Positions 1 to 64,000 of a stretch of 64,000 nucleotides of DNA are shown piece after piece (within the stretch, counting starts at the first letter, position 1; the number at the start of each line of letters is the position of its first letter). The notes under the pieces were generated by a model. It worked only from the letters and a program-made list of their open reading frames with translations, was not told where the DNA came from and made no database searches. A program made the position numbers and the translations under genes. Source of the DNA: Octopus bimaculoides (lineage: Eukaryota); the NCBI RefSeq assembly GCF_001194135.2, contig NC_068989.1, positions 94,517,512 through 94,581,511 on the forward strand, in the 5' to 3' direction.

Positions 1-159
1 TTGGTTATGAAACACGTGTAATCTTTTTATTATATTTATCTTATGATATTTACTTTACTTTATATTATACTCATTTATTGTGCTTTTAATTATTAATTTT
101 TCTATATGTGATAGTGGATTTTCATCGATGAGTTCTTGAAAATTGGTTATTTTCCCTAA

Positions 160-193
<34 letters not shown>

Positions 194-239
194 TTGCGTA
201 TGTATATATCGTAATCAGTAATCTGCAGTTGTAAATAGA

Positions 240-390
240 TAACCCTTGACGGACTGGCCTTCCGCCTGGAATATTCGCCTGGTCTCCCTGCCAACGGGAT
301 AGTGTCATTCGAAATCTAAAGCAATGGGAAGCGAATTGTGATTACCGTTGTGTAACAATATCCAATCATCTGGTCAATATACTATGATAC
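240..390. repeat. Decayed fragment of an interspersed repeat (SINE-like tail)
   Basis: GC-richer island (ctaaagcaatgggaagcgaattgtga...) in AT-rich DNA resembling a cephalopod repeat tail from memory; no second copy seen in this window. Confidence 0.3.
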
Positions 391-864
391 TGTAATATGA
401 ATACAAAGAGCTACACGTTATTTCTTAGTCCGAGTTTATATTTTAACTGTTGGTTAATTAGTTACATTCATCAGAATTCACATGTAAACACGTTATTATT
501 ACACGATACTTCGGTAGAAATTATAATATTTTGTTTTCTGGTTTTTGTTCTTTGTCTATGGTTTCATATGTAGAACATGTAATAATAAAGAATAAAAGAA
601 AGTAAGGTTATGAATGCTCGGTTTTACTAACACATTCGAAAGTGTTTCTGAGTTCTCAAAGTGTTAATGACACTTTCAGCATTTTATGCAAGAAAATTTG
701 TGAAAATTGTACGCACCTCGGGAAATAATGCGTTGGACGGCGAAGGGGGAGGGGTAGAATGGAGGGGGTGATAAGACGGGAAAATAAAGTTTGAGTAAAC
801 AATTTAAGTCTGAAAAGTATTAAATAACCACTAATTGCTTAGTGAGACATGGAGTAACTAAAGT

Positions 865-1070
865 TAAATCGATAATGCAAGCACAAATACACACGCACAC
901 ACACACACACGCACACACACACTCATACACACACGCACACACATATATAAGTGTGTGTGTGTGTGTGTGTGTGAGTGTATATATACATATATGTATATAT
1001 ATTATGCGTGTGTATGTAGTGTGTAAATGTATGTATGTATGTATGTATGTATGTATGTATGTATGTATGT
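865..1070. repeat. Compound microsatellite (CA)n/(TG)n/(TATG)n
   Basis: Directly visible. Confidence 0.95.
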
Positions 1071-1619
1071 ATAAGTATGCTTATGGGTCTCTGAAATTTC
1101 TGTTCAGAAAACATCGATGTCAACTTTCGTCTTATTATTTATTTATTTGTAGGTTGGAATGAATAATCAACAATTCAGTAAAAGAAATTGTTTAAAGTCT
1201 TAGGACGTTGGACGCTATATCTGTCTTGTACCTCTTGCTGCTCTTAGTATCCAGATGCAACGAATTCGGCGATGTGATACAAATAATAATGCGTAGCGGC
1301 ATTGTCTTTCTTGGGAACATCGCCGTTGTTATGGAAAGGGAGTCTTCGATATTTGATGAACTGCACGAAACACGTTAGTCTTCCACTAAACACCCTGCAC
1401 AGTATATACCTTGGAGAACATTAACCATGTGCAGAAATTCATTCTGCGTTCTCTGAGGCATTCTATGGGGTACTTTTTATCTAGAATATTTTGTTCATGT
1501 CTTGCTCGTCAGGCGTCTGGGGCTCCTTGCGGAATTTGGTAGAGGGTTCTTGAGAAAAAGTGACGTTCTTGACCAGACACTTATCAATACATACGTACAT
1601 AGATTAAAAAGAAAAAAGA

Positions 1620-2075
1620 GGAATATTGGTGGAATGTCCTAGTGTAACCTCAATAATATATAAGCACAGCAGATCTGATATAATGATTTGGGATAGAGAA
1701 GAGAAACTGTGCACAGTTGTGGAAATTAGATTCCCAGCGGATATTAACATAAAGTTGAAGATCAGTGAAAAAGAGAACACCTATGCTGAGCTACTGAGAG
1801 ATCTGTAGTTACTCTATCCAGATTACAAGTTAAGGTTATATCTGTAATTATTAGGCCCATGGGGGTACGTAACACTCTGCCTTGAGAAAGTAGGATTCTG
1901 AAAACCAGAAAGGAGAAGGCTAATTCGAAAACTGCATATCCAATCCATCACTGGAAATGTAAAAATCTGTAAAATTTTCCAGAAGTTTATCATTTAAGTG
2001 TGTATTAGCATGTCTAGATATGCAACTATATACATGCGAATACATACATAAAACAAAGAAATAGGTACATACATA
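1620..2075 (+). mobile_element. R4/Dong-like non-LTR retrotransposon 3' end: restriction-like endonuclease domain remnant plus 3' UTR
   Basis: Translation KHSRSDIMIWDREEKLCTVVEIRFPADINIKLKISEKENTYAELLRDL...IQSITGNVKICKIFQKFII* matches the R-(P)D-x-E RLE domain and C-terminus of R4-clade elements; stops and frameshifts present. Confidence 0.75.
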
Positions 2076-3170
2076 CAGATCATTTGAGAGGAGCAGTTGC
2101 AGGTGGAGACGATGGGATTGCCAGGGTTGTTGGGCCTGTGGATTTTGATGAGGAAGTAAATAGTGGGGGTGCGTGATGTACGGACAATGAGGTTGCAGAT
2201 GGTGGGAGAAGACGGGAGGAGGAAATGAGGACATGAATAGCGGAGGACACAGTCTGTTGGTAGTTAGACGTGGGGTTGAAGGGGAAACAGTAATAGAAGA
2301 GTTTCAACCTTGTAAATGCCTGTGCACCACACCACTACTGATCTACCTTTGTCGACCGGTTTGATGACGATATCTGTGTGGCGTCGTAGAATTTGAAGGG
2401 CTGAGAGTTCCGCCGAAGAGTTGTTGAAATGTCGGGGACAACTGCGAAATGTGAACCGGTCCACAACACGTTTCCAGATGCTTGCAAATTAGTCAACTGC
2501 TTGGAACTGGCCAGGAGCTGGCATCCAGTAGGATGGTCGGAGATCCAGATCGGTTACACGGTCTTCTTCATTTGATGCAAGTGGAGCGTTTTGGAATAGT
2601 CAATGAAGCCTGATGGGGCACACAAAGTGTTGGATATCAGCATGTGTCTGAAACTCGTTACTAGACGTAGTAAAAAAAGAGCAGTACAGACCTTTGCTAA
2701 GAAGAGAGCGCTCCGCTTCAGAGAGGAAGAGATCAGGAGGAATGGTAACAGTCGACTTAAGTAGGGGGAGGAGGTGTTAGGTGGGAAGGCGGTGGAAGGC
2801 TGGGAGAGAGAGGAGAAACCGGTGTGTGGGAGGGTTGGAGTAATGGAAGGGTGGGAGTGAGGATGAGGGGAGAGTGGATCGGGGAGAGAGGGGGAGGGGT
2901 GATTGTAGTGGCATCGGCTGGGACAGGATGAAAGAGGGAAGGGAGGATACTTTGCTTAGTGCGAGCGAGAAAGTCGTGGAGGACGTGGCTTAGGTGGAGG
3001 ATAAAGCATAAGGTGGGATTTAGACAGCAGGGAAAAAAAGGTAGAATAAGCGAGAGAAAGAAGGCGGTGGAGGGTGGGTATTTTGGAGAGATTAGAACGA
3101 ATAGTGGCAGGAAAGTGGTGCGGAGTGTGGGTAAGATGGCAGAGGCAGAATGGAAGGTAAAGTGAGATAA
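2075..3170 (-). mobile_element. Penelope-like element fragment (N-terminal region plus start of RT), decayed
   Basis: Minus-strand pieces LSEAERSLLSKGL, IVIKPVDKGRSVVVW (cf. IKPADKG) and TPTIYFLIKIHRPNNPGNPIVS (cf. LPKIHK..PGRPIVS) are PLE RT hallmarks. Confidence 0.85.
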
Positions 3171-4482
3171 CTAGATCAAAACAAATACTTGATCATAATT
3201 TACTTACTCCTAGTTTCATACCTTAATTCTTAATTAAACACATTCATTAGAAAATGTAATCACAGAGCTTGGTTCTTATATGATACCACAAAATGAAATA
3301 AGAAAACGTTCTTCAGAGTAAAACTAATAAACAAAATCGATTTTCTAACAGAAAATATAACAATGAAGAAAACAAAATTGACAATATTATAAATACTAGT
3401 TTGGTTTCACTGATACATTCGAAGTATTTATAATCGTTTTTAAAATGCCAATAACGCCTGGTGTTTCCTGTAATATAGACAGTTTGTGATTTTTTTTACA
3501 TATCTACAACTCCAACGCTGGACAATAAAGAGAGAAAAATATCACATTGTCGTTAGATTCAAAATATCACATTGAGTAAACATTGTTCTCGTCTAATGAA
3601 TGCCTAATTAATCTCTAATTAAGACACGTAACTTGAAGTAAATAAGAAATAATCATCAGTATATGTTAATATATCCGTGTGTCTACGTGTGTTCCTGTGT
3701 GCCTGCAGGTCTGTGTGCATTTACACACGGGTCTGTATACTCAATGTGTAAACAGCAACTGACACTGTTCAAATTCGATACACAACTTTTTGGTCGATGA
3801 AATCAAACTTCAGTCAAAATATACTCCAGAAAAGACTCAGATTGTGTAATATTGCACTATTATTCTAACATATCACATTGGTAAAACCGAATATTTATAG
3901 ACAGGCATGGGGTGACGCATTTTGCTACATTTGTAAATTTGTTGTCTAGTATTACTAAGAAATGAAAATGCTTTGCAACACCAGATTTACTCATCGCAGA
4001 AGATAATATCACTTTAAAAGAAATTTAACATTATCAGAATTTGAAGTTACAGAAATAGGAATAGCCAGAATATGTTACATGAATATAAAAATAAAAATTA
4101 TGATAAATTGAACCTTGGAAATGATTGAAGAAGAGTACATACCACGACAAAATTATAGCCCCGGACTTACAAATATGCACAGCAATAAATCGATAAGACA
4201 ATGTAGAAAATAATAGAAAATAAAAACCGAAATATAATACCGCATATCACTAAAATAGAATGACATACTCTCCACCAGGCAGTGAAAAGACGCACCAAAA
4301 ATAGAAACTACAAAGATACTCAGAACGAAAATTGCATATTTTCCAGAAAGGTAAGTCAAAGCAAAAGGTGTTAAGGTATTAAAGAAAGAATATGAAATGA
4401 AAGTAATCCATAATATAGTCATTCATACATATATAGTAATTATAACAATAATCCTTGGATGGAGTTTATAAACATTTAATGA

Positions 4483-4605
4483 ATCGCTACGCGCGTTTCC
4501 ACAAAACATATGGCACAGTACACGTTTCTGAGATAATTACGGTGTAGGCCGTAGTATCCGTGGGCATTGGGTTGATCATCTTCGTAGATTCATTTCTTCA
4601 CATCC
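4483..4605 (-). repeat. Interspersed repeat, copy 1 (inverted relative to 4999-5095)
   Basis: Reverse complement aaatgaatctacgaagatgatcaacccaatgcccacggatactac aligns with aaatgaatccatgaagattatatacccaatgcctatggatactac at ~5010. Confidence 0.7.
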
Positions 4606-4998
4606 TATTTAGGATGCTATACACTTTACCACCAGAAACAATTAAAAGGTCACAACGAGAAAGTATAATTTATCAAGTTAGACAAAGAACCCCAAGAGCC
4701 GATGTCTGTGGTGGCTGTACCGGCTGACCTGTTTAATTCAGAACTCATTGTAGATAGTCATGCCTTAGATGAAATCGACCAAAGGAATGTCCCACCCATT
4801 CTTGACAACTGCAGACTGAATACCAAACTAAGTCCTCCAACATCACCACACCTCCCTCCCTTATAACTACCATTCATCCCCTCTTTTCCTCACATTCCCC
4901 TCTTCCCCAACAAATACACACAGAAATACCCATTTAAACAACCCACGCGCTGGTCAAAAGGGATAAACAACCCTCAGTTAAACATCCACTAATGTTAT

Positions 4999-5095
4999 AT
5001 CGCCTGAAGAAATGAATCCATGAAGATTATATACCCAATGCCTATGGATACTACAAACTGGACTGCAATCATCCCAAGAATATGGAGTGTGACCC
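4999..5095 (+). repeat. Interspersed repeat, copy 2 (begins ATCGC-CTGAAGA)
   Basis: Homologous to the reverse complement of 4500-4600. Confidence 0.7.
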
Positions 5096-5350
5096 TAAGA
5101 GACATGGGATTTGTGTAAATTCCAAGCATTATTGTTATTATTACTATATTATAGGCACAAGGCCTTTTGCTTATAAGAGAAAAGGTTATTACTGCTATAT
5201 TTATCGTACATTATATCGGTATATCTCGATGAATTCCCCAAAACTGGTCCACCAGTCAGCATCATTAGACTTTGGCCGGCATAACCGAATAGAAATCTCA
5301 CTTGCATATTTGAAACGTTTCCCGTTAACAGATTTAAAATATACATATAC

Positions 5351-5432
<82 letters not shown>

Positions 5433-5725
5433 TACAAATAGAGGTTACATACCTCATTCAGGGATAATAAAATCCTACGAAAATACTGGGTAGTTACCTC
5501 TACAAAAAATGTTGAACATTACGTTTGATACTCAACTGCAAGGTAACTATATAAACCGTAGTTTATATATCTTTATATATTATAATAACATAAGAAAATA
5601 GAAATATCATTTATTAATTTAAAAATTTACAAAAATCCCTTATAGCTGTTTCAAGGAACTGAACGCTTATTTTGTAAACCTTAAACTACCTCTAAAGAGA
5701 TTCGACTTTCTAAAGTCTGTCATAC

Positions 5726-5766
5726 CAGCCATGACGAAGGGAAATAGCCCTGAAACTCGAGTCGCC
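5726..5766 (+). ncRNA. Degenerate minimal type-I hammerhead ribozyme motif
   Basis: aTGACGA - AGGG aaatag CCCT - GAAA - CTCGAG - TC; helix III is the palindrome ACTCGAGT; position 3 is A and helix I is weak. Confidence 0.5.
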
Positions 5767-5869
5767 TTTATATATATATATTTATATTTATATAAGCAAT
5801 GTTACTTCTCTAAATGAAGTATTAACAGTAACTGCACGATAAAGTGTAGTATATTGCCACTTAAGTGTG

Positions 5870-5965
5870 GCTGACCCCTAGGGGTGGATGTTACTGTTGC
5901 TTTTAGCCCCAGGAGGACATCTCCTCCAGCTGGCTTATCGACACACGACTGTGTCCTGTTTGCCA
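5870..5965 (+). mobile_element. Half copy of the fold-back MITE family seen at 28803
   Basis: tgttgcttttagccccaggaggacatctcctccagctggcttatcgacacacgactgtgtcct matches the left arm of 28803-29002. Confidence 0.65.
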
Positions 5966-6999
5966 AGGGAGTTATCCCTCTCACCTCGACCAGCAGCACG
6001 AACGTATCCGGATTTCAGGGTTATTTCCCTTCGTCGGCGTTCGACAGNNNNNNNNNNNNNNNNNNNNNNNNNNNNNNNNNNNNNNNNNNNNNNNNNNNNN
6101 NNNNNNNNNNNNNNNNNNNNNNNNNNNNNNNNNNNNNNNNNNNNNNNNNNNNNNNNNNNNNNNNNNNNNNNNNNNNNNNNNNNNNNNNNNNNNNNNNNNN
6201 NNNNNNNNNNNNNNNNNNNNNNNNNNNNNNNNNNNNNNNNNNNNNNNNNNNNNNNNNNNNNNNNNNNNNNNNNNNNNNNNNNNNNNNNNNNNNNNNNNNN
6301 NNNNNNNNNNNNNNNNNNNNNNNNNNNNNNNNNNNNNNNNNNNNNNNNNNNNNNNNNNNNNNNNNNNNNNNNNNNNNNNNNNNNNNNNNNNNNNNNNNNN
6401 NNNNNNNNNNNNNNNNNNNNNNNNNNNNNNNNNNNNNNNNNNNNNNNNNNNNNNNNNNNNNNNNNNNNNNNNNNNNNNNNNNNNNNNNNNNNNNNNNNNN
6501 NNNNNNNNNNNNNNNNNNNNNNNNNNNNNNNNNNNNNNNNNNNNNNNNNNNNNNNNNNNNNNNNNNNNNNNNNNNNNNNNNNNNNNNNNNNNNNNNNNNN
6601 NNNNNNNNNNNNNNNNNNNNNNNNNNNNNNNNNNNNNNNNNNNNNNNNNNNNNNNNNNNNNNNNNNNNNNNNNNNNNNNNNNNNNNNNNNNNNNNNNNNN
6701 NNNNNNNNNNNNNNNNNNNNNNNNNNNNNNNNNNNNNNNNNNNNNNNNNNNNNNNNNNNNNNNNNNNNNNNNNNNNNNNNNNNNNNNNNNNNNNNNNNNN
6801 NNNNNNNNNNNNNNNNNNNNNNNNNNNNNNNNNNNNNNNNNNNNNNNNNNNNNNNNNNNNNNNNATATATATATATATATATACGTACACACTCACACGT
6901 GCAAAGCTACAAAACTCTAACGGGTTTCGCAACAGCATACATTTCCCTCACATCTCATATGCACGACCTGTTGGCTAGAACCGTAGACAGAGTGTCAAA

Positions 7000-7960
7000 A
7001 TATAAATCATTCAAGAGCAGCTACTGGTGAACCCAAACATTGTTGAAGGCATTAACAGAGGGAAACATATTTAGCATATATAGGACTGAATGCCGAAAAG
7101 CTTTCGATAGTAAACCGCAAACTCTGATAGTTCAAGAGATCTAATGCTACAAGGAAACAATTTTGCTAAGTCAACATAGAAAATGTATCCCGTATCGTTA
7201 AAGGCAAAAAGGAAGTGAAATATTGAAGAGAGTCTACGGGTTCCCTAAGATATTCTGCCAACATTTGTTCCTCATTACGAGATCAGTTGAATTATTAGAT
7301 GTGCTACAATCAAATTAATAAGTATTTTCCCTATATATAAAGTATTTTTCCTAAAATATTTAAAGAGACCATACAGAGTCACAAAGCCTACTAAACATTT
7401 ATTCATATTTCCTACCAAGACATAAAGATAAGTACAGAAGTAGTCATATGTGCCAAAGTTACTATAGAAAGATGCAAATTAACTCGTCGAAAACATTAAA
7501 TTAGATAGAGATACCGAAATGAAGGAAGTAGAGCAGAACTGCACATATAAACATTTAAGTGTAGATAAAACTGATACGGTACAAAATAGAGAAACGAAGG
7601 AGAAAATTAGAATAGAAAAGATTACAATAGAAGAGAAAGATATTGCAATCTGAACTTGGTGCGAGTTATATATAAGATAATAGATATATTCGAGACATCA
7701 CTGTTATAATCTATATCTTCAAATTGATAAACAGGAACTTAAGTGAACTGAAGTGCTTTGAAAGAAACATCAGGAAAACTACTAACAGCTTTGTAAAGCC
7801 TCCCCCCAGCACTAGAATGTGATATGGATAGAATATACCTAATTTACACACAAGGTAGAGACGGCGTGATACATAAAACAGTACCACAATGTAACAGCGA
7901 GACTAGAAAGATACTTAGAAGCAAGCAAAGAGAAATAATTTATTGTAATAAAACATGAAA
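7000..7960 (+). mobile_element. Highly decayed R4/Dong-like LINE, RT thumb region
   Basis: CAKVTIERCKL, EVEQNCTYKHLSV, KEKIRIE and DMDRIYL..QGRDG correspond to CAKVTIERGKL / TYKYLG / KEKIRKEY / DVDRLYLPR.QGGRG of R4-clade ORFs. Confidence 0.65.
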
Positions 7961-8161
7961 GCATCAAAAATCTCTTTCTTAAAGGCGTGAAAGTGTGGTA
8001 AGAGAACTTATGGTTATCGTTGATTGTGTACCAAATAAATTCCACAATATCGGTTCGCACCATTCAAGATAGACTTAAATAACTACGCAGAAATCCTAAG
8101 GTAACTATATGTTGTCTTTTACCTTAGCGTGTTCTCTGATTTAATATCTTGTTAATTCAGA

Positions 8162-8400
8162 AGGCAATGAGCTGGCAGAACCGTCAGCACGTCGGGCGAA
8201 ATGCTGAGCGGTATTTCGTTTGCCGCTACGTATTTCGTCTGAGTTCAAATTACGTCGAGGTCGACTTTGCCTTTCATCCTTTCGGGGTCGATTAAATAAG
8301 TACTAGTTGCGCACTGGGGTCGATCTAATCGACTTAATCACTTTGTCTGTCCTTCTGGGTCTTCTCTATGTTTATCCCCTTGTGGACAATAAAGAAGTAA
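8162..8400 (+). mobile_element. tRNA-derived SINE, family 1
   Basis: Head gagctggcagaaccgtcagcac (A box), gagttcaaat (B box), body gaggtcgactttgcctttcatcctttcggggtcg; several copies in window. Confidence 0.85.
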
Positions 8401-8634
8401 ATATATTGTTAATTCAGAGCATGCATATAAACTGTTTTGTGCTTGGCGTTCTCGAACGCTTGAACAGGAATGGTCAAAAGCCGGCTGTCAAACTTGTCAT
8501 TGATCCAATCCCAGAATCATTTCTTAGGCAAAATTGGTTGCAGCTGTTATTACTTTCTCACACGCGAGCTGATGCCTGGCAGTGCGTTAGAAAACTCTTA
8601 TTGGCTGTGAATGGTATTTGTAATAATAATCATG

Positions 8635-8900
8635 TAAAGGGTAACGACACCCTCCGGTCATTTATGACCATGGGACTGCGCCTAGAAAGTTCCCCTCCGA
8701 AGCACAAATCCTGGCAAGGTTGTTTATGAAGACCTGCAGAAGCCCATGCATACCAGCCTCCCCTCTCCATGCCACTGATGTTATCTAAAGGAAAGGCAAA
8801 GACCGATACAGCTTGGCACCAGTGACGTCCCAACGCATTTCTACAGATGAGTGAACTGGAGCGACGTGAAATAAAGTGTCTTGCTCAAGAACACAACACA
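8635..8900 (-). mobile_element. SINE, family-3-related (head missing)
   Basis: Contains gagtgaactggagc..gtgaaataaagtgtcttgctcaagaacacaac, shared with 49375-49430. Confidence 0.7.
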
Positions 8901-9351
8901 AGAAGAAGAAGAAGAAGAAGAAGATTAGGGTTAGGGTGAGGGTTGTTTTGTCTTGGTATAAAAGATGAGGCACGGCAAATATTCTGCTCTATACCACATA
9001 TTTGTTTATCAGTTGTCTGACCTTCACCAGTTGAGCATGTCCCTTGGTGGTTGACGATATGTGCATCTCTCATCACGAGCCATGCGTTGAGAGGAATTCT
9101 TTAAAGTTCGAGTAATTCACCTTTTGAAATATAGGTGTTTCGTTCAACATCCTTAAACAGCCCTTATTCAGGGACCTTTTCAACGGGTTGGGTTACTCGA
9201 CATGAAGAAAATTCTAATTGGACCCCACCTTCTAGCTCATGAGCTATTGATCTTGATATGAGATCACCATGTCTTGTACATATGGTATAACGTACATACC
9301 ACGAAGCCTATCGTCCGGCGCGCTAACGACTCTGCCAGCTCACCGCCTTCT

Positions 9352-9386
9352 TGATGATGATAATAATAATAACAACAACAACAATA

Positions 9387-9422
<36 letters not shown>

Positions 9423-9426
9423 TTGT

Positions 9427-9466
<40 letters not shown>

Positions 9467-9482
9467 AATTATAATAATAATA
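9352..9482. repeat. (GAT)n/(AAT)n microsatellite
   Basis: Directly visible. Confidence 0.95.
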
Positions 9483-9875
9483 ATGTTTTCTTTATTTGCC
9501 TTATTAGAACATACAATGACGAAAATAGAAAGACACAAACGGTAGCAAACGGAGGGGTTTACCGAGTAAACATATAAAACAATAACAAAAATTAACAATA
9601 AAATTAAGCAAATACAATTTCCCAGTAAGTGTGGGGGAGACTTCCAAGGAAAAATCGCGCAAATCCCACAGAAAATTACTTAGTGAAGTTTTTTCTCTCC
9701 CTTTTACTCCACTTAGAAGCGCATGCTCAGAGCAGGCCCGTTCACACGAACCATGCTCGCCTCTCACGTCCACCTTTCCATATATTTGCTAGAGTGGAGC
9801 ACCTCCCTCTCCACTCTGATCCGCTTCTTCAAGTGGAGCCTGAAAAAGTTGATCAGAGATTCGCCAGAGGGGAAA
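9482..9875 (-). mobile_element. Tx1/L1-like LINE 3' end with 3' UTR and simple-repeat tail
   Basis: Minus translation GESLINFFRLHLKKRIRVEREVLHSSKYMERW*EASMVRVNG resembles Tx1-type ORF2 C-termini; followed by a T-rich UTR ending aataaagaaaac plus (ATT)n. Confidence 0.5.
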
Positions 9876-9989
<114 letters not shown>

Positions 9990-10422
9990 NNNNNNNNNNN
10001 NNNNNNNNNNNNNNNNNNNNNNNNNNNNNNNNNNNNNNNNNNNNNNNNNNNNNNNNNNNNNNNNNNNNNNNNNNNNNNNNNNNNNNNNNNNNNNNNNNNN
10101 NNNNNNNNNNNNNNNNNNNNNNNNNNNNNNNNNNNNNNNNNNNNNNNNNNNNNNNNNNNNNNNNNNNNNNNNNNNNNNNNNNNNNNNNNNNNNNNNNNNN
10201 NNNNNNNNNNNNNNNNNNNNNNNNNNNNNNNNNNNNNNNNNNNNNNNNNNNNNNNNNNNNNNNNNNNNNNNNNNNNNNNNNNNNNNNNNNNNNNNNNNNN
10301 NNNNNNNNNNNNNNNNNNNNNNNNNNNNNNNNNNNNNNNNNNNNNNNNNNNNNNNNNNNNNNNNNNNNNNNNNNNNNNNNNNNNNNNNNNNNNNNNNNNN
10401 NNNNNNNNNNNNNNNNNNNNNN

Positions 10423-10710
10423 GAATCTAAAAACAGAAACAATTCCTATCATAGTAGGTGCCTTAGGTATAATAAAAAAATATTCAGACAAATACATAAC
10501 AAAAACACCAGGACTTACAAATATATATAACATACAGAAAATTGCACTACTGGGTACTGCACACATTCTACGCAAAACACTTTCAATACAGTAAACATAA
10601 GAGCACCACAGCAAACCACAGCACATACCCAAGGCGCACAGAGCTGCGCTCGGTAGTGAAGTGAAAGCACGTTATAAAAATAAAACTACTGAATAATAAT
10701 AATAATAATA
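10423..10710 (+). mobile_element. R4/Dong-like LINE 3' end with 3' UTR and (AAT)n tail
   Basis: NLKTETIPIIVGALGIIKKY...IQKIALLGTAHILRKTLSIQ* is the typical PIVVGALG / QK..LLGTAHILR terminus of R4/Dong ORFs; uninterrupted in the visible part. Confidence 0.85.
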
Positions 10711-13033
10711 ACATCTATAGTTATAACATAAAGGCAAGTAAATTATTATATGAAAAAAAGCAGGTACTGCCTTGATTATTTTTGAAGTTAATAAAAGCTA
10801 GTTCACTTGTGAAACCCATAATACGAATGCTTTCCTTGCTATGTGGACAAATGTCTATTAATATCCGTTATTGATTTACTGTTCCACACACACACTTGTA
10901 ATTCAAGGAAAGAAACACAGACTGTTTATGGATCCACGTAGAAGAAATTAAAATATTAAATAAAAACAGAAAAGCCTACGTCGTTCTATTGATGCCACAA
11001 AGAACTTTTATAATTATTGATTCGCAACTACAAAAGAATCGTGTTTAATATCGATCTGTTATAATATTTCAGACAATCGATTTAATCAATAGACTAGTAT
11101 CCCTTGTCAGATTCGAAGAAATCAAAGCAAGAACTGTGCCAGAAATTTCCCCGGTAGGTGTTTATCCCATGACATCCGATTTGAAGTTAATGACATCTAA
11201 TTTGATTACAGAGTCACTTCGTGGCCTCGTATTTTACGTTTATTTGTTTTTGTCCATCTTGACGGTGTTTTCATATTTGTGGATATGTTTAAGTATTTGC
11301 TACTTTAATTAATAGCCGATGCCATAATTATTCTGTGTTCTCTTAGCACAGCAAAATCATCCCTTTGCCAGCGATGTAAGTGAAATATTGAAAATGGATA
11401 TCAAGAATGTTCAATGAGTAAAATGCCCAAAATAAGACAACGTTTGGCAAAATATATAGGTCGATCAATACAACCATAGTATTGTGAAATATATGGAAAC
11501 ACATTCAAGAAAGAAAGATAAGGGAGGTCTATCCATAATCAAGTTGTTGGAGAATTAAAATCATGTCAAGAACATATTGATCAATATGGTTTACATACAA
11601 TTTCAAAAATAGATCATATCTCATTAATACACCAAGCAATTGACGGCGTCCAGCGCCCCGGGAGATAATTATCATTTATATATTCATAATTGTTATTTAA
11701 AAGGAAAATTAATGTATAATAATTTCATTTGAATAGCAAGAAAGGAAAACTTTAATGTCCTTAAATTAATGAAACGTATGCTAATCTAGAAAAAGAAAAA
11801 CACTGTTTTGATTAATTCTTAAACGATGAAATAACTTATAAGACATCACCACTAATTTTGGTTTTGCTATAATGGAATTGTTTACCGTTATATGGAAGAC
11901 ATTCGAACATGTATGGCTACACTAAAACAATATATATCTTAGAGAGAAAATCATTGTCTGTATGGTGTTTGTTGATTTGTCTCTCAATGTGCAGAAAATA
12001 TGTAGTTCCGGGGGAAAGCCTGGATTTCTTAATGAACGAAGTCCTTATCTGAGCCAAGTGGTAAAGTTGATCCCATCATTAGAGAAGTGCATAACCTGGA
12101 AAAAGTGTCACTTAATATATCTGAACATAGTTGTTATTAAAGTAGCTGGTTTATTTACGAAATAGTTTCGAATTGTGACGAAGACCCATTCATCATCCAG
12201 AAGTTTCAGAAAGTGATTATGAACTAGCAAGCACAATGCTGGCTCAGGTGAAGTTTTTTCAACCGTAGAATAGTCGTGTTTACCAAGTTTACAGAGGCGT
12301 GCACTTTAAGCTGCAAACTAGTGAAAAATATTGAATTCATCCATGAAACGCTTCAGCTAAATATATAAATTCACTTGGAAAGACAAATCATATTCACATG
12401 AGAAAGCCTAAATACTTAGCAAGAAATAGATATCCAAGAAACGAAATTTCCGTTGGTTTCGAAATGTTCAAAGAATAGAGCAAAATGGAACATATCCAAC
12501 GTACAAGTTTCTAATGATACGAGAAATTAGAATACACCCAATCCAGCAACAAGGATGTGGGGAAAATAAACACTAAGAAACATAACAGATATTTGCAGCA
12601 GGACTTCATTAACAGAGGACAGAAACCAGTAGAGGATATCACTTAATTTTCGATATCACTTAAATTTCGATTAATCTCTGAGTAATTAGATTAATTTATG
12701 ATTCAATGCCACATAAGCAGTCATCATCGAACATCCTTGTACTGTCTATGGTATGAGGAAATACATTATAATTAAATCTACTACGATTGATATGTTATGC
12801 TACGAATGTTTTAAAATAGGATTCTGATATCACTCATATAAGATGTTTATATAATATATATATATATATGTATATATATATTATTTTATTATATGTATTT
12901 ATTTTCTCCTAGTAATAAATAACTCGGATAAAATGAATTGGTTAATAGATACCAGGGTAGCAAAGATCACAAAATAACTGTGGTGTGACTCCTGTTTATG
13001 AGGTAGAAACTCCTTGATATTTTGGGTATGTGA

Positions 13034-13121
13034 GTATATATAAATTTAAAGAATGGAGTAAACGCATATTATAACTGCAGTTATAATATGCGTTTACTCC
13101 ATTCTTTAAATTTATATATAC
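13034..13121. repeat. Perfect 88-bp palindrome at a contig end
   Basis: 44-bp arms, no spacer, centred on CTGCAG; gap starts at 13129. Confidence 0.9.
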
Positions 13122-13422
13122 ATATATANNNNNNNNNNNNNNNNNNNNNNNNNNNNNNNNNNNNNNNNNNNNNNNNNNNNNNNNNNNNNNNNNNNNNNNN
13201 NNNNNNNNNNNNNNNNNNNNNNNNNNNNNNNNNNNNNNNNNNNNNNNNNNNNNNNNNNNNNNNNNNNNNNNNNNNNNNNNNNNNNNNNNNNNNNNNNNNN
13301 NNNNNNNNNNNNNNNNNNNNNNNNNNNNNNNNNNNNNNNNNNNNNNNNNNNNNNNNNNNNNNNNNNNNNNNNNNNNNNNNNNNNNNNNNNNNNNNNNNNN
13401 NNNNNNNNNNNNNNNNNNNNNN

Positions 13423-13465
<43 letters not shown>

Positions 13466-14086
13466 TTTTATACACACACACACTTCGGTATGCATTTTGC
13501 AGGCGAGCTCTGTTTCAATATGTGAATACTTGTTGACCTATAAGAAAACATAAACTCTTCGTAACACACAACGAATGTAATTGATAGAAATAGACGCAAT
13601 ACATTCAATATAGAAACAGTTGTTTGATGTGTTTCAGAAGCAACACAGTAGGTAATATTTTGAACACTATTAATAAGAGTCATGTTTTTATAGATACCAA
13701 TAATGCTTTCAGTAGTTCTCAGATTTACGCCAAAATTACCTTAATAGATTCTAGTTTATATGCACTCAAGAATTTTTGGTTCGCTGTGATTTTATTACAC
13801 CTACACGAATGGAATTTCGCGTCCTGGCTGTGATGTGCACAAAGGGCATTAGAAACTGTCTCCGGAGTATTTCGCTGATAAACATATTTTGCCGGCTTAA
13901 TGTGTTGACTTTAAATCATCTTACCCAACATTCAGGTTCAAAGGTGTCTCACATCTTATAATACCTTGAAAACCACCGTGCGGTGCAGTATGTGTTTTCT
14001 CAATGCATAATTTCCCATACTTATATTTTACTTGTATAAGTACGCGCACGTGTTTATAGACATTTTTGTATACGTATGTATGTATG

Positions 14087-14129
<43 letters not shown>

Positions 14130-14450
14130 NNNNNNNNNNNNNNNNNNNNNNNNNNNNNNNNNNNNNNNNNNNNNNNNNNNNNNNNNNNNNNNNNNNNNNN
14201 NNNNNNNNNNNNNNNNNNNNNNNNNNNNNNNNNNNNNNNNNNNNNNNNNNNNNNNNNNNNNNNNNNNNNNNNNNNNNNNNNNNNNNNNNNNNNNNNNNNN
14301 NNNNNNNNNNNNNNNNNNNNNNNNNNNNNNNNNNNNNNNNNNNNNNNNNNNNNNNNNNNNNNNNNNNNNNNNNNNNNNNNNNNNNNNNNNNNNNNNNNNN
14401 NNNNNNNNNNNNNNNNNNNNNNNNNNNNNNNNNNNNNNNNNNNNNNNNNN

Positions 14451-14500
<50 letters not shown>

Positions 14501-14692
14501 TACATACATACGTATATATATATATATATATACACATGTATACACACATATACACACACTCTCACACACAGACATATATATATATTTACGTCCCCGTTAA
14601 GGTAATATCAAGAAAAATGTACTTCATGAAGAGATAAATGTTATTTAATGTACACAGCATACAGTCACGAGCAACTAATAGTTTCATGCACT

Positions 14693-14930
14693 GGAGATGT
14701 AGTCTAGGCAAGTTTTAATAACATGCTTGTGTGTACAAGCAATCTCCATATTCTGAGCACATGGCGTATACAATTTACAAATTAGGACGTTGAAACGAGA
14801 GAAGACACGCGAACATGATTTCCCTTGTTCTAGTGTCCTGGTTTGTAAATTGTATAGAAATACCTTCAGAACCTCAGGATTGATTGTCAACACAGGCTGT
14901 CTTAATAAGACTTGTCTTGACTACATTTCC
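14693..14930. mobile_element. Fold-back MITE-like element
   Basis: ggagatgtagtctaggcaagtttta.. pairs with ..taagacttgtcttgactacatttcc; inner tatacaatttacaaa pairs with tttgtaaattgtata. Confidence 0.7.
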
Positions 14931-15028
14931 TTATTGTTAAGGACATTTCCTTACGGTTACGGACTACATTAGCTCGTAACTCTATGGTGCGTACATTAAA
15001 CTATAGTAATAATGATAATAATAATAAT

Positions 15029-15148
15029 AGAAGAAGAAGAAGAAGAAGAAGAAGAAGAAGAAGAAGAAGAAGAAGAAGAAGAAGAAGAAGAAGAAGAAGA
15101 AGAAGAAGAAGAAGAAGAAGAAGAAGAAGAAGAAGAAGAAGAAGAAGA
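15029..15148. repeat. (AGA)n microsatellite, about 40 units
   Basis: Directly visible. Confidence 0.97.
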
Positions 15149-15262
15149 GTGTATAAAAATGTATACACGGTGAAAAGGGAAGTTAAAACCCAAACCACGA
15201 AAAGAAATATTATTCTTTAAGGTATGTTGCTTGTAAGCGAGCCGGATATCTAAATAAATAAA
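15148..15262 (+). mobile_element. Extra terminal arm of the MITE at 15652-15982
   Basis: agtgtataaaaatgtatacacgg..tgaaaagggaagttaaaacccaaaccacg matches both arms of the downstream element. Confidence 0.65.
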
Positions 15263-15651
15263 AATCTCAGTTAACCCTGTACCCACGAGTTTCACTATTA
15301 ATGATCAAATAAATAAATTAATTAGTCAATCAATGGATTAATTAACCATTCGCTATTCATCAGTAGAGTCGCTGGAAAATGCATGATTAGGAAAATATAA
15401 TATGTACCGAAAAACACGAGGTAAAACACATGCGCATTTAGTTCCATGTTTATGATTCAAGAATTCAAATCAAATATCCTCAAGCGCCATGTCGTGTCAG
15501 CATAGTACAGCAGTGAATAAGTTCAACTGTATATTACCCGTCCGAAGAATCGTAATATTGAACTATATAAACACCGGGTGAAAATTATTAAAAAATAATA
15601 ATTTTTACTAGTGGTCAGCATGCGTAATAAAAGCCAAAAGACAAATATTTC

Positions 15652-15982
15652 TATATAACAGTGTATAACAATTTATACATGGAGAGAAGACCACCATGTT
15701 GTCTTCTTACATGCTGAAAAGGTCAGTCCAAACACAAACCACGAAAAGAAAGAATATTCTTTAAGGCACGTTGCTTGTAAGTAGATGTAAATAAACAGAA
15801 AACATATATAAATACATATGAATACTGTATAAATACCGAGTATTTATTTAGATATCTGCTCACTTACATGCTCGCTTACAAGAAAATGTTTTTCGTAGTT
15901 TGGGTTTTAACTGCCCTTTTCAGCATGTAAGAAATCCACATGGTGGGTTTCTCCGTGTACACATTTTTATACACTATTATAT
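15652..15982. mobile_element. Palindromic MITE with TA-flanked (C/T)AGTG termini (Tc1/mariner type)
   Basis: Left arm tatataacagtgtataac..cttacatgctgaaaagg inverted with right arm ccttttcagcatgtaag..tatacactattatata. Confidence 0.7.
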
Positions 15983-16194
15983 AAAGGTTATGGCGGCGGG
16001 GGGTATTGGAGTCAACCAAACTCTAAAGATACAGGTAATACCGAGTAAGTGCTGTATACCGACTAGTTTTGCCCCTGGCGTGTTTGCAACATGAGTGGGG
16101 AATATAACATGGGTCGCGTATTAGCGTGTGTATATATAAAAAAGAATAAGATAAAGCGACCCACCACATAAGTAGAATATATTTTATGCATAAA

Positions 16195-16243
16195 ATCTTA
16201 CAGCTGTTTCAAGGAAAATTCAATGTATCCCTCCATCGGAGAC
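16195..16243 (-). ncRNA. Hammerhead motif, ACAGCTGT family, with core mutation
   Basis: Reverse complement GTCT-CCGATGG-AGGGA..TTCCTT-GAAA-CAGCTG-TA-AGAT; A9 changed to G. Confidence 0.5.
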
Positions 16244-16489
16244 GGTAATAGTAGAAGAATGGATTATTACATCTATAAGTGGAGATTTGTAGTAAGAAGT
16301 GAGATAGAATGATTCAATTCAATATAACAGTTTTTGTGATTTAATATCAGCTGGTAATTGCAGAGTTTTTTTTACATATTATACACATTTTTGCATTAAT
16401 ATGAACCGACACTAGCAGTATACCTGCTCATCTTCAGGCGAGTGGCTTCCAAAGCAATGCTTCCATTCACATACAAGACTGAATGTTTG

Positions 16490-16710
16490 TGTGTGTCTGT
16501 GTGTATCTAATTTTGTATGTACGTATGCATGTATATATGCATGTATGCATGTATGTGTGCATGTATGCTTGTCTGTATGCATGTATGTATATATGTATGT
16601 ATGCATATATGTATGTATGCATATATGTATGTATGCGTGTATGTATATATTTGTATGTGTATGTGCTTGTACTTTTGAGGGCGTGCTTGTGCGTGTGCGC
16701 TTTGCATGTG
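16490..16710. repeat. Degenerate (TATG)/(TG) microsatellite field
   Basis: Directly visible. Confidence 0.9.
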
Positions 16711-16871
16711 TCTACGTATATCTTCCGGTATATGGTTTTGGACATAAATGCACAACTTACTCAAGCAGTGTTCCAGAATATCGTATACATAAACAACTAC
16801 TGCCCCACATGAAATTACCTTTAAATGATAAGACGTTGTCCCAGGAATAACGAACAAGCTGCTGGCTTGTT

Positions 16872-16920
16872 GATGTTGATGATGATGATGATGATTATGA
16901 TGATGATGATGATGATGATT

Positions 16921-16965
<45 letters not shown>
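16872..16965. repeat. (GAT)n microsatellite
   Basis: Directly visible. Confidence 0.95.
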
Positions 16966-16967
<2 letters not shown>

Positions 16968-18139
16968 TTCCTCGTCAGTATTGTTCAATTAAACGATCAC
17001 AATTTCTTCAAGTCTTCATATCCAATCATCAGCAGTGGTCGTTTCTCCTGTGTCCGAATATTCCAGTAAGTAAAAAGTAACCTTAATTCCAACGGATGAT
17101 ATACACGTGTACTGTGAGAAAATTAATTCGAAAGACTCACTAAAATGTGTTAATGTTTGCATTTCTCTATCTGTCTGTCTAAATTCCCTCCAGTGTATAC
17201 TTCTCAACGTTTACATTTTGTGTTAGTTTGATTTACTTACCCAAATATTCGTGCAAAACCTATATTAAAAAGCCAGTATTTGTTAATATTTATTTAGAGG
17301 AGATTTATAATATTCGAGAAAGACACAGAGCTACACTGCAGATAACGTGTATAGTTATCGACATTTCCTGATCTTTGATCCAAATTAAATATACGTAGTC
17401 GACATATCGAGAGAGATTTGCGATGAAAATTAACGATTACTAAATAAAATTGACATAAAATAAGGTATGAAAGCAACAAGTTTCATATGAAATAGATAGA
17501 ATCATAGGTGAACATATCTAATGAAAACTGTTAATATGGAAATTCCTGCAGGCAGTATTAGATTTTATCATGTTCGTTAATTGGAACAAGAAGGAATATG
17601 TAATATCTGAGCCATCGGCAAAAATAATTTAGTTTTCATTGATTAATTTTGCTCGTATATTCAAACACGCACATGAAAATGTGAATCGATTATTTTCCAT
17701 TAAAAACGGTATAATGCGTGAATAAATATATTCGGTGTGTGGAAGCAGGAAAATAAGAAGAGAAACACCAACAGGTATGTAGAAAACCGACAATATCATA
17801 TGTGTTGCTGAAGTATTACAGATTGAATACAAATTTATCTACGAGTTTTCCAGTTTATTTAATGCACTCTAAATTGCAAAATGCCCACATTTCAGGCACA
17901 GGCAAGCACACCCAGAAACACTAACACATGCACAAAGATTCACACACACACACATATACGTGCAGGGGATATATATATATACATACATATATATATGACT
18001 TGCACACACCTATATACATATACAGATATGTATATACATATATATATATAAATCTATATGCATCTGTGTGTGTGTGTATATATACATATATTTATATATC
18101 TATATATAAATGTATGTATACGTTTTGCGTGTATATTAT

Positions 18140-18191
<52 letters not shown>

Positions 18192-18213
18192 GTGTGTGTG
18201 TGTNNNNNNNNNN

Positions 18214-18269
<56 letters not shown>

Positions 18270-19064
18270 CATATATTGAAAGAGAGACAGACAGATACAC
18301 AGAGATCATTCGGTAGATACACGTGTGCTTCAAAATTCTTGAGCTGTATTAAAAGCACAACGATATTTGAACCCGCTAGAGGTATATGAAAAATATATTT
18401 ACTTCAGCATATGTCACTGATATGGAAAGCCATATACTTATATCATTTACATCTACTAGAAAATAAGAAGCGACTAAATTAGAATTTATTTTAGGAACGT
18501 ATGTAGGTGGTAGAACATATTTTGAAGAAATTGTTAACAGAATGAAATGTAATACTGTCAGAGAATGCAATAATTAAATTACTTTCCTAGAATATTTTTC
18601 TGGGACCTGTATGCATGTAACGAGTATAAAAATTTGTGTTGGATACAGAGTTACATGTTTATGAGGTTAGTTATATTGGATATTGAAATGACGAAGATTT
18701 TAAATAACGATAAAAGAAATCTGATATAGCTTGCATGTGCCAAATGGCGTAATATTTTAGAGTAAGAAACTTTTTTCTTATATTAAAGTGATAATATCTT
18801 TTGACATTTGTGTTCTGCTTCACAAATCCGATGGAGCGTCCAACAAAATTGTTATATTTAGATACATTATTTTAAATTCTGCGTTCCATTTCTATCATGT
18901 TGTAAATTCCTTTTTTTCATTCAGGCTTCGATGAATTATAAATGACAGTGTTTGATTTTCTTGCCTATTCTCTTCCGAACAAGTCTTCCAGATGTATATG
19001 GCACGTGGAAGAAACTGACAGAACAGTATATTTAGTAGAATAATTACAGGGAAAGAAATCCTTG

Positions 19065-19275
19065 CAGTGTCTATTCAGGTTCTTTATTTTTGTGGGTCAA
19101 ATCCTGACAAAATCAACTTTGCTTTTCATCCTTCAAGGTTCGATCAACTAAATACCAGTCCAGCACGGAGGTTGATAAAATCGTCTGCCCACTTGATTTG
19201 TTCGACTAAAACCCTTCAAGGTGGTGCTCCATCATGGCCACAGTCACATGTCTGAAACAAGTAAAAGGATAAAAG
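19065..19275 (+). mobile_element. Decayed SINE with family-1 body and family-2-type tail
   Basis: caactttgcttttcatcc body followed by cgactaaaacccttcaaggtggtgctccatcatggccacagtc..ctgaaacaagtaaaag tail. Confidence 0.65.
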
Positions 19276-19511
19276 AAGAAAAGAAGAAAACAATAACGCG
19301 CACACTCCAATGTGCATAGAACAGGGAAACGCACGTTTATAAATAATATATTATCACGCTGCATTTCAATTATAAATCGTTCGAATAATCTCAAACGTGA
19401 AACACATATAATGTATGTTAGCATCCAGAATATTACAGATGCTGAATAAATAAACACAATCTGGTTTGTGTTGATCGTTTTTCATAGAAAAATTTTACCG
19501 ACCTGCAAATA

Positions 19512-19591
<80 letters not shown>

Positions 19592-19734
19592 CGTGTCGAA
19601 TGCGAGCACTTACTTTTATGCGCACATGTGTGTGAGTCTGTATGTACGTAAAACCATTGATGACTATGTATTTTATTAAGATGTGAATAAACCTCGTGTG
19701 TCTACAAGCCTGCAGTATCATACTAACATTACAT

Positions 19735-19930
19735 AGGAGTATACAGCTTTAAAGTTATACTTACATCTTGTGAGATGTTCATTTGTCATCCTATCACCTG
19801 CAGTTACGACACATTTCATTTGGCCAGGAGACTGTCTGTCTAGCAAGAAAAACGGATACCACCAAACACAAGTCGCAGACTTTCTGTCACCATTCTCATC
19901 TAAACGGCTGAACTTGCAATGGGTAAACAT
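19735..19930 (-). mobile_element. Possible decayed LINE (RTE/CR1-like) 3' ORF fragment
   Basis: ..DRMTNEHLTRCKYNFKAV loosely resembles the 'TNE.L..' C-terminal region of RTE-type ORFs. Confidence 0.3.
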
Positions 19931-20155
19931 TAGATAATATATGAGTGTGTACTTGTACGTCTGTATATGAATGTATGTATGCCAAAGACAGGCTACAAAA
20001 CTTCAGTTATATGTTTATTGAAAAGCTTAGATGACACTTGAAAATATATTTCTAATATAGCGTCGCTGAGATCTAGATTTATTTGGTTGTACAAAATCAT
20101 ATCTTCATACACTCACGAACAACCACACATAGACATGTTCATATATATATAACCA

Positions 20156-20420
20156 ACAAGGACATCGAGAGGTAACGCAGTACGATCGTTTCAAGTTATT
20201 CCATTTAACTGAACAATCAATTTAAATGCAGAGCAATCCTCAGCTGTATAAAGACATAGAATTTAATTAAATTAAAACAGATGGACACATAAGTATAATT
20301 TTACCTAAAATCTCCAAGAAGGTAAGGATATAGACAAAGAATATGCTGTAATGGTTGCATTGTTCAATTAAATGGAGTTGCTTAAAACGATCGTACTGTA
20401 TAACCTCTCGATATCCTTGT
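20156..20420. mobile_element. MITE with ~60-bp terminal inverted repeats
   Basis: acaaggacatcgagaggtaacgcagtacgatcgttt..gaacaat inverted with attgttc..aaacgatcgtactgtataacctctcgatatccttgt. Confidence 0.75.
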
Positions 20421-21184
20421 GGCTTATTTTGATTTTAATCACCTTATTTTGAAATTGTATGGATAATACCGTACTAAATTCTAGTACCTCAACTTAAGTA
20501 CCATATTCATCTGAATATATATGTATATATANNNNNNNNNNNNNNNNNNNNNNNNNNNNNNNNNNNNNNNNNNNNNNNNNNNNNNNNNNNNNNNNNNNNN
20601 NNNNNNNNNNNNNNNNNNNNNNNNNNNNNNNNNNNNNNNNNNNNNNNNNNNNNNNNNNNNNNNNNNNNNNNNNNNNNNNNNNNNNNNNNNNNNNNNNNNN
20701 NNNNNNNNNNNNNNNNNNNNNNNNNNNNNNNNNNNNNNNNNNNNNNNNNNNNNNNNNNNNNNNNNNNNNNNNNNNNNNNNNNNNNNNNNNNNNNNNNNNN
20801 NNNNNNNNNNNNNNNNNNNNNNNNNNNNNNNNNNNNNNNNNNNNNNNNNNNNNNNNNNNNNNNNNNNNNNNNNNNNNNNNNNNNNNNNNNNNNNNNNNNN
20901 NNNNNNNNNNNNNNNNNNNNNNNNNNNNNNNNNNNNNNNNNNNNNNNNNNNNNNNNNNNNNNNNNNNNNNNNNNNNNNNNNNNNNNNNNNNNNNNNNNNN
21001 NNNNNNNNNNNNNNNNNNNNNNNNNNNNNNNNNNNNNNNNNNNNNNNNNNNNNNNNNNNNNNNNNNNNNNNNNNNNNNNNNNNNNCAATAGTGTATTGGT
21101 ATATTGGATATTTATTATCCGTTATATGGTTGCTTCACCTCTGCATTCGTTTATATATGGGAGAATATACGAAAAAACAACAAC

Positions 21185-21285
21185 AGACGAGGACAGGTGG
21201 TGTAAATAACAAAAGGATGTATTAGTATGACGCTCGGGAATACGGAAAGTCTTTGACGTTTCGAGCTACGCTCTTCAACAGAATA
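21185..21285 (-). repeat. PLE-type terminal repeat fragment with degenerate hammerhead-like motif
   Basis: Reverse complement CTGTTGA-AGAGC gta GCTC-GAAA-CG-TC. Confidence 0.4.
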
Positions 21286-21340
21286 CATACAAGCGTAAAT
21301 CGTTGTTTTCTGATCCTATTATTACATTGTTGACAACATT

Positions 21341-21341
21341 G

Positions 21342-21400
<59 letters not shown>
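21341..21400. repeat. (TAG)n microsatellite
   Basis: Directly visible. Confidence 0.95.
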
Positions 21401-21402
<2 letters not shown>

Positions 21403-23889
21403 CAACGAAAGTCACTAAACTTTAAGACAATTCTGCCGTCATAGCGAGAAGAAAGGGTTATAATATAAAATTGCCTTCATCACTAGAATTGTCATTATAA
21501 TCATTATCGTAGCTATGTCATCACCACCACCACCACAACAACAACAACAGCCATAATCATCATCATCCCCGTGGTCGCCATCGTTATAATCATTAACATT
21601 AAGAGACTATGCATCAGATTATTACTATTCAGATATTGGTAACATCTCAGACACGGTGTGTCAATGTTATGTCAGTAATTTGATGTTGACTGCTTCGAAA
21701 TGAGAATAAAATGATTTCCAATTTAAGAATCATCCGTAAAAGTTTGCCACGATTATTTCAACATTCTCCGTTGTATGAGTGTTTCAACAAAGAGATTGCT
21801 AAAAATAAAAATATATATATCTTTCTTAACGATCGTGCCTGATAACCATAACGGATCAATAATTTTGGATGAACTGATCTGACAATATTTTATGACCACG
21901 TATCGATAGTTTATTGCCAGTTTCCGATAAAGTGTCATTTTCCATAATTCAAAGGTGGTTTCAGACACCGTAATATATCAAACAAGAAGGCTATTATTAA
22001 TTTGAAAACAAACCCATGAAAAGACTGCAGATCAATTTCACTCAATCTATAAAATTGATAATGAAAATCAAGTTTCAATATGTGGTACAAATAAATTTAT
22101 TTGAAATATATTTCCATTGGGGTTAATTACAAGAAAAAAATGACAGTCTGAGTCATAAAATGATTATAACAAGGTTATATTTCTTTCTGTATACATTCTC
22201 ACAAAGACTCACATTTTGTAGTATATAATGTATTTTTACGTGTTAATCACAAAGTGGACACTTCATCCAAAATTCACATCAAAATCATATGTAATGACAA
22301 AATCAAGTATTACTTTATATCATAGATATTTGTGTGAAATAACTTTATTGTTATTGATAAAATCTTTTAATTTTTATAGAAAAAGAACACGTATACTTCA
22401 TATTGATTATCAAATGCCTTTCAACGGAAAGTAAAACCGACTTGATGTGACACAAATGTATAAGTATATACAATTTATAAAAGTATTTTGACTGCTTTTT
22501 ACTTCCGAGCGTGTAACCATTTCTTCTATTGCGTAGCTAAACTAATCAAATACAGAAATATTAATTTCAAATGATCTGAGCGAATAGAAATTAGTTTCTA
22601 TATTTTTTTTCACGCATATATATACACCATTTCCTTCGTGAATGAAGTTTGCACAATTGTTTTCAAATGCTAATAACTGATTCAAAATATATCGTCTTAG
22701 AAATTCAAAGTGTTTGCAATATATGATATATCAACTAGTCAGTCACGAAATTATTTAATATCAAAAACTAATCGCCTGAAAATAAGAGTCACGATTTGGT
22801 AGAGAGAAAGTTTATGTGGTGTAGCTATCGTCAACGTTGAAATGTAACCTGGACAAAACGTTCAGCCCAACTTAACTGATTGGATAAAATAATAATTTTA
22901 AAAAAGTGATGCCCTGGAGCAGCAACTTGAAAATTAGTCGCCTTAATTAATATGAAAGCATTGTCCCATAATCGTCTATTATTTGCTTATGCTTGTATAG
23001 TTCAATTATACGGTTGTTTCCGAAACTAGAAATATATCTAATATCTATTTACCATAAAATAATGGGTTCATTCAGTCACAAACTATTTGATGTTTTATTA
23101 ATGTTGCACAAAAACAGAAAGAAAAATAACGTACATTTTGTTTGAGGTACGCAACTGAATCATTACAAGATTTACGAGTTCACTTTGTGAAATGCCAACT
23201 GAACTGTTTCAAACAACAATGTAACATGACTTGGAAGAAAATGTGATATTTCACAATTTGAGCGTTTATGAAATATCACACAGGCAAATGAATATTATTC
23301 AGAAAATAATTAATCGAGAAAGCAATTGTCTATAAATTATAAGCAAAATAATTATTGCAAGTCAGGGAAACAGATGGTGATACATTGGCATGGCTGTGGC
23401 TTTCAACCATTACGCTTCGGAATGCGCTCCACATTTAGGTACGTGCCTTCTACTATAAGTGCGGGAATTTGCAGGTTTTTTGACAGACATGGCCTTGAAA
23501 CAGATCATCGGGTATGAAATTCCAATAGTTCATATCTACCATATCCACCTGGGTGGCGCTAGTACCATCTAATATCACTGTGATATATGCACACATTTGT
23601 GTATGTAGGGCATTTAACGAAGGAAAAAGAAACGCAACGCTCGGCATTAATATCATTTTTACGAACTTTTCATTTCTGCATGCTTAATTCTGCCAAGCTT
23701 AAAATCTTTAACACTGCTCAGATCGAAGCTCTCCATGCTTCCCTATCTGTCACAAATTATTCGAGACTTTTATAACATAATTCAAGGCATTTCAAATGTG
23801 ATTTTAGCGTGTTTTTATATCCTTTCTTCAGCTTATTACTCTGTGTGTGTCTGTCCTTTCTGTGTCTGTGTGTTCACGCGCGCGTTTAT

Positions 23890-24050
23890 ACGTGCATGTT
23901 GTTGATTTGTTTCATAACATAGCGGTTCGGCTAAAAGCCTAGTAGAAAAAAAGTAGCTGACTTAAGAAGTAAATCCTAGAATCAATTTGTTCAAGCCACC
24001 CTTTCGAGACTGCACCCTTGACCAATAACTGAGACAAGGTATCATATCAT
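23890..24050 (+). mobile_element. Decayed 3' half of a family-2 SINE
   Basis: taacatagcggttcggctaaaag.. similar to gtaacttagcggttcggcaaaag of other copies. Confidence 0.5.
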
Positions 24051-24156
24051 AGATTATATCTACCCTAGTGTTAAATAAGGAGTTTACTTTAAAAAATATA
24101 TATGCGTGTGTGTGTGCGTGTGCGTGTGCGTGTGTGTGTGTGTATGTGTGTGTGTG

Positions 24157-24187
<31 letters not shown>

Positions 24188-25927
24188 CAATGTGAGTGTG
24201 CATATACTTTAAGGATTACATCTCATGTGAAAATACAAGAATCCTATAGAAATATATATATGTTCTTTTCACTCTTTGATAATGATTGCTCAACGCAACA
24301 AAAATAAACTTGGTGTAGCTATTCGCAGTACTTGCAGCAAGAATATAAATGCAGGATATATTAACTTTTGCTAATTGAAAAATGGAAAGGGTTCTTCTTA
24401 AACACTGAGATATAACGATAACATTATTATTGATTCTGGATTATATAAAACTCCTGAAAATAAATGTGTATCTTGTTTATGAGGGTTCCGAATATTCTTT
24501 CATTTTCAGGATTTGAAACCCGTAATAGCCGTTTTGTCCAAAGAATTTTAACACTTTTCTATTTCAACAATGTATGTGTGTGTGCGTGTGTGTGTGTGCG
24601 TGTGCGTGTGTATGTGTGTGTGTTTCAGTGTATTCTTATATGTATTGTGTGTCTGTGTGTGTTTCGACCAATCGGTTTAGCTTGCACGATAAGAGTTATC
24701 AGGAAATGGGTTGCCAAGGCAATTCTCTTTATTGTGATTGCAATTCATCGCTTCTTAGGAAATGCCAAATAGAAAAACGTAACCGATGGAGTATAAAGAG
24801 AAGAGGACGTTTTATAGTGAAATTATATTAGTTTTTGTGCTTAAACATAATTTTAGTTTAACAATCATTTCTAAATTAAATTCAGAATAAATTGGCAAGG
24901 AAACGAAAAACGCTACATTTAATTCAATCTATTTGGAATCCAACGCCGATGATTCGTTTGGCAGGGAACTTAAATTTAAATGTATCTCCTACATCACATA
25001 ATTCAATATTTACTTATTTTCTTTCATACGAAAGATACAATACTATCTGTATGAAATTATGTATATATATATATATATATNNNNNNNNNNNNNNNNNNNN
25101 NNNNNNNNNNNNNNNNNNNNNNNNNNNNNNNNNNNNNNNNNNNNNNNNNNNNNNNNNNNNNNNNNNNNNNNNNNNNNNNNNNNNNNNNNNNNNNNNNNNN
25201 NNNNNNNNNNNNNNNNNNNNNNNNNNNNNNNNNNNNNNNNNNNNNNNNNNNNNNNNNNNNNNNNNNNNNNNNNNNNNNNNNNNNNNNNNNNNNNNNNNNN
25301 NNNNNNNNNNNNNNNNNNNNNNNNNNNNNNNNNNNNNNNNNNNNNNNNNNNNNNNNNNNNNNNNNNNNNNNNNNNNNNNNNNNNNNNNNNNNNNNNNNNN
25401 NNNNNNNNNNNNNNNNNNNNNNNNNNNNNNNNNNNNNNNNNNNNNNNTATATATATATATATATATATATATTGACCACATGTCAACCTGTTCTAATGTT
25501 GTCTCTTAGTACGTATACACGCCTATGCATTTGGGGGATTGTGTAGGTAAACGAGCAGCGCAGATTGAAGGCTCTCTCCCTCACATAGATATGTATATGT
25601 GTGTGGTGTGAATAAAGAGACAAGCGGAAACAGATGCATATTGATAAATAGGTTTTGAGTTATGTGTAGACATATTTATAAACGTTTCAATATATGAAAC
25701 TTATCCATGTATCTTTAATAAATATCTTTCCTGAAAGATTATAAATATATATCTATATGTGCATGTGTATATGCATGCATTTACATATACTCTCGCTCAC
25801 GAACATACGTACACATATATATAAACATACGTAAATGCACATATATACATATCCATCCAACCTTATATACATACATATATACATACATACATACATATAT
25901 ACATGCATATATACACACGCACGTACT

Positions 25928-25976
<49 letters not shown>

Positions 25977-26891
25977 GCATATTATATNNNNNNNNNNNNN
26001 NNNNNNNNNNNNNNNNNNNNNNNNNNNNNNNNNNNNNNNNNNNNNNNNNNNNNNNNNNNNNNNNNNNNNNNNNNNNNNNNNNNNNNNNNNNNNNNNNNNN
26101 NNNNNNNNNNNNNNNNNNNNNNNNNNNNNNNNNNNNNNNNNNNNNNNNNNNNNNNNNNNNNNNNNNNNNNNNNNNNNNNNNNNNNNNNNNNNNNNNNNNN
26201 NNNNNNNNNNNNNNNNNNNNNNNNNNNNNNNNNNNNNNNNNNNNNNNNNNNNNNNNNNNNNNNNNNNNNNNNNNNNNNNNNNNNNNNNNNNNNNNNNNNN
26301 NNNNNNNNNNNNNNNNNNNNNNNNNNNNNNNNNNNNNNNNNNNNNNNNNNNNNNNNNNNNNNNNNNNNNNNNNNNNNNNNNNNNNNNNNNNNNNNNNNNN
26401 NNNNNNNNNNTATATATATACAACAGACACACAAACACAGACACGTAAATTTTGAAATAACGTGATTATTTTAAAGCAGTTATTTTTCAGAATAAGACTG
26501 CTACTTTTATTGATGCTGTGGTCTATATATTGAGAATAGTGTCAAATTTACTGCAAAGTTCGATTTGATTGGGATTTCCATTTCCGCTTATTGATTTGTT
26601 TAACTAGTGGATAAAAGTTTGCCTTCTATTTTATCGGCTCCGAAATAACGAATGATAAAATCTTCATTGACGGAACTTGAACTCAGAGCGTAAAGAGCCG
26701 AGAAAATGCAGTTAAGCTGTGATGACCATAGTGCCAGTCATTCTGCCATTTTGTCATCTAAATAATAATGATTTCAAGTTTTGGTACAACGGCAGCATTT
26801 TCGAGGAAGCGAATAAGTTTCTTGTGATTAACTTTCTCCCTCCCCCCAACCCAAATTTTGGGGCCTTGGAGAAAGGATTATCATTATCATT

Positions 26892-27108
26892 AAGGCAGCG
26901 AGCTGGCAGAATCGTTAGCACCCCGGGCGAAATATCTTTACATTCTGAATTCAAATTCCTCCGAGGTCAACCATGCCTTTCGTCTTATATCGGTCGATTA
27001 AATAAGTACCAGTTACGCACTGTATCGATGTAATCGACTTAATCCCTTCACCCAACTTTGAGGCCTTGTGCCTCAAATTTGAGGCCTTGTGAAACCATTA
27101 TTATTATA
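26892..27108 (+). mobile_element. tRNA-derived SINE, family 1
   Basis: aaggcagcgagctggcagaatcgttagcac head, aattcaaattcc B-box region, taagtaccagtt..gatgtaatcgactta, (ATT)n tail. Confidence 0.85.
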
Positions 27109-28802
27109 TAAACATCAGAAGCTCCAAACACCAAACTTCGTAGGACGTTTCCGAGTGACAGCAGTTCTTGGAATAGCTCACGTCGTGAGAAAAGTGCAGC
27201 TCCGCCAATTTGCGGAATGGAATTGAGACGTGACACAGACAATTCAGGAGAAGATAAGATGATAGATAACATTAAAATACATGTTTTTTACGCTAATGTT
27301 GACCGAGCAAGGTTTAATTCAAATGAGCTTTAATTAGTTCCAACAGGAACATTTGTGAAGAAAAATAACTTTATATGCAAGCATGTTTGTATCTGCGATT
27401 GTAAATTTCTGAAAATCTTTTTTTGAGCCGCATTGTCGGCAAAATGACATACCTAATGTTATATTATCTTCCTCATATGAATCAAGCTTGTGATATTTTT
27501 AAAATAAGAATTGAAAATTTTAAATATATGTACGAAAGAGAAAATTATACGTGTTATGTATTTCTGTTTGCATATAATGTCTGTTAAATTACTAAAACCT
27601 GTAAATAATATTTGAAATATTTTATATATAAATACACACATAATGTCAATAATATTGTGAAGCTCATATCTTGAACCTTTGCACTTAAATTCCCTAATAG
27701 AACATGTTATTGATAGATTTTAGGTTGTCTTACACGTATTACGTTTTTTCATCCTTTTATACGAGAAATCTTTTCGTACTGTATTGTGTTCGTCCTCTGT
27801 TGGATGTATGCATTTTTGCTATGTTTTACAAGTTTTCTTGTTAATATAATCATATATTCCACAGTGATTGTGCATTTGATTCATACAATACTATTTACGT
27901 GCTGATATTCCATTTGCCTCTTTTTTGATATCTCATTTGCAGTATATTTGTGTATTTTTCTATGACTTGGTCTATTAGTTGTATTACTACTGTTCATTAG
28001 TGACTATTTTATGCAGTATTTCAATTGAAGATAAGTTACTAAATGATCTTTTGGACAGATACTCTGGCACTAACAAATTTATTGTTCAATGTCAGTGTTT
28101 AAGTGCAGAGATGTCTTTCTTTCTTTCCTTATTTCTTTTTATTATTTTTATTTATTTATTTTTATTATAGACGATATCTATTTTTAACTGAAAATTTGTC
28201 CAGAAATGGGGATAATATCACTGAAACTTTATACATAATCTATAATGGCTATTGAATTGTACTGCGAACATCATAGCTTCTTTTAATCTCTTCTCATTTT
28301 GCAGTGTCTTCCATGAGAACATTATTACTAATACAAATTGTGTATATTGTATGATCAAGATTACTATTAATATGCGTTTCTACAACGGCCAAAGAGAATG
28401 AACGAGGTAACCTAAGGAATAAACCAGAATACACCATTCTGGTTTAGACACTTCACTGTGACACCAACGAAATATTTCTGGTTTTCTCAAACACTAATAT
28501 AAACGCGACACGGATATAATTTTCAGTAAATTAGCCTATATAAATTGATGGTATTATCATATTTGCGCAAGAAATATCTGGTATGAAGTGGAAAAACTTG
28601 AAAATGCATATGTATAAAGCCAGAAAGTTCTGTTAAATTTTTGACACGATCTCTTTAAGAGAATTATTTTCTCAACGCTTACGGTAACAGAAAAAAAAAA
28701 TTTTTTATTAGAAATTTTCTATTTTTAAATCTCACAACGACAGATATTCAGCAACAGTGCTTTGGAGTATAGATTGTTTGCCAACATAACATGGCAGTCA
28801 TC

Positions 28803-29002
28803 GTTTAGGACGAATGTTGCTGTAATTTAGCCCCAGGAGACATCGTCTCCAGCTGGCTATACGACACGATCTGTGTCCTTATATTTTCGAACAAGAGGTG
28901 CTAGCTTCCCTTGTTTGAAACTATAAGGACACAGATCGTGCCGTAAGGCTACTTGGAGACTATGTATCCCGGGGCTAAATTACAGCAACATTCGTCCTAA
29001 AC
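28803..29002. mobile_element. Fold-back MITE, ~200 bp, near-complete hairpin
   Basis: gtttaggacgaatgttgctgtaatttagcccc..gacacgatctgtgtccttata inverted with tataaggacacagatcgtg..ggggctaaattacagcaacattcgtcctaaac. Confidence 0.85.
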
Positions 29003-29129
29003 CAGGACTGACATGTTATGTTGGAAAATAATCTTTACACTAAGTTTTTATATTCCAATGTGTTTCTCTCTGTGCAGAGCATTTTAAATCATAGTAGTTA
29101 AATTCATATCGATTTTAATCTTTTCAAAT

Positions 29130-30095
29130 GAGTTCAGATAAAACCTATATCAGACACACTGAATGCTGTATGAACTCCAAATGCACTTATCAGTAATCGA
29201 GTCAATGTAATTCAAGCTTTAAGCGTCCGAACAAATCAACGATGGTTCCGTTAGTTTCGCTTTGGAAACTATTCTCTCGCAGATTTTTCTCAATCTAGAC
29301 GACCACGTTCTGTCAACAGTGAGTTTCTGAAAACCTTAGATGAGTAAAATTCAAAGTAAGCTGCACGAGAATAAGAGTCAAACTTTCAGCGTAAAAGAGC
29401 TCCACGAAACAGGTCAACTGTCTGACCTGGGTCAAAAGGTCACACATCCTCTGAATGATTTTTCTTTTAATAAGAGAGTAGGTATCTGCTCGTCCTTTCC
29501 AAAATGTTTCTGGGTATACTCCTCCCAACTGATGAAGAATAGGTTCTCTGTAAACGCATACAACGAAAAGATAATGGTTAATATTCAATGAAAAATGAAA
29601 AATCCACCCTGAAGCAGAACCACACCCGACAAATGTTATGGTTTGCATTTGGTGGGAGGAATTTTTCGTTTATTATGAAGAGTTAATCAAAACGAAATAG
29701 TTGGTGTGAAGAAGTTTTCGCAATTGTAAGCATTTCGTAAATATTTTCCATAGAAGTGTTCATATTTGCTACTCGCAAAGGAGTAATGCTCTTATACGAT
29801 AATACAAGCTTAAATATTGTCCCAGTTGTCTAAGAAAACCGAATATGGTACTAAATATAGAAGCTTTTCTTCATCCTTACTCTCTAATTCACTCTCAGCT
29901 TTCATATAATTGCAATAATTCATATAATTGCAATAATTCAGAGGGAAAACCTTTTCTTCATTATTAAGGGAAGAATGATCCTAGTGAGAATTGCTTCACT
30001 TAACAAACTAAGGACTTTTATGCCACCGGGATCAACAGTTTACCAAACAGAGGCCTTTGTGCTATGAATAATGAGAGAAAATATTATTTTTCATT
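29130..30095 (+). mobile_element. Near full-length but very decayed mariner transposase remnant
   Basis: ALSVRTNQRWFR (HTH), LHETGQLSDLGQKVTHPL (cf. WVPHEL), NVMVCIWWE (cf. KVM..IWW), KGVMLLYDN (cf. LHDNA), KDFYATGINSLPNR (C-terminus). Confidence 0.7.
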
Positions 30096-30246
30096 AAATA
30101 CATACATAAAGACCAGAGAAGCATTTGCTTCTTTTCCATCTTGAAATATGACAGCTCTTTCGAAACTCATATTTAACTACTGTCCTTCCATAGCACTTAC
30201 ATAGCGTTACCAGCCACCTTGGGTCTTCTGGAGACCAATACTTCTC

Positions 30247-30331
<85 letters not shown>

Positions 30332-30339
30332 TGCGTATG

Positions 30340-30535
30340 TGATTGTCCCGCGGCATCGTTTGACAACCGATTCCGGAATGTTTACATCCCCGAAACGTAG
30401 CAGTTCGGCAAAAGAGAACGATAGAATAAGTACTAAACTTACAAAGAATGAGTCCTGGTGTCGATTTGCTCAACTAAAGGCGGTGTTCCAGCATGGCCGC
30501 AGTCAAAGGACTGAAACTAATAAAAGAATAAAAGG
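30340..30535 (+). mobile_element. Family-2 SINE 3' half downstream of a (TG)n tract
   Basis: tgacaaccga..gcagttcggcaaaagagaacgatagaataagtacta..ggcggtgttccagcatggccgcagtcaaaggactgaaac. Confidence 0.8.
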
Positions 30536-30566
<31 letters not shown>

Positions 30567-30594
30567 TATATATATATAATTTTTTCAAAATGAG

Positions 30595-30815
30595 ATAAGA
30601 AAAAACCAAGGCTGTGAAGATTTTAGAACATTTATAAATAGAAGGTCTTACAGCTGTTTCCCGGATATTTATTATATCCCTTCATCGGAGACGGTGTGCG
30701 AAAATTGTTTAGCAATATTTGATTTAGATAAGATACGAATAAAAGAGTGAAGTGAAGGAATGAAGAGAGATGTGAGATATACAGGGATATTGCATTTGTA
30801 TCCAAATATGGATTC
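30595..30815 (-). mobile_element. Hammerhead-bearing repeat (PLE-terminal-like), homologous to 36835-37000
   Basis: Over 200 bp aligned with 36835-37000 in opposite orientation. Confidence 0.7.
30645..30692 (-). ncRNA. Minimal type-I hammerhead ribozyme motif, ACAGCTGT family
   Basis: Reverse complement GTCT-CCGATGA-AGGGATAT aataa ATATCCGG-GAAA-CAGCTG-TA-AGAC. Confidence 0.65.
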
Positions 30816-32152
30816 ATCCAACTATATATCATATATGTATAAATACACGGTTATACAATTTATAAATACATATATCCGTTTGTTTGTGTGTGAGTGTGTG
30901 TTTGTGTGTGTGTGTGTATGTGTGTGTGTGTATGTGTGCGCGTCTATGTGTATGCTTGTGCTTCTTCGTTGTGTATCAACTGAAGGAATAAACGCCGAAG
31001 ACGTAACCGATAAAATGGTGGTTTCTGGTCCTTGCAGGTTTCACAAATACAGTGACTTGTCAATATGGCAGTCAAAAACTTAAATATATCAGAGACGAAT
31101 TTCTTGGCTGTCTAAAAACAACGCAGCCATTGTTCAACACATAAAATATATAAAATAAGTTGAACTCCCTTCCATGCCTGAAGAAAAAATGCTACTCACT
31201 AAAATAATCTGAAGAAAAATCCTTACATCAATGCGCCCCTTATCCATGAGCGCTATGTCGTAGGATGAAAGGAAAAAAAATACTTTTCATAAGAATTCTA
31301 CTCAAAGTAAATCATAAATCATTTGGATCTAAGATCAGGAAAGAAACGGATCACAACCATAATATATCATGTGTGAACACATTCAAAAAGTAATACACTG
31401 TCAACTTTACCAGTAAATAAATCATTTACGGTAAAAACTATTACTTTCAATGCAGAGACCATCACAGACATGCATTCTGCAAAAATCAATTTATAGGCGG
31501 AGCACTGAAAATGCACAATGCTTTTAAAACACTTTGAACATGAAACAGTGTACTTTTGCTATGTACATGCGCACACATACGCACGACACACACACACAAA
31601 CACACATATATACACACACACACAAAACACACACACGCACACACAGACACATATAAATGTATATATACATACATATATATATATATATNNNNNNNNNNNN
31701 NNNNNNNNNNNNNNNNNNNNNNNNNNNNNNNNNNNNNNNNNNNNNNNNNNNNNNNNNNNNNNNNNNNNNNNNNNNNNNNNNNNNNNNNNNNNNNNNNNNN
31801 NNNNNNNNNNNNNNNNNNNNNNNNNNNNNNNNNNNNNNNNNNNNNNNNNNNNNNNNNNNNNNNNNNNNNNNNNNNNNNNNNNNNNNNNNNNNNNNNNNNN
31901 NNNNNNNNNNNNNNNNNNNNNNNNNNNNNNNNNNNNNNNNNNNNNNNNNNNNNNNNNNNNNNNNNNNNNNNNNNNNNNNNNNNNNNNNNNNNNNNNNNNN
32001 NNNNNNNNNNNNNNNNNNNNNNNNNNNNNNNNNNNNNNNNNNNNNNNNNNNNNATATACGCATATATATACATATATATAAGTACATATATATATACATA
32101 TATACATGCATACAGATATAGATATGTAAATCTGTGTGTGTGGGTGTGTGTG

Positions 32153-32193
<41 letters not shown>

Positions 32194-32799
32194 AGAGACA
32201 GAGAGAAAGAGAGGGAAAAGGGAAAGAAAATAGATACAGAGTCGCATGAGAAAATGATTTAGTATTCAAAGAGTTGTACAACTGCTTTGCATATCAATAC
32301 AAAATATATTTAACGTACTTTTATACTTACTTTCAGTGTTCGAGAGATGGAACGTGAAATATTTATTTACACTGACACACACACACACACATAGGCACAC
32401 ACACATACACACAAACCAAATAGCAATGGTTTGAAATTATTTGATACGTACGTTTCAAGTTTAGATATGCGAACCCAAAATGTACGTGTGTGTGTGTGTA
32501 TGTGGGTGTGTGTGTTTACTGTCCTTTAATTGTAAATTCCAAGGATATAAGTGTAGGAAGTTAATAAGCTTCGAGCAGTCTATGGTAGGTCTAAAACAAC
32601 CACTTTCAGGAATGATAAGTTTATTGATATAGATAGTTGTATTCTTTTATCATATCGAAGTTCGATAAACTGAAAAAAGTGGATTCTTACTTTGCTAATC
32701 GCAACTGGGGTTGCTTTAAATACGAATAAATATCCAAATTAAGTGAATGAAGCAGGTAAAAATCCCTGCTACATTTGTTTTCTGGGTAGCAGAGCCTCG

Positions 32800-33002
32800 G
32801 ATATAATAATTAATGAACAAGAGGTACTCTCGCAGCTATCTATCAGGCTGAAGATATTCCTTTAAGATAGTTGTTCTGATATCTATACCGGGCGATGAGT
32901 TGTGTTCTTGAGCATAACACTTCCTGTCATGTTGCTTGAGTCCAATCAACTGGCAAAAGTGTGTAATTCTGCAACAGACCGGTGCCCCATCCATACACGT
33001 CA
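32800..33002 (+). mobile_element. Decayed family-3 SINE, truncated by a gap
   Basis: cgggcgatgagttgtgttcttgagcataacactt..gttgcttgagtccaatcaactggc matches the reverse complement of 49370-49440. Confidence 0.6.
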
Positions 33003-33503
33003 NNNNNNNNNNNNNNNNNNNNNNNNNNNNNNNNNNNNNNNNNNNNNNNNNNNNNNNNNNNNNNNNNNNNNNNNNNNNNNNNNNNNNNNNNNNNNNNNNN
33101 NNNNNNNNNNNNNNNNNNNNNNNNNNNNNNNNNNNNNNNNNNNNNNNNNNNNNNNNNNNNNNNNNNNNNNNNNNNNNNNNNNNNNNNNNNNNNNNNNNNN
33201 NNNNNNNNNNNNNNNNNNNNNNNNNNNNNNNNNNNNNNNNNNNNNNNNNNNNNNNNNNNNNNNNNNNNNNNNNNNNNNNNNNNNNNNNNNNNNNNNNNNN
33301 NNNNNNNNNNNNNNNNNNNNNNNNNNNNNNNNNNNNNNNNNNNNNNNNNNNNNNNNNNNNNNNNNNNNNNNNNNNNNNNNNNNNNNNNNNNNNNNNNNNN
33401 NNNNNNNNNNNNNNNNNNNNNNNNNNNNNNNNNACTCTACCTCTGGTATTTGAGTACTCTTTTTTCCACCTTGTTGCACATTTCATGTGCTTACTCCGGT
33501 ATA

Positions 33504-33554
<51 letters not shown>

Positions 33555-33564
33555 GTATAATTAT

Positions 33565-33889
33565 TTCTATGCCAATATGCTGGGAATAGACTTTAAACCG
33601 TCAATCACCACATACAATACACCTCGTGCTGTAATCGAGGAAGGCAAGCTAACAGAATTTTTTTTAATGCGTTATCGCTATATTGAATCAGTTTCGGGAT
33701 TAATCTAACAGATTTTTCCCTCTTCAGTAGAGATTACGATAATTGATTCAATATAGAGATAACGCATTTTTTTTAAAATTCCGTTAGCTTGCCTTCCTCG
33801 ATTTCAGCACGACGTGTATTCATGAGGAATGTATATTGTAATGCGGTGATTGACGATTTTAAGTCTATTCCCACCATATTAGCATAGAA
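33565..33889. mobile_element. Fold-back MITE, ~325 bp
   Basis: ttctatgccaatatgctgggaatagac..cgtgctgtaatcgaggaaggcaagctaac..atgcgttatcgctatattgaatca inverted with tgattcaatatagagataacgcat..gttagcttgccttcctcgatttcagcacg..gtctattcccaccatattagcatagaa. Confidence 0.85.
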
Positions 33890-34667
33890 TTTTTTTCCTG
33901 TTGCTCTTGATTATAATTGTTTATAATTTTCACCTTTAAATGTATTTTAATATGCTGGCCACTTTGATGAAATGTTTGGACAAAATGTTGTCCTATATTA
34001 GAAGTATATATATGCATAATCAGCTACGTATATACATATATTGTGTGAGAGAGAGAGAGGAGGTAAGAGAGACTATGGTTTTGAGCTTGTGTCTGTAAAC
34101 ATGAGTATTATTAACACTGCAAAATATTTTCACGTATATTGTGATATTCATGATTTTTGTTCCGAATAATCGTATGCAAAATCAAAGTTCAGAATAAAAT
34201 AATGAGTAACTATTTTGTTTGATGTATTATTGCTCAAAATGGTTAATCATATCGAAGTATTGGACCTTATCATACATGTCTACGTTTCATTATTGAAATT
34301 ACGCATAAATATCGAAACGGTGTACGAAAATTAAAAATAAACCCCTCGAATTAGCAAATTGATATTCATTGACGAAATGTGTGTTACACGAGTGAAACTT
34401 GGTATTATTGGATAACCTTGAACAAATAAAGACATGAATTTATTAAATGAAAATTCCTTGAGTTCTGTATTAGATTTCGTGGTTTCATATTTAAGGGAAA
34501 ATACCATAAAATTGATTGTATTAAGTAAGCACCGAAGAAGCAAACAGAGGGAAAAAGTAAATCTTAGCCAAATGAAAAATGAATTCAGTTCTACTGTACG
34601 TATGCAATGATTCCCCTTTTACTCTCTCTGACACTCTCTTCAACTCTAAATATCTGTGTGTGTGTGC

Positions 34668-34714
<47 letters not shown>

Positions 34715-34743
34715 ACATTGTGTGCGTGTGCTAGAGAGAGGGA

Positions 34744-34794
<51 letters not shown>

Positions 34795-34810
34795 AGGAAA
34801 AGATGTGCAG

Positions 34811-35130
34811 GCGTCTGAGTGGTAAGAAGCTTGCTTCCCAACCACATGATTCTGGATTCAGTCTCACTGCGAGGTATCTTGAGAAAGTGTCTTCTGTGTA
34901 TCTGTGTCTGTAAGAGTCTTTCTTTGTTCCCAACCACTCCGTGACAACCGGTGTTGGTGTGGCTCCGTCCGCATTACCTACGTTAGGCGAAAAAAAGCGA
35001 TAGACTATATGTCAAGCTTTAAAAAATAAATAAATAATGGGATCGATACTTACGTTTAAAATCCTTCAAGGTGGTGCCCCTGCATGGTCGCAGTCTAATG
35101 CATGAAGCAAGTAAATGGATAAAAGACATA
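34811..35130 (+). mobile_element. tRNA-derived SINE, family 2, near full length
   Basis: Head gagtggtaagaagcttgcttcccaaccacatgattctggattcagtc (A/B boxes), tail ccttcaaggtggtgcc..catggtcgcagtc. Confidence 0.8.
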
Positions 35131-35924
35131 AAAAATATATATATTCAGAAGAAAATGGGAGGTAATCAGAATTATTTAGTTAACGCTACCGTCTCGTTCT
35201 AGAGTCTTATCAGGATTGATTTTCTAGAGAAAAGTTTTGCTTTATTCATATATTTGACTTTGTGGAAAAAGTTGAATTTTAGAAGAGAATGTTCTTTGTT
35301 AATATGAATTTTGAAATATATAAGTGTGCTTATATATGTGTGCGCGTATGTTTTTGTTTATGTGTGTGTGTGTTTTGTAAATATACTACGATATATTATT
35401 TCGGCTATTGTCTTAGATCGTGTTTGTCTTTACAGCAACACCTCTATTTGTGTTTTGAATAGGACATATTTGGTTTTGCACTGTAGCTCACCTACGTAAG
35501 GAGTTGCCCTTCGCCTCTTCGTACCCAGGAGTAGGAAATTTGCCAAGTATTCATCGGCAGGATTTACCAGGTATTTGAAATTCATTTCAGTTCTCTCCTT
35601 CTTCAGTTATTTCTGAACAACGTTTAATAATTCCGGGTTGTTACAAGCAAGATAGTAGTCAACAATACCTTCACAGCCTGTTTAGTATGATTTGTGTAAA
35701 GGAGGCATTTTACTATCCCGTTTGTGTGAATGATATAGTACTCATAACACCGTTGAATGAAACGGATTCTCGGTAGCTTCACGTGTTTCCAATACTCAAA
35801 ACCTGACATGCCATTTCTTATGGGTTGTTTTTTCAATTCTTTTGGTTTGGCTTAGGTTCGGTAGGAACCTGGTAGGAATTAGTTGAATAGGAGTTACAAC
35901 CTGTAATCTTAGGTATCCTCAAGT

Positions 35925-36160
35925 AGTTGTACTATTAGTAGTAGTGTCGGTGTCGGTGGTGGTGGTAGTGGTAGTAATAGTAGTGGCAGCAGCAGCAGTA
36001 GTAGTATTAGTGCAGCAGCAAAAGTAGTAGTAGTAGTAGTGGTAGTAGTAATAGTAGTAGTAATAGTAGTAGTAGTCGTAGTGTCGGTGGCGGAGGTAGT
36101 GGTAGTAGTATTAGTAGCAGCAGCTGCAGTAGTAGTAGTAGTAGTAGTAGTAGTAGCGAT
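35925..36160. repeat. Imperfect (TAG)/(GTG)/(GCA) trinucleotide field
   Basis: Directly visible. Confidence 0.9.
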
Positions 36161-36834
36161 AAATGCTTGAAAAACATGACTATCACTTTCTGAGTCTCCG
36201 TCGTTAGTACCCAATGACGGCGATGTGAGATGACCAGTAATCACCAGAGCGTCCCTCTACTAGAAGGACGGTAGGGGTCCCTCAGCCCCTGTGATTTTAT
36301 TGTGCAACCTGATATTAAACAAGAATATTTCTGCGTGACCCTGCTCAGATGATATGATATCGCATATGCTGGTTAACTCATACCTAGGACATTGACAGGT
36401 GCCACGAACTTGGGTCAGACGACAAATGGGTTCAACAGTGACCAGGAACTGGTTCCGCACTCCATGAAAAAATTCTGGAAGGCACGAACCAGAGACCCAA
36501 TATCGGATACGTACACATAAGTAGGTCACCTTCTCCCTCTCGCCTTTTTTCTCCTCTCCCTTTAATCCTCTCTTCCTGTCTTCGATTTGACCTTACTAAT
36601 ACATTCCCTACTTTTATGTCATTTTAATCAGGACCCTTGATTCATTAACGCTGTGTATAAACTCTGTATTTGGAATGACCAATTTCAAAGACTTTTGGAT
36701 TGTACTCATAGGGTATTGGAATCTTAATAATGGATTTACAAATGCAATGACCAATCTTAAAGACCATTGGATTTTGCTCACAGTGTATTGGAATCTTATA
36801 TGTATACCAATTTGCCTAAACAATGGATTTACAA

Positions 36835-37000
36835 ATGCAATATCCTTACATTCACTCTCTATTTCCTATCTTATCTAAATTAACTATCGCTTAATCATCC
36901 TCTCACACCGTCTCCGATGAAGGGATATAATAAATATCCTGGAAACAGCTGTAAGACCTAGTTATAGATGTTCTATAATGTACACAGCCTTGGTTTTTTT
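36835..37000 (+). mobile_element. Hammerhead-bearing repeat, homologous to 30595-30815
   Basis: Shared tatcttatctaaat..cacaccgtctccgatgaagggatataataaatatcc..gaaacagctgtaagacct..cacagccttggtttttt. Confidence 0.7.
36910..36957 (+). ncRNA. Minimal type-I hammerhead ribozyme motif, ACAGCTGT family
   Basis: GTCT(helix I)-CCGATGA(core)-AGGGATAT aataa ATATCCTG(helix II)-GAAA-CAGCTG-TA(cleavage GUA, after 36953)-AGAC(helix I'). Confidence 0.7.
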
Positions 37001-38549
37001 ATCTCCTTACGATAAATAAATCCCTATATGCACACGCTGATATATGACCTACGTTGGACCCCTTATTCGCATAATCACCGAACCTGGAGCTTAGCTATGG
37101 TCTATCCATAGCACTTACTCAGNNNNNNNNNNCCGAACCTGGAGCTTAGCTATGGTCTATCCATAGCACTTACTCAGCATTACCTGAAACCTCTGGGTCT
37201 AATTGACACCACTATCGCTCATAACCTCATATATATAGTTATGAAACTAAAACAGATGTGAACGAACGAAAGTGTGAGAAAGTTGGTGAGATACGCTGGA
37301 GCATCGAAATTAAATTTAGATGAGCTATCCCTAACATAACAACGATATGACAAACTGAGCGTATGTGCAGTTCAACACTAAATTCAAGTATAAATGTTCT
37401 TGTACTTATGTATAACTTCTTATTTATCTCATATATTTCTTTAAATATCTAATTTTTTTCGCTTTATAGCTTGACATAAAACTAATTTTGAGATAAAACT
37501 AAAGTTCCAATGTTATATTTCTCTCGAGAAATATAACCGTATGTATGAATATAATGTTATCTATTCTTGGTTTTAGTAAGAAACAGTTGTAGCTGCTGGA
37601 AGCTAACACACGCTACTTAGGTTTTCTGTTACCAATGAATATTTAAAATATAATATTACTATTATAGCTCTGCATCTTGTAGTTCAAGATAATACAATTT
37701 CCATATAAATTTGCCACCCGTATATTGGTGTCTGTACTGTTACTATAGAAGTTTAAGCAAAGAAAATAAATATTGCTTTTCGCCATAGTTATTTTTGTTT
37801 TTGTTTTTATTATATAAGCAGGAAGTTTCAAACTATTTAGGGAAAAGAAAATTGCTGCTTATAACGTTTATATTATCAAAAAGATATATAAATAATAAAT
37901 ATACATCGCTAACGTAACTTAACCTATAGCAAATCGTATTACAAACCAGCCAGCTAGCTAACACGAAAAATGCAACACCAATAAAATTGAAAACTAGAAT
38001 GCAGAGAAAACCTATATCGTGAAACGCTACAAGTTATACAATCCCTTTTTTTTTCTTCAAAAACGAATGAAATTAAAGCAAACAGAAAATTTCATATCTG
38101 GGCGATCAATTACGTAGCTATCTTAAGACCTAAAGCAAATTTAATATACTTGTGATCAATTATATAGCTATCTAAACATCCAAATCGAAAATTTAATATT
38201 ATTCGTCCATATAGGCTAACGCTCTACAAAATCTGATTTATGAACATATGTTAGCATAAATAAAATTAATTAACTTCCTGTTCATCTATTGAAGTATATA
38301 TATAGGTGTTATAATTTAAATGAAAATCTGTTTCGGTCTCTAATGCATATCATACAAATACAATTCATTTATATACTCATATATGAAAAGCATTTTGCAC
38401 AAATACTATATATAGATATATCTATATATATAGAGAGAGAACATATTTAATACGATAGAGATACGCAGATTTTAGCACACACTTATCCAAAGAATGAGTA
38501 GTACCTACTCACAAATACAAGAAATTCAATGCCAATAACCGTTGATATA

Positions 38550-38573
38550 CATGTGTGTGTGTGTGAGTGTGTG

Positions 38574-38608
<35 letters not shown>

Positions 38609-38710
38609 GTCTGTGTCTGTGTGTCTGTGTGTCTGTATGTGTGTGTCTGTGTGTGTGTGTCTGTGTCTGTGTGTCTGTGTCTGTGTCTGTGTCTGTGTGT
38701 GTGTGTACGT
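38550..38710. repeat. (TG)n/(TGTC)n microsatellite
   Basis: Directly visible. Confidence 0.95.
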
Positions 38711-38982
38711 GTAGGAATGAAAATCGTGTACGTCTACGGCTGGCTAGAAAGATTGCTTGCTTACTAGCAATTTTGGTATATTCAGCTGACACCAAAAGCT
38801 AAAAAACCTCTAGGGTGTTGTTGACTGACGCTACAAACATGCATTGTTTCAGTGTTAATGAATACTCCTCCTTGGTATTATGAGGACCAAAAGAAAATGC
38901 ATTTCAAAATGTTTCTATGAACTTCTATATAAAAAAATTATCATGTGATAGAATGGTGTCACCTTCATATGACAGTCACGTG

Positions 38983-39043
38983 AAAGGGAAGAGTGCTACT
39001 GTTATTTATCCCCAGGGCTAAATAACAGTAGCATTCTTCCCTT
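38983..39043. mobile_element. Mini-palindrome made only of fused terminal repeats related to the 28803 MITE family
   Basis: aaagggaagagtgctactgttattta-tcccaggg-ctaaataacagtagcattcttcccttt; shares the tgct.ctgt..tttagcccc.gg motif. Confidence 0.65.
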
Positions 39044-39744
39044 TTATGGAACTGTCACATTAAGTTCACAACATACTATCACTTTATCGTGCTGCTACTG
39101 CATAAATCCCTCTGAGAGATTTAGAAATGTATTATTTCTATTTTCAAGAAATTATCACTCTCATAACATAAACTTACAACCAAGTTTCTTTATCGGTCAA
39201 ACATTAAACCACTTTAAATATGTAAGAAGTATTATGAATAGCACTGAAACTTTAAATCTGAAATATTCTTCAGTATACAAAAGCAACTCTGAAGCTGAAA
39301 TCAAAGTTCGAAATTGGTCAACAGGACAATCTCTTACCTCGGTTGCTAGCGTTCAAATTGCATTCGAAGTGTCGACACAGAGCAACAGGAAACCGCCGTT
39401 CCCACATTCTCAACAGTCCTGTTTCTTAAACATATAAGTACGCTGGACATCTTCGATCGCATCCAAAGACAGACTAATCGGCATGAACATAGGACCAATA
39501 GAGATTCGTCTCAGTGTCTTGTCGATTACTTCAACAATTTTACCCCAAAATAGTTAACGCTCACGAATTCCATCCGATTAGTTTTCTGCATCTGGAAGAA
39601 AATTTGATTTTAATACCTGCACATTTATGGTAATCCATTCGCCTTGCAGGAATATCTAAAAGTAAAGTTAAGAAATAGTCTAACTTCCCATCTAATAATC
39701 AGAATTAATTAAACGAAACCAAAACTTTTTATTTAACATTGAAT

Positions 39745-39935
39745 TTAAATTCTGGCACAAGGCCAGCAAGTTCTGGCGGATGGGATAGTCGATGGTATCG
39801 ACTCCGATACTTATTTCATCGATCAGGAAGGGATGAAAAGCAAAGTTGACTTCGGTGGAACTCAAAATGTAAAGAAGGACGAAGTGCCGCTAAGCATTTG
39901 GCCCAACATGCTAACTATTCTGTCAGTTGGCCACT
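39745..39935 (-). mobile_element. tRNA-derived SINE, family 1, decayed
   Basis: ggcacaaggcc..gggatgaaaagcaaagttgacttcggtgga..gctaagcatttggcccaacatgctaactattctgtcag. Confidence 0.75.
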
Positions 39936-40429
39936 TTTGTGTGTGTGTGTGTTTAATTACTGAAAGAAAATGTACCCTGTTGAATCGAAGGAAAACTCAA
40001 AATAACATTTAGGCATATTTATCAACTTACCAAATGTTTTCTTATAAAAAAACAAACTGGAAACAATCATGTTGCACAACTTTTTTCTCTAAATATAATT
40101 AAAGTTGTCTTACCTGCAATTTTGTCTCTTAAGATAAAAATGATTACAAGAGAGAAATTTTCAGCGTTTTCACTCATTTTCCTTTATAATAAAACATTAT
40201 ACACCACTTCCCGAAACACATTTTTTTCCTAAAGATAGGATCTAGAGTATATATAGGAAATATCGTCGATTTTAAAGCCATTAACCAATTTAAATCGCAA
40301 TACACTCTACAATATTAATGTACCGAATTTATAAACAAAAAACCTTGGGCTAATTTTATGCTCATTGGAGAGAGTGTCTATATGTGTATGTATGTATGGA
40401 TGTAAATATGTACGTATACATATACATTA

Positions 40430-40635
40430 TTCTTTTATTTGTTTCAGTCATTTGACTGCGACCATGCTGGAGCACCCCCTTTAGTCGAGCAAATCGACCT
40501 CAGAACTTATTGTTTGTAAGCCTGGTACTTATTCTATCGGCCTCTTTTGCTGAACCACTATGTTACAGGGACATAAACAGACCAGCTTCGGTTGTCAAGT
40601 CATGTTGGGGGGGACAAGCACTGGCACACAAACAT
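40430..40635 (-). mobile_element. Family-2 SINE 3' half
   Basis: gtttcagtcatttgactgcgaccatgctggagcacc..agtcgagcaaatcgacc. Confidence 0.8.
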
Positions 40636-40671
40636 ATGTGTAACTGTATATGCGAGTCTTCCTCCCTGTCC

Positions 40672-40702
<31 letters not shown>

Positions 40703-40712
40703 TATCTTTCTT

Positions 40713-40779
<67 letters not shown>

Positions 40780-40831
40780 GTATATATATNNNNNNNNNNN
40801 NNNNNNNNNNNNNNNNNNNNNNNNNNNNNNN

Positions 40832-40864
<33 letters not shown>

Positions 40865-40865
<1 letters not shown>

Positions 40866-41540
40866 CAGCGTGCGATGGATTAATTGTTGTCAATTATAGC
40901 TATAAATCCGCATGCGCATTGTTTGCTTTTGCTTTTGTCGACTTCACAATATAGTGGGGTCAGCTGGGCACTGTCCATGCGAAAAACACCACCATGACGC
41001 CATTCACTCTGCCAGAAATTGGGAAACAACATGCTGTACTGCTTGGCATTCGCGCCGGAAGCTCCAATACAAACATTTCAGAGTGTAGGATGCCAATCTG
41101 AGTCCTCAAAACGTGTACCAAGATTAATAAAAATCATCCAGTCAACATCCAGTAAATATTATGGTGTTTCGAGTGATCTCTAGTGATAACAACATTATGA
41201 CTCCATTCATTTTTCCACACGGTCTCAGATTCAGTATGAAGCCCTACCAATTCTTTATAACTGCTTGATAAAGATCAGACACTCTTCCAAACTGGATTAC
41301 CATTTTCGCCCTACATCAAGTGCCTGGAGGATTATGGCCGCATTCACCACCTTAAAAAAGGAGACCGTCTAAAAAAGTTGCAGGAGAATCAGAAGTCGTC
41401 TGGCGGTCGCGGTTGAAGTCAATGGCGATTTTATTGAATAAATTTATTCTTTATTATTTCAAGATGTTTCTATGTAATTTTGGTAAATATATGTTAAAAT
41501 GGGATGTCAGAGTTATTTTCATTTATGCATAATTTAAACA
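40865..41540 (+). mobile_element. Internally deleted Tc1/mariner-superfamily (maT/DD37D-like) transposon remnant
   Basis: MTPFTLPEIGKQHAVLLGIRAGSSNTNISEC (ATG 40994), IMTPFIFPHGLR, YIKCLE, RIMAAFT.L.KETV..CRR.RSRL.V.VE.NGDFIE* (stop 41439). Subfamily call is from recalled similarity; DDD spacing is not visible. Confidence 0.65.
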
Positions 41541-42066
41541 GCAAATAGTTCACCGTATCCTGTATATGTATACATACGTACACACACACACACACATACA
41601 TGCATATATATGCATGTATGCATATATGTATATATTACACACTCGCACATACATACACACTCACACACACACACATATATGTATATATATATATATGTAT
41701 GTATGTATGTATATATGTAGGAATATGCTATTTTCGCTTTTATATGCATGGATACTTATGTATACATGGTAAAGTTAAATGCTGATTAGATACCTAAAGA
41801 GATGCGAGAGAGTAATTGAAACTGGAGTTTAGTAAACAATCACAGAATTTAATCAGCCTTATATTTCAATTAATTTTCTGAGAGAGACGGACAGCTTGCA
41901 ATGTCGATATTGACTTTAAGTTAACACTTTCTGTTTTGTCAACAGAGCTTTGATCGTTGACCTTCAGTCATTATTTTATTCATTTATGAAATTATAAACA
42001 TCGTTCCGTATGAGATTGCTTATACGCAGACATGTGAAAATAGAGTCACACGTAGTACACATATAA

Positions 42067-42129
<63 letters not shown>

Positions 42130-42299
42130 GTATATATATACATGATGGATTGTCTTGTTCAATTACTGATATCTTGCATTTTGTTTGCACCTCACTGTTA
42201 GGGATATAGTAACTCGGTTTTATGTTGGAGATTGTACGCAAGCATGGCATAAGAAAAGCGTCAAGCTGGGTGAGGTCGAAAATTCAGCACCATAAAGCA

Positions 42300-43075
42300 A
42301 TAGTGTCAAAACACCGACTTATATACATCGACTTTCACCTTCAACGATAGGTCATGGCTGATCCAATGCATGTGGTGAAGCTTACCGAAAGTGGAACTAG
42401 CCTTCTCAGTTCTGAGCTCAATTCCTTAATCCATCAATGGACACAATGGAACCACGGTACGTGAAGAAGGAAACAGTTTTTAATGCTTTCTCATCAACAT
42501 ATACATTAAGGACAACAGTGGAAAGATGGTCACGAATGGGCTGATAGACAAGCTCAGTTTTCTTGATGCTGATGGTCAGACCAAAACCCTTCGATGCACG
42601 CGAGAATCTGTTTAAAATATATTGCAATTCCTCAAGAGTGTGTACTACGAGTGCATAATCGCCTGCGAATCAAAGTCTGTTTTTGCTTTGAAGCGTTGTT
42701 GGTTGAATAAGCCACTTCCAGTTCTGTACTCAAACTTTAATCCTTTAACATTTTCGAACGCTGTTTCCAAAATGGTCGGGAAATGCAAAGAAAATAAGAG
42801 CGGTGCAAGAACACAGCCTTGTTTCGCCCAATTTGAGACTGTGAGTGAGTTGGATACTTCCCTACTAGATCTAGCAGGAGTCAACATCCCTTGATGGAAA
42901 GAAATGATGACACTGAGTATCTTTTTAGAGTACCTAGCTCTTCAAGGGCACCCCAAAGGAAATCTCTAGATACGGTGTCGAAAGCTTTAGTTAGACCAAC
43001 AAAAGTGGCAAAAATGCCTCGGTTGTGCTCACGAGTTTTTTTCTGCTGTTGCCTCAGGCTGAAAATCATATCTGA
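42300..43075 (-). mobile_element. RTE (BovB-like) LINE reverse-transcriptase fragment, decayed
   Basis: IFSLRQQQKKTRE..FVGLTKAFDTVSR, KQGCVLAPLLF, YRTGSGLFNQQRFKAKT, FGLTISIKKTE, FTYRGS are standard RTE RT motifs. Confidence 0.9.
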
Positions 43076-43764
43076 AAGAAATGTGTTGGTTACGTACGTA
43101 TATCCAACTTCATTGCAACCATTCCTTTCAATTTGTTTCAGACAAGAAAAATTAAAATGTTCAACCCTGAAGAGAATTACTAGAATTAAAAAAATTAAAA
43201 CTGAGAATTGGATGAATGGAATCTTTCATAGTGTTTTGTAAATTCAAAATCCGCCTCCTTTGTAATGATAGCTCCTTGCCTATGAAAATGCAAGAAATTT
43301 AGAGGAAAGGGTTATGTATGTAGGCTTCAATACTGAAATGATGTTCGATTTATAGCTGTCTGATGTATAAGAAACAATGTTGGTCTCGACAGGATTTGAA
43401 CCCAGAACGTGAAGAGCTGGAAGAAATATCGCAAGGTCTTCTTTAAATTCCCAGCCCCCTTCTACTCTTAGTTATACTAATAATTTCTAATATAGCACGA
43501 TGTCAACAGATTTGGAGAAATACCCTTGTCAATTACATCACCTCAAACACGTGTGTAATACTTTATTTTAGAGTAATTTTTAGGATGAATAGTGAATTTC
43601 CACTAGATGGCATTTGAACCCTGGACATAAAAATCTAGATGAAAAAGAGTAACACGTGGCGTTTGTTCGATACTCTAATGACTTTCTCTTTATCCAATGG
43701 CCTCTTCTCCTTTACTTCGTAATAATATACAACGCAGCTGATAAATACATTTGGATAGAATATT

Positions 43765-43970
43765 CTTTCTACTCATGGCACAAGGCCCGAAATGTCTGAG
43801 GAGGGGGCCAGTCGATTAGATCGACCCCGGTGCGCAACTGGTACTTAATTTATCGACCCCGAAAGGATGAAAGACAAAGTCGACCTCTGCGGAATTTGAA
43901 CTCAGAACGTAAAGGCAGACGAAATACCACGTATACTGGCGTACTAACGATTCTACCAGCTCACCGCCTT
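43765..43970 (-). mobile_element. tRNA-derived SINE, family 1, full length
   Basis: ggcacaaggcccgaaat..cgaccccgaaaggatgaaagacaaagtcgacc..tttgaactcagaacg..ctaccagctcaccgcc. Confidence 0.88.
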
Positions 43971-44922
43971 GTATTTTGATAGAATATTGTGAGAACTATT
44001 CTTGTACCAGGAGTAAGTATATCAAGGAATATAATTGTAAAATAGGTACTTTCTCCATCTCACCAAAAATCATGAAAAAAAGATATAATAAAATATATAA
44101 TCGAACAACGAGTCGTCGATATTTTGTAATGAGAATATTTCACATCTGAATTTTTTAATTATTCCAACTTAACCATGTAGCCAGCAAATCATTTAGAATT
44201 AACACATGTAGAAAACCTCATAATTTACCAGATATTGTTTACTCTTTCACATTGTTAGTGGAATATAGGTGTTCATTAGAACGTGCAAAATAATATTCTT
44301 TGCAACTTTTAATTAATTATCATATAATACATAATTTTCTTCATTTTTTTCTTTTCATTTTCTTTTTTTGGAACTTTTAATAAGCTGGAGATTTTATGCA
44401 AACTACATTCGTGTTATTAATAAAATATATTGCTATTAGGAAGTTGCATAATTCAAAAACAAAATAGAAATAACAATTTACTTCAAAGTGATAAAATAAT
44501 ATTGTTTCACTTCTATATTGAAGTTCGTAATGCTGTAATATTTGGTATTGTTGCTACCGCTGCTGCTGCTGCTTCTCAAAACTATTGGTAACACACCAAG
44601 TGGAATAATTATAAAGCTAGGAAGAAATTGTTAACGCAGCAGTCAGCAAATTTATAAGGTGGTGTTTATTAACAAAATTCAATTTAATATAATTACTAAA
44701 TATGCTGTTTAGGTTTTAATGTCAGTCGATATGAGATTCGCAGTATCTGTGTGTGTGTGTGATTTTAATTAATACATTGCAATGATTGCTGAAACGTTTC
44801 AACTAAATTATTATAATGTTTGTACGGACCAGTATATGTTGAGAGTTATTTAAATGGAAATGTGTAGGATCTTATATGAAGAAATCATATAAGGGCATAC
44901 ATATGCAAACATATCACATAGA

Positions 44923-45250
44923 CATGGGGTGGTGAGGAGGCTTGCTCCCCGGCAACGTGGTTCCATGATCAGTCTTACAGCGTGGCATCTTGTGCAAATG
45001 TCTTCCACTATAATCCCGGGCCGTCCAATGCCTTAAGCAGCTCCTCGTATATATGTATATATGTGTGTGTGTGTGTGAATGTGTGCTTTTATTTATGTGT
45101 GTGCCTTTGTGTTTGTGTGTGTTCCTTATTTCCGCTTGCCAAACGGTGTTGGTTTGTTTAACAACCCCTCCACACCGTCCCCGCAACTTATCAGTCCAGT
45201 AAAAGCGACCGAATAAGCCCCGGGACCAGTTCGTTCTGCTAAAAACCAAA
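44923..45250 (+). mobile_element. tRNA-derived SINE, family 2, decayed, with internal TA/TG tract
   Basis: cttgctccccggcaacgtggttcc..gtcttccactataatcccgggccgtcc..[microsatellite]..ccccgcaacttatcagtccagtaaaagcgaccg. Confidence 0.7.
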
Positions 45251-45369
45251 ACAGATATATATTATGCCAAACACGATATTAAAAGAAAACTTAGCAAAAG
45301 ATATATTGTAAAAATTATTTAGTCTTTAATTTCTTACAGTTTTTCTTTGCACTCTCTCTCTCTCTCTCG

Positions 45370-45403
<34 letters not shown>

Positions 45404-46799
45404 ATTTCTCTCTCTCTCTTTCTCTTCCNNNNNNNNNNNNNNNNNNNNNNNNNNNNNNNNNNNNNNNNNNNNNNNNNNNNNNNNNNNNNNNNNNNNNNNN
45501 NNNNNNNNNNNNNNNNNNNNNNNNNNNNNNNNNNNNNNNNNNNNNNNNTATATATATATATATATATATATATATTCCTGTCTTGCTTCATAGGAAGGAG
45601 AACCTGAGCAGAAAGTAGTTATTCTCCCTTGTGAAGGAGTGAGAGAAATACGCAAATTTTCCTTCAGTTTCCCTATTTATTTTACTTACTCTCGTTTTTG
45701 TTCATCATTTCTTCATATTTTTGAAGTTTATCATTTGTAAGTTGTTAGAAACTGCCTGCTTTTTGAGACTAGCCTGCAGGTATTTAGAAATCTGATCAAG
45801 TTCGCCATTCACCAGATAGAAACTTTTAGCTCCTGGCAAGCACTTAGATTGAAACTGTTACTTCGTGAGTAAATGCCTGCAGACTACATATCCACCAACA
45901 CACAGTCTTTTACACATACACAGCTCTTAACATGTTCGCAATCTTATGCATGTGACGAAACCTTACTTTTCCTTCAGCTCTCACTCTGTTGCTGGCGTTC
46001 AATGCAGAGGTTAAGATTTCTCTAATTCCGATTACGTGTATGAGTAAAACGTTTTTTTTTTTTGTTTATTTTTATACGTCTAAATATATAATTTGTAAGA
46101 AATAGTAGAAAAGTAATATGAAACCTCTAGACAATTATGTCAGTGTTCAGAATCCTCAGGCAGTATTCTTATAGTTTTTTTTATATATGAAAAGGTAAAG
46201 AAGTTCAGTCACTTGTGTTCTTTCGCTTGACCGTCTGCCGGTTCACAGGAACGTAAGTGATACCAGAAAGACGGTGTTCGAACTCCAAACACAGAAAGAA
46301 ATTAAAAGAGCAAATACGAAGACGAAACCATTTCGATACGAGAAACACACACACACAAATATATGTGTGGTTATGTATGTATATATGTATGTGTGGGTAT
46401 GTATGTGCACATGTATGTATATATGTGAGTGCCTTTGTCGTTGCGTCAGTCACTAACACGAATAGAAACCGATGCTACCTTGTTTATACCTCCGCAAAAT
46501 ACAGGGTGTCCCGAAATTAATGCAACCGAAGTTTCGGGCTTTAATAACTATCAATAAATGTTATAAAATATGAGAATTATACTTCTTTTTATTTTACAAT
46601 AAATAAATTCAGATTTATTTATTAGATAATGGCTATACACCGAAATACAATCAAAACCTGGAAATGCCTGATGCTTACTTAAAAAGTGAAGCGATGATTT
46701 GTGTCATTGCAACGTTGGGTAGAATGTCTTACATCTTTTTCCCGAAACTTTGCGTTCCTACTTAAAAGCGTGCCAACATCAAATTTGCTTTTCATTGTT

Positions 46800-47075
46800 T
46801 CATTTCGATATCTGCGAATCAAGGGCAGTAGGTTGGTGGTACTTTAAAAACATCGGAATTGATGATTTCGTATTTCCTCCAATAGTTGCCATTCCGGTTT
46901 CAAATACCTCCATGGACAATTTGAGTGTAAGCCTTAATCCGTCTTCTTGTTCATTAACTCCACGTTTAGCAGAGATCTGTTTCAAGTTTTCCAACGAGTT
47001 CTCCAGTTTAATAATGACTTTTCCCTCCCCAGTTAGTCCCAAATAGCCCAGTAATGGGACACGGGTAGTGCTTTT
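46800..47075 (-). CDS. Candidate coding exon (possibly terminal) of an unidentified protein, 91 aa
   Basis: Open frame KSTTRVPLLGYLGLTGEGKVIIKLENSLENLKQISAKRG...YHQPTALDSQISK* in unique DNA; upstream pyrimidine tract with ccacag/actag acceptors; AATAAA about 200 nt past the stop; no motif recognised. Confidence 0.35.
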   Translation of the reverse strand, partial: KSTTRVPLLGYLGLTGEGKVIIKLENSLENLKQISAKRGVNEQEDGLRLTLKLSMEVFETGMATIGGNTKSSIPMFLKYHQPTALDSQISK

Positions 47076-47386
47076 CTAGTCTGTGGAAATTATTAAAATT
47101 TATCCTAAACTGATTAACAGTCACTGAGCACGTAAATATACTCAACCATCGGATGGGACGTGTAACATGTATATACTTTAGACGAGGAATTGTCTGTTAT
47201 TCCTGTTTGATGCTCTATAAAATTTCAGGCTGGACTGAAACGTTACTTATTCCTTCATATAATAACCATTTTTATTGGCCGATCGATTAGTCGTAACTTG
47301 TTGAGTAATGCCGAATGCCGTTCACCGTCAATGACATCACCAACTACAATTTATTTTTTCTGTTTCTGTATGAAACTTCAATACAT

Positions 47387-47488
<102 letters not shown>

Positions 47489-47678
47489 CCAGTATATCAA
47501 ATGTCGAAAATATAGAGCTTTTCTTGAAATTCGAACGAACAGCATACAATAGTATTCGTCTGAACTCCCTTTATTTCCAGACTATAAATTATTTGAGTAT
47601 TTCATTTATACATAGAAAGTCACGCAAACTTCTGTATTCGGACTCAAATGCACTTACACACACACGCACGCACACATT

Positions 47679-47727
<49 letters not shown>

Positions 47728-48904
47728 AAACACACATACATACAGACTTACATAGATAAATGCATACACGCATATGTATATGCATGCATACGTGCACATG
47801 CAAAACTGAACATCGCAACAGGATTTTTTTAAAAACTAAATATTATGTTTGTAAGTTTTGATGCAAAATCATTCTTTGATCGTGTTAAAATGGTCTCATG
47901 AAATCGTGCTATCATATCGTTTGATAATTTAATTGTAACTAAGTTTGCTTTGCTTCAAACGTGTATATATTTCGTAACATAAAAAAAGGTACTTATAAAT
48001 ACATAAATATCTATGTACATGCGGCATGCGTATCTATCCATCTTTCTATCTTTCTGGTTATTTATCACCATATATATATATATATATATATCAACCTACC
48101 TTATTTGTAAATATAGGCTTGAATTAATAGCTACACTGACATACGGATTCATTTTGACATATTTCATTATATGTTTCTATAGTCTTTGGGCGATTTTAAA
48201 TTTCAATTTTGAAATCTTTATATCTTTAGTATTCTCTGTTTCATGGAATCTATTTAAATAATTTTTAGAAGCTTTACACCTAAATTCTTTCGACATCAAT
48301 CAGACATAGGGTAAAAAAAGATCTCTTTATATTTGTAATTAATTTTTGCCAAATATTATCAGCACTTAAACTTTACTTTATGATGGCATCTATACTGCTG
48401 CTTCTTCAAATAATCTTCGTTTGCTAGAATTCTAGTGAAGTAAGTTAATTAATATGATTCATGATGAAATAGAAATCAGTATAACACGGAAATCTAAATT
48501 TACATCTAACGCAATGCATTATTATATGCATTTACAGTGAGGTAGACATGTCATAAATGAACTATCTCAAAAAGCATTCTAAATTTAAAATTCTAACATA
48601 ATTTTTCGTTATCTTTTTTTCACAGGTTATTTCTATTACACATGAAATTAGAAATATTCAAATCTAAAATTGCTATAAGCACTCTATAACGTGCTTCGTA
48701 TATTTAAGGTTGGAAAGAATGTCCTGTCGCGTTCTTCAGTGTATTATTTTGAGTGTATTTTTTTCCGTACTTGCCGTAAAATGAGCAAATATTTTTTGCA
48801 ATTTATAACTTATTTTCTTCCTTTCAAAATTACGTTTTATCATTGTGTTTAAATTTGTATCGATTGTATCCTACGAAAAAGCATTGGGTTTGCATGAATA
48901 TAAC

Positions 48905-49115
48905 ATTTCTGAAGGATCGCATAATCAGACCAATTAAGGTTGTCCCAGCTTGTGAAACTCACAGACTCAACAACTTCCTTGACATACTGTTAAAACCTGT
49001 CTTAAAAGTTATACCAAAAACCATGGATACCTATTAATCCATCACCCGAAAAAATGCTAACAGGGATACAATAATCGTTCCATGTGATGTAGTAAAGCAT
49101 TTATCAAATTGTACG
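48905..49115 (+). mobile_element. Penelope-like element RT fragment
   Basis: IRPIKVVPACETHRLNNFLDILLKPVLKVIP..MDT corresponds to the PLE RPIV....T..LS.FLD.LLKP motif; DVV of motif A follows. Confidence 0.75.
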
Positions 49116-49177
49116 TTCTCAGTCACATGCAAGAGAAAACTATAATGAATGTATAAATGACTATATATATATAACTG

Positions 49178-49500
49178 GAACTCCGTCGGCTACGGCGACG
49201 AGGGTTCCAGATGATCCGATCAGCGGAGCAGCTTGCTTGTGAAATTAGCGTGCAAGTGGTTGAGCACTCCACAGACAAGCATACCCTTTGCGTAGTTTAC
49301 TGGGAACTTCAGCGTGATACACAGTGTGACAACGATGACCCTGTTGAAATACAGGAACTACTCATTTTTGCCAGCTGAGTGAACTGGAGCAACGGGAAAG
49401 AAAATGTCTTGCTCAAGCACACAACGCGTCGCCGGGAATTGAATCTACGACCTTACAATTGTGAGCCGAATGCCCTAACCACCAAGCCACGCACCTTCAC
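49178..49500 (-). mobile_element. tRNA-derived SINE, family 3, full length
   Basis: Reverse-complement head gtggcttggtggttaggg..gattcaattcccgg (A/B boxes), central gcaagaca..gctccagttcactcagctg, tail ggaaccctcgtcgccgtagccgacggagttcc. Confidence 0.85.
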
Positions 49501-49761
49501 ATACACACACGCCCACAAACACATACACGCACACACACACACACACACAAGCACATACGCGCACGCACACACACATGAGTATTCATGTACCAATTTCCAG
49601 ACTCTTCAGCTCTCCACCAATGAAAATTACAGGCCCCAGCCACGAAATCAGAGGTCAATAATAGGCATGGGTTGCTGCCAAAAAGACTTAGACTTGTACA
49701 GCAATTAGTAGAAAATAACTACAATATATTTTTCGTATATATTAATCTTTGTGCACAAACG

Positions 49762-49813
<52 letters not shown>

Positions 49814-50420
49814 NNNNNNNNNNNNNNNNNNNNNNNNNNNNNNNNNNNNNNNNNNNNNNNNNNNNNNNNNNNNNNNNNNNNNNNNNNNNNNNNNNNNNNN
49901 NNNNNNNNNNNNNNNNNNNNNNNNNNNNNNNNNNNNNNNNNNNNNNNNNNNNNNNNNNNNNNNNNNNNNNNNNNNNNNNNNNNNNNNNNNNNNNNNNNNN
50001 NNNNNNNNNNNNNNNNNNNNNNNNNNNNNNNNNNNNNNNNNNNNNNNNNNNNNNNNNNNNNNNNNNNNNNNNNNNNNNNNNNNNNNNNNNNNNNNNNNNN
50101 NNNNNNNNNNNNNNNNNNNNNNNNNNNNNNNNNNNNNNNNNNNNNNNNNNNNNNNNNNNNNNNNNNNNNNNNNNNNNNNNNNNNNNNNNNNNNNNNNNNN
50201 NNNNNNNNNNNNNNNNNNNNNNNNNNNNNNNNNNNNNNNNNNNNNNNNNNNNNNNNNNNNNNNNNNNNNNNNNNNNNNNNNNNNNNNNNNNNNNNNNNNN
50301 NNNNNNNNNNNNNNNNNNNNNNNNNNNNNNNNNNNNNNNNNNNNNNNNNNNNNNNNNNNNNNNNNNNNNNNNNNNNNNNNNNNNNNNNNNNNNNNNNNNN
50401 NNNNNNNNNNNNNNNNNNNN

Positions 50421-50467
<47 letters not shown>

Positions 50468-51162
50468 ACATATATGTATATATATATATATATCATACAC
50501 TACACTTCAGTTACTGCACACGAGAATGGTGGGGGTAATTTATCGTAACATTCGACGTACAAATTATCAATTATGTGCAAATAGCACCAACTTAATTCTA
50601 AAATGCCAATTTTAAATACTGTTGCTATGCGACGAATTGTTAATCCACATTCGATTTAAATTATATGCGTGACATAGACTGGCTTATAAAGTGGGCATAC
50701 ACACTATCTATTTAAAGCAATTATGATTCATTCATCCTTTAATGTATTTCTAGTATGTAAGGAAAATTGTATAATTTCTGATTTTCTGTTTGCATCTACA
50801 ATGTATCACAAATATTTTACTTTCTTTTTCTCTCCTTGAGTTTAAAATTTCACAAATATATTTCCGACATATTGTTTTTTTTTAAGAGCGCTGATGGAAG
50901 TCAATCTCGCCAACAGCAGAACTTTAGCAAACACAGGCATGTCAGACAAACATAGTCGCATCAAATGCCATATAAACACATCTTTTTGTTTTATTAAAAC
51001 TGTTTCCGACTCTAGAGAATGAATGATAATAATAAAACGGCAATTAAGAGACTGGCTTCTTCCGAAAAAGAAAACAGGGATTCTTCAAGTTTTACATGCA
51101 ACAAAGGACAAGAACGGGTCCATATGTGCGTGTGAATATGTGTGTATATATATATATATATA

Positions 51163-52015
51163 TGGTTTTCAAGATTCTTTGTGTGGATTCGTGCGTTGAA
51201 GCATATCTTATTGTCTGGGGAGAGTCATTCTGTTTTCAAGCCTTATTAATTAATACACTCAACTTGTCGTGTCTGCGCTTGTACTCTTTCTACGCAAGAT
51301 TTTCGCAAGCACTACCAATGTCAGTGACGCCTTCGACCCGCTTCCCACACATTCTACAGAGGTTCGTTGCAATTGTGCAGTATATATCCCTGTACACTGA
51401 GTTGGTATTCAATGCCTGATCCTTGACAGCGATGATTAGGCTTTCAGTCTTCTTTTTCAGGTCACCTTTGCGGAGAAACCTCCCTGATGCTTCCTTGTCT
51501 TTTAATTCTTTAGCTTCACGATGGAACTGACCATGTAATTATTCTCTCTCGTTGGCTATTCGTGATCGGATTGTTGGTAAATCTTTCTGCATTAGCATCA
51601 TACTGTAGCAGTTCTTGTTGCTGTTTACCAAATATTCTGCTATGTTTCTTCCATCACTGTTGATGCACTCCCGTATGCTAATCAGCCTACGTCCACCCTT
51701 ACACCTCTTTCTGTACTGCCTGTGTACGTTCGCCTAAGGGTGGAAGGCACCATGAATTGTCATTGCTTTGGGGTAATGCGATCGAGCTTTCGTGTTCATT
51801 TCAATATGACTGCAGTATAATGGACTGCAGCAACAGCCCATCTGTTGGTGGCAGTCACAAGGTTTCTTGAGTTGAGCTTTTTCTTAAAATTTGCAGTTGG
51901 ATATTAATCATTCAACTGACTTTCCAAAGCGAGACGGAGGAATGACATGATAGGGGTAACACCTGGGAATCTGTGTTATTCCTCTGTTAGGATGGTTGAG
52001 ATAAGTCAAGGTGAA
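51163..52015 (-). mobile_element. Decayed R4/Dong-like LINE (RT end, thumb, CCHC region)
   Basis: KLNSRNLVTATNRWAV, KGGRRLI, TESLIIAVKDQALNTN, CRMCG, KEYKRRHD. Confidence 0.85.
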
Positions 52016-52084
52016 ATCATACAGAGAGAGACAGTTGGGTAGATAGAACGATGGACACATATATATTTGTGCATATGTATGTAT

Positions 52085-52335
52085 GTATGAGCTGATAGAT
52101 ATAGATAGATAGATACACAGACAGACAGACAGAGAGACAGACTGATAGAGAGGTAAATAGATAGAAATATAGATAGATAGAAAGATAGATAGATAGATAC
52201 ACAAACAGACAGACAGATAGATAGACAGACAGACAGGCAGACAGAGAGACAGACAGGCAGACAGAGAGACAGACAGACAGGCAAGCAGGCAGGCAGGCAG
52301 GCAGGCAGACAGCAGACAGACAGACAGATAGATAA
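52085..52335. repeat. Compound (GATA)/(GACA)/(GGCA) tetranucleotide array
   Basis: Directly visible. Confidence 0.95.
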
Positions 52336-52520
52336 CATTTCATGTGAAAAAGTAACTTGTGAACCGAATCTAAACAAGAGAGCCTATAAATATATATACA
52401 TGTATATAAACAAAACTCCATTCATTAATTCTTTCTCCATTATATATATATTCTGAAAAAGGAATGAATGAAAGGCGTTTTGCTTATATACATACGCACA
52501 TACGTACATACATACATACA

Positions 52521-52553
<33 letters not shown>

Positions 52554-53070
52554 GATAAACGCGAGACGGAATATGTATACCATACGATTTTTTAAAACTA
52601 TTAATATATATATATATATATGAAGAGAGAAAGAGAGAGACAAAGAGTGAAAGAGATAGACATATATATATATATACATATAAGCACATATATATATAAA
52701 TACATATATAAATATGTATATATATATATATACATACATTTTCATATGTATATATAATTTTTACAATAAACGATGTATTTTAAAATAATAAATCTTTGCG
52801 ATTTAAGACTGGTGGTATAATAAATTAGCTAAATGTTTGAACGGTGATGTTGAGTAACAAAAGCGAATCGACTACAGGGTGAGGGTGGATGAGAGACTGA
52901 GAGGCAGAGAGTGAAGTTGGTTAGATAAAGAATTTGTGTGTATGTGAGTAGTGTGTGTGCGCGCGAGAGTCAGGCATAATTCCTCTTGTTATAATTGCAA
53001 ATATGTATATGTCTGTGTGCTTCTTTGTAAATGGCTATATAGCATCTATACTACTTATATGAGAATCGTG

Positions 53071-53255
53071 CCACTCCGTCGGTTACGACGACGAGGGTTC
53101 CAGGTGAACCGACCAACGGAACAGCCTGCTTTTGAGATTAACGTGCAAGTGGCTGAGCACTCCACAGGCACGTGTACCCTTAACGTAGTTCTCGGGGAGA
53201 TTCAATGTGGTACGGAGTGTGAAAAGGCTGGCCCCTTTGAATTACAGGTACAGCA
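53071..53255 (-). mobile_element. Family-3 SINE 3' portion
   Basis: ccactccgtcggttacgacgacgagggttccag..gtgcaagtggctgagcactccacag matches 49178-49360. Confidence 0.85.
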
Positions 53256-53467
53256 AAAACAGGAAGAAAGAATGAGAGAAAGTTGTGGTGGAAAAGTACA
53301 GCGGGGTTCGCCACCCCCAACCCCTGCCAGAACCTCGTGGAGCTTATATNNNNNNNNNNNNNNNNNNNNNNNNNNNNNNNNNNNNNNNNNNNNNNNNNNN
53401 NNNNNNNNNNNNNNNNNNNNNNNNNNNNNNNNNNNNNNNNNNNNNNNNNNNNNNNNNNNNNNNNNNN

Positions 53468-53660
53468 TACTCTTTTACTCTTTTACTTCTTTAAGTCATT
53501 TGACTGCGGCCATGCTGGAACACCGCCTTTAGTCGAGCAAATCGACCCCAGGATTTATTCTTTGGAAGCCTAGTACTTATTCTATCTGTCTCTTTGGCCG
53601 AACCGCTATGTTACGGGGACGTAAACACACCATTATCGTTTGTCAAGCAATGTTGGAGGC
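53468..53660 (-). mobile_element. Family-2 SINE 3' half
   Basis: tactcttttactcttttact..gtcatttgactgcggccatgctgg..agtcgagcaaatcgacccc..ccgaaccgctatgttacgggg. Confidence 0.85.
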
Positions 53661-54581
53661 ACAAACATATCGACACATATACATATATATACATATATAT
53701 ATATATGTGTGTTTGTGTGTGTTTGTGTGTGTGTGTGCGTGTGCGTGTGTGTATGTGTATGTGTGTATATGTATATATACATGTATATATATACATATAT
53801 ATATATATGTTTATATGCTTACATTTATATATTCACAAATTTATCCATATAGACATATATATTTAAATATACATATATACATGCATACAAACATTTATGT
53901 GTGTATGTGTGTACGTGTGTGTGTGTGTGTGTCTGTTAAAGAAGCACAAAACTAATTTTCTCATGAATTTTAGTAAAATACAAAATAAATTATGTCGTCT
54001 TGTGTTAGTCTAATTAATTTTAATACTGTATTGAATTAAACTATCTTGAAGAAGCCAAACGTATTGTTGAATATATTTTATCTAAGTCTTAATCAAAATG
54101 TTCGATTTTTTAAAAACTTATTTCCACATATCTGTATTTCATAAATTTATTGATGATATGTCTTAATATTTTTCAACCACTGAAGGTTCGCATTAAATTT
54201 ATGGCTATTTACATTTATCAGTACTTAAATAATAATTTCGTGTGATAAAAGCGTCTATCAAGTCAAATTAAATTAGTTTCTTCACCCTCGTTTTAACACC
54301 AGATATTATTTGGTAGTTTGATATTTTGACTTACATGCAATGTTGGAAATTGAAAGTCAAAATACAGCGTATATAAATACTTTCAAATTATATGTCTCTT
54401 TACACGCACATAAGCACTCATGATTATTAAGGATCTCTATAAAGGTATATTCGAAAGAATAAATTATTTATATGCATATTTGTACATATTACACACATAC
54501 ACGCACACTCTCACACACAGATATATAAATGCTTTATACACATACATACATATATAAATATTTATATATATATATATATAT

Positions 54582-54624
<43 letters not shown>

Positions 54625-55184
54625 NNNNNNNNNNNNNNNNNNNNNNNNNNNNNNNNNNNNNNNNNNNNNNNNNNNNNNNNNNNNNNNNNNNNNNNNNNNN
54701 NNNNNNNNNNNNNNNNNNNNNNNNNNNNNNNNNNNNNNNNNNNNNNNNNNNNNNNNNNNNNNNNNNNNNNNNNNNNNNNNNNNNNNNNNNNNNNNNNNNN
54801 NNNNNNNNNNNNNNNNNNNNNNNNNNNNNNNNNNNNNNNNNNNNNNNNNNNNNNNNNNNNNNNNNNNNNNNNNNNNNNNNNNNNNNNNNNNNNNNNNNNN
54901 NNNNNNNNNTATATATATATATATATATAAAAATGGATTTAAACGCAGATGTTATTCAAATTCTTTTACTTCCGACACATGTTTCGAAGATATCACTGGT
55001 ATTATTCCAAAAGAATAAAATGGTGTAAAACAATGTAATTTAAAATTAGTTTCTTTTTTCAACATTTGTGTATTCATTAGCTAAGTCTCATATAAAATGA
55101 TTTATTGTTTTAATCCTTGAATTAAATGAGGTTTAGATTTACTGTTAGGTGACTTTTGGCCAACCCTGTATATATATATAATAT

Positions 55185-55380
55185 CTTTTAATCACTTGTG
55201 TCAGTCATTAGCCTGCGGCCATTCTAGGGCACCGCCTTAAAGAACATTTACTCGAATTAATAAACGCATTACTCATATTTTTAAAAAAATCTGGTATTCC
55301 ATTGGTCTCTTTTGATCAATTACGGTGACGTAAAGACACCAATGCTAAGTGTCAAATCGATAGCGCGAAGAAACACGGAC
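55185..55380 (-). mobile_element. Family-2 SINE 3' half (head lies at 55782-55930)
   Basis: tcagtcattagcctgcggccattctagggcaccgcc..ttacggtgacgtaaagacacc..gtcaaatcgatagcg. Confidence 0.7.
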
Positions 55381-55408
55381 ACGCACGCATGCACGCACGC
55401 ACACACAC

Positions 55409-55439
<31 letters not shown>

Positions 55440-55450
55440 CNNNNNNNNNN

Positions 55451-55494
<44 letters not shown>

Positions 55495-55495
<1 letters not shown>

Positions 55496-55762
55496 TTAGG
55501 TAAATAATCCTTCGATCAGACGGTCAGTACCGACGCCTGCTGGGTTCGCCTGATCTACATTGATAAGAGGCAATACCTCGAAACTAGTCTGTAGATGCCA
55601 GACCAGCAAAGGGAAGCGGCTGACCTCCCCTGTTCGAAGGTTATAATGGACACAGATTCGTGTGTCACATAGCTAGCTATAGGCGATGACCTCTTGGAGA
55701 TAATCGACGGCAGTATTCGTCCTATTTTTGGACTGCCATGTTGGCTTGGCGATAACTATTAA
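55495..55762 (+). mobile_element. ~265-bp structured hammerhead-bearing insertion (retrozyme or non-autonomous PLE-like)
   Basis: GC-richer non-coding segment inserted in the internal CA/TA tract of a SINE; contains a hammerhead, a long rod and three small hairpins or palindromes. Confidence 0.55.
55554..55595 (+). ncRNA. Type-I hammerhead ribozyme, U3-A8 core variant
   Basis: TCTACA(helix I)-TTGATAA(core)-GAGG caata CCTC(helix II)-GAAA-CTAG-TC(GUC, cleavage after 55589)-TGTAGA(helix I'); helix I extends about 50 nt further. Confidence 0.8.
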
Positions 55763-55781
55763 TATATATATACATATATAC

Positions 55782-55930
55782 TCCACAGGCTTTCAGTTTC
55801 CGTCTACGAAATTCACTCACAAGTATTTGGCCGGCGCTAGAATGCAGTAGAGGACACATGGCCAAATATGCCACGCAGTGGAACTGAACCCAGAACCATG
55901 TGGTTGAAAAATAAGCTTCATACCCCGCAA
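55782..55930 (-). mobile_element. Family-2 SINE tRNA-derived head
   Basis: ctttcagtttccgtctacgaaattcactcacaag..gccacgcagtggaactgaacccagaaccatgtggttg. Confidence 0.8.
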
Positions 55931-56159
55931 CTATATATAAGTATATATATATATTTCTATATGCAAGAGGAAGTGTTCAAATGTAAGTGGAAACATTCTC
56001 TGCGGAACAAATCTGTTGTAGTTCAGGCTTCCACTGCTTAATTCAATCCTCAGGCATCAGTCTGCCGACCGGCAATGTCGTATGGGGCAGTATTGCTATG
56101 TAGTGCGTCTTTCTGTTGCTGTGCTTCTCCCTTGTTCGTCAATTTTTGTAGTGGTTGAA

Positions 56160-56540
56160 ACGAAGCTCTAGGAATGGTCATTTGTCGCTTTAAGAGCAAT
56201 CTCGTTCAGGACGGCGTCGACTTCATGGACGAATGAAAACATCATGAAAATTCACGAACTGATCGTAGAAGATCGTCACCAAACAATTGAGGAACATATC
56301 CTGACAACGAATTTTGAGTGAGGAATTGGGAATGAAAAGAGTTACATCAAAATGTGTGCCTCGCTTGCTCACGGAAGTTCAAAATCAGTCATGACAGAAT
56401 GTGTGTCGTGAACTGAAAGAACAGGTGGAAGTTGACCCAGACCTTTTTCGAAGGTCACCCATCACTGGTGACAAAAGCTGGTGCTATGCAGATGTAGAAG
56501 AGGTGAAGAAAAAACGACGAGGTTTCAAAAGCCATCCCTT
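56160..56540 (+). mobile_element. Internally deleted mariner transposase remnant
   Basis: DENIMKIHELIVEDRHQTIEE, ELGMKRVTSKCVPRLLTE (cf. WVPRLL), PITGDKSWCY (cf. TGDETW), DVEEVKKKT. Confidence 0.8.
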
Positions 56541-57145
56541 TGCACTGGTAATAATTCATTACTAAAAATAGTCTTTAAACGAACGACCATCAATATGTCA
56601 CATTCCGATATGCTGTTTTTGTTTCTTGCTGTTATTATTCAACATCTGTGTTCTTTCTTTTAACAGCATATATTTGATGGAATTTGTAGAGTATTTTTAG
56701 CTGGTATAGCCATAGCGTTTAAATGTTTGATTGAAAGTACCCCATCACACTATTTGATTAGAATCCATAGAAAATTAAAAATGTCCTCATGGAAATATTG
56801 GCTCCACGTTTCTCGATAATGTAAGCTAGTGTTTGCAATATACTCTTAGGAATATTTTATTGAAGTTCTTATAAATCAACATGTATGTTATTGCCATCTT
56901 TTCACTGAAGAAAAGGAATATATTTTATATAATGTTTTTATGCTTATATCACAAGAAGTAAATTTTTAGAAGGACAATATGCGATAGACTTGACAGTCAT
57001 CTGCATTCACGCATTTACTCATTCCTCCCTTTCTCACTTTCTCTCTTTCTCAGGAAATATATCTATGTGCGTAAACAATGCATTTATATGTGTATTAATA
57101 TATTAATATATGCTTAAATATATGCACATACATGTACACCCCCCC

Positions 57146-57196
<51 letters not shown>

Positions 57197-59355
57197 AGAA
57201 TACAATTGCATCAAAAGAACCTTCTTTTAAGACATAAATATACTTATTATACATACAGGTATCTTGGCTTGTGTTCATTAATCATGAGAAGTTTGTAAAC
57301 CGCTTCGAACTATATTTATTAGTGTGAACCAATAAAGTGCCAGTCTGTTTATGGTCACATGTCCAAGATGAAATAGTCGTATATAATGCACGATGGCCTT
57401 TAAAAATGCTATCTTCGACTACGCCGAGCAATGTAGCATAAAAAGAGAATGTGTAATTTAAATATATTTGGAACTCGTTATATGAGGAATGAACAGGAAC
57501 AAGGAGCAATAATAATTACTTTTATTTAGGTTTTGTAGCAATGTTCTGAGTGTTGTACTTGCTTGAGGGAAATAGGAAATAAAGAGACTTCTAATTTAAA
57601 TGCAAAATATCTTCGATTTTCACCAAATGACATGCAGAGAAAAACAAAATCACACATCAAATTGGTATGCTTAGCAGCAATACGAATAGAACCAAATGTG
57701 GAAGAATTCAAAATACGTGGTCAATAATCTAGAAATATTTGTTAGAAATTAAAGGTAATTATGTTTGTTAGAGCTAATGAGCAACTGCTATTTCTATAAA
57801 CGACTGAGATAGAAAGACAAGAATAGAACTCGTCTAAGAACTCAAGGAAGAATACAATTTGAATTAAAGGTAATAAAAATGAAATCATTTATGCAACACC
57901 AATGTCGGTGAGTCTTCGACAAAACAAGAGAATATGTAAAATATATGTATACTGTACTTGTAATAAGTTACCAAAATCTGGTGCTGAAAACAGTATCTGT
58001 AAATTATAAATGCTTCAATATGTATTTAATACGGAATTCAGTAGCTGGTGCTGTTCAAGACTTTGTAAGTAAGGCCAGAACAACTTGTATGGCTTTTCTT
58101 TTGTACTTGGGTACTCCAACAGATAGCGAATGTGTATCTCTAAAAAATAGACGTGTCACATCATAAATTGTAATTTTCGATTTCAGCCGAAAGTTTATCA
58201 TTATGTAGTATCTTGAAAGTAAATATATTGTCTGATTTTATTCATTTCACGTCAATTGAAATACATTGAAAATAGAAAGGAGGTAAGTTAAATGAATGAT
58301 CTTGAAGTTGGAATCGGTATATGTAAAAGTAACTTTACCTTGACAGACAGTCTAAATAATTTGATTTGGTGTGACTTCAAATCCTAATAGTAAGAAAGTT
58401 GATAATATCTGTTTTAATTATTTCAGGATAAAATACAAGAGATAACCCTATATTCGTGAACCTCTACCCAATTACTGATATGTGCCAAAACAAAGCACAG
58501 AACAAACTACGACCAATACAGTTGAGCAGTGAAGGTTCTCTCTAATTGGATACTTTAATAGTACCGAGAGCTAGGATCGCTCTCATTACAAAGGAAAACA
58601 CTGAAATCTAATTCGTTCAGATTTTATACTTAATTAGGAAATTCTTATAGGTGCTAATAATTGTGAATAACAATGACTGAGCGACTGGACAAATATTGGA
58701 CTAATATCTCATATTGAATACAGTCTATCTAATCACATTTTTTTCATAGCTTATTAAGGAATCATTATTCTCTGAATGACTGCAATATGTATTCAATGAT
58801 GAAGTTACTGAACTTGACTGATATCAAATGTGATTCACAATGAATGGCAACGTATTAGTGAGATAGTTATAACGTTAATACTGGAGAGCTAGTCACTTGA
58901 TAACAAGTGAAAGTACTGTGAATCGATCGAATGTAGGCGTTACTGGAGAAAGAAAAAAAGAAAGAAATTGAATGATAGACATAGAGAGAAGTTGAGAGTA
59001 TAAAATATTAAACGGAGAGTAGAAGTCACATGTTTCGAAAGTATAAGACAGACGAAACAGTGATAGAGGAGATGAGGAAAAGAACCGAAAGAAGTTGGAG
59101 AAACAAAGCATGAGACAAGATTACAGAAAGAGAGACTAGAAAGAGAAATGAGTTGTGAAGATACTTCATTAACGAGAGTGAAGGAGGATATAAAGAAAAG
59201 AGAGAAGGAGAAGCATGTTTTGTGTGTTAGAGGAAAACAAGGAAATAAGAAAAGACAAGGGGAAAGAGAGACATAAGTATAAGAACGATGAGACTATGAT
59301 GCTAAAGGGGACGCAAAACGTACGCTATAAATGTGTGTGAATATATATACGTGCT

Positions 59356-59373
59356 TAGATAGATAGATCGATC

Positions 59374-59439
<66 letters not shown>
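59356..59439. repeat. (GATA)n microsatellite that truncates the mariner
   Basis: Directly visible. Confidence 0.97.
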
Positions 59440-59440
<1 letters not shown>

Positions 59441-60238
59441 TACCCAAAAAGCTGAGATGGATGAGACTGCCCGCAGACCACCAAACAGTTACCATGACCT
59501 TCTTTTGGTGCAACTTTGGCTTCGGAAAGTGCCGTGGAGATTCGTCGGCGTCTAACCACTGAGCCCATCGTCGCCGGTTGTCGTAAATAATTCACTTTTA
59601 ATCGCAAGTCATATTCCGGTCGAGAAACGGGTCGTTCTTGTCGCGTAAAAGAAGAGAAGACGACACTTCAAAATGGCTTTTTAACATTTTTTGTCGTTCA
59701 ATTCGTGCGGCACCCATTCCTAAAGTATTTTTGTTTTTCCAATCTCTTTCAAGTGGTTGGAAATTGTCGTACGCGTTACGTCTAATTCAGAAGCAAGTTC
59801 TCGAACAGGTGTGCGTGGATTGGCTTCGACTAAGGCTCTTCGTTGATCGTTGTCAACATCCGATGGCCGACCACTACGCTTATCATCTTCAAGACCGCTA
59901 CGAAATTTCTTGAACCACCATTGTACTGTACGTTCATTAGTGGTTCCCGGATCAAATGCATCGTTGATATCGCGAACTGTTTCGGCAGTTTTTTGGCCTT
60001 GCTTGAACTGGAATAAGAAAATTGTGCGAATTTGCTTCTTGTCCATGTTGTATTCAACGTTCCGGAAAAAATCGACCTAATTGTTCAAAACGAAAACGAG
60101 TAAGACGATTAGATAGAGCGAAAAACGGGCTTTAAAATAATATGTAAAGTCAAAGTAATGTAACGAATATTAATTTGAAAATACATAAATTAAAACCCAA
60201 ATTTAAATTTCTGCAAGAACTTTCTTGACAACCTAATA
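59440..60238 (-). mobile_element. Mariner transposon 5' half: terminal repeat plus frameshifted transposase
   Basis: TA-TTAGGTTGTCAAGAAAGTT terminal repeat at 60238; MDKKQIRTIFLFQFK..ERTVQWWFKKFRSG..RSGRPS (HTH, ORF 59720-60046); WVPHELND, PFLDRNMTCD, PKPKLHQKKVMVTVWWS. Confidence 0.93.
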
Positions 60239-60261
60239 TATATATACCCCCCACACACACA

Positions 60262-60757
60262 CAAATATATATTCATATCACTATTCAACAAGGCCAACGA
60301 CATAACCATTGTTGATCTCTGCAGGACTCCACAATCACCTCTAATGTGCTCTGAAGAATGCCTCAACAAAATCAAGTCATTTCTTCAAAAATACGACTCC
60401 GGAAACATACTGGTGATGGGTGATTTTAACCTGCCTTATATAACCTGTCCCACAAATACTCTGAAGTTAAGCAACTGCACTTCACCAGACAAAGCAACAG
60501 CAGAATTACTCTTTAATCTCATGGATGAATTTTTCCTCTCGCAGCTAGTCCTCGAAACTAGACAGAATAAAACAATCTTGGATCTAACATTAGCAAACTA
60601 CTGTATCTCCATTCGCAGCATTTCAACTAAAAAGACTCTCTCCTCGGACCACGACATGATACTCAGCAAGTTTAATTTCTGACATATCAAAACCAAACCA
60701 GTCAATTGCACCCCACTGCACTTGAAGATATAAATTTACACAAAGTGGACTGGGAGC

Positions 60758-60760
<3 letters not shown>
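60262..60760 (+). mobile_element. CR1/L2-type LINE apurinic-endonuclease domain fragment
   Basis: ILVMGDFNLP, LMDEFFLSQLV..TRQNKTILDL, SSDHDMI (GDFN, LDL and SDH motifs). Confidence 0.85.
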
Positions 60761-60797
<37 letters not shown>

Positions 60798-61260
60798 TAT
60801 ACACGTACATTTACATACATACATACATATATGTATATATAGTANNNNNNNNNNNNNNNNNNNNNNNNNNNNNNNNNNNNNNNNNNNNNNNNNNNNNNNN
60901 NNNNNNNNNNNNNNNNNNNNNNNNNNNNNNNNNNNNNNNNNNNNNNNNNNNNNNNNNNNNNNNNNNNNNNNNNNNNNNNNNNNNNNNNNNNNNNNNNNNN
61001 NNNNNNNNNNNNNNNNNNNNNNNNNNNNNNNNNNNNNNNNNNNNNNNNNNNNNNNNNNNNNNNNNNNNNNNNNNNNNNNNNNNNNNNNNNNNNNNNNNNN
61101 NNNNNNNNNNNNNNNNNNNNNNNNNNNNNNNNNNNNNNNNNNNNNNNNNNNNNNNNNNNNNNNNNNNNNNNNNNNNNNNNNNNNNNNNNNNNNNNNNNNN
61201 NNNNNNNNNNNNNNNNNNNNNNNNNNNNNNNNNNNNNNNNNNNNNNNNNNNNNNNNNNNN

Positions 61261-61338
<78 letters not shown>

Positions 61339-61789
61339 CCTTTCCATTCGTTCTCAACTACTCATTTATAACGATGTCATGTGTACATCACTGACATAGC
61401 TATTCCACGAAGACTGACATTGAGAATGTTCTTCAATTTGAACGAGTTAAGCAAGTTTCTTTGAAATTGGAAACAGATTCAACTATCACACAAGAAAACA
61501 TACTTGTACTACACATTCAATAGTTACGAGTAGAAGCTTACAATTCATCACAAAATTTGATGCTTTCTATTGGTGATACCGAATGTATCATATTGTCAAA
61601 ACTTCATATATTGAAGAACACCAACCGTCATACTTATAAAATCCTAACGGAATGACGATGAATCTATTTAGCAGAGTGTTTAATATACACAAAGCTTCAA
61701 ACTCATATACTTTAGCTATATTGCAGAATATAGAAATTCTGAGGCGAAATTATATAATTTTAGTTTCAGATTTTAGTCCCAAGACAGAT

Positions 61790-61976
61790 GTTTTGTTGGA
61801 GGGGGTAATTCGACTACATCAAATTCAGTTCTCAGGTGGTACTTATATAATCGACTCCGCATGTATGTCGAACAAAAATCGACCTCGGTGGAATTTGAAC
61901 TCAGAACGTAAATCTGGAGGAAATAACGCTAAGTGCTATGTCCGGCGCAGTAAAGATTCTGCCAGCTTGCCGCCAT
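61790..61976 (-). mobile_element. Family-1 SINE, decayed
   Basis: aatcgacctcggtggaatttgaactcagaacg..gattctgccagcttgccgcc. Confidence 0.75.
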
Positions 61977-61992
61977 ATTGAATTACATAATA

Positions 61993-62210
61993 TTCTTTTC
62001 TACACTAGGCACATGGCCCGAAATTTGGTGGGAAGGGCCCAGTCGTTTACATCGACATCAGTAGGAAACTGGTACTTAATTTATCAATTTCCGAAAGGAT
62101 GAAAGGCAAAGTCAACCTCGGAAGAATTTGAACTCGGAACGTAACGACAGACGAAATGCCGCTTCGCATTTCGCCCGGCGTGCTAACCTTTCTGCCGGTA
62201 CGTCGCCTTT
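61993..62210 (-). mobile_element. Family-1 SINE, tandem to the previous copy
   Basis: ggcacatggcccgaaat..gaaaggatgaaaggcaaagtcaacctcgg..catttcgcccggcgtgctaacc. Confidence 0.85.
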
Positions 62211-62866
62211 GAATTACAGAATATTGTAAGATTATTCGAATGAATTATTTTACTAAATTCCAAGGTTTATTGAAGTGCTATAAATTACACTAGCCAACGT
62301 TTTATTATCAGCTGCAGTACGGCTCTAAAATCTTTTCCATTGCTACTTCATGCAGATGTGAAATTAAATAAGAAATATCAATATTCGTGACGTATTCTGT
62401 CACATTTCTGGTCCCATTGGGAAGGGTTACGGAATAGCATTCAGTATATAAGCTGAGTAAAGCTTTAATCATGTATTGATAAAGTGACAATATATATTCA
62501 CAGAGCCAAGTCAAATAGTGTACGATAGAGATTTGTATGTAGTTACCATCAACAAAGCTGTCATGAATGAAATCTATTCTTAGAAGACTGAAGGCGCATT
62601 CTTAGAAACATGTGACGCTGATGAGTGACGTAATTTCATGTAATGACTTTCGGTACACATCGATTCACCGTTAATTTTTGTAGCGCCGAAGGTATGTCAT
62701 CGACTGAGAAACTCTGAGGAGTTAGGAAGTGAATCATTAATTCATAGAAATAGGTGCAATCTACAAAATGTCTCTTGCTATGAAAAGATACATGCGCATA
62801 CATATATACACACGCACAAACACTTATATATATTCATACAGACACACGCTTATATACATGTGTGCG

Positions 62867-62919
<53 letters not shown>

Positions 62920-63192
62920 TCACAAATATGTATGTGCATATTCTCATACATGTACATAAATGCATAAGTATTCTTATTATATGCGTGTATTTGTATGTGT
63001 ATGTGCATGTATGTGTGTGTGGAATATGCGCAGTGTAGCTTTGGAAAAGCCATAGCTCAAAAGAGAACTCAATATACAATTATGTAGAGTGTGTATTTTA
63101 TGTATAGTCGTGCAAATGTAATAACGAATTACTCATGTACAAATATAAATGTAAATACACATATATACATACACACGCACTCACAATTGTGC

Positions 63193-63194
<2 letters not shown>

Positions 63195-63279
<85 letters not shown>

Positions 63280-63340
63280 CAGAGAGAGAGAGAGAGGAAG
63301 AGAGAGAGAGAGAGAGAGAGAGAAATGTGTGTGTGTATGT
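63195..63340. repeat. (TA)n/(GA)n/(TG)n compound microsatellite
   Basis: Directly visible. Confidence 0.95.
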
Positions 63341-64000
63341 GTATGCACATTTTCATAGATTTATCAATAAATTATTAACATATGCAGCATCGGCACAAAC
63401 ATATCTCCTGAGCGAACGAATATGAACAATAGACTTCACAGATATGTACAAATATTGCATTAGGAAAGAACTAATCATTAAAGAAGAAATATCTGGCTAC
63501 TTACCAAATTTAGGAACTATGAATACCCAGAGAATGTCGAAGACCTACAGGAGGTTTGAAACGAATAATTAAATGTCTTGGAACTTAGATTGGTTTATGA
63601 TAACATATATCTCTTGTGAAAAGAGAGAACCAATTACTGAAGAATTTATTATCGTATTCTCAAAAGATTTCGACATAAAAAGAATACAGGGAAACTGTAA
63701 GCCATATAATTCGGCGACGTGGGACTTATTTATTTAAGACTTTCTGATATATTGATCGAAAGAATGGGTTAAATTTCTACATAATAGCATTAAAGTATAC
63801 TTTTCCGAAAATACCATGGCATCGATACTTCGTTAATCGGCGAACGAAAGAAAGCTTACATTCTTTTTTTCTTTCTTTTGCTTTCCATTTTGAATCTATA
63901 AATTTCAGAGAAGGATCTCGTCAGTCCAAATATTTTCCCATATTTCGAAAGATTTTTTAGCCGCGAGTATATTTCTTCGAACAGATCGATATTTCTCAAT

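What the first reader, a model, noticed from the sequence alone, without database searches (positions are those of the whole stretch)
55505..55643. Apparently complete hammerhead ribozyme capping a ~140-nt rod: retrozyme-like RNA candidate
Seen: ATCTACA/TGTAGAT helix I, core, GAGG/CCTC helix II, GAAA, ACTAGT, GUC. Helix I continues through CTG/CAG, TGCTGG/CCAGCA, CCG/CGG, GGTCAG/CTGACC, CAG/CTG, CCTTCGA/TCGAAGG and TAA/TTA, with internal loops near the ribozyme. Established: type-I hammerheads use a helix I bulge to loop II contact for activity, and small non-coding hammerhead retroelements (retrozymes) of a few hundred nt yield structured circular RNAs in some animals. Inference: this is a member of such a family, unrelated in sequence to the other hammerheads here. 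Only one ribozyme copy is visible, so circle formation from this locus alone is not implied. Novelty is unverified.
Basis: partly seen in the sequence, partly recalled or inferred. Interest (0 to 1): 0.85.

Follow-up and report, generated by a model that had tools for sequence, protein, structure and literature searches.

The report
Solo hammerhead ribozyme retroelement copy
This is most likely a real but variant-core hammerhead self-cleaving RNA motif carried by one stranded copy of a small non-coding retroelement family, a kind already known to be abundant in animal genomes, so it is a nice example rather than a new phenomenon.

Summary
The motif is not "complete", though. Its core reads UUGAUAA, not CUGAUGA. 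C3 and G8, which pair with each other in the active ribozyme, are both changed, to a compensating U3-A8. No Rfam hammerhead model matches it, even at E<=10.

It is still far beyond chance. A relaxed type-I descriptor finds exactly two hits with a palindromic helix III in the window, against 0.02 expected from shuffles. The second hit (5999-6043, minus strand) belongs to the same repeat family. Across 13 comparable base pairs it differs on both sides at 8, and none is broken.

The candidate lies in a discrete 268-nt insertion (55495-55762) inside the (CA)n/(TA)n microsatellite of a SINE on the opposite strand. It has no tandem partner. Two other family copies are head-to-head inverted, 5'-truncated fragments.

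These traits match Penelope-like elements and their non-autonomous relatives, the non-LTR retrozymes. A natural U3-A8 core is already published for Penelope-like elements.

Verdict: a solo, probably dead-end monomer of such a family, and a new member of a known kind. Cleavage activity, circle formation and any link to a Penelope-like reverse transcriptase are untested. Interest is about 0.3.

The parts
55495..55762 (+). Element A: a discrete 268-nt insertion (GC 47%) holding the rod with the hammerhead plus a 3' arm
   Evidence: It is bounded by (CA)n on the left and (AT)n on the right. The left flank aligns with the 3' half of a SINE (score 90; shuffles 19.8 +/- 3). By eye, and against my memory of the cephalopod SINE, the right flank is the SINE head.
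55505..55643 (+).
   Evidence: MFE -49.9 kcal/mol, z -3.67. The active conformation is iso-energetic with the MFE.
55553..55559 (+). Helix I, 5' strand (AUCUACA)
55560..55566 (+). Core positions 3-9: UUGAUAA (U3 and A8 in place of C3 and G8)
   Evidence: The U3-A8 covariation is documented in nature in PMC4209133.
55567..55579 (+). Helix II GAGG/CCUC (G10.1-C11.1 kept) with loop 2 CAAUA
   Evidence: The Schistosoma hammerhead has the same 4-bp helix II and an A/U-rich loop, CAAAUA.
55580..55588 (+). G12 A13 A14, then helix III ACUAGU (A15.1 to U16.1). This is a 6-nt palindrome, 2 bp plus a 2-nt 'loop', which cannot close within one molecule.
   Evidence: Cofolding two copies forms an intermolecular ACUAGU helix: -30.0 kcal/mol against 2 x -12.2.
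55589..55589 (+). C17; the predicted cleavage is 3' of this base (GUC triplet)
   Evidence: Position read
55590..55596 (+). Helix I, 3' strand (UGUAGAU)
55644..55762 (+). The 3' arm shared by all family copies. It has four weak local hairpins and is not significantly structured on its own.
   Evidence: nhmmer E 1.2e-32 against the arm profile, which includes this copy, so inflated; independent single-sequence match to B E 3.1e-12. Arm z -1.0. Only 4 of 24 predicted pairs show compensatory change.
55392..55492 (.). (CA)n target microsatellite on the left flank, holding a 10-N assembly gap at 55442-55451
55762..55780 (.). (AT)n target microsatellite on the right flank
55185..55400 (-). 3' half of the host tRNA-type SINE that element A interrupts
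   Evidence: Local alignment to the SINE copy at 30330-30540: score 90 against shuffles 19.8 +/- 3, max 33
55786..55930 (-). 5' (head) half of the same host SINE
   Evidence: Sequence read. One related copy lies at 34821-34880. That this is the head of the same SINE rests on my reading and memory.
5999..6043 (-). Copy C hammerhead: CGAACG | CCGACGA | AGGG-AAAUAA-CCCU | GAA | AUCCGGAU | A | CGUUCG. It has U4->C in the core, an AUA site and an 8-nt palindromic helix III. An N gap starts 4 nt upstream.
   Evidence: The descriptor found it independently. Versus A, 8 of 13 pairs are changed on both sides and 0 are broken.
5852..5962 (-). Copy C 3' arm
   Evidence: nhmmer E 2.5e-28 against the arm profile, which includes this copy, so inflated; independent single-sequence matches E 4e-05 (A as query) and 1.2e-06 (B as query)
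28771..29034 (.). Copy B: two 5'-truncated copies joined head to head, with no hammerhead. It forms a near-perfect foldback of about 255 nt.
   Evidence: Fold -176.6 kcal/mol, z -22. Both arms hit the family profile. Arm-to-arm identity is 87-92%.
38954..39073 (.). Copy D: a shorter head-to-head pair of more deeply 5'-truncated copies
   Evidence: nhmmer E 5.6e-06 and 2e-05 on the two strands. Arm-to-arm identity is 80%. Sequence.

Best explanation
The motif at 55553-55596 is a genuine descendant of a type-I hammerhead ribozyme of the metazoan 'dimer' type. It has a 7-bp helix I, a 4-bp helix II and a 2-bp helix III closed by a palindrome. It carries the compensated U3-A8 version of the C3-G8 core pair.

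It belongs to a dispersed, non-coding retroelement family. Each copy consists of a rod with the hammerhead followed by a ~110-nt arm (plus a short tail in some copies). The family is of the kind mobilised by Penelope-like element (PLE) machinery: non-LTR retrozymes, which are derivatives of PLE pseudo-LTRs.

Inferred mechanism for active family members:
1. A transcript with two ribozyme copies, or two transcripts together, pairs the palindromic helix III sequences (ACUAGU) to build a double hammerhead.
2. Each ribozyme cuts after C17, leaving a 2',3'-cyclic phosphate and a 5'-OH.
3. Unit-length RNA can be ligated into a highly paired circle, or used directly as a template.
4. A PLE reverse transcriptase/endonuclease copies it into microsatellite targets. 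This produces 5'-truncated copies and head-to-head inverted copies.

This particular copy (55495-55762) is a solo monomer that landed in the (CA)n/(TA)n tract of a SINE. It has no tandem partner, so it is most likely a dead-end insertion. At best it could cleave weakly in trans if it happens to be transcribed.

Shown here: the fold, its non-random occurrence, family membership, covariation, the insertion boundaries and the inverted truncated copies. Inferred: cleavage, dimer use, circularisation and the PLE as the mobilising partner.
For: 1. All helices and 9 of 11 invariant core bases are present. The two departures are the two partners of the C3-G8 pair, changed to U-A.
2. The descriptor gives 2 palindromic-helix-III hits against 0.02 expected, and no shuffle reaches 2.
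3. The second hit, C, lies at the homologous position of the same family. Helices I, II and III differ from A at 8 of 13 pairs on both sides, with none broken.
4. Two copies cofold into the double hammerhead with an intermolecular helix III, 5.6 kcal/mol better than two monomers. The active fold is iso-energetic with the MFE of the 139-nt rod.
5. A is a clean insertion between (CA)n and (AT)n inside a SINE.
6. B and D are head-to-head inverted 5'-truncated copies whose two arms are sisters: 87-92% and 80% identity within a locus, against 54-70% between loci.
7. The hammerhead lies about 170 nt (A, which lacks the tail) to about 230 nt (copies carrying the ~60-nt tail) from the shared 3' end.
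8. Published PLE traits match. PLE insertions show 5' truncation, an adjacent inverted truncated copy, a bias toward (CA)n/(TA)n microsatellites, hammerheads in the pseudo-LTR and assembly gaps (PMC8557442). A natural U3-A8 core was found in about 1,300 Schistosoma PLE-type motifs, and the canonical metazoan type-I architecture is helix I 6 bp, helix II 4 bp, helix III 1-2 bp plus a 2-4-nt palindromic loop (PMC4209133).
9. Retrozymes are related to PLE pseudo-LTRs, and their monomer derivatives are common (bioRxiv 10.64898/2026.07.22.740005).
10. The Schistosoma hammerhead AF036740 has the same layout: GUCC-CAAAUA-GGAC, then GAAACGCGUC.
Against: - No Rfam hammerhead model matches A or C, even at E<=10.
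- The U3-A8 core is expected (from memory of Przybilski & Hammann 2007, which I could not fetch) to be slower than C3-G8. PLE-type dimer hammerheads cleave poorly in vitro.
- C has U4->C, which probably inactivates it.
- None of the four loci shows a tandem repeat.
- No PLE RT or GIY-YIG ORF was seen. Ten inspected ORFs gave only a LINE endonuclease and a mariner transposase.
- GC is 47%, slightly above the <45% quoted for retrozymes.
- The covariation rests on only two sequences.
- With 4-10% decay per copy (from the divergence of the B and D arms), two fully intact hammerhead folds are only mildly unexpected.
- No sequence from outside the window could be obtained.
Confidence: 0.7

Rival explanations
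1. The four loci are 5'-truncated 3' ends (the pseudo-LTR part) of an autonomous Penelope-like element, not of a small non-autonomous retrozyme-type element. In full-length copies elsewhere in the genome, the hammerhead would be the PLE's own 3' ribozyme, next to an RT/GIY-YIG ORF.
For: - The copies form a truncation series: A and C are long, B is shorter and D is shortest. B and D have a head-to-head inverted arrangement.
- A tail-like 3' extension, ending in ATTTAGAAAT, is present at some ends only. This matches the PLE 'tail' described in PMC8557442 and PMC11167929.
- U3-A8 cores were first described in PLE-associated motifs.
- PLEs occur in Octopus species.
Against: - The helix sizes (I 7 bp, II 4 bp, no unpaired base after A9) are those of 'canonical' retrozyme-type hammerheads. 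PLE min-HHRs have helix II of 6-8 bp, helix I of 4-5 bp and a bulge after A9.
- Element A starts only ~10 nt before the base of the rod, as expected for a complete small unit.
- No PLE ORF fragment lies next to any copy.
Confidence: 0.2
2. The family is a foldback/MITE-type DNA transposon with long terminal inverted repeats (as seen in B and D). The hammerhead-like centre is then a relic or a coincidence with no RNA-level role.
For: - B is a near-perfect 255-nt palindrome (z -22), and D is a shorter one.
- Long palindromes commonly suffer central deletions, which could explain the loss of the centre in B and D.
- The arm itself shows little RNA covariation.
Against: - A has a right arm but no left arm, although its insertion boundaries are clean.
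- The centres of B and D sit at different positions of the arm, as expected for independent 5' truncations.
- The hammerhead helices covary between A and C with none broken, which points to selection on RNA.
- No target-site duplications were evident (not tested rigorously).
Confidence: 0.06
3. The motif is a chance hammerhead look-alike at the tip of an ordinary repeat-derived hairpin.
For: - The core is not the consensus.
- Rfam models are silent.
- The window is AT-rich and full of inverted repeats, and a large genome will contain relaxed matches by chance.
Against: - Expectation is 0.02 per window for the relaxed descriptor with a palindromic helix III, and 0.005 for the strict form; two were observed.
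- The two hits are homologous in position within one repeat family and covary.
- The two core changes in A are exactly the partners of one core base pair, and they stay Watson-Crick.
Confidence: 0.04

Closest known systems
Non-LTR retrozymes of animals (Cervera & de la Pena 2020, PMC7229834; Li et al. 2026 preprint, 10.64898/2026.07.22.740005)
   Same: - A type-I hammerhead with canonical helix sizes and a tiny palindromic helix III that needs a second copy.
- A non-coding unit of a few hundred nt (268 nt here; 150-450 reported).
- Helix I continues into a highly paired body.
- Dispersed 'monomer derivatives' are described as common, non-mobile offspring.
- The family is related to PLE pseudo-LTRs.
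   Different: - No head-to-tail tandem array at any of the four loci in the window.
- GC is 47%, against <45% reported.
- The core is U3-A8 rather than C3-G8.
- Head-to-head inverted copies are present.
- Expression as circular RNA is unknown.
Hammerheads in the pseudo-LTRs of Penelope-like elements, including the U3-A8 core variant of Schistosoma Cercyon-type elements (Cervera & de la Pena 2014, PMC4209133; Craig et al. 2021, PMC8557442)
   Same: - The U3-A8 covariation of the core pair.
- A palindromic 15.2-16.2 / loop 3 and a G10.1-C11.1 pair.
- Very high sequence variability between copies, with compensatory changes.
- Mostly single dispersed motifs.
- 5'-truncated and inverted copies.
- Microsatellite targets and assembly gaps.
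   Different: - PLE min-HHRs typically have a long helix II (6-8 bp), a short helix I (4-5 bp) and an unpaired base after A9. Here helix II is 4 bp, helix I is 7 bp and there is no bulge.
- No RT/GIY-YIG ORF is linked in the window.
Schistosoma Sm-alpha and newt satellite-2 hammerheads (classical type-I satellite / SINE-like hammerheads; sequence AF036740 as printed in PMC5666329)
   Same: - A 4-bp helix II with an A/U-rich loop 2: CAAAUA there, CAAUA (A) and AAAUAA (C) here.
- GAAA followed by a 6-nt palindrome and C17: ACGCGU-C there, ACUAGU-C here.
- Activity as dimers.
   Different: - Those families are tandem satellites with C3-G8 cores and defined loop1-loop2 contacts.
- Here the copies are solo, the core is U3-A8, and the helix I internal loop (a 2-3-nt asymmetric bulge 7 bp from the core) is of unknown competence.
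Plant LTR retrozymes and viroid-like circular RNAs
   Same: Self-cleaving hammerheads embedded in highly base-paired non-coding RNAs that parasitise a retroelement or replicase.
   Different: - Those carry type-III hammerheads with a stable helix III.
- They have LTRs with PBS/PPT or are RNA-only replicons.
- Their GC exceeds 55%.
- No sequence relationship to this element.

Membership tests
Hammerhead ribozyme, type I | Three helices around a junction, with helix I open and helices II and III closed, in the order I - core - II - GAAA - III - H17 - I | tested here: met
   Helix I is 7 bp, helix II is 4 bp and helix III is A-U plus C-G. The same layout is found in copy C.
Hammerhead ribozyme, type I | Invariant core bases U4 G5 A6, A9, G12 A13 A14, A15.1-U16.1 and H17 | tested here: met
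   All are present in A: U55561, G55562, A55563, A55566, GAA 55580-55582, A55583, U55588 and C55589. Copy C fails at U4 (C instead).
Hammerhead ribozyme, type I | The C3-G8 core base pair | tested here: inconclusive
   A has U3 and A8. Base identity is not met, but Watson-Crick pairing is kept. This exact covariation is reported in natural PLE-type hammerheads (PMC4209133). A C3G/G8C double mutant partly restores cleavage in another PLE hammerhead (PMC11167929).
Hammerhead ribozyme, type I | A match to the curated covariance models (the Rfam hammerhead families) | tested here: not met
   No hit at the gathering score in the window. No hammerhead hit at E<=10 around A or C.
Hammerhead ribozyme, type I | Mg2+-dependent self-cleavage 3' of H17, and a helix I bulge / loop 2 tertiary contact | not testable with these tools
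   Only indirect evidence is available. A 2-3-nt asymmetric bulge lies 7 bp from the core, and loop 2 is A/U-rich, resembling the Schistosoma loop.
Non-LTR retrozyme (animal) | A canonical type-I hammerhead with a weak palindromic helix III | tested here: met
   The architecture matches the description in PMC4209133 and PMC7229834.
Non-LTR retrozyme (animal) | Head-to-tail tandem repeats of 150-450-bp units | tested here: not met
   TRF finds only microsatellites in 55150-56050. Self-BLAST finds no adjacent copy. Loci B and D are inverted, not tandem. Caveats: N gaps at 55442-55451 and directly upstream of C, and monomer derivatives are known for such families.
Non-LTR retrozyme (animal) | Low GC (<45%) and a highly self-paired unit | tested here: inconclusive
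   GC is 47%. A hypothetical circular unit folds to -78.4 kcal/mol with 61% of bases paired and z -2.2.
Non-LTR retrozyme (animal) | Expression as small circular RNA | not testable with these tools
   No transcript data were reachable. The source genome appears absent from the protein and contig collections.
Penelope-like element (3' end / pseudo-LTR) | Linkage to an ORF encoding a PLE reverse transcriptase and a GIY-YIG endonuclease | tested here: not met
   No such ORF lies near any copy. Pfam on 10 ORFs gives only Exo_endo_phos_2 (a LINE endonuclease) and mariner domains. The test covers this 64-kb window only.
Penelope-like element (3' end / pseudo-LTR) | The PLE insertion signature: 5' truncation, an adjacent inverted 5'-truncated copy, an optional tail at one end, and microsatellite targets | tested here: met
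   B and D are head-to-head truncated pairs. A lies between (CA)n and (AT)n. A tail ending in ATTTAGAAAT is present in B_R, C and D but absent or unclear in A and B_L.
Penelope-like element (3' end / pseudo-LTR) | min-HHR architecture: long helix II, short helix I and an unpaired base after A9 | tested here: not met
   Helix II is 4 bp, helix I is 6-7 bp and there is no bulge, in both A and C.

The most novel reading that the evidence does not exclude
A cephalopod-lineage family of small hammerhead retroelements in which a canonical-architecture type-I ribozyme works with a U3-A8 core. Tandem or master copies elsewhere in the genome would be processed into rod-like circular RNAs. This would be the first retrozyme family built on the U3-A8 core and the first described in cephalopods. 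Its long duplexes might also be substrates for the extensive RNA editing of these animals.
Probability: 0.2. Interest if true: 0.55.

Novelty: new member of a known kind. Interest (0 to 1): 0.3.

Why it matters
If the reading is right, this locus adds a mollusc (probably cephalopod) family to the catalogue of hammerhead-bearing retroelements. It also gives a natural test case for the U3-A8 core in an otherwise canonical type-I scaffold. That helps show how much core variation hammerhead searches miss: Rfam's models did not see either copy.

The locus also shows, within one 64-kb window, the insertion habits attributed to Penelope-like machinery: microsatellite targeting, 5' truncation and head-to-head copies.

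It does not open a new question. This copy is most likely an inert monomer.

Tried and rejected
1. Rfam cmscan of the whole window at the gathering score, and at E<=10 around A, around C and over the whole window. There were no hammerhead hits around A or C. For the whole-window E<=10 scan only the best 150 of 274 matches are shown, and none of those is a hammerhead. The many sub-threshold miRNA hits are microsatellite artefacts.

2. A covariance model built from A alone (R1) and run over the window with filters off. It finds only A. It is too sequence-specific to detect C, so it was uninformative.

3. MAFFT alignment of the two hammerheads. It misaligned the 3' half, so I did the structural comparison by explicit parsing instead.

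4. Attempts to reach more of the source genome all failed:
   - An exact-protein look-up of a LINE ORF found nothing on record.
   - A homology search with the LINE endonuclease ORF returned no hits.
   - A degenerate 22-base arm pattern against metagenome contigs returned 0 hits.
   The source genome seems absent from these collections, so copy number, tandem arrays and PLE linkage could not be tested.

5. ARAGORN on 55150-56050 found no tRNA. The tRNA origin of the SINE head is therefore not confirmed by tool, and element A has no tRNA-like head.

6. I looked for a left arm of A that would make a long foldback like B. nhmmer finds none upstream.

7. I considered that the arm is a conserved structured RNA. 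Support is weak: z -1.0, and only 4 of 24 pairs are compensatory.

8. I tried to fetch Przybilski & Hammann 2007 on C3-G8 exchanges, but it is not held.

9. I assigned the window to an octopus-like cephalopod from memory of its abundant SINE. This is consistent with the in-window copies, but no tool verified it.

Full report
**The observation**

- helix I: ATCTACA (55553-55559) with TGTAGAT (55590-55596)
- helix II: GAGG/CCTC around the loop CAATA (55567-55579)
- GAAA at 55580-55583
- the palindrome ACTAGT at 55583-55588
- a GUC triplet ending at C55589

The 139-nt stretch folds to -49.9 kcal/mol, z = -3.67, and none of 200 dinucleotide shuffles does as well. The opposite strand also folds well (z = -4.05) but into a different shape, and it holds no ribozyme-like motif. 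Forcing helices I and II while keeping the core unpaired costs nothing relative to the minimum-free-energy structure.

C3 is U and G8 is A. So the motif is not 'complete' in the usual sense. No Rfam hammerhead model matches it at the gathering score or at E<=10.

**Is it more than chance?**

I wrote a type-I descriptor with these rules: core CUGANGA with at most one mismatch, or the compensated U3-A8 form; an optional bulge after A9; helix II of at least 3 bp; GAAA; a compact helix III; U16.1 then H17; and helix I of at least 5 bp.

On both strands of the window it gives three hits. Two have a perfectly palindromic helix III: the candidate, and a second motif at 5999-6043 on the minus strand. 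The third hit (about 3250, minus strand, G5->A, not palindromic) is what chance predicts, since shuffles average 0.2 hits.

For palindromic hits, 200 dinucleotide shuffles give a mean of 0.02, and none gives two. For the strict form (canonical or U3-A8 core, helix I >=6) the mean is 0.005. No motif with a canonical CUGANGA core exists anywhere in the window under these rules.

**The second motif belongs to the same repeat family**

Self-BLAST and nhmmer show that the ~110 nt to the right of the rod (55644-55754) recur at three other places:
- 5852-5962, minus strand (copy C)
- 28776-28882, minus strand, with an inverted partner at 28923-29027 (copy B)
- 38958-39066, on both strands (copy D)

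In the alignment of A, B and C, the hammerhead of C falls at the position of the hammerhead of A. C reads CGAACG | CCGACGA | AGGG-AAAUAA-CCCU | GAA | AUCCGGAU | A | CGUUCG.

Of the 13 base pairs that can be compared between A and C, 5 are identical, 8 differ on both sides while staying paired, and none is broken. This is the pattern described for animal hammerhead families, 'consensus families full of covariations' (PMC4209133). It rests on only two sequences. C has one core change (U4->C), and an assembly gap starts 4 nt upstream of it.

From the divergence between the two arms of B (8-13%) and of D (20%), copies have decayed by roughly 4-10% each. At that rate one core hit in C is unremarkable.

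A's two hits are different. They fall on exactly the two partners of the C3-G8 pair and restore a Watson-Crick pair. By my rough estimate that has a probability of order 10^-3 under random decay. So the U3-A8 core was more likely inherited from a functioning lineage (inference).

**What the element is**

Element A has clean boundaries. Its left flank is (CA)n and its right flank is (AT)n.

The sequence left of the (CA)n, reverse-complemented, aligns end to end with the 3' half of a SINE that is intact at 30330-30540. The score is 90, against 19.8 +/- 3 for shuffles. The sequence right of the (AT)n reads, by eye, as the reverse complement of that SINE's head. So a 268-nt unit (55495-55762, GC 47%) was inserted into the SINE's internal microsatellite, on the opposite strand.

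The unit begins about 10 nt before the base of the rod and ends at the end of the arm. It has no tandem neighbour and no tRNA-like head.

Copy B is a near-perfect 255-nt foldback (-176.6 kcal/mol, z = -22). It is made of two arms joined head to head just 3' of where the hammerhead would be. Copy D is the same arrangement, truncated more deeply.

Within a locus the two arms are 80-92% identical. Between loci the figure is 54-70%. So each foldback arose at its own insertion. A further ~60 nt ending in ATTTAGAAAT follows the arm in B (one side), C and D, but not clearly in A.

**Comparison with what is known**

The traits are:
- a hammerhead some 170-230 nt from a shared 3' end
- a series of 5' truncations
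- an inverted truncated copy abutting another copy
- an optional short tail at one end
- insertion into (CA)n/(TA)n
- assembly gaps at the copies

These are the published signature of Penelope-like elements (PMC8557442; PMC11167929). The U3-A8 covariation of the core has been reported in about 1,300 PLE-type motifs of Schistosoma (PMC4209133).

The helix sizes, however, are those of the 'canonical' animal type-I hammerhead. That is helix I of 6 bp, helix II of 4 bp, and helix III of 1-2 bp capped by a 2-4-nt palindrome. This is the type carried by non-LTR retrozymes (PMC7229834). The long-helix-II min-HHR typical of autonomous PLEs looks different.

A recent preprint places retrozymes as non-autonomous derivatives of PLE pseudo-LTRs. 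It reports that solo monomer derivatives are common and probably immobile.

The Schistosoma hammerhead AF036740, as printed in PMC5666329, has the same layout: GUCC-CAAAUA-GGAC followed by GAAACGCGUC. Compare GAGG-CAAUA-CCUC followed by GAAACUAGUC here.

I found no paper in the searchable library that describes hammerheads in cephalopods. PLEs are reported from Octopus species. I assign the window to an octopus-like cephalopod from my memory of its SINE, and no tool verified this.

**How it most likely works**

Helix III (ACUAGU) cannot close within one molecule. Two copies cofold into a double hammerhead with a 6-bp intermolecular helix III, at -30.0 kcal/mol against -24.4 for two separate monomers. 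This is how such ribozymes are thought to act in tandem transcripts.

In active family members, cleavage after C17 would release unit-length RNA. That RNA can be circularised or copied by a PLE reverse transcriptase/endonuclease into microsatellite targets. These steps are inferred from the families cited, not shown here.

The copy in question is single. It carries a core expected to be slow, and it sits antisense inside a SINE. I consider it a dead-end monomer.

**Rivals**

- It could be the truncated 3' end of an autonomous PLE rather than of a small non-autonomous unit (0.2). The window cannot decide this. No PLE ORF is present, and ten ORFs gave only a LINE endonuclease and a mariner transposase.
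- It could be a foldback DNA transposon with a relic centre (0.06). This is disfavoured by A's lack of a left arm despite clean boundaries, and by the covariation in the ribozyme helices.
- It could be a chance look-alike (0.04). This is disfavoured by the shuffles and by the homologous, covarying second copy.

**Limits**

Nothing outside the window could be reached. Copy number, tandem arrays, PLE linkage, expression and cleavage all remain untested. The arm shows little evidence of conserved RNA structure.

**Verdict**

This is a genuine hammerhead-family motif with a documented core variant, in a solo copy of a PLE/retrozyme-type element. It is a new member of a known kind, of modest interest.

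Noticed in passing
window 5999-6043 (-), N gap 6048-6864 directly upstream: A second hammerhead-like motif (core CCGACGA, AUA site, 8-nt palindromic helix III AUCCGGAU) in the same repeat family as the candidate. The ~800-N gap next to it could hide more of the element or tandem copies.
   Followed up: yes
window 28771-29034: A near-perfect 255-nt foldback (-176.6 kcal/mol, z -22) made of two head-to-head 5'-truncated copies of the family arm. If transcribed, a duplex this long would be a strong double-stranded RNA.
   Followed up: partly
window 38954-39073: A shorter foldback of the same family (arms 80% identical), truncated more deeply. It carries the ATTTAGAAAT-type tail on at least one side.
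   Followed up: partly
window 30180-30540 (+), 53472-53652 (-), 40427-40598 (-), 55185-55400 and 55786-55930 (-): Several copies of a composite SINE with an internal (TA)n(TG)n microsatellite between its head and its 3' half. From memory it matches the abundant octopus SINE, which suggests a cephalopod source. ARAGORN does not call the head as a tRNA.
   Followed up: partly
window 59358-60076 (-) and 56395-56562 (+): Remnants of a mariner/Mos1-type transposase at 59358-60076: HTH_48 (E 8.6e-16) and Transposase_1 (E 3e-16). A further fragment at 56395-56562 looks mariner-like by eye but has no Pfam hit.
   Followed up: partly
window 60194-60679 (+); 42648-43225 (-); 10427-10591 (+): A LINE-type endonuclease ORF at 60194-60679 (Exo_endo_phos_2, E 7.5e-10). 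The ORFs at 42648-43225 look like reverse transcriptase by eye (FDTVSR and GCVLAP motifs), and the one at 10427-10591 looks like a retroelement C-terminus. Neither of these has a Pfam hit.
   Followed up: partly
whole window: Extreme microsatellite density (TA, CA, AAT, AAG, AGT, GATA/GACA) and 5.6 kb of N gaps, most of them inside microsatellites. The 274 sub-threshold Rfam hits (mir-297, mir-3149 and others) are artefacts of these repeats.
   Followed up: no
window ~3250 (-): A third, weak descriptor hit (core with G5->A, helix I 5 bp, helix III not palindromic). This is consistent with the chance expectation of 0.2 per window.
   Followed up: no
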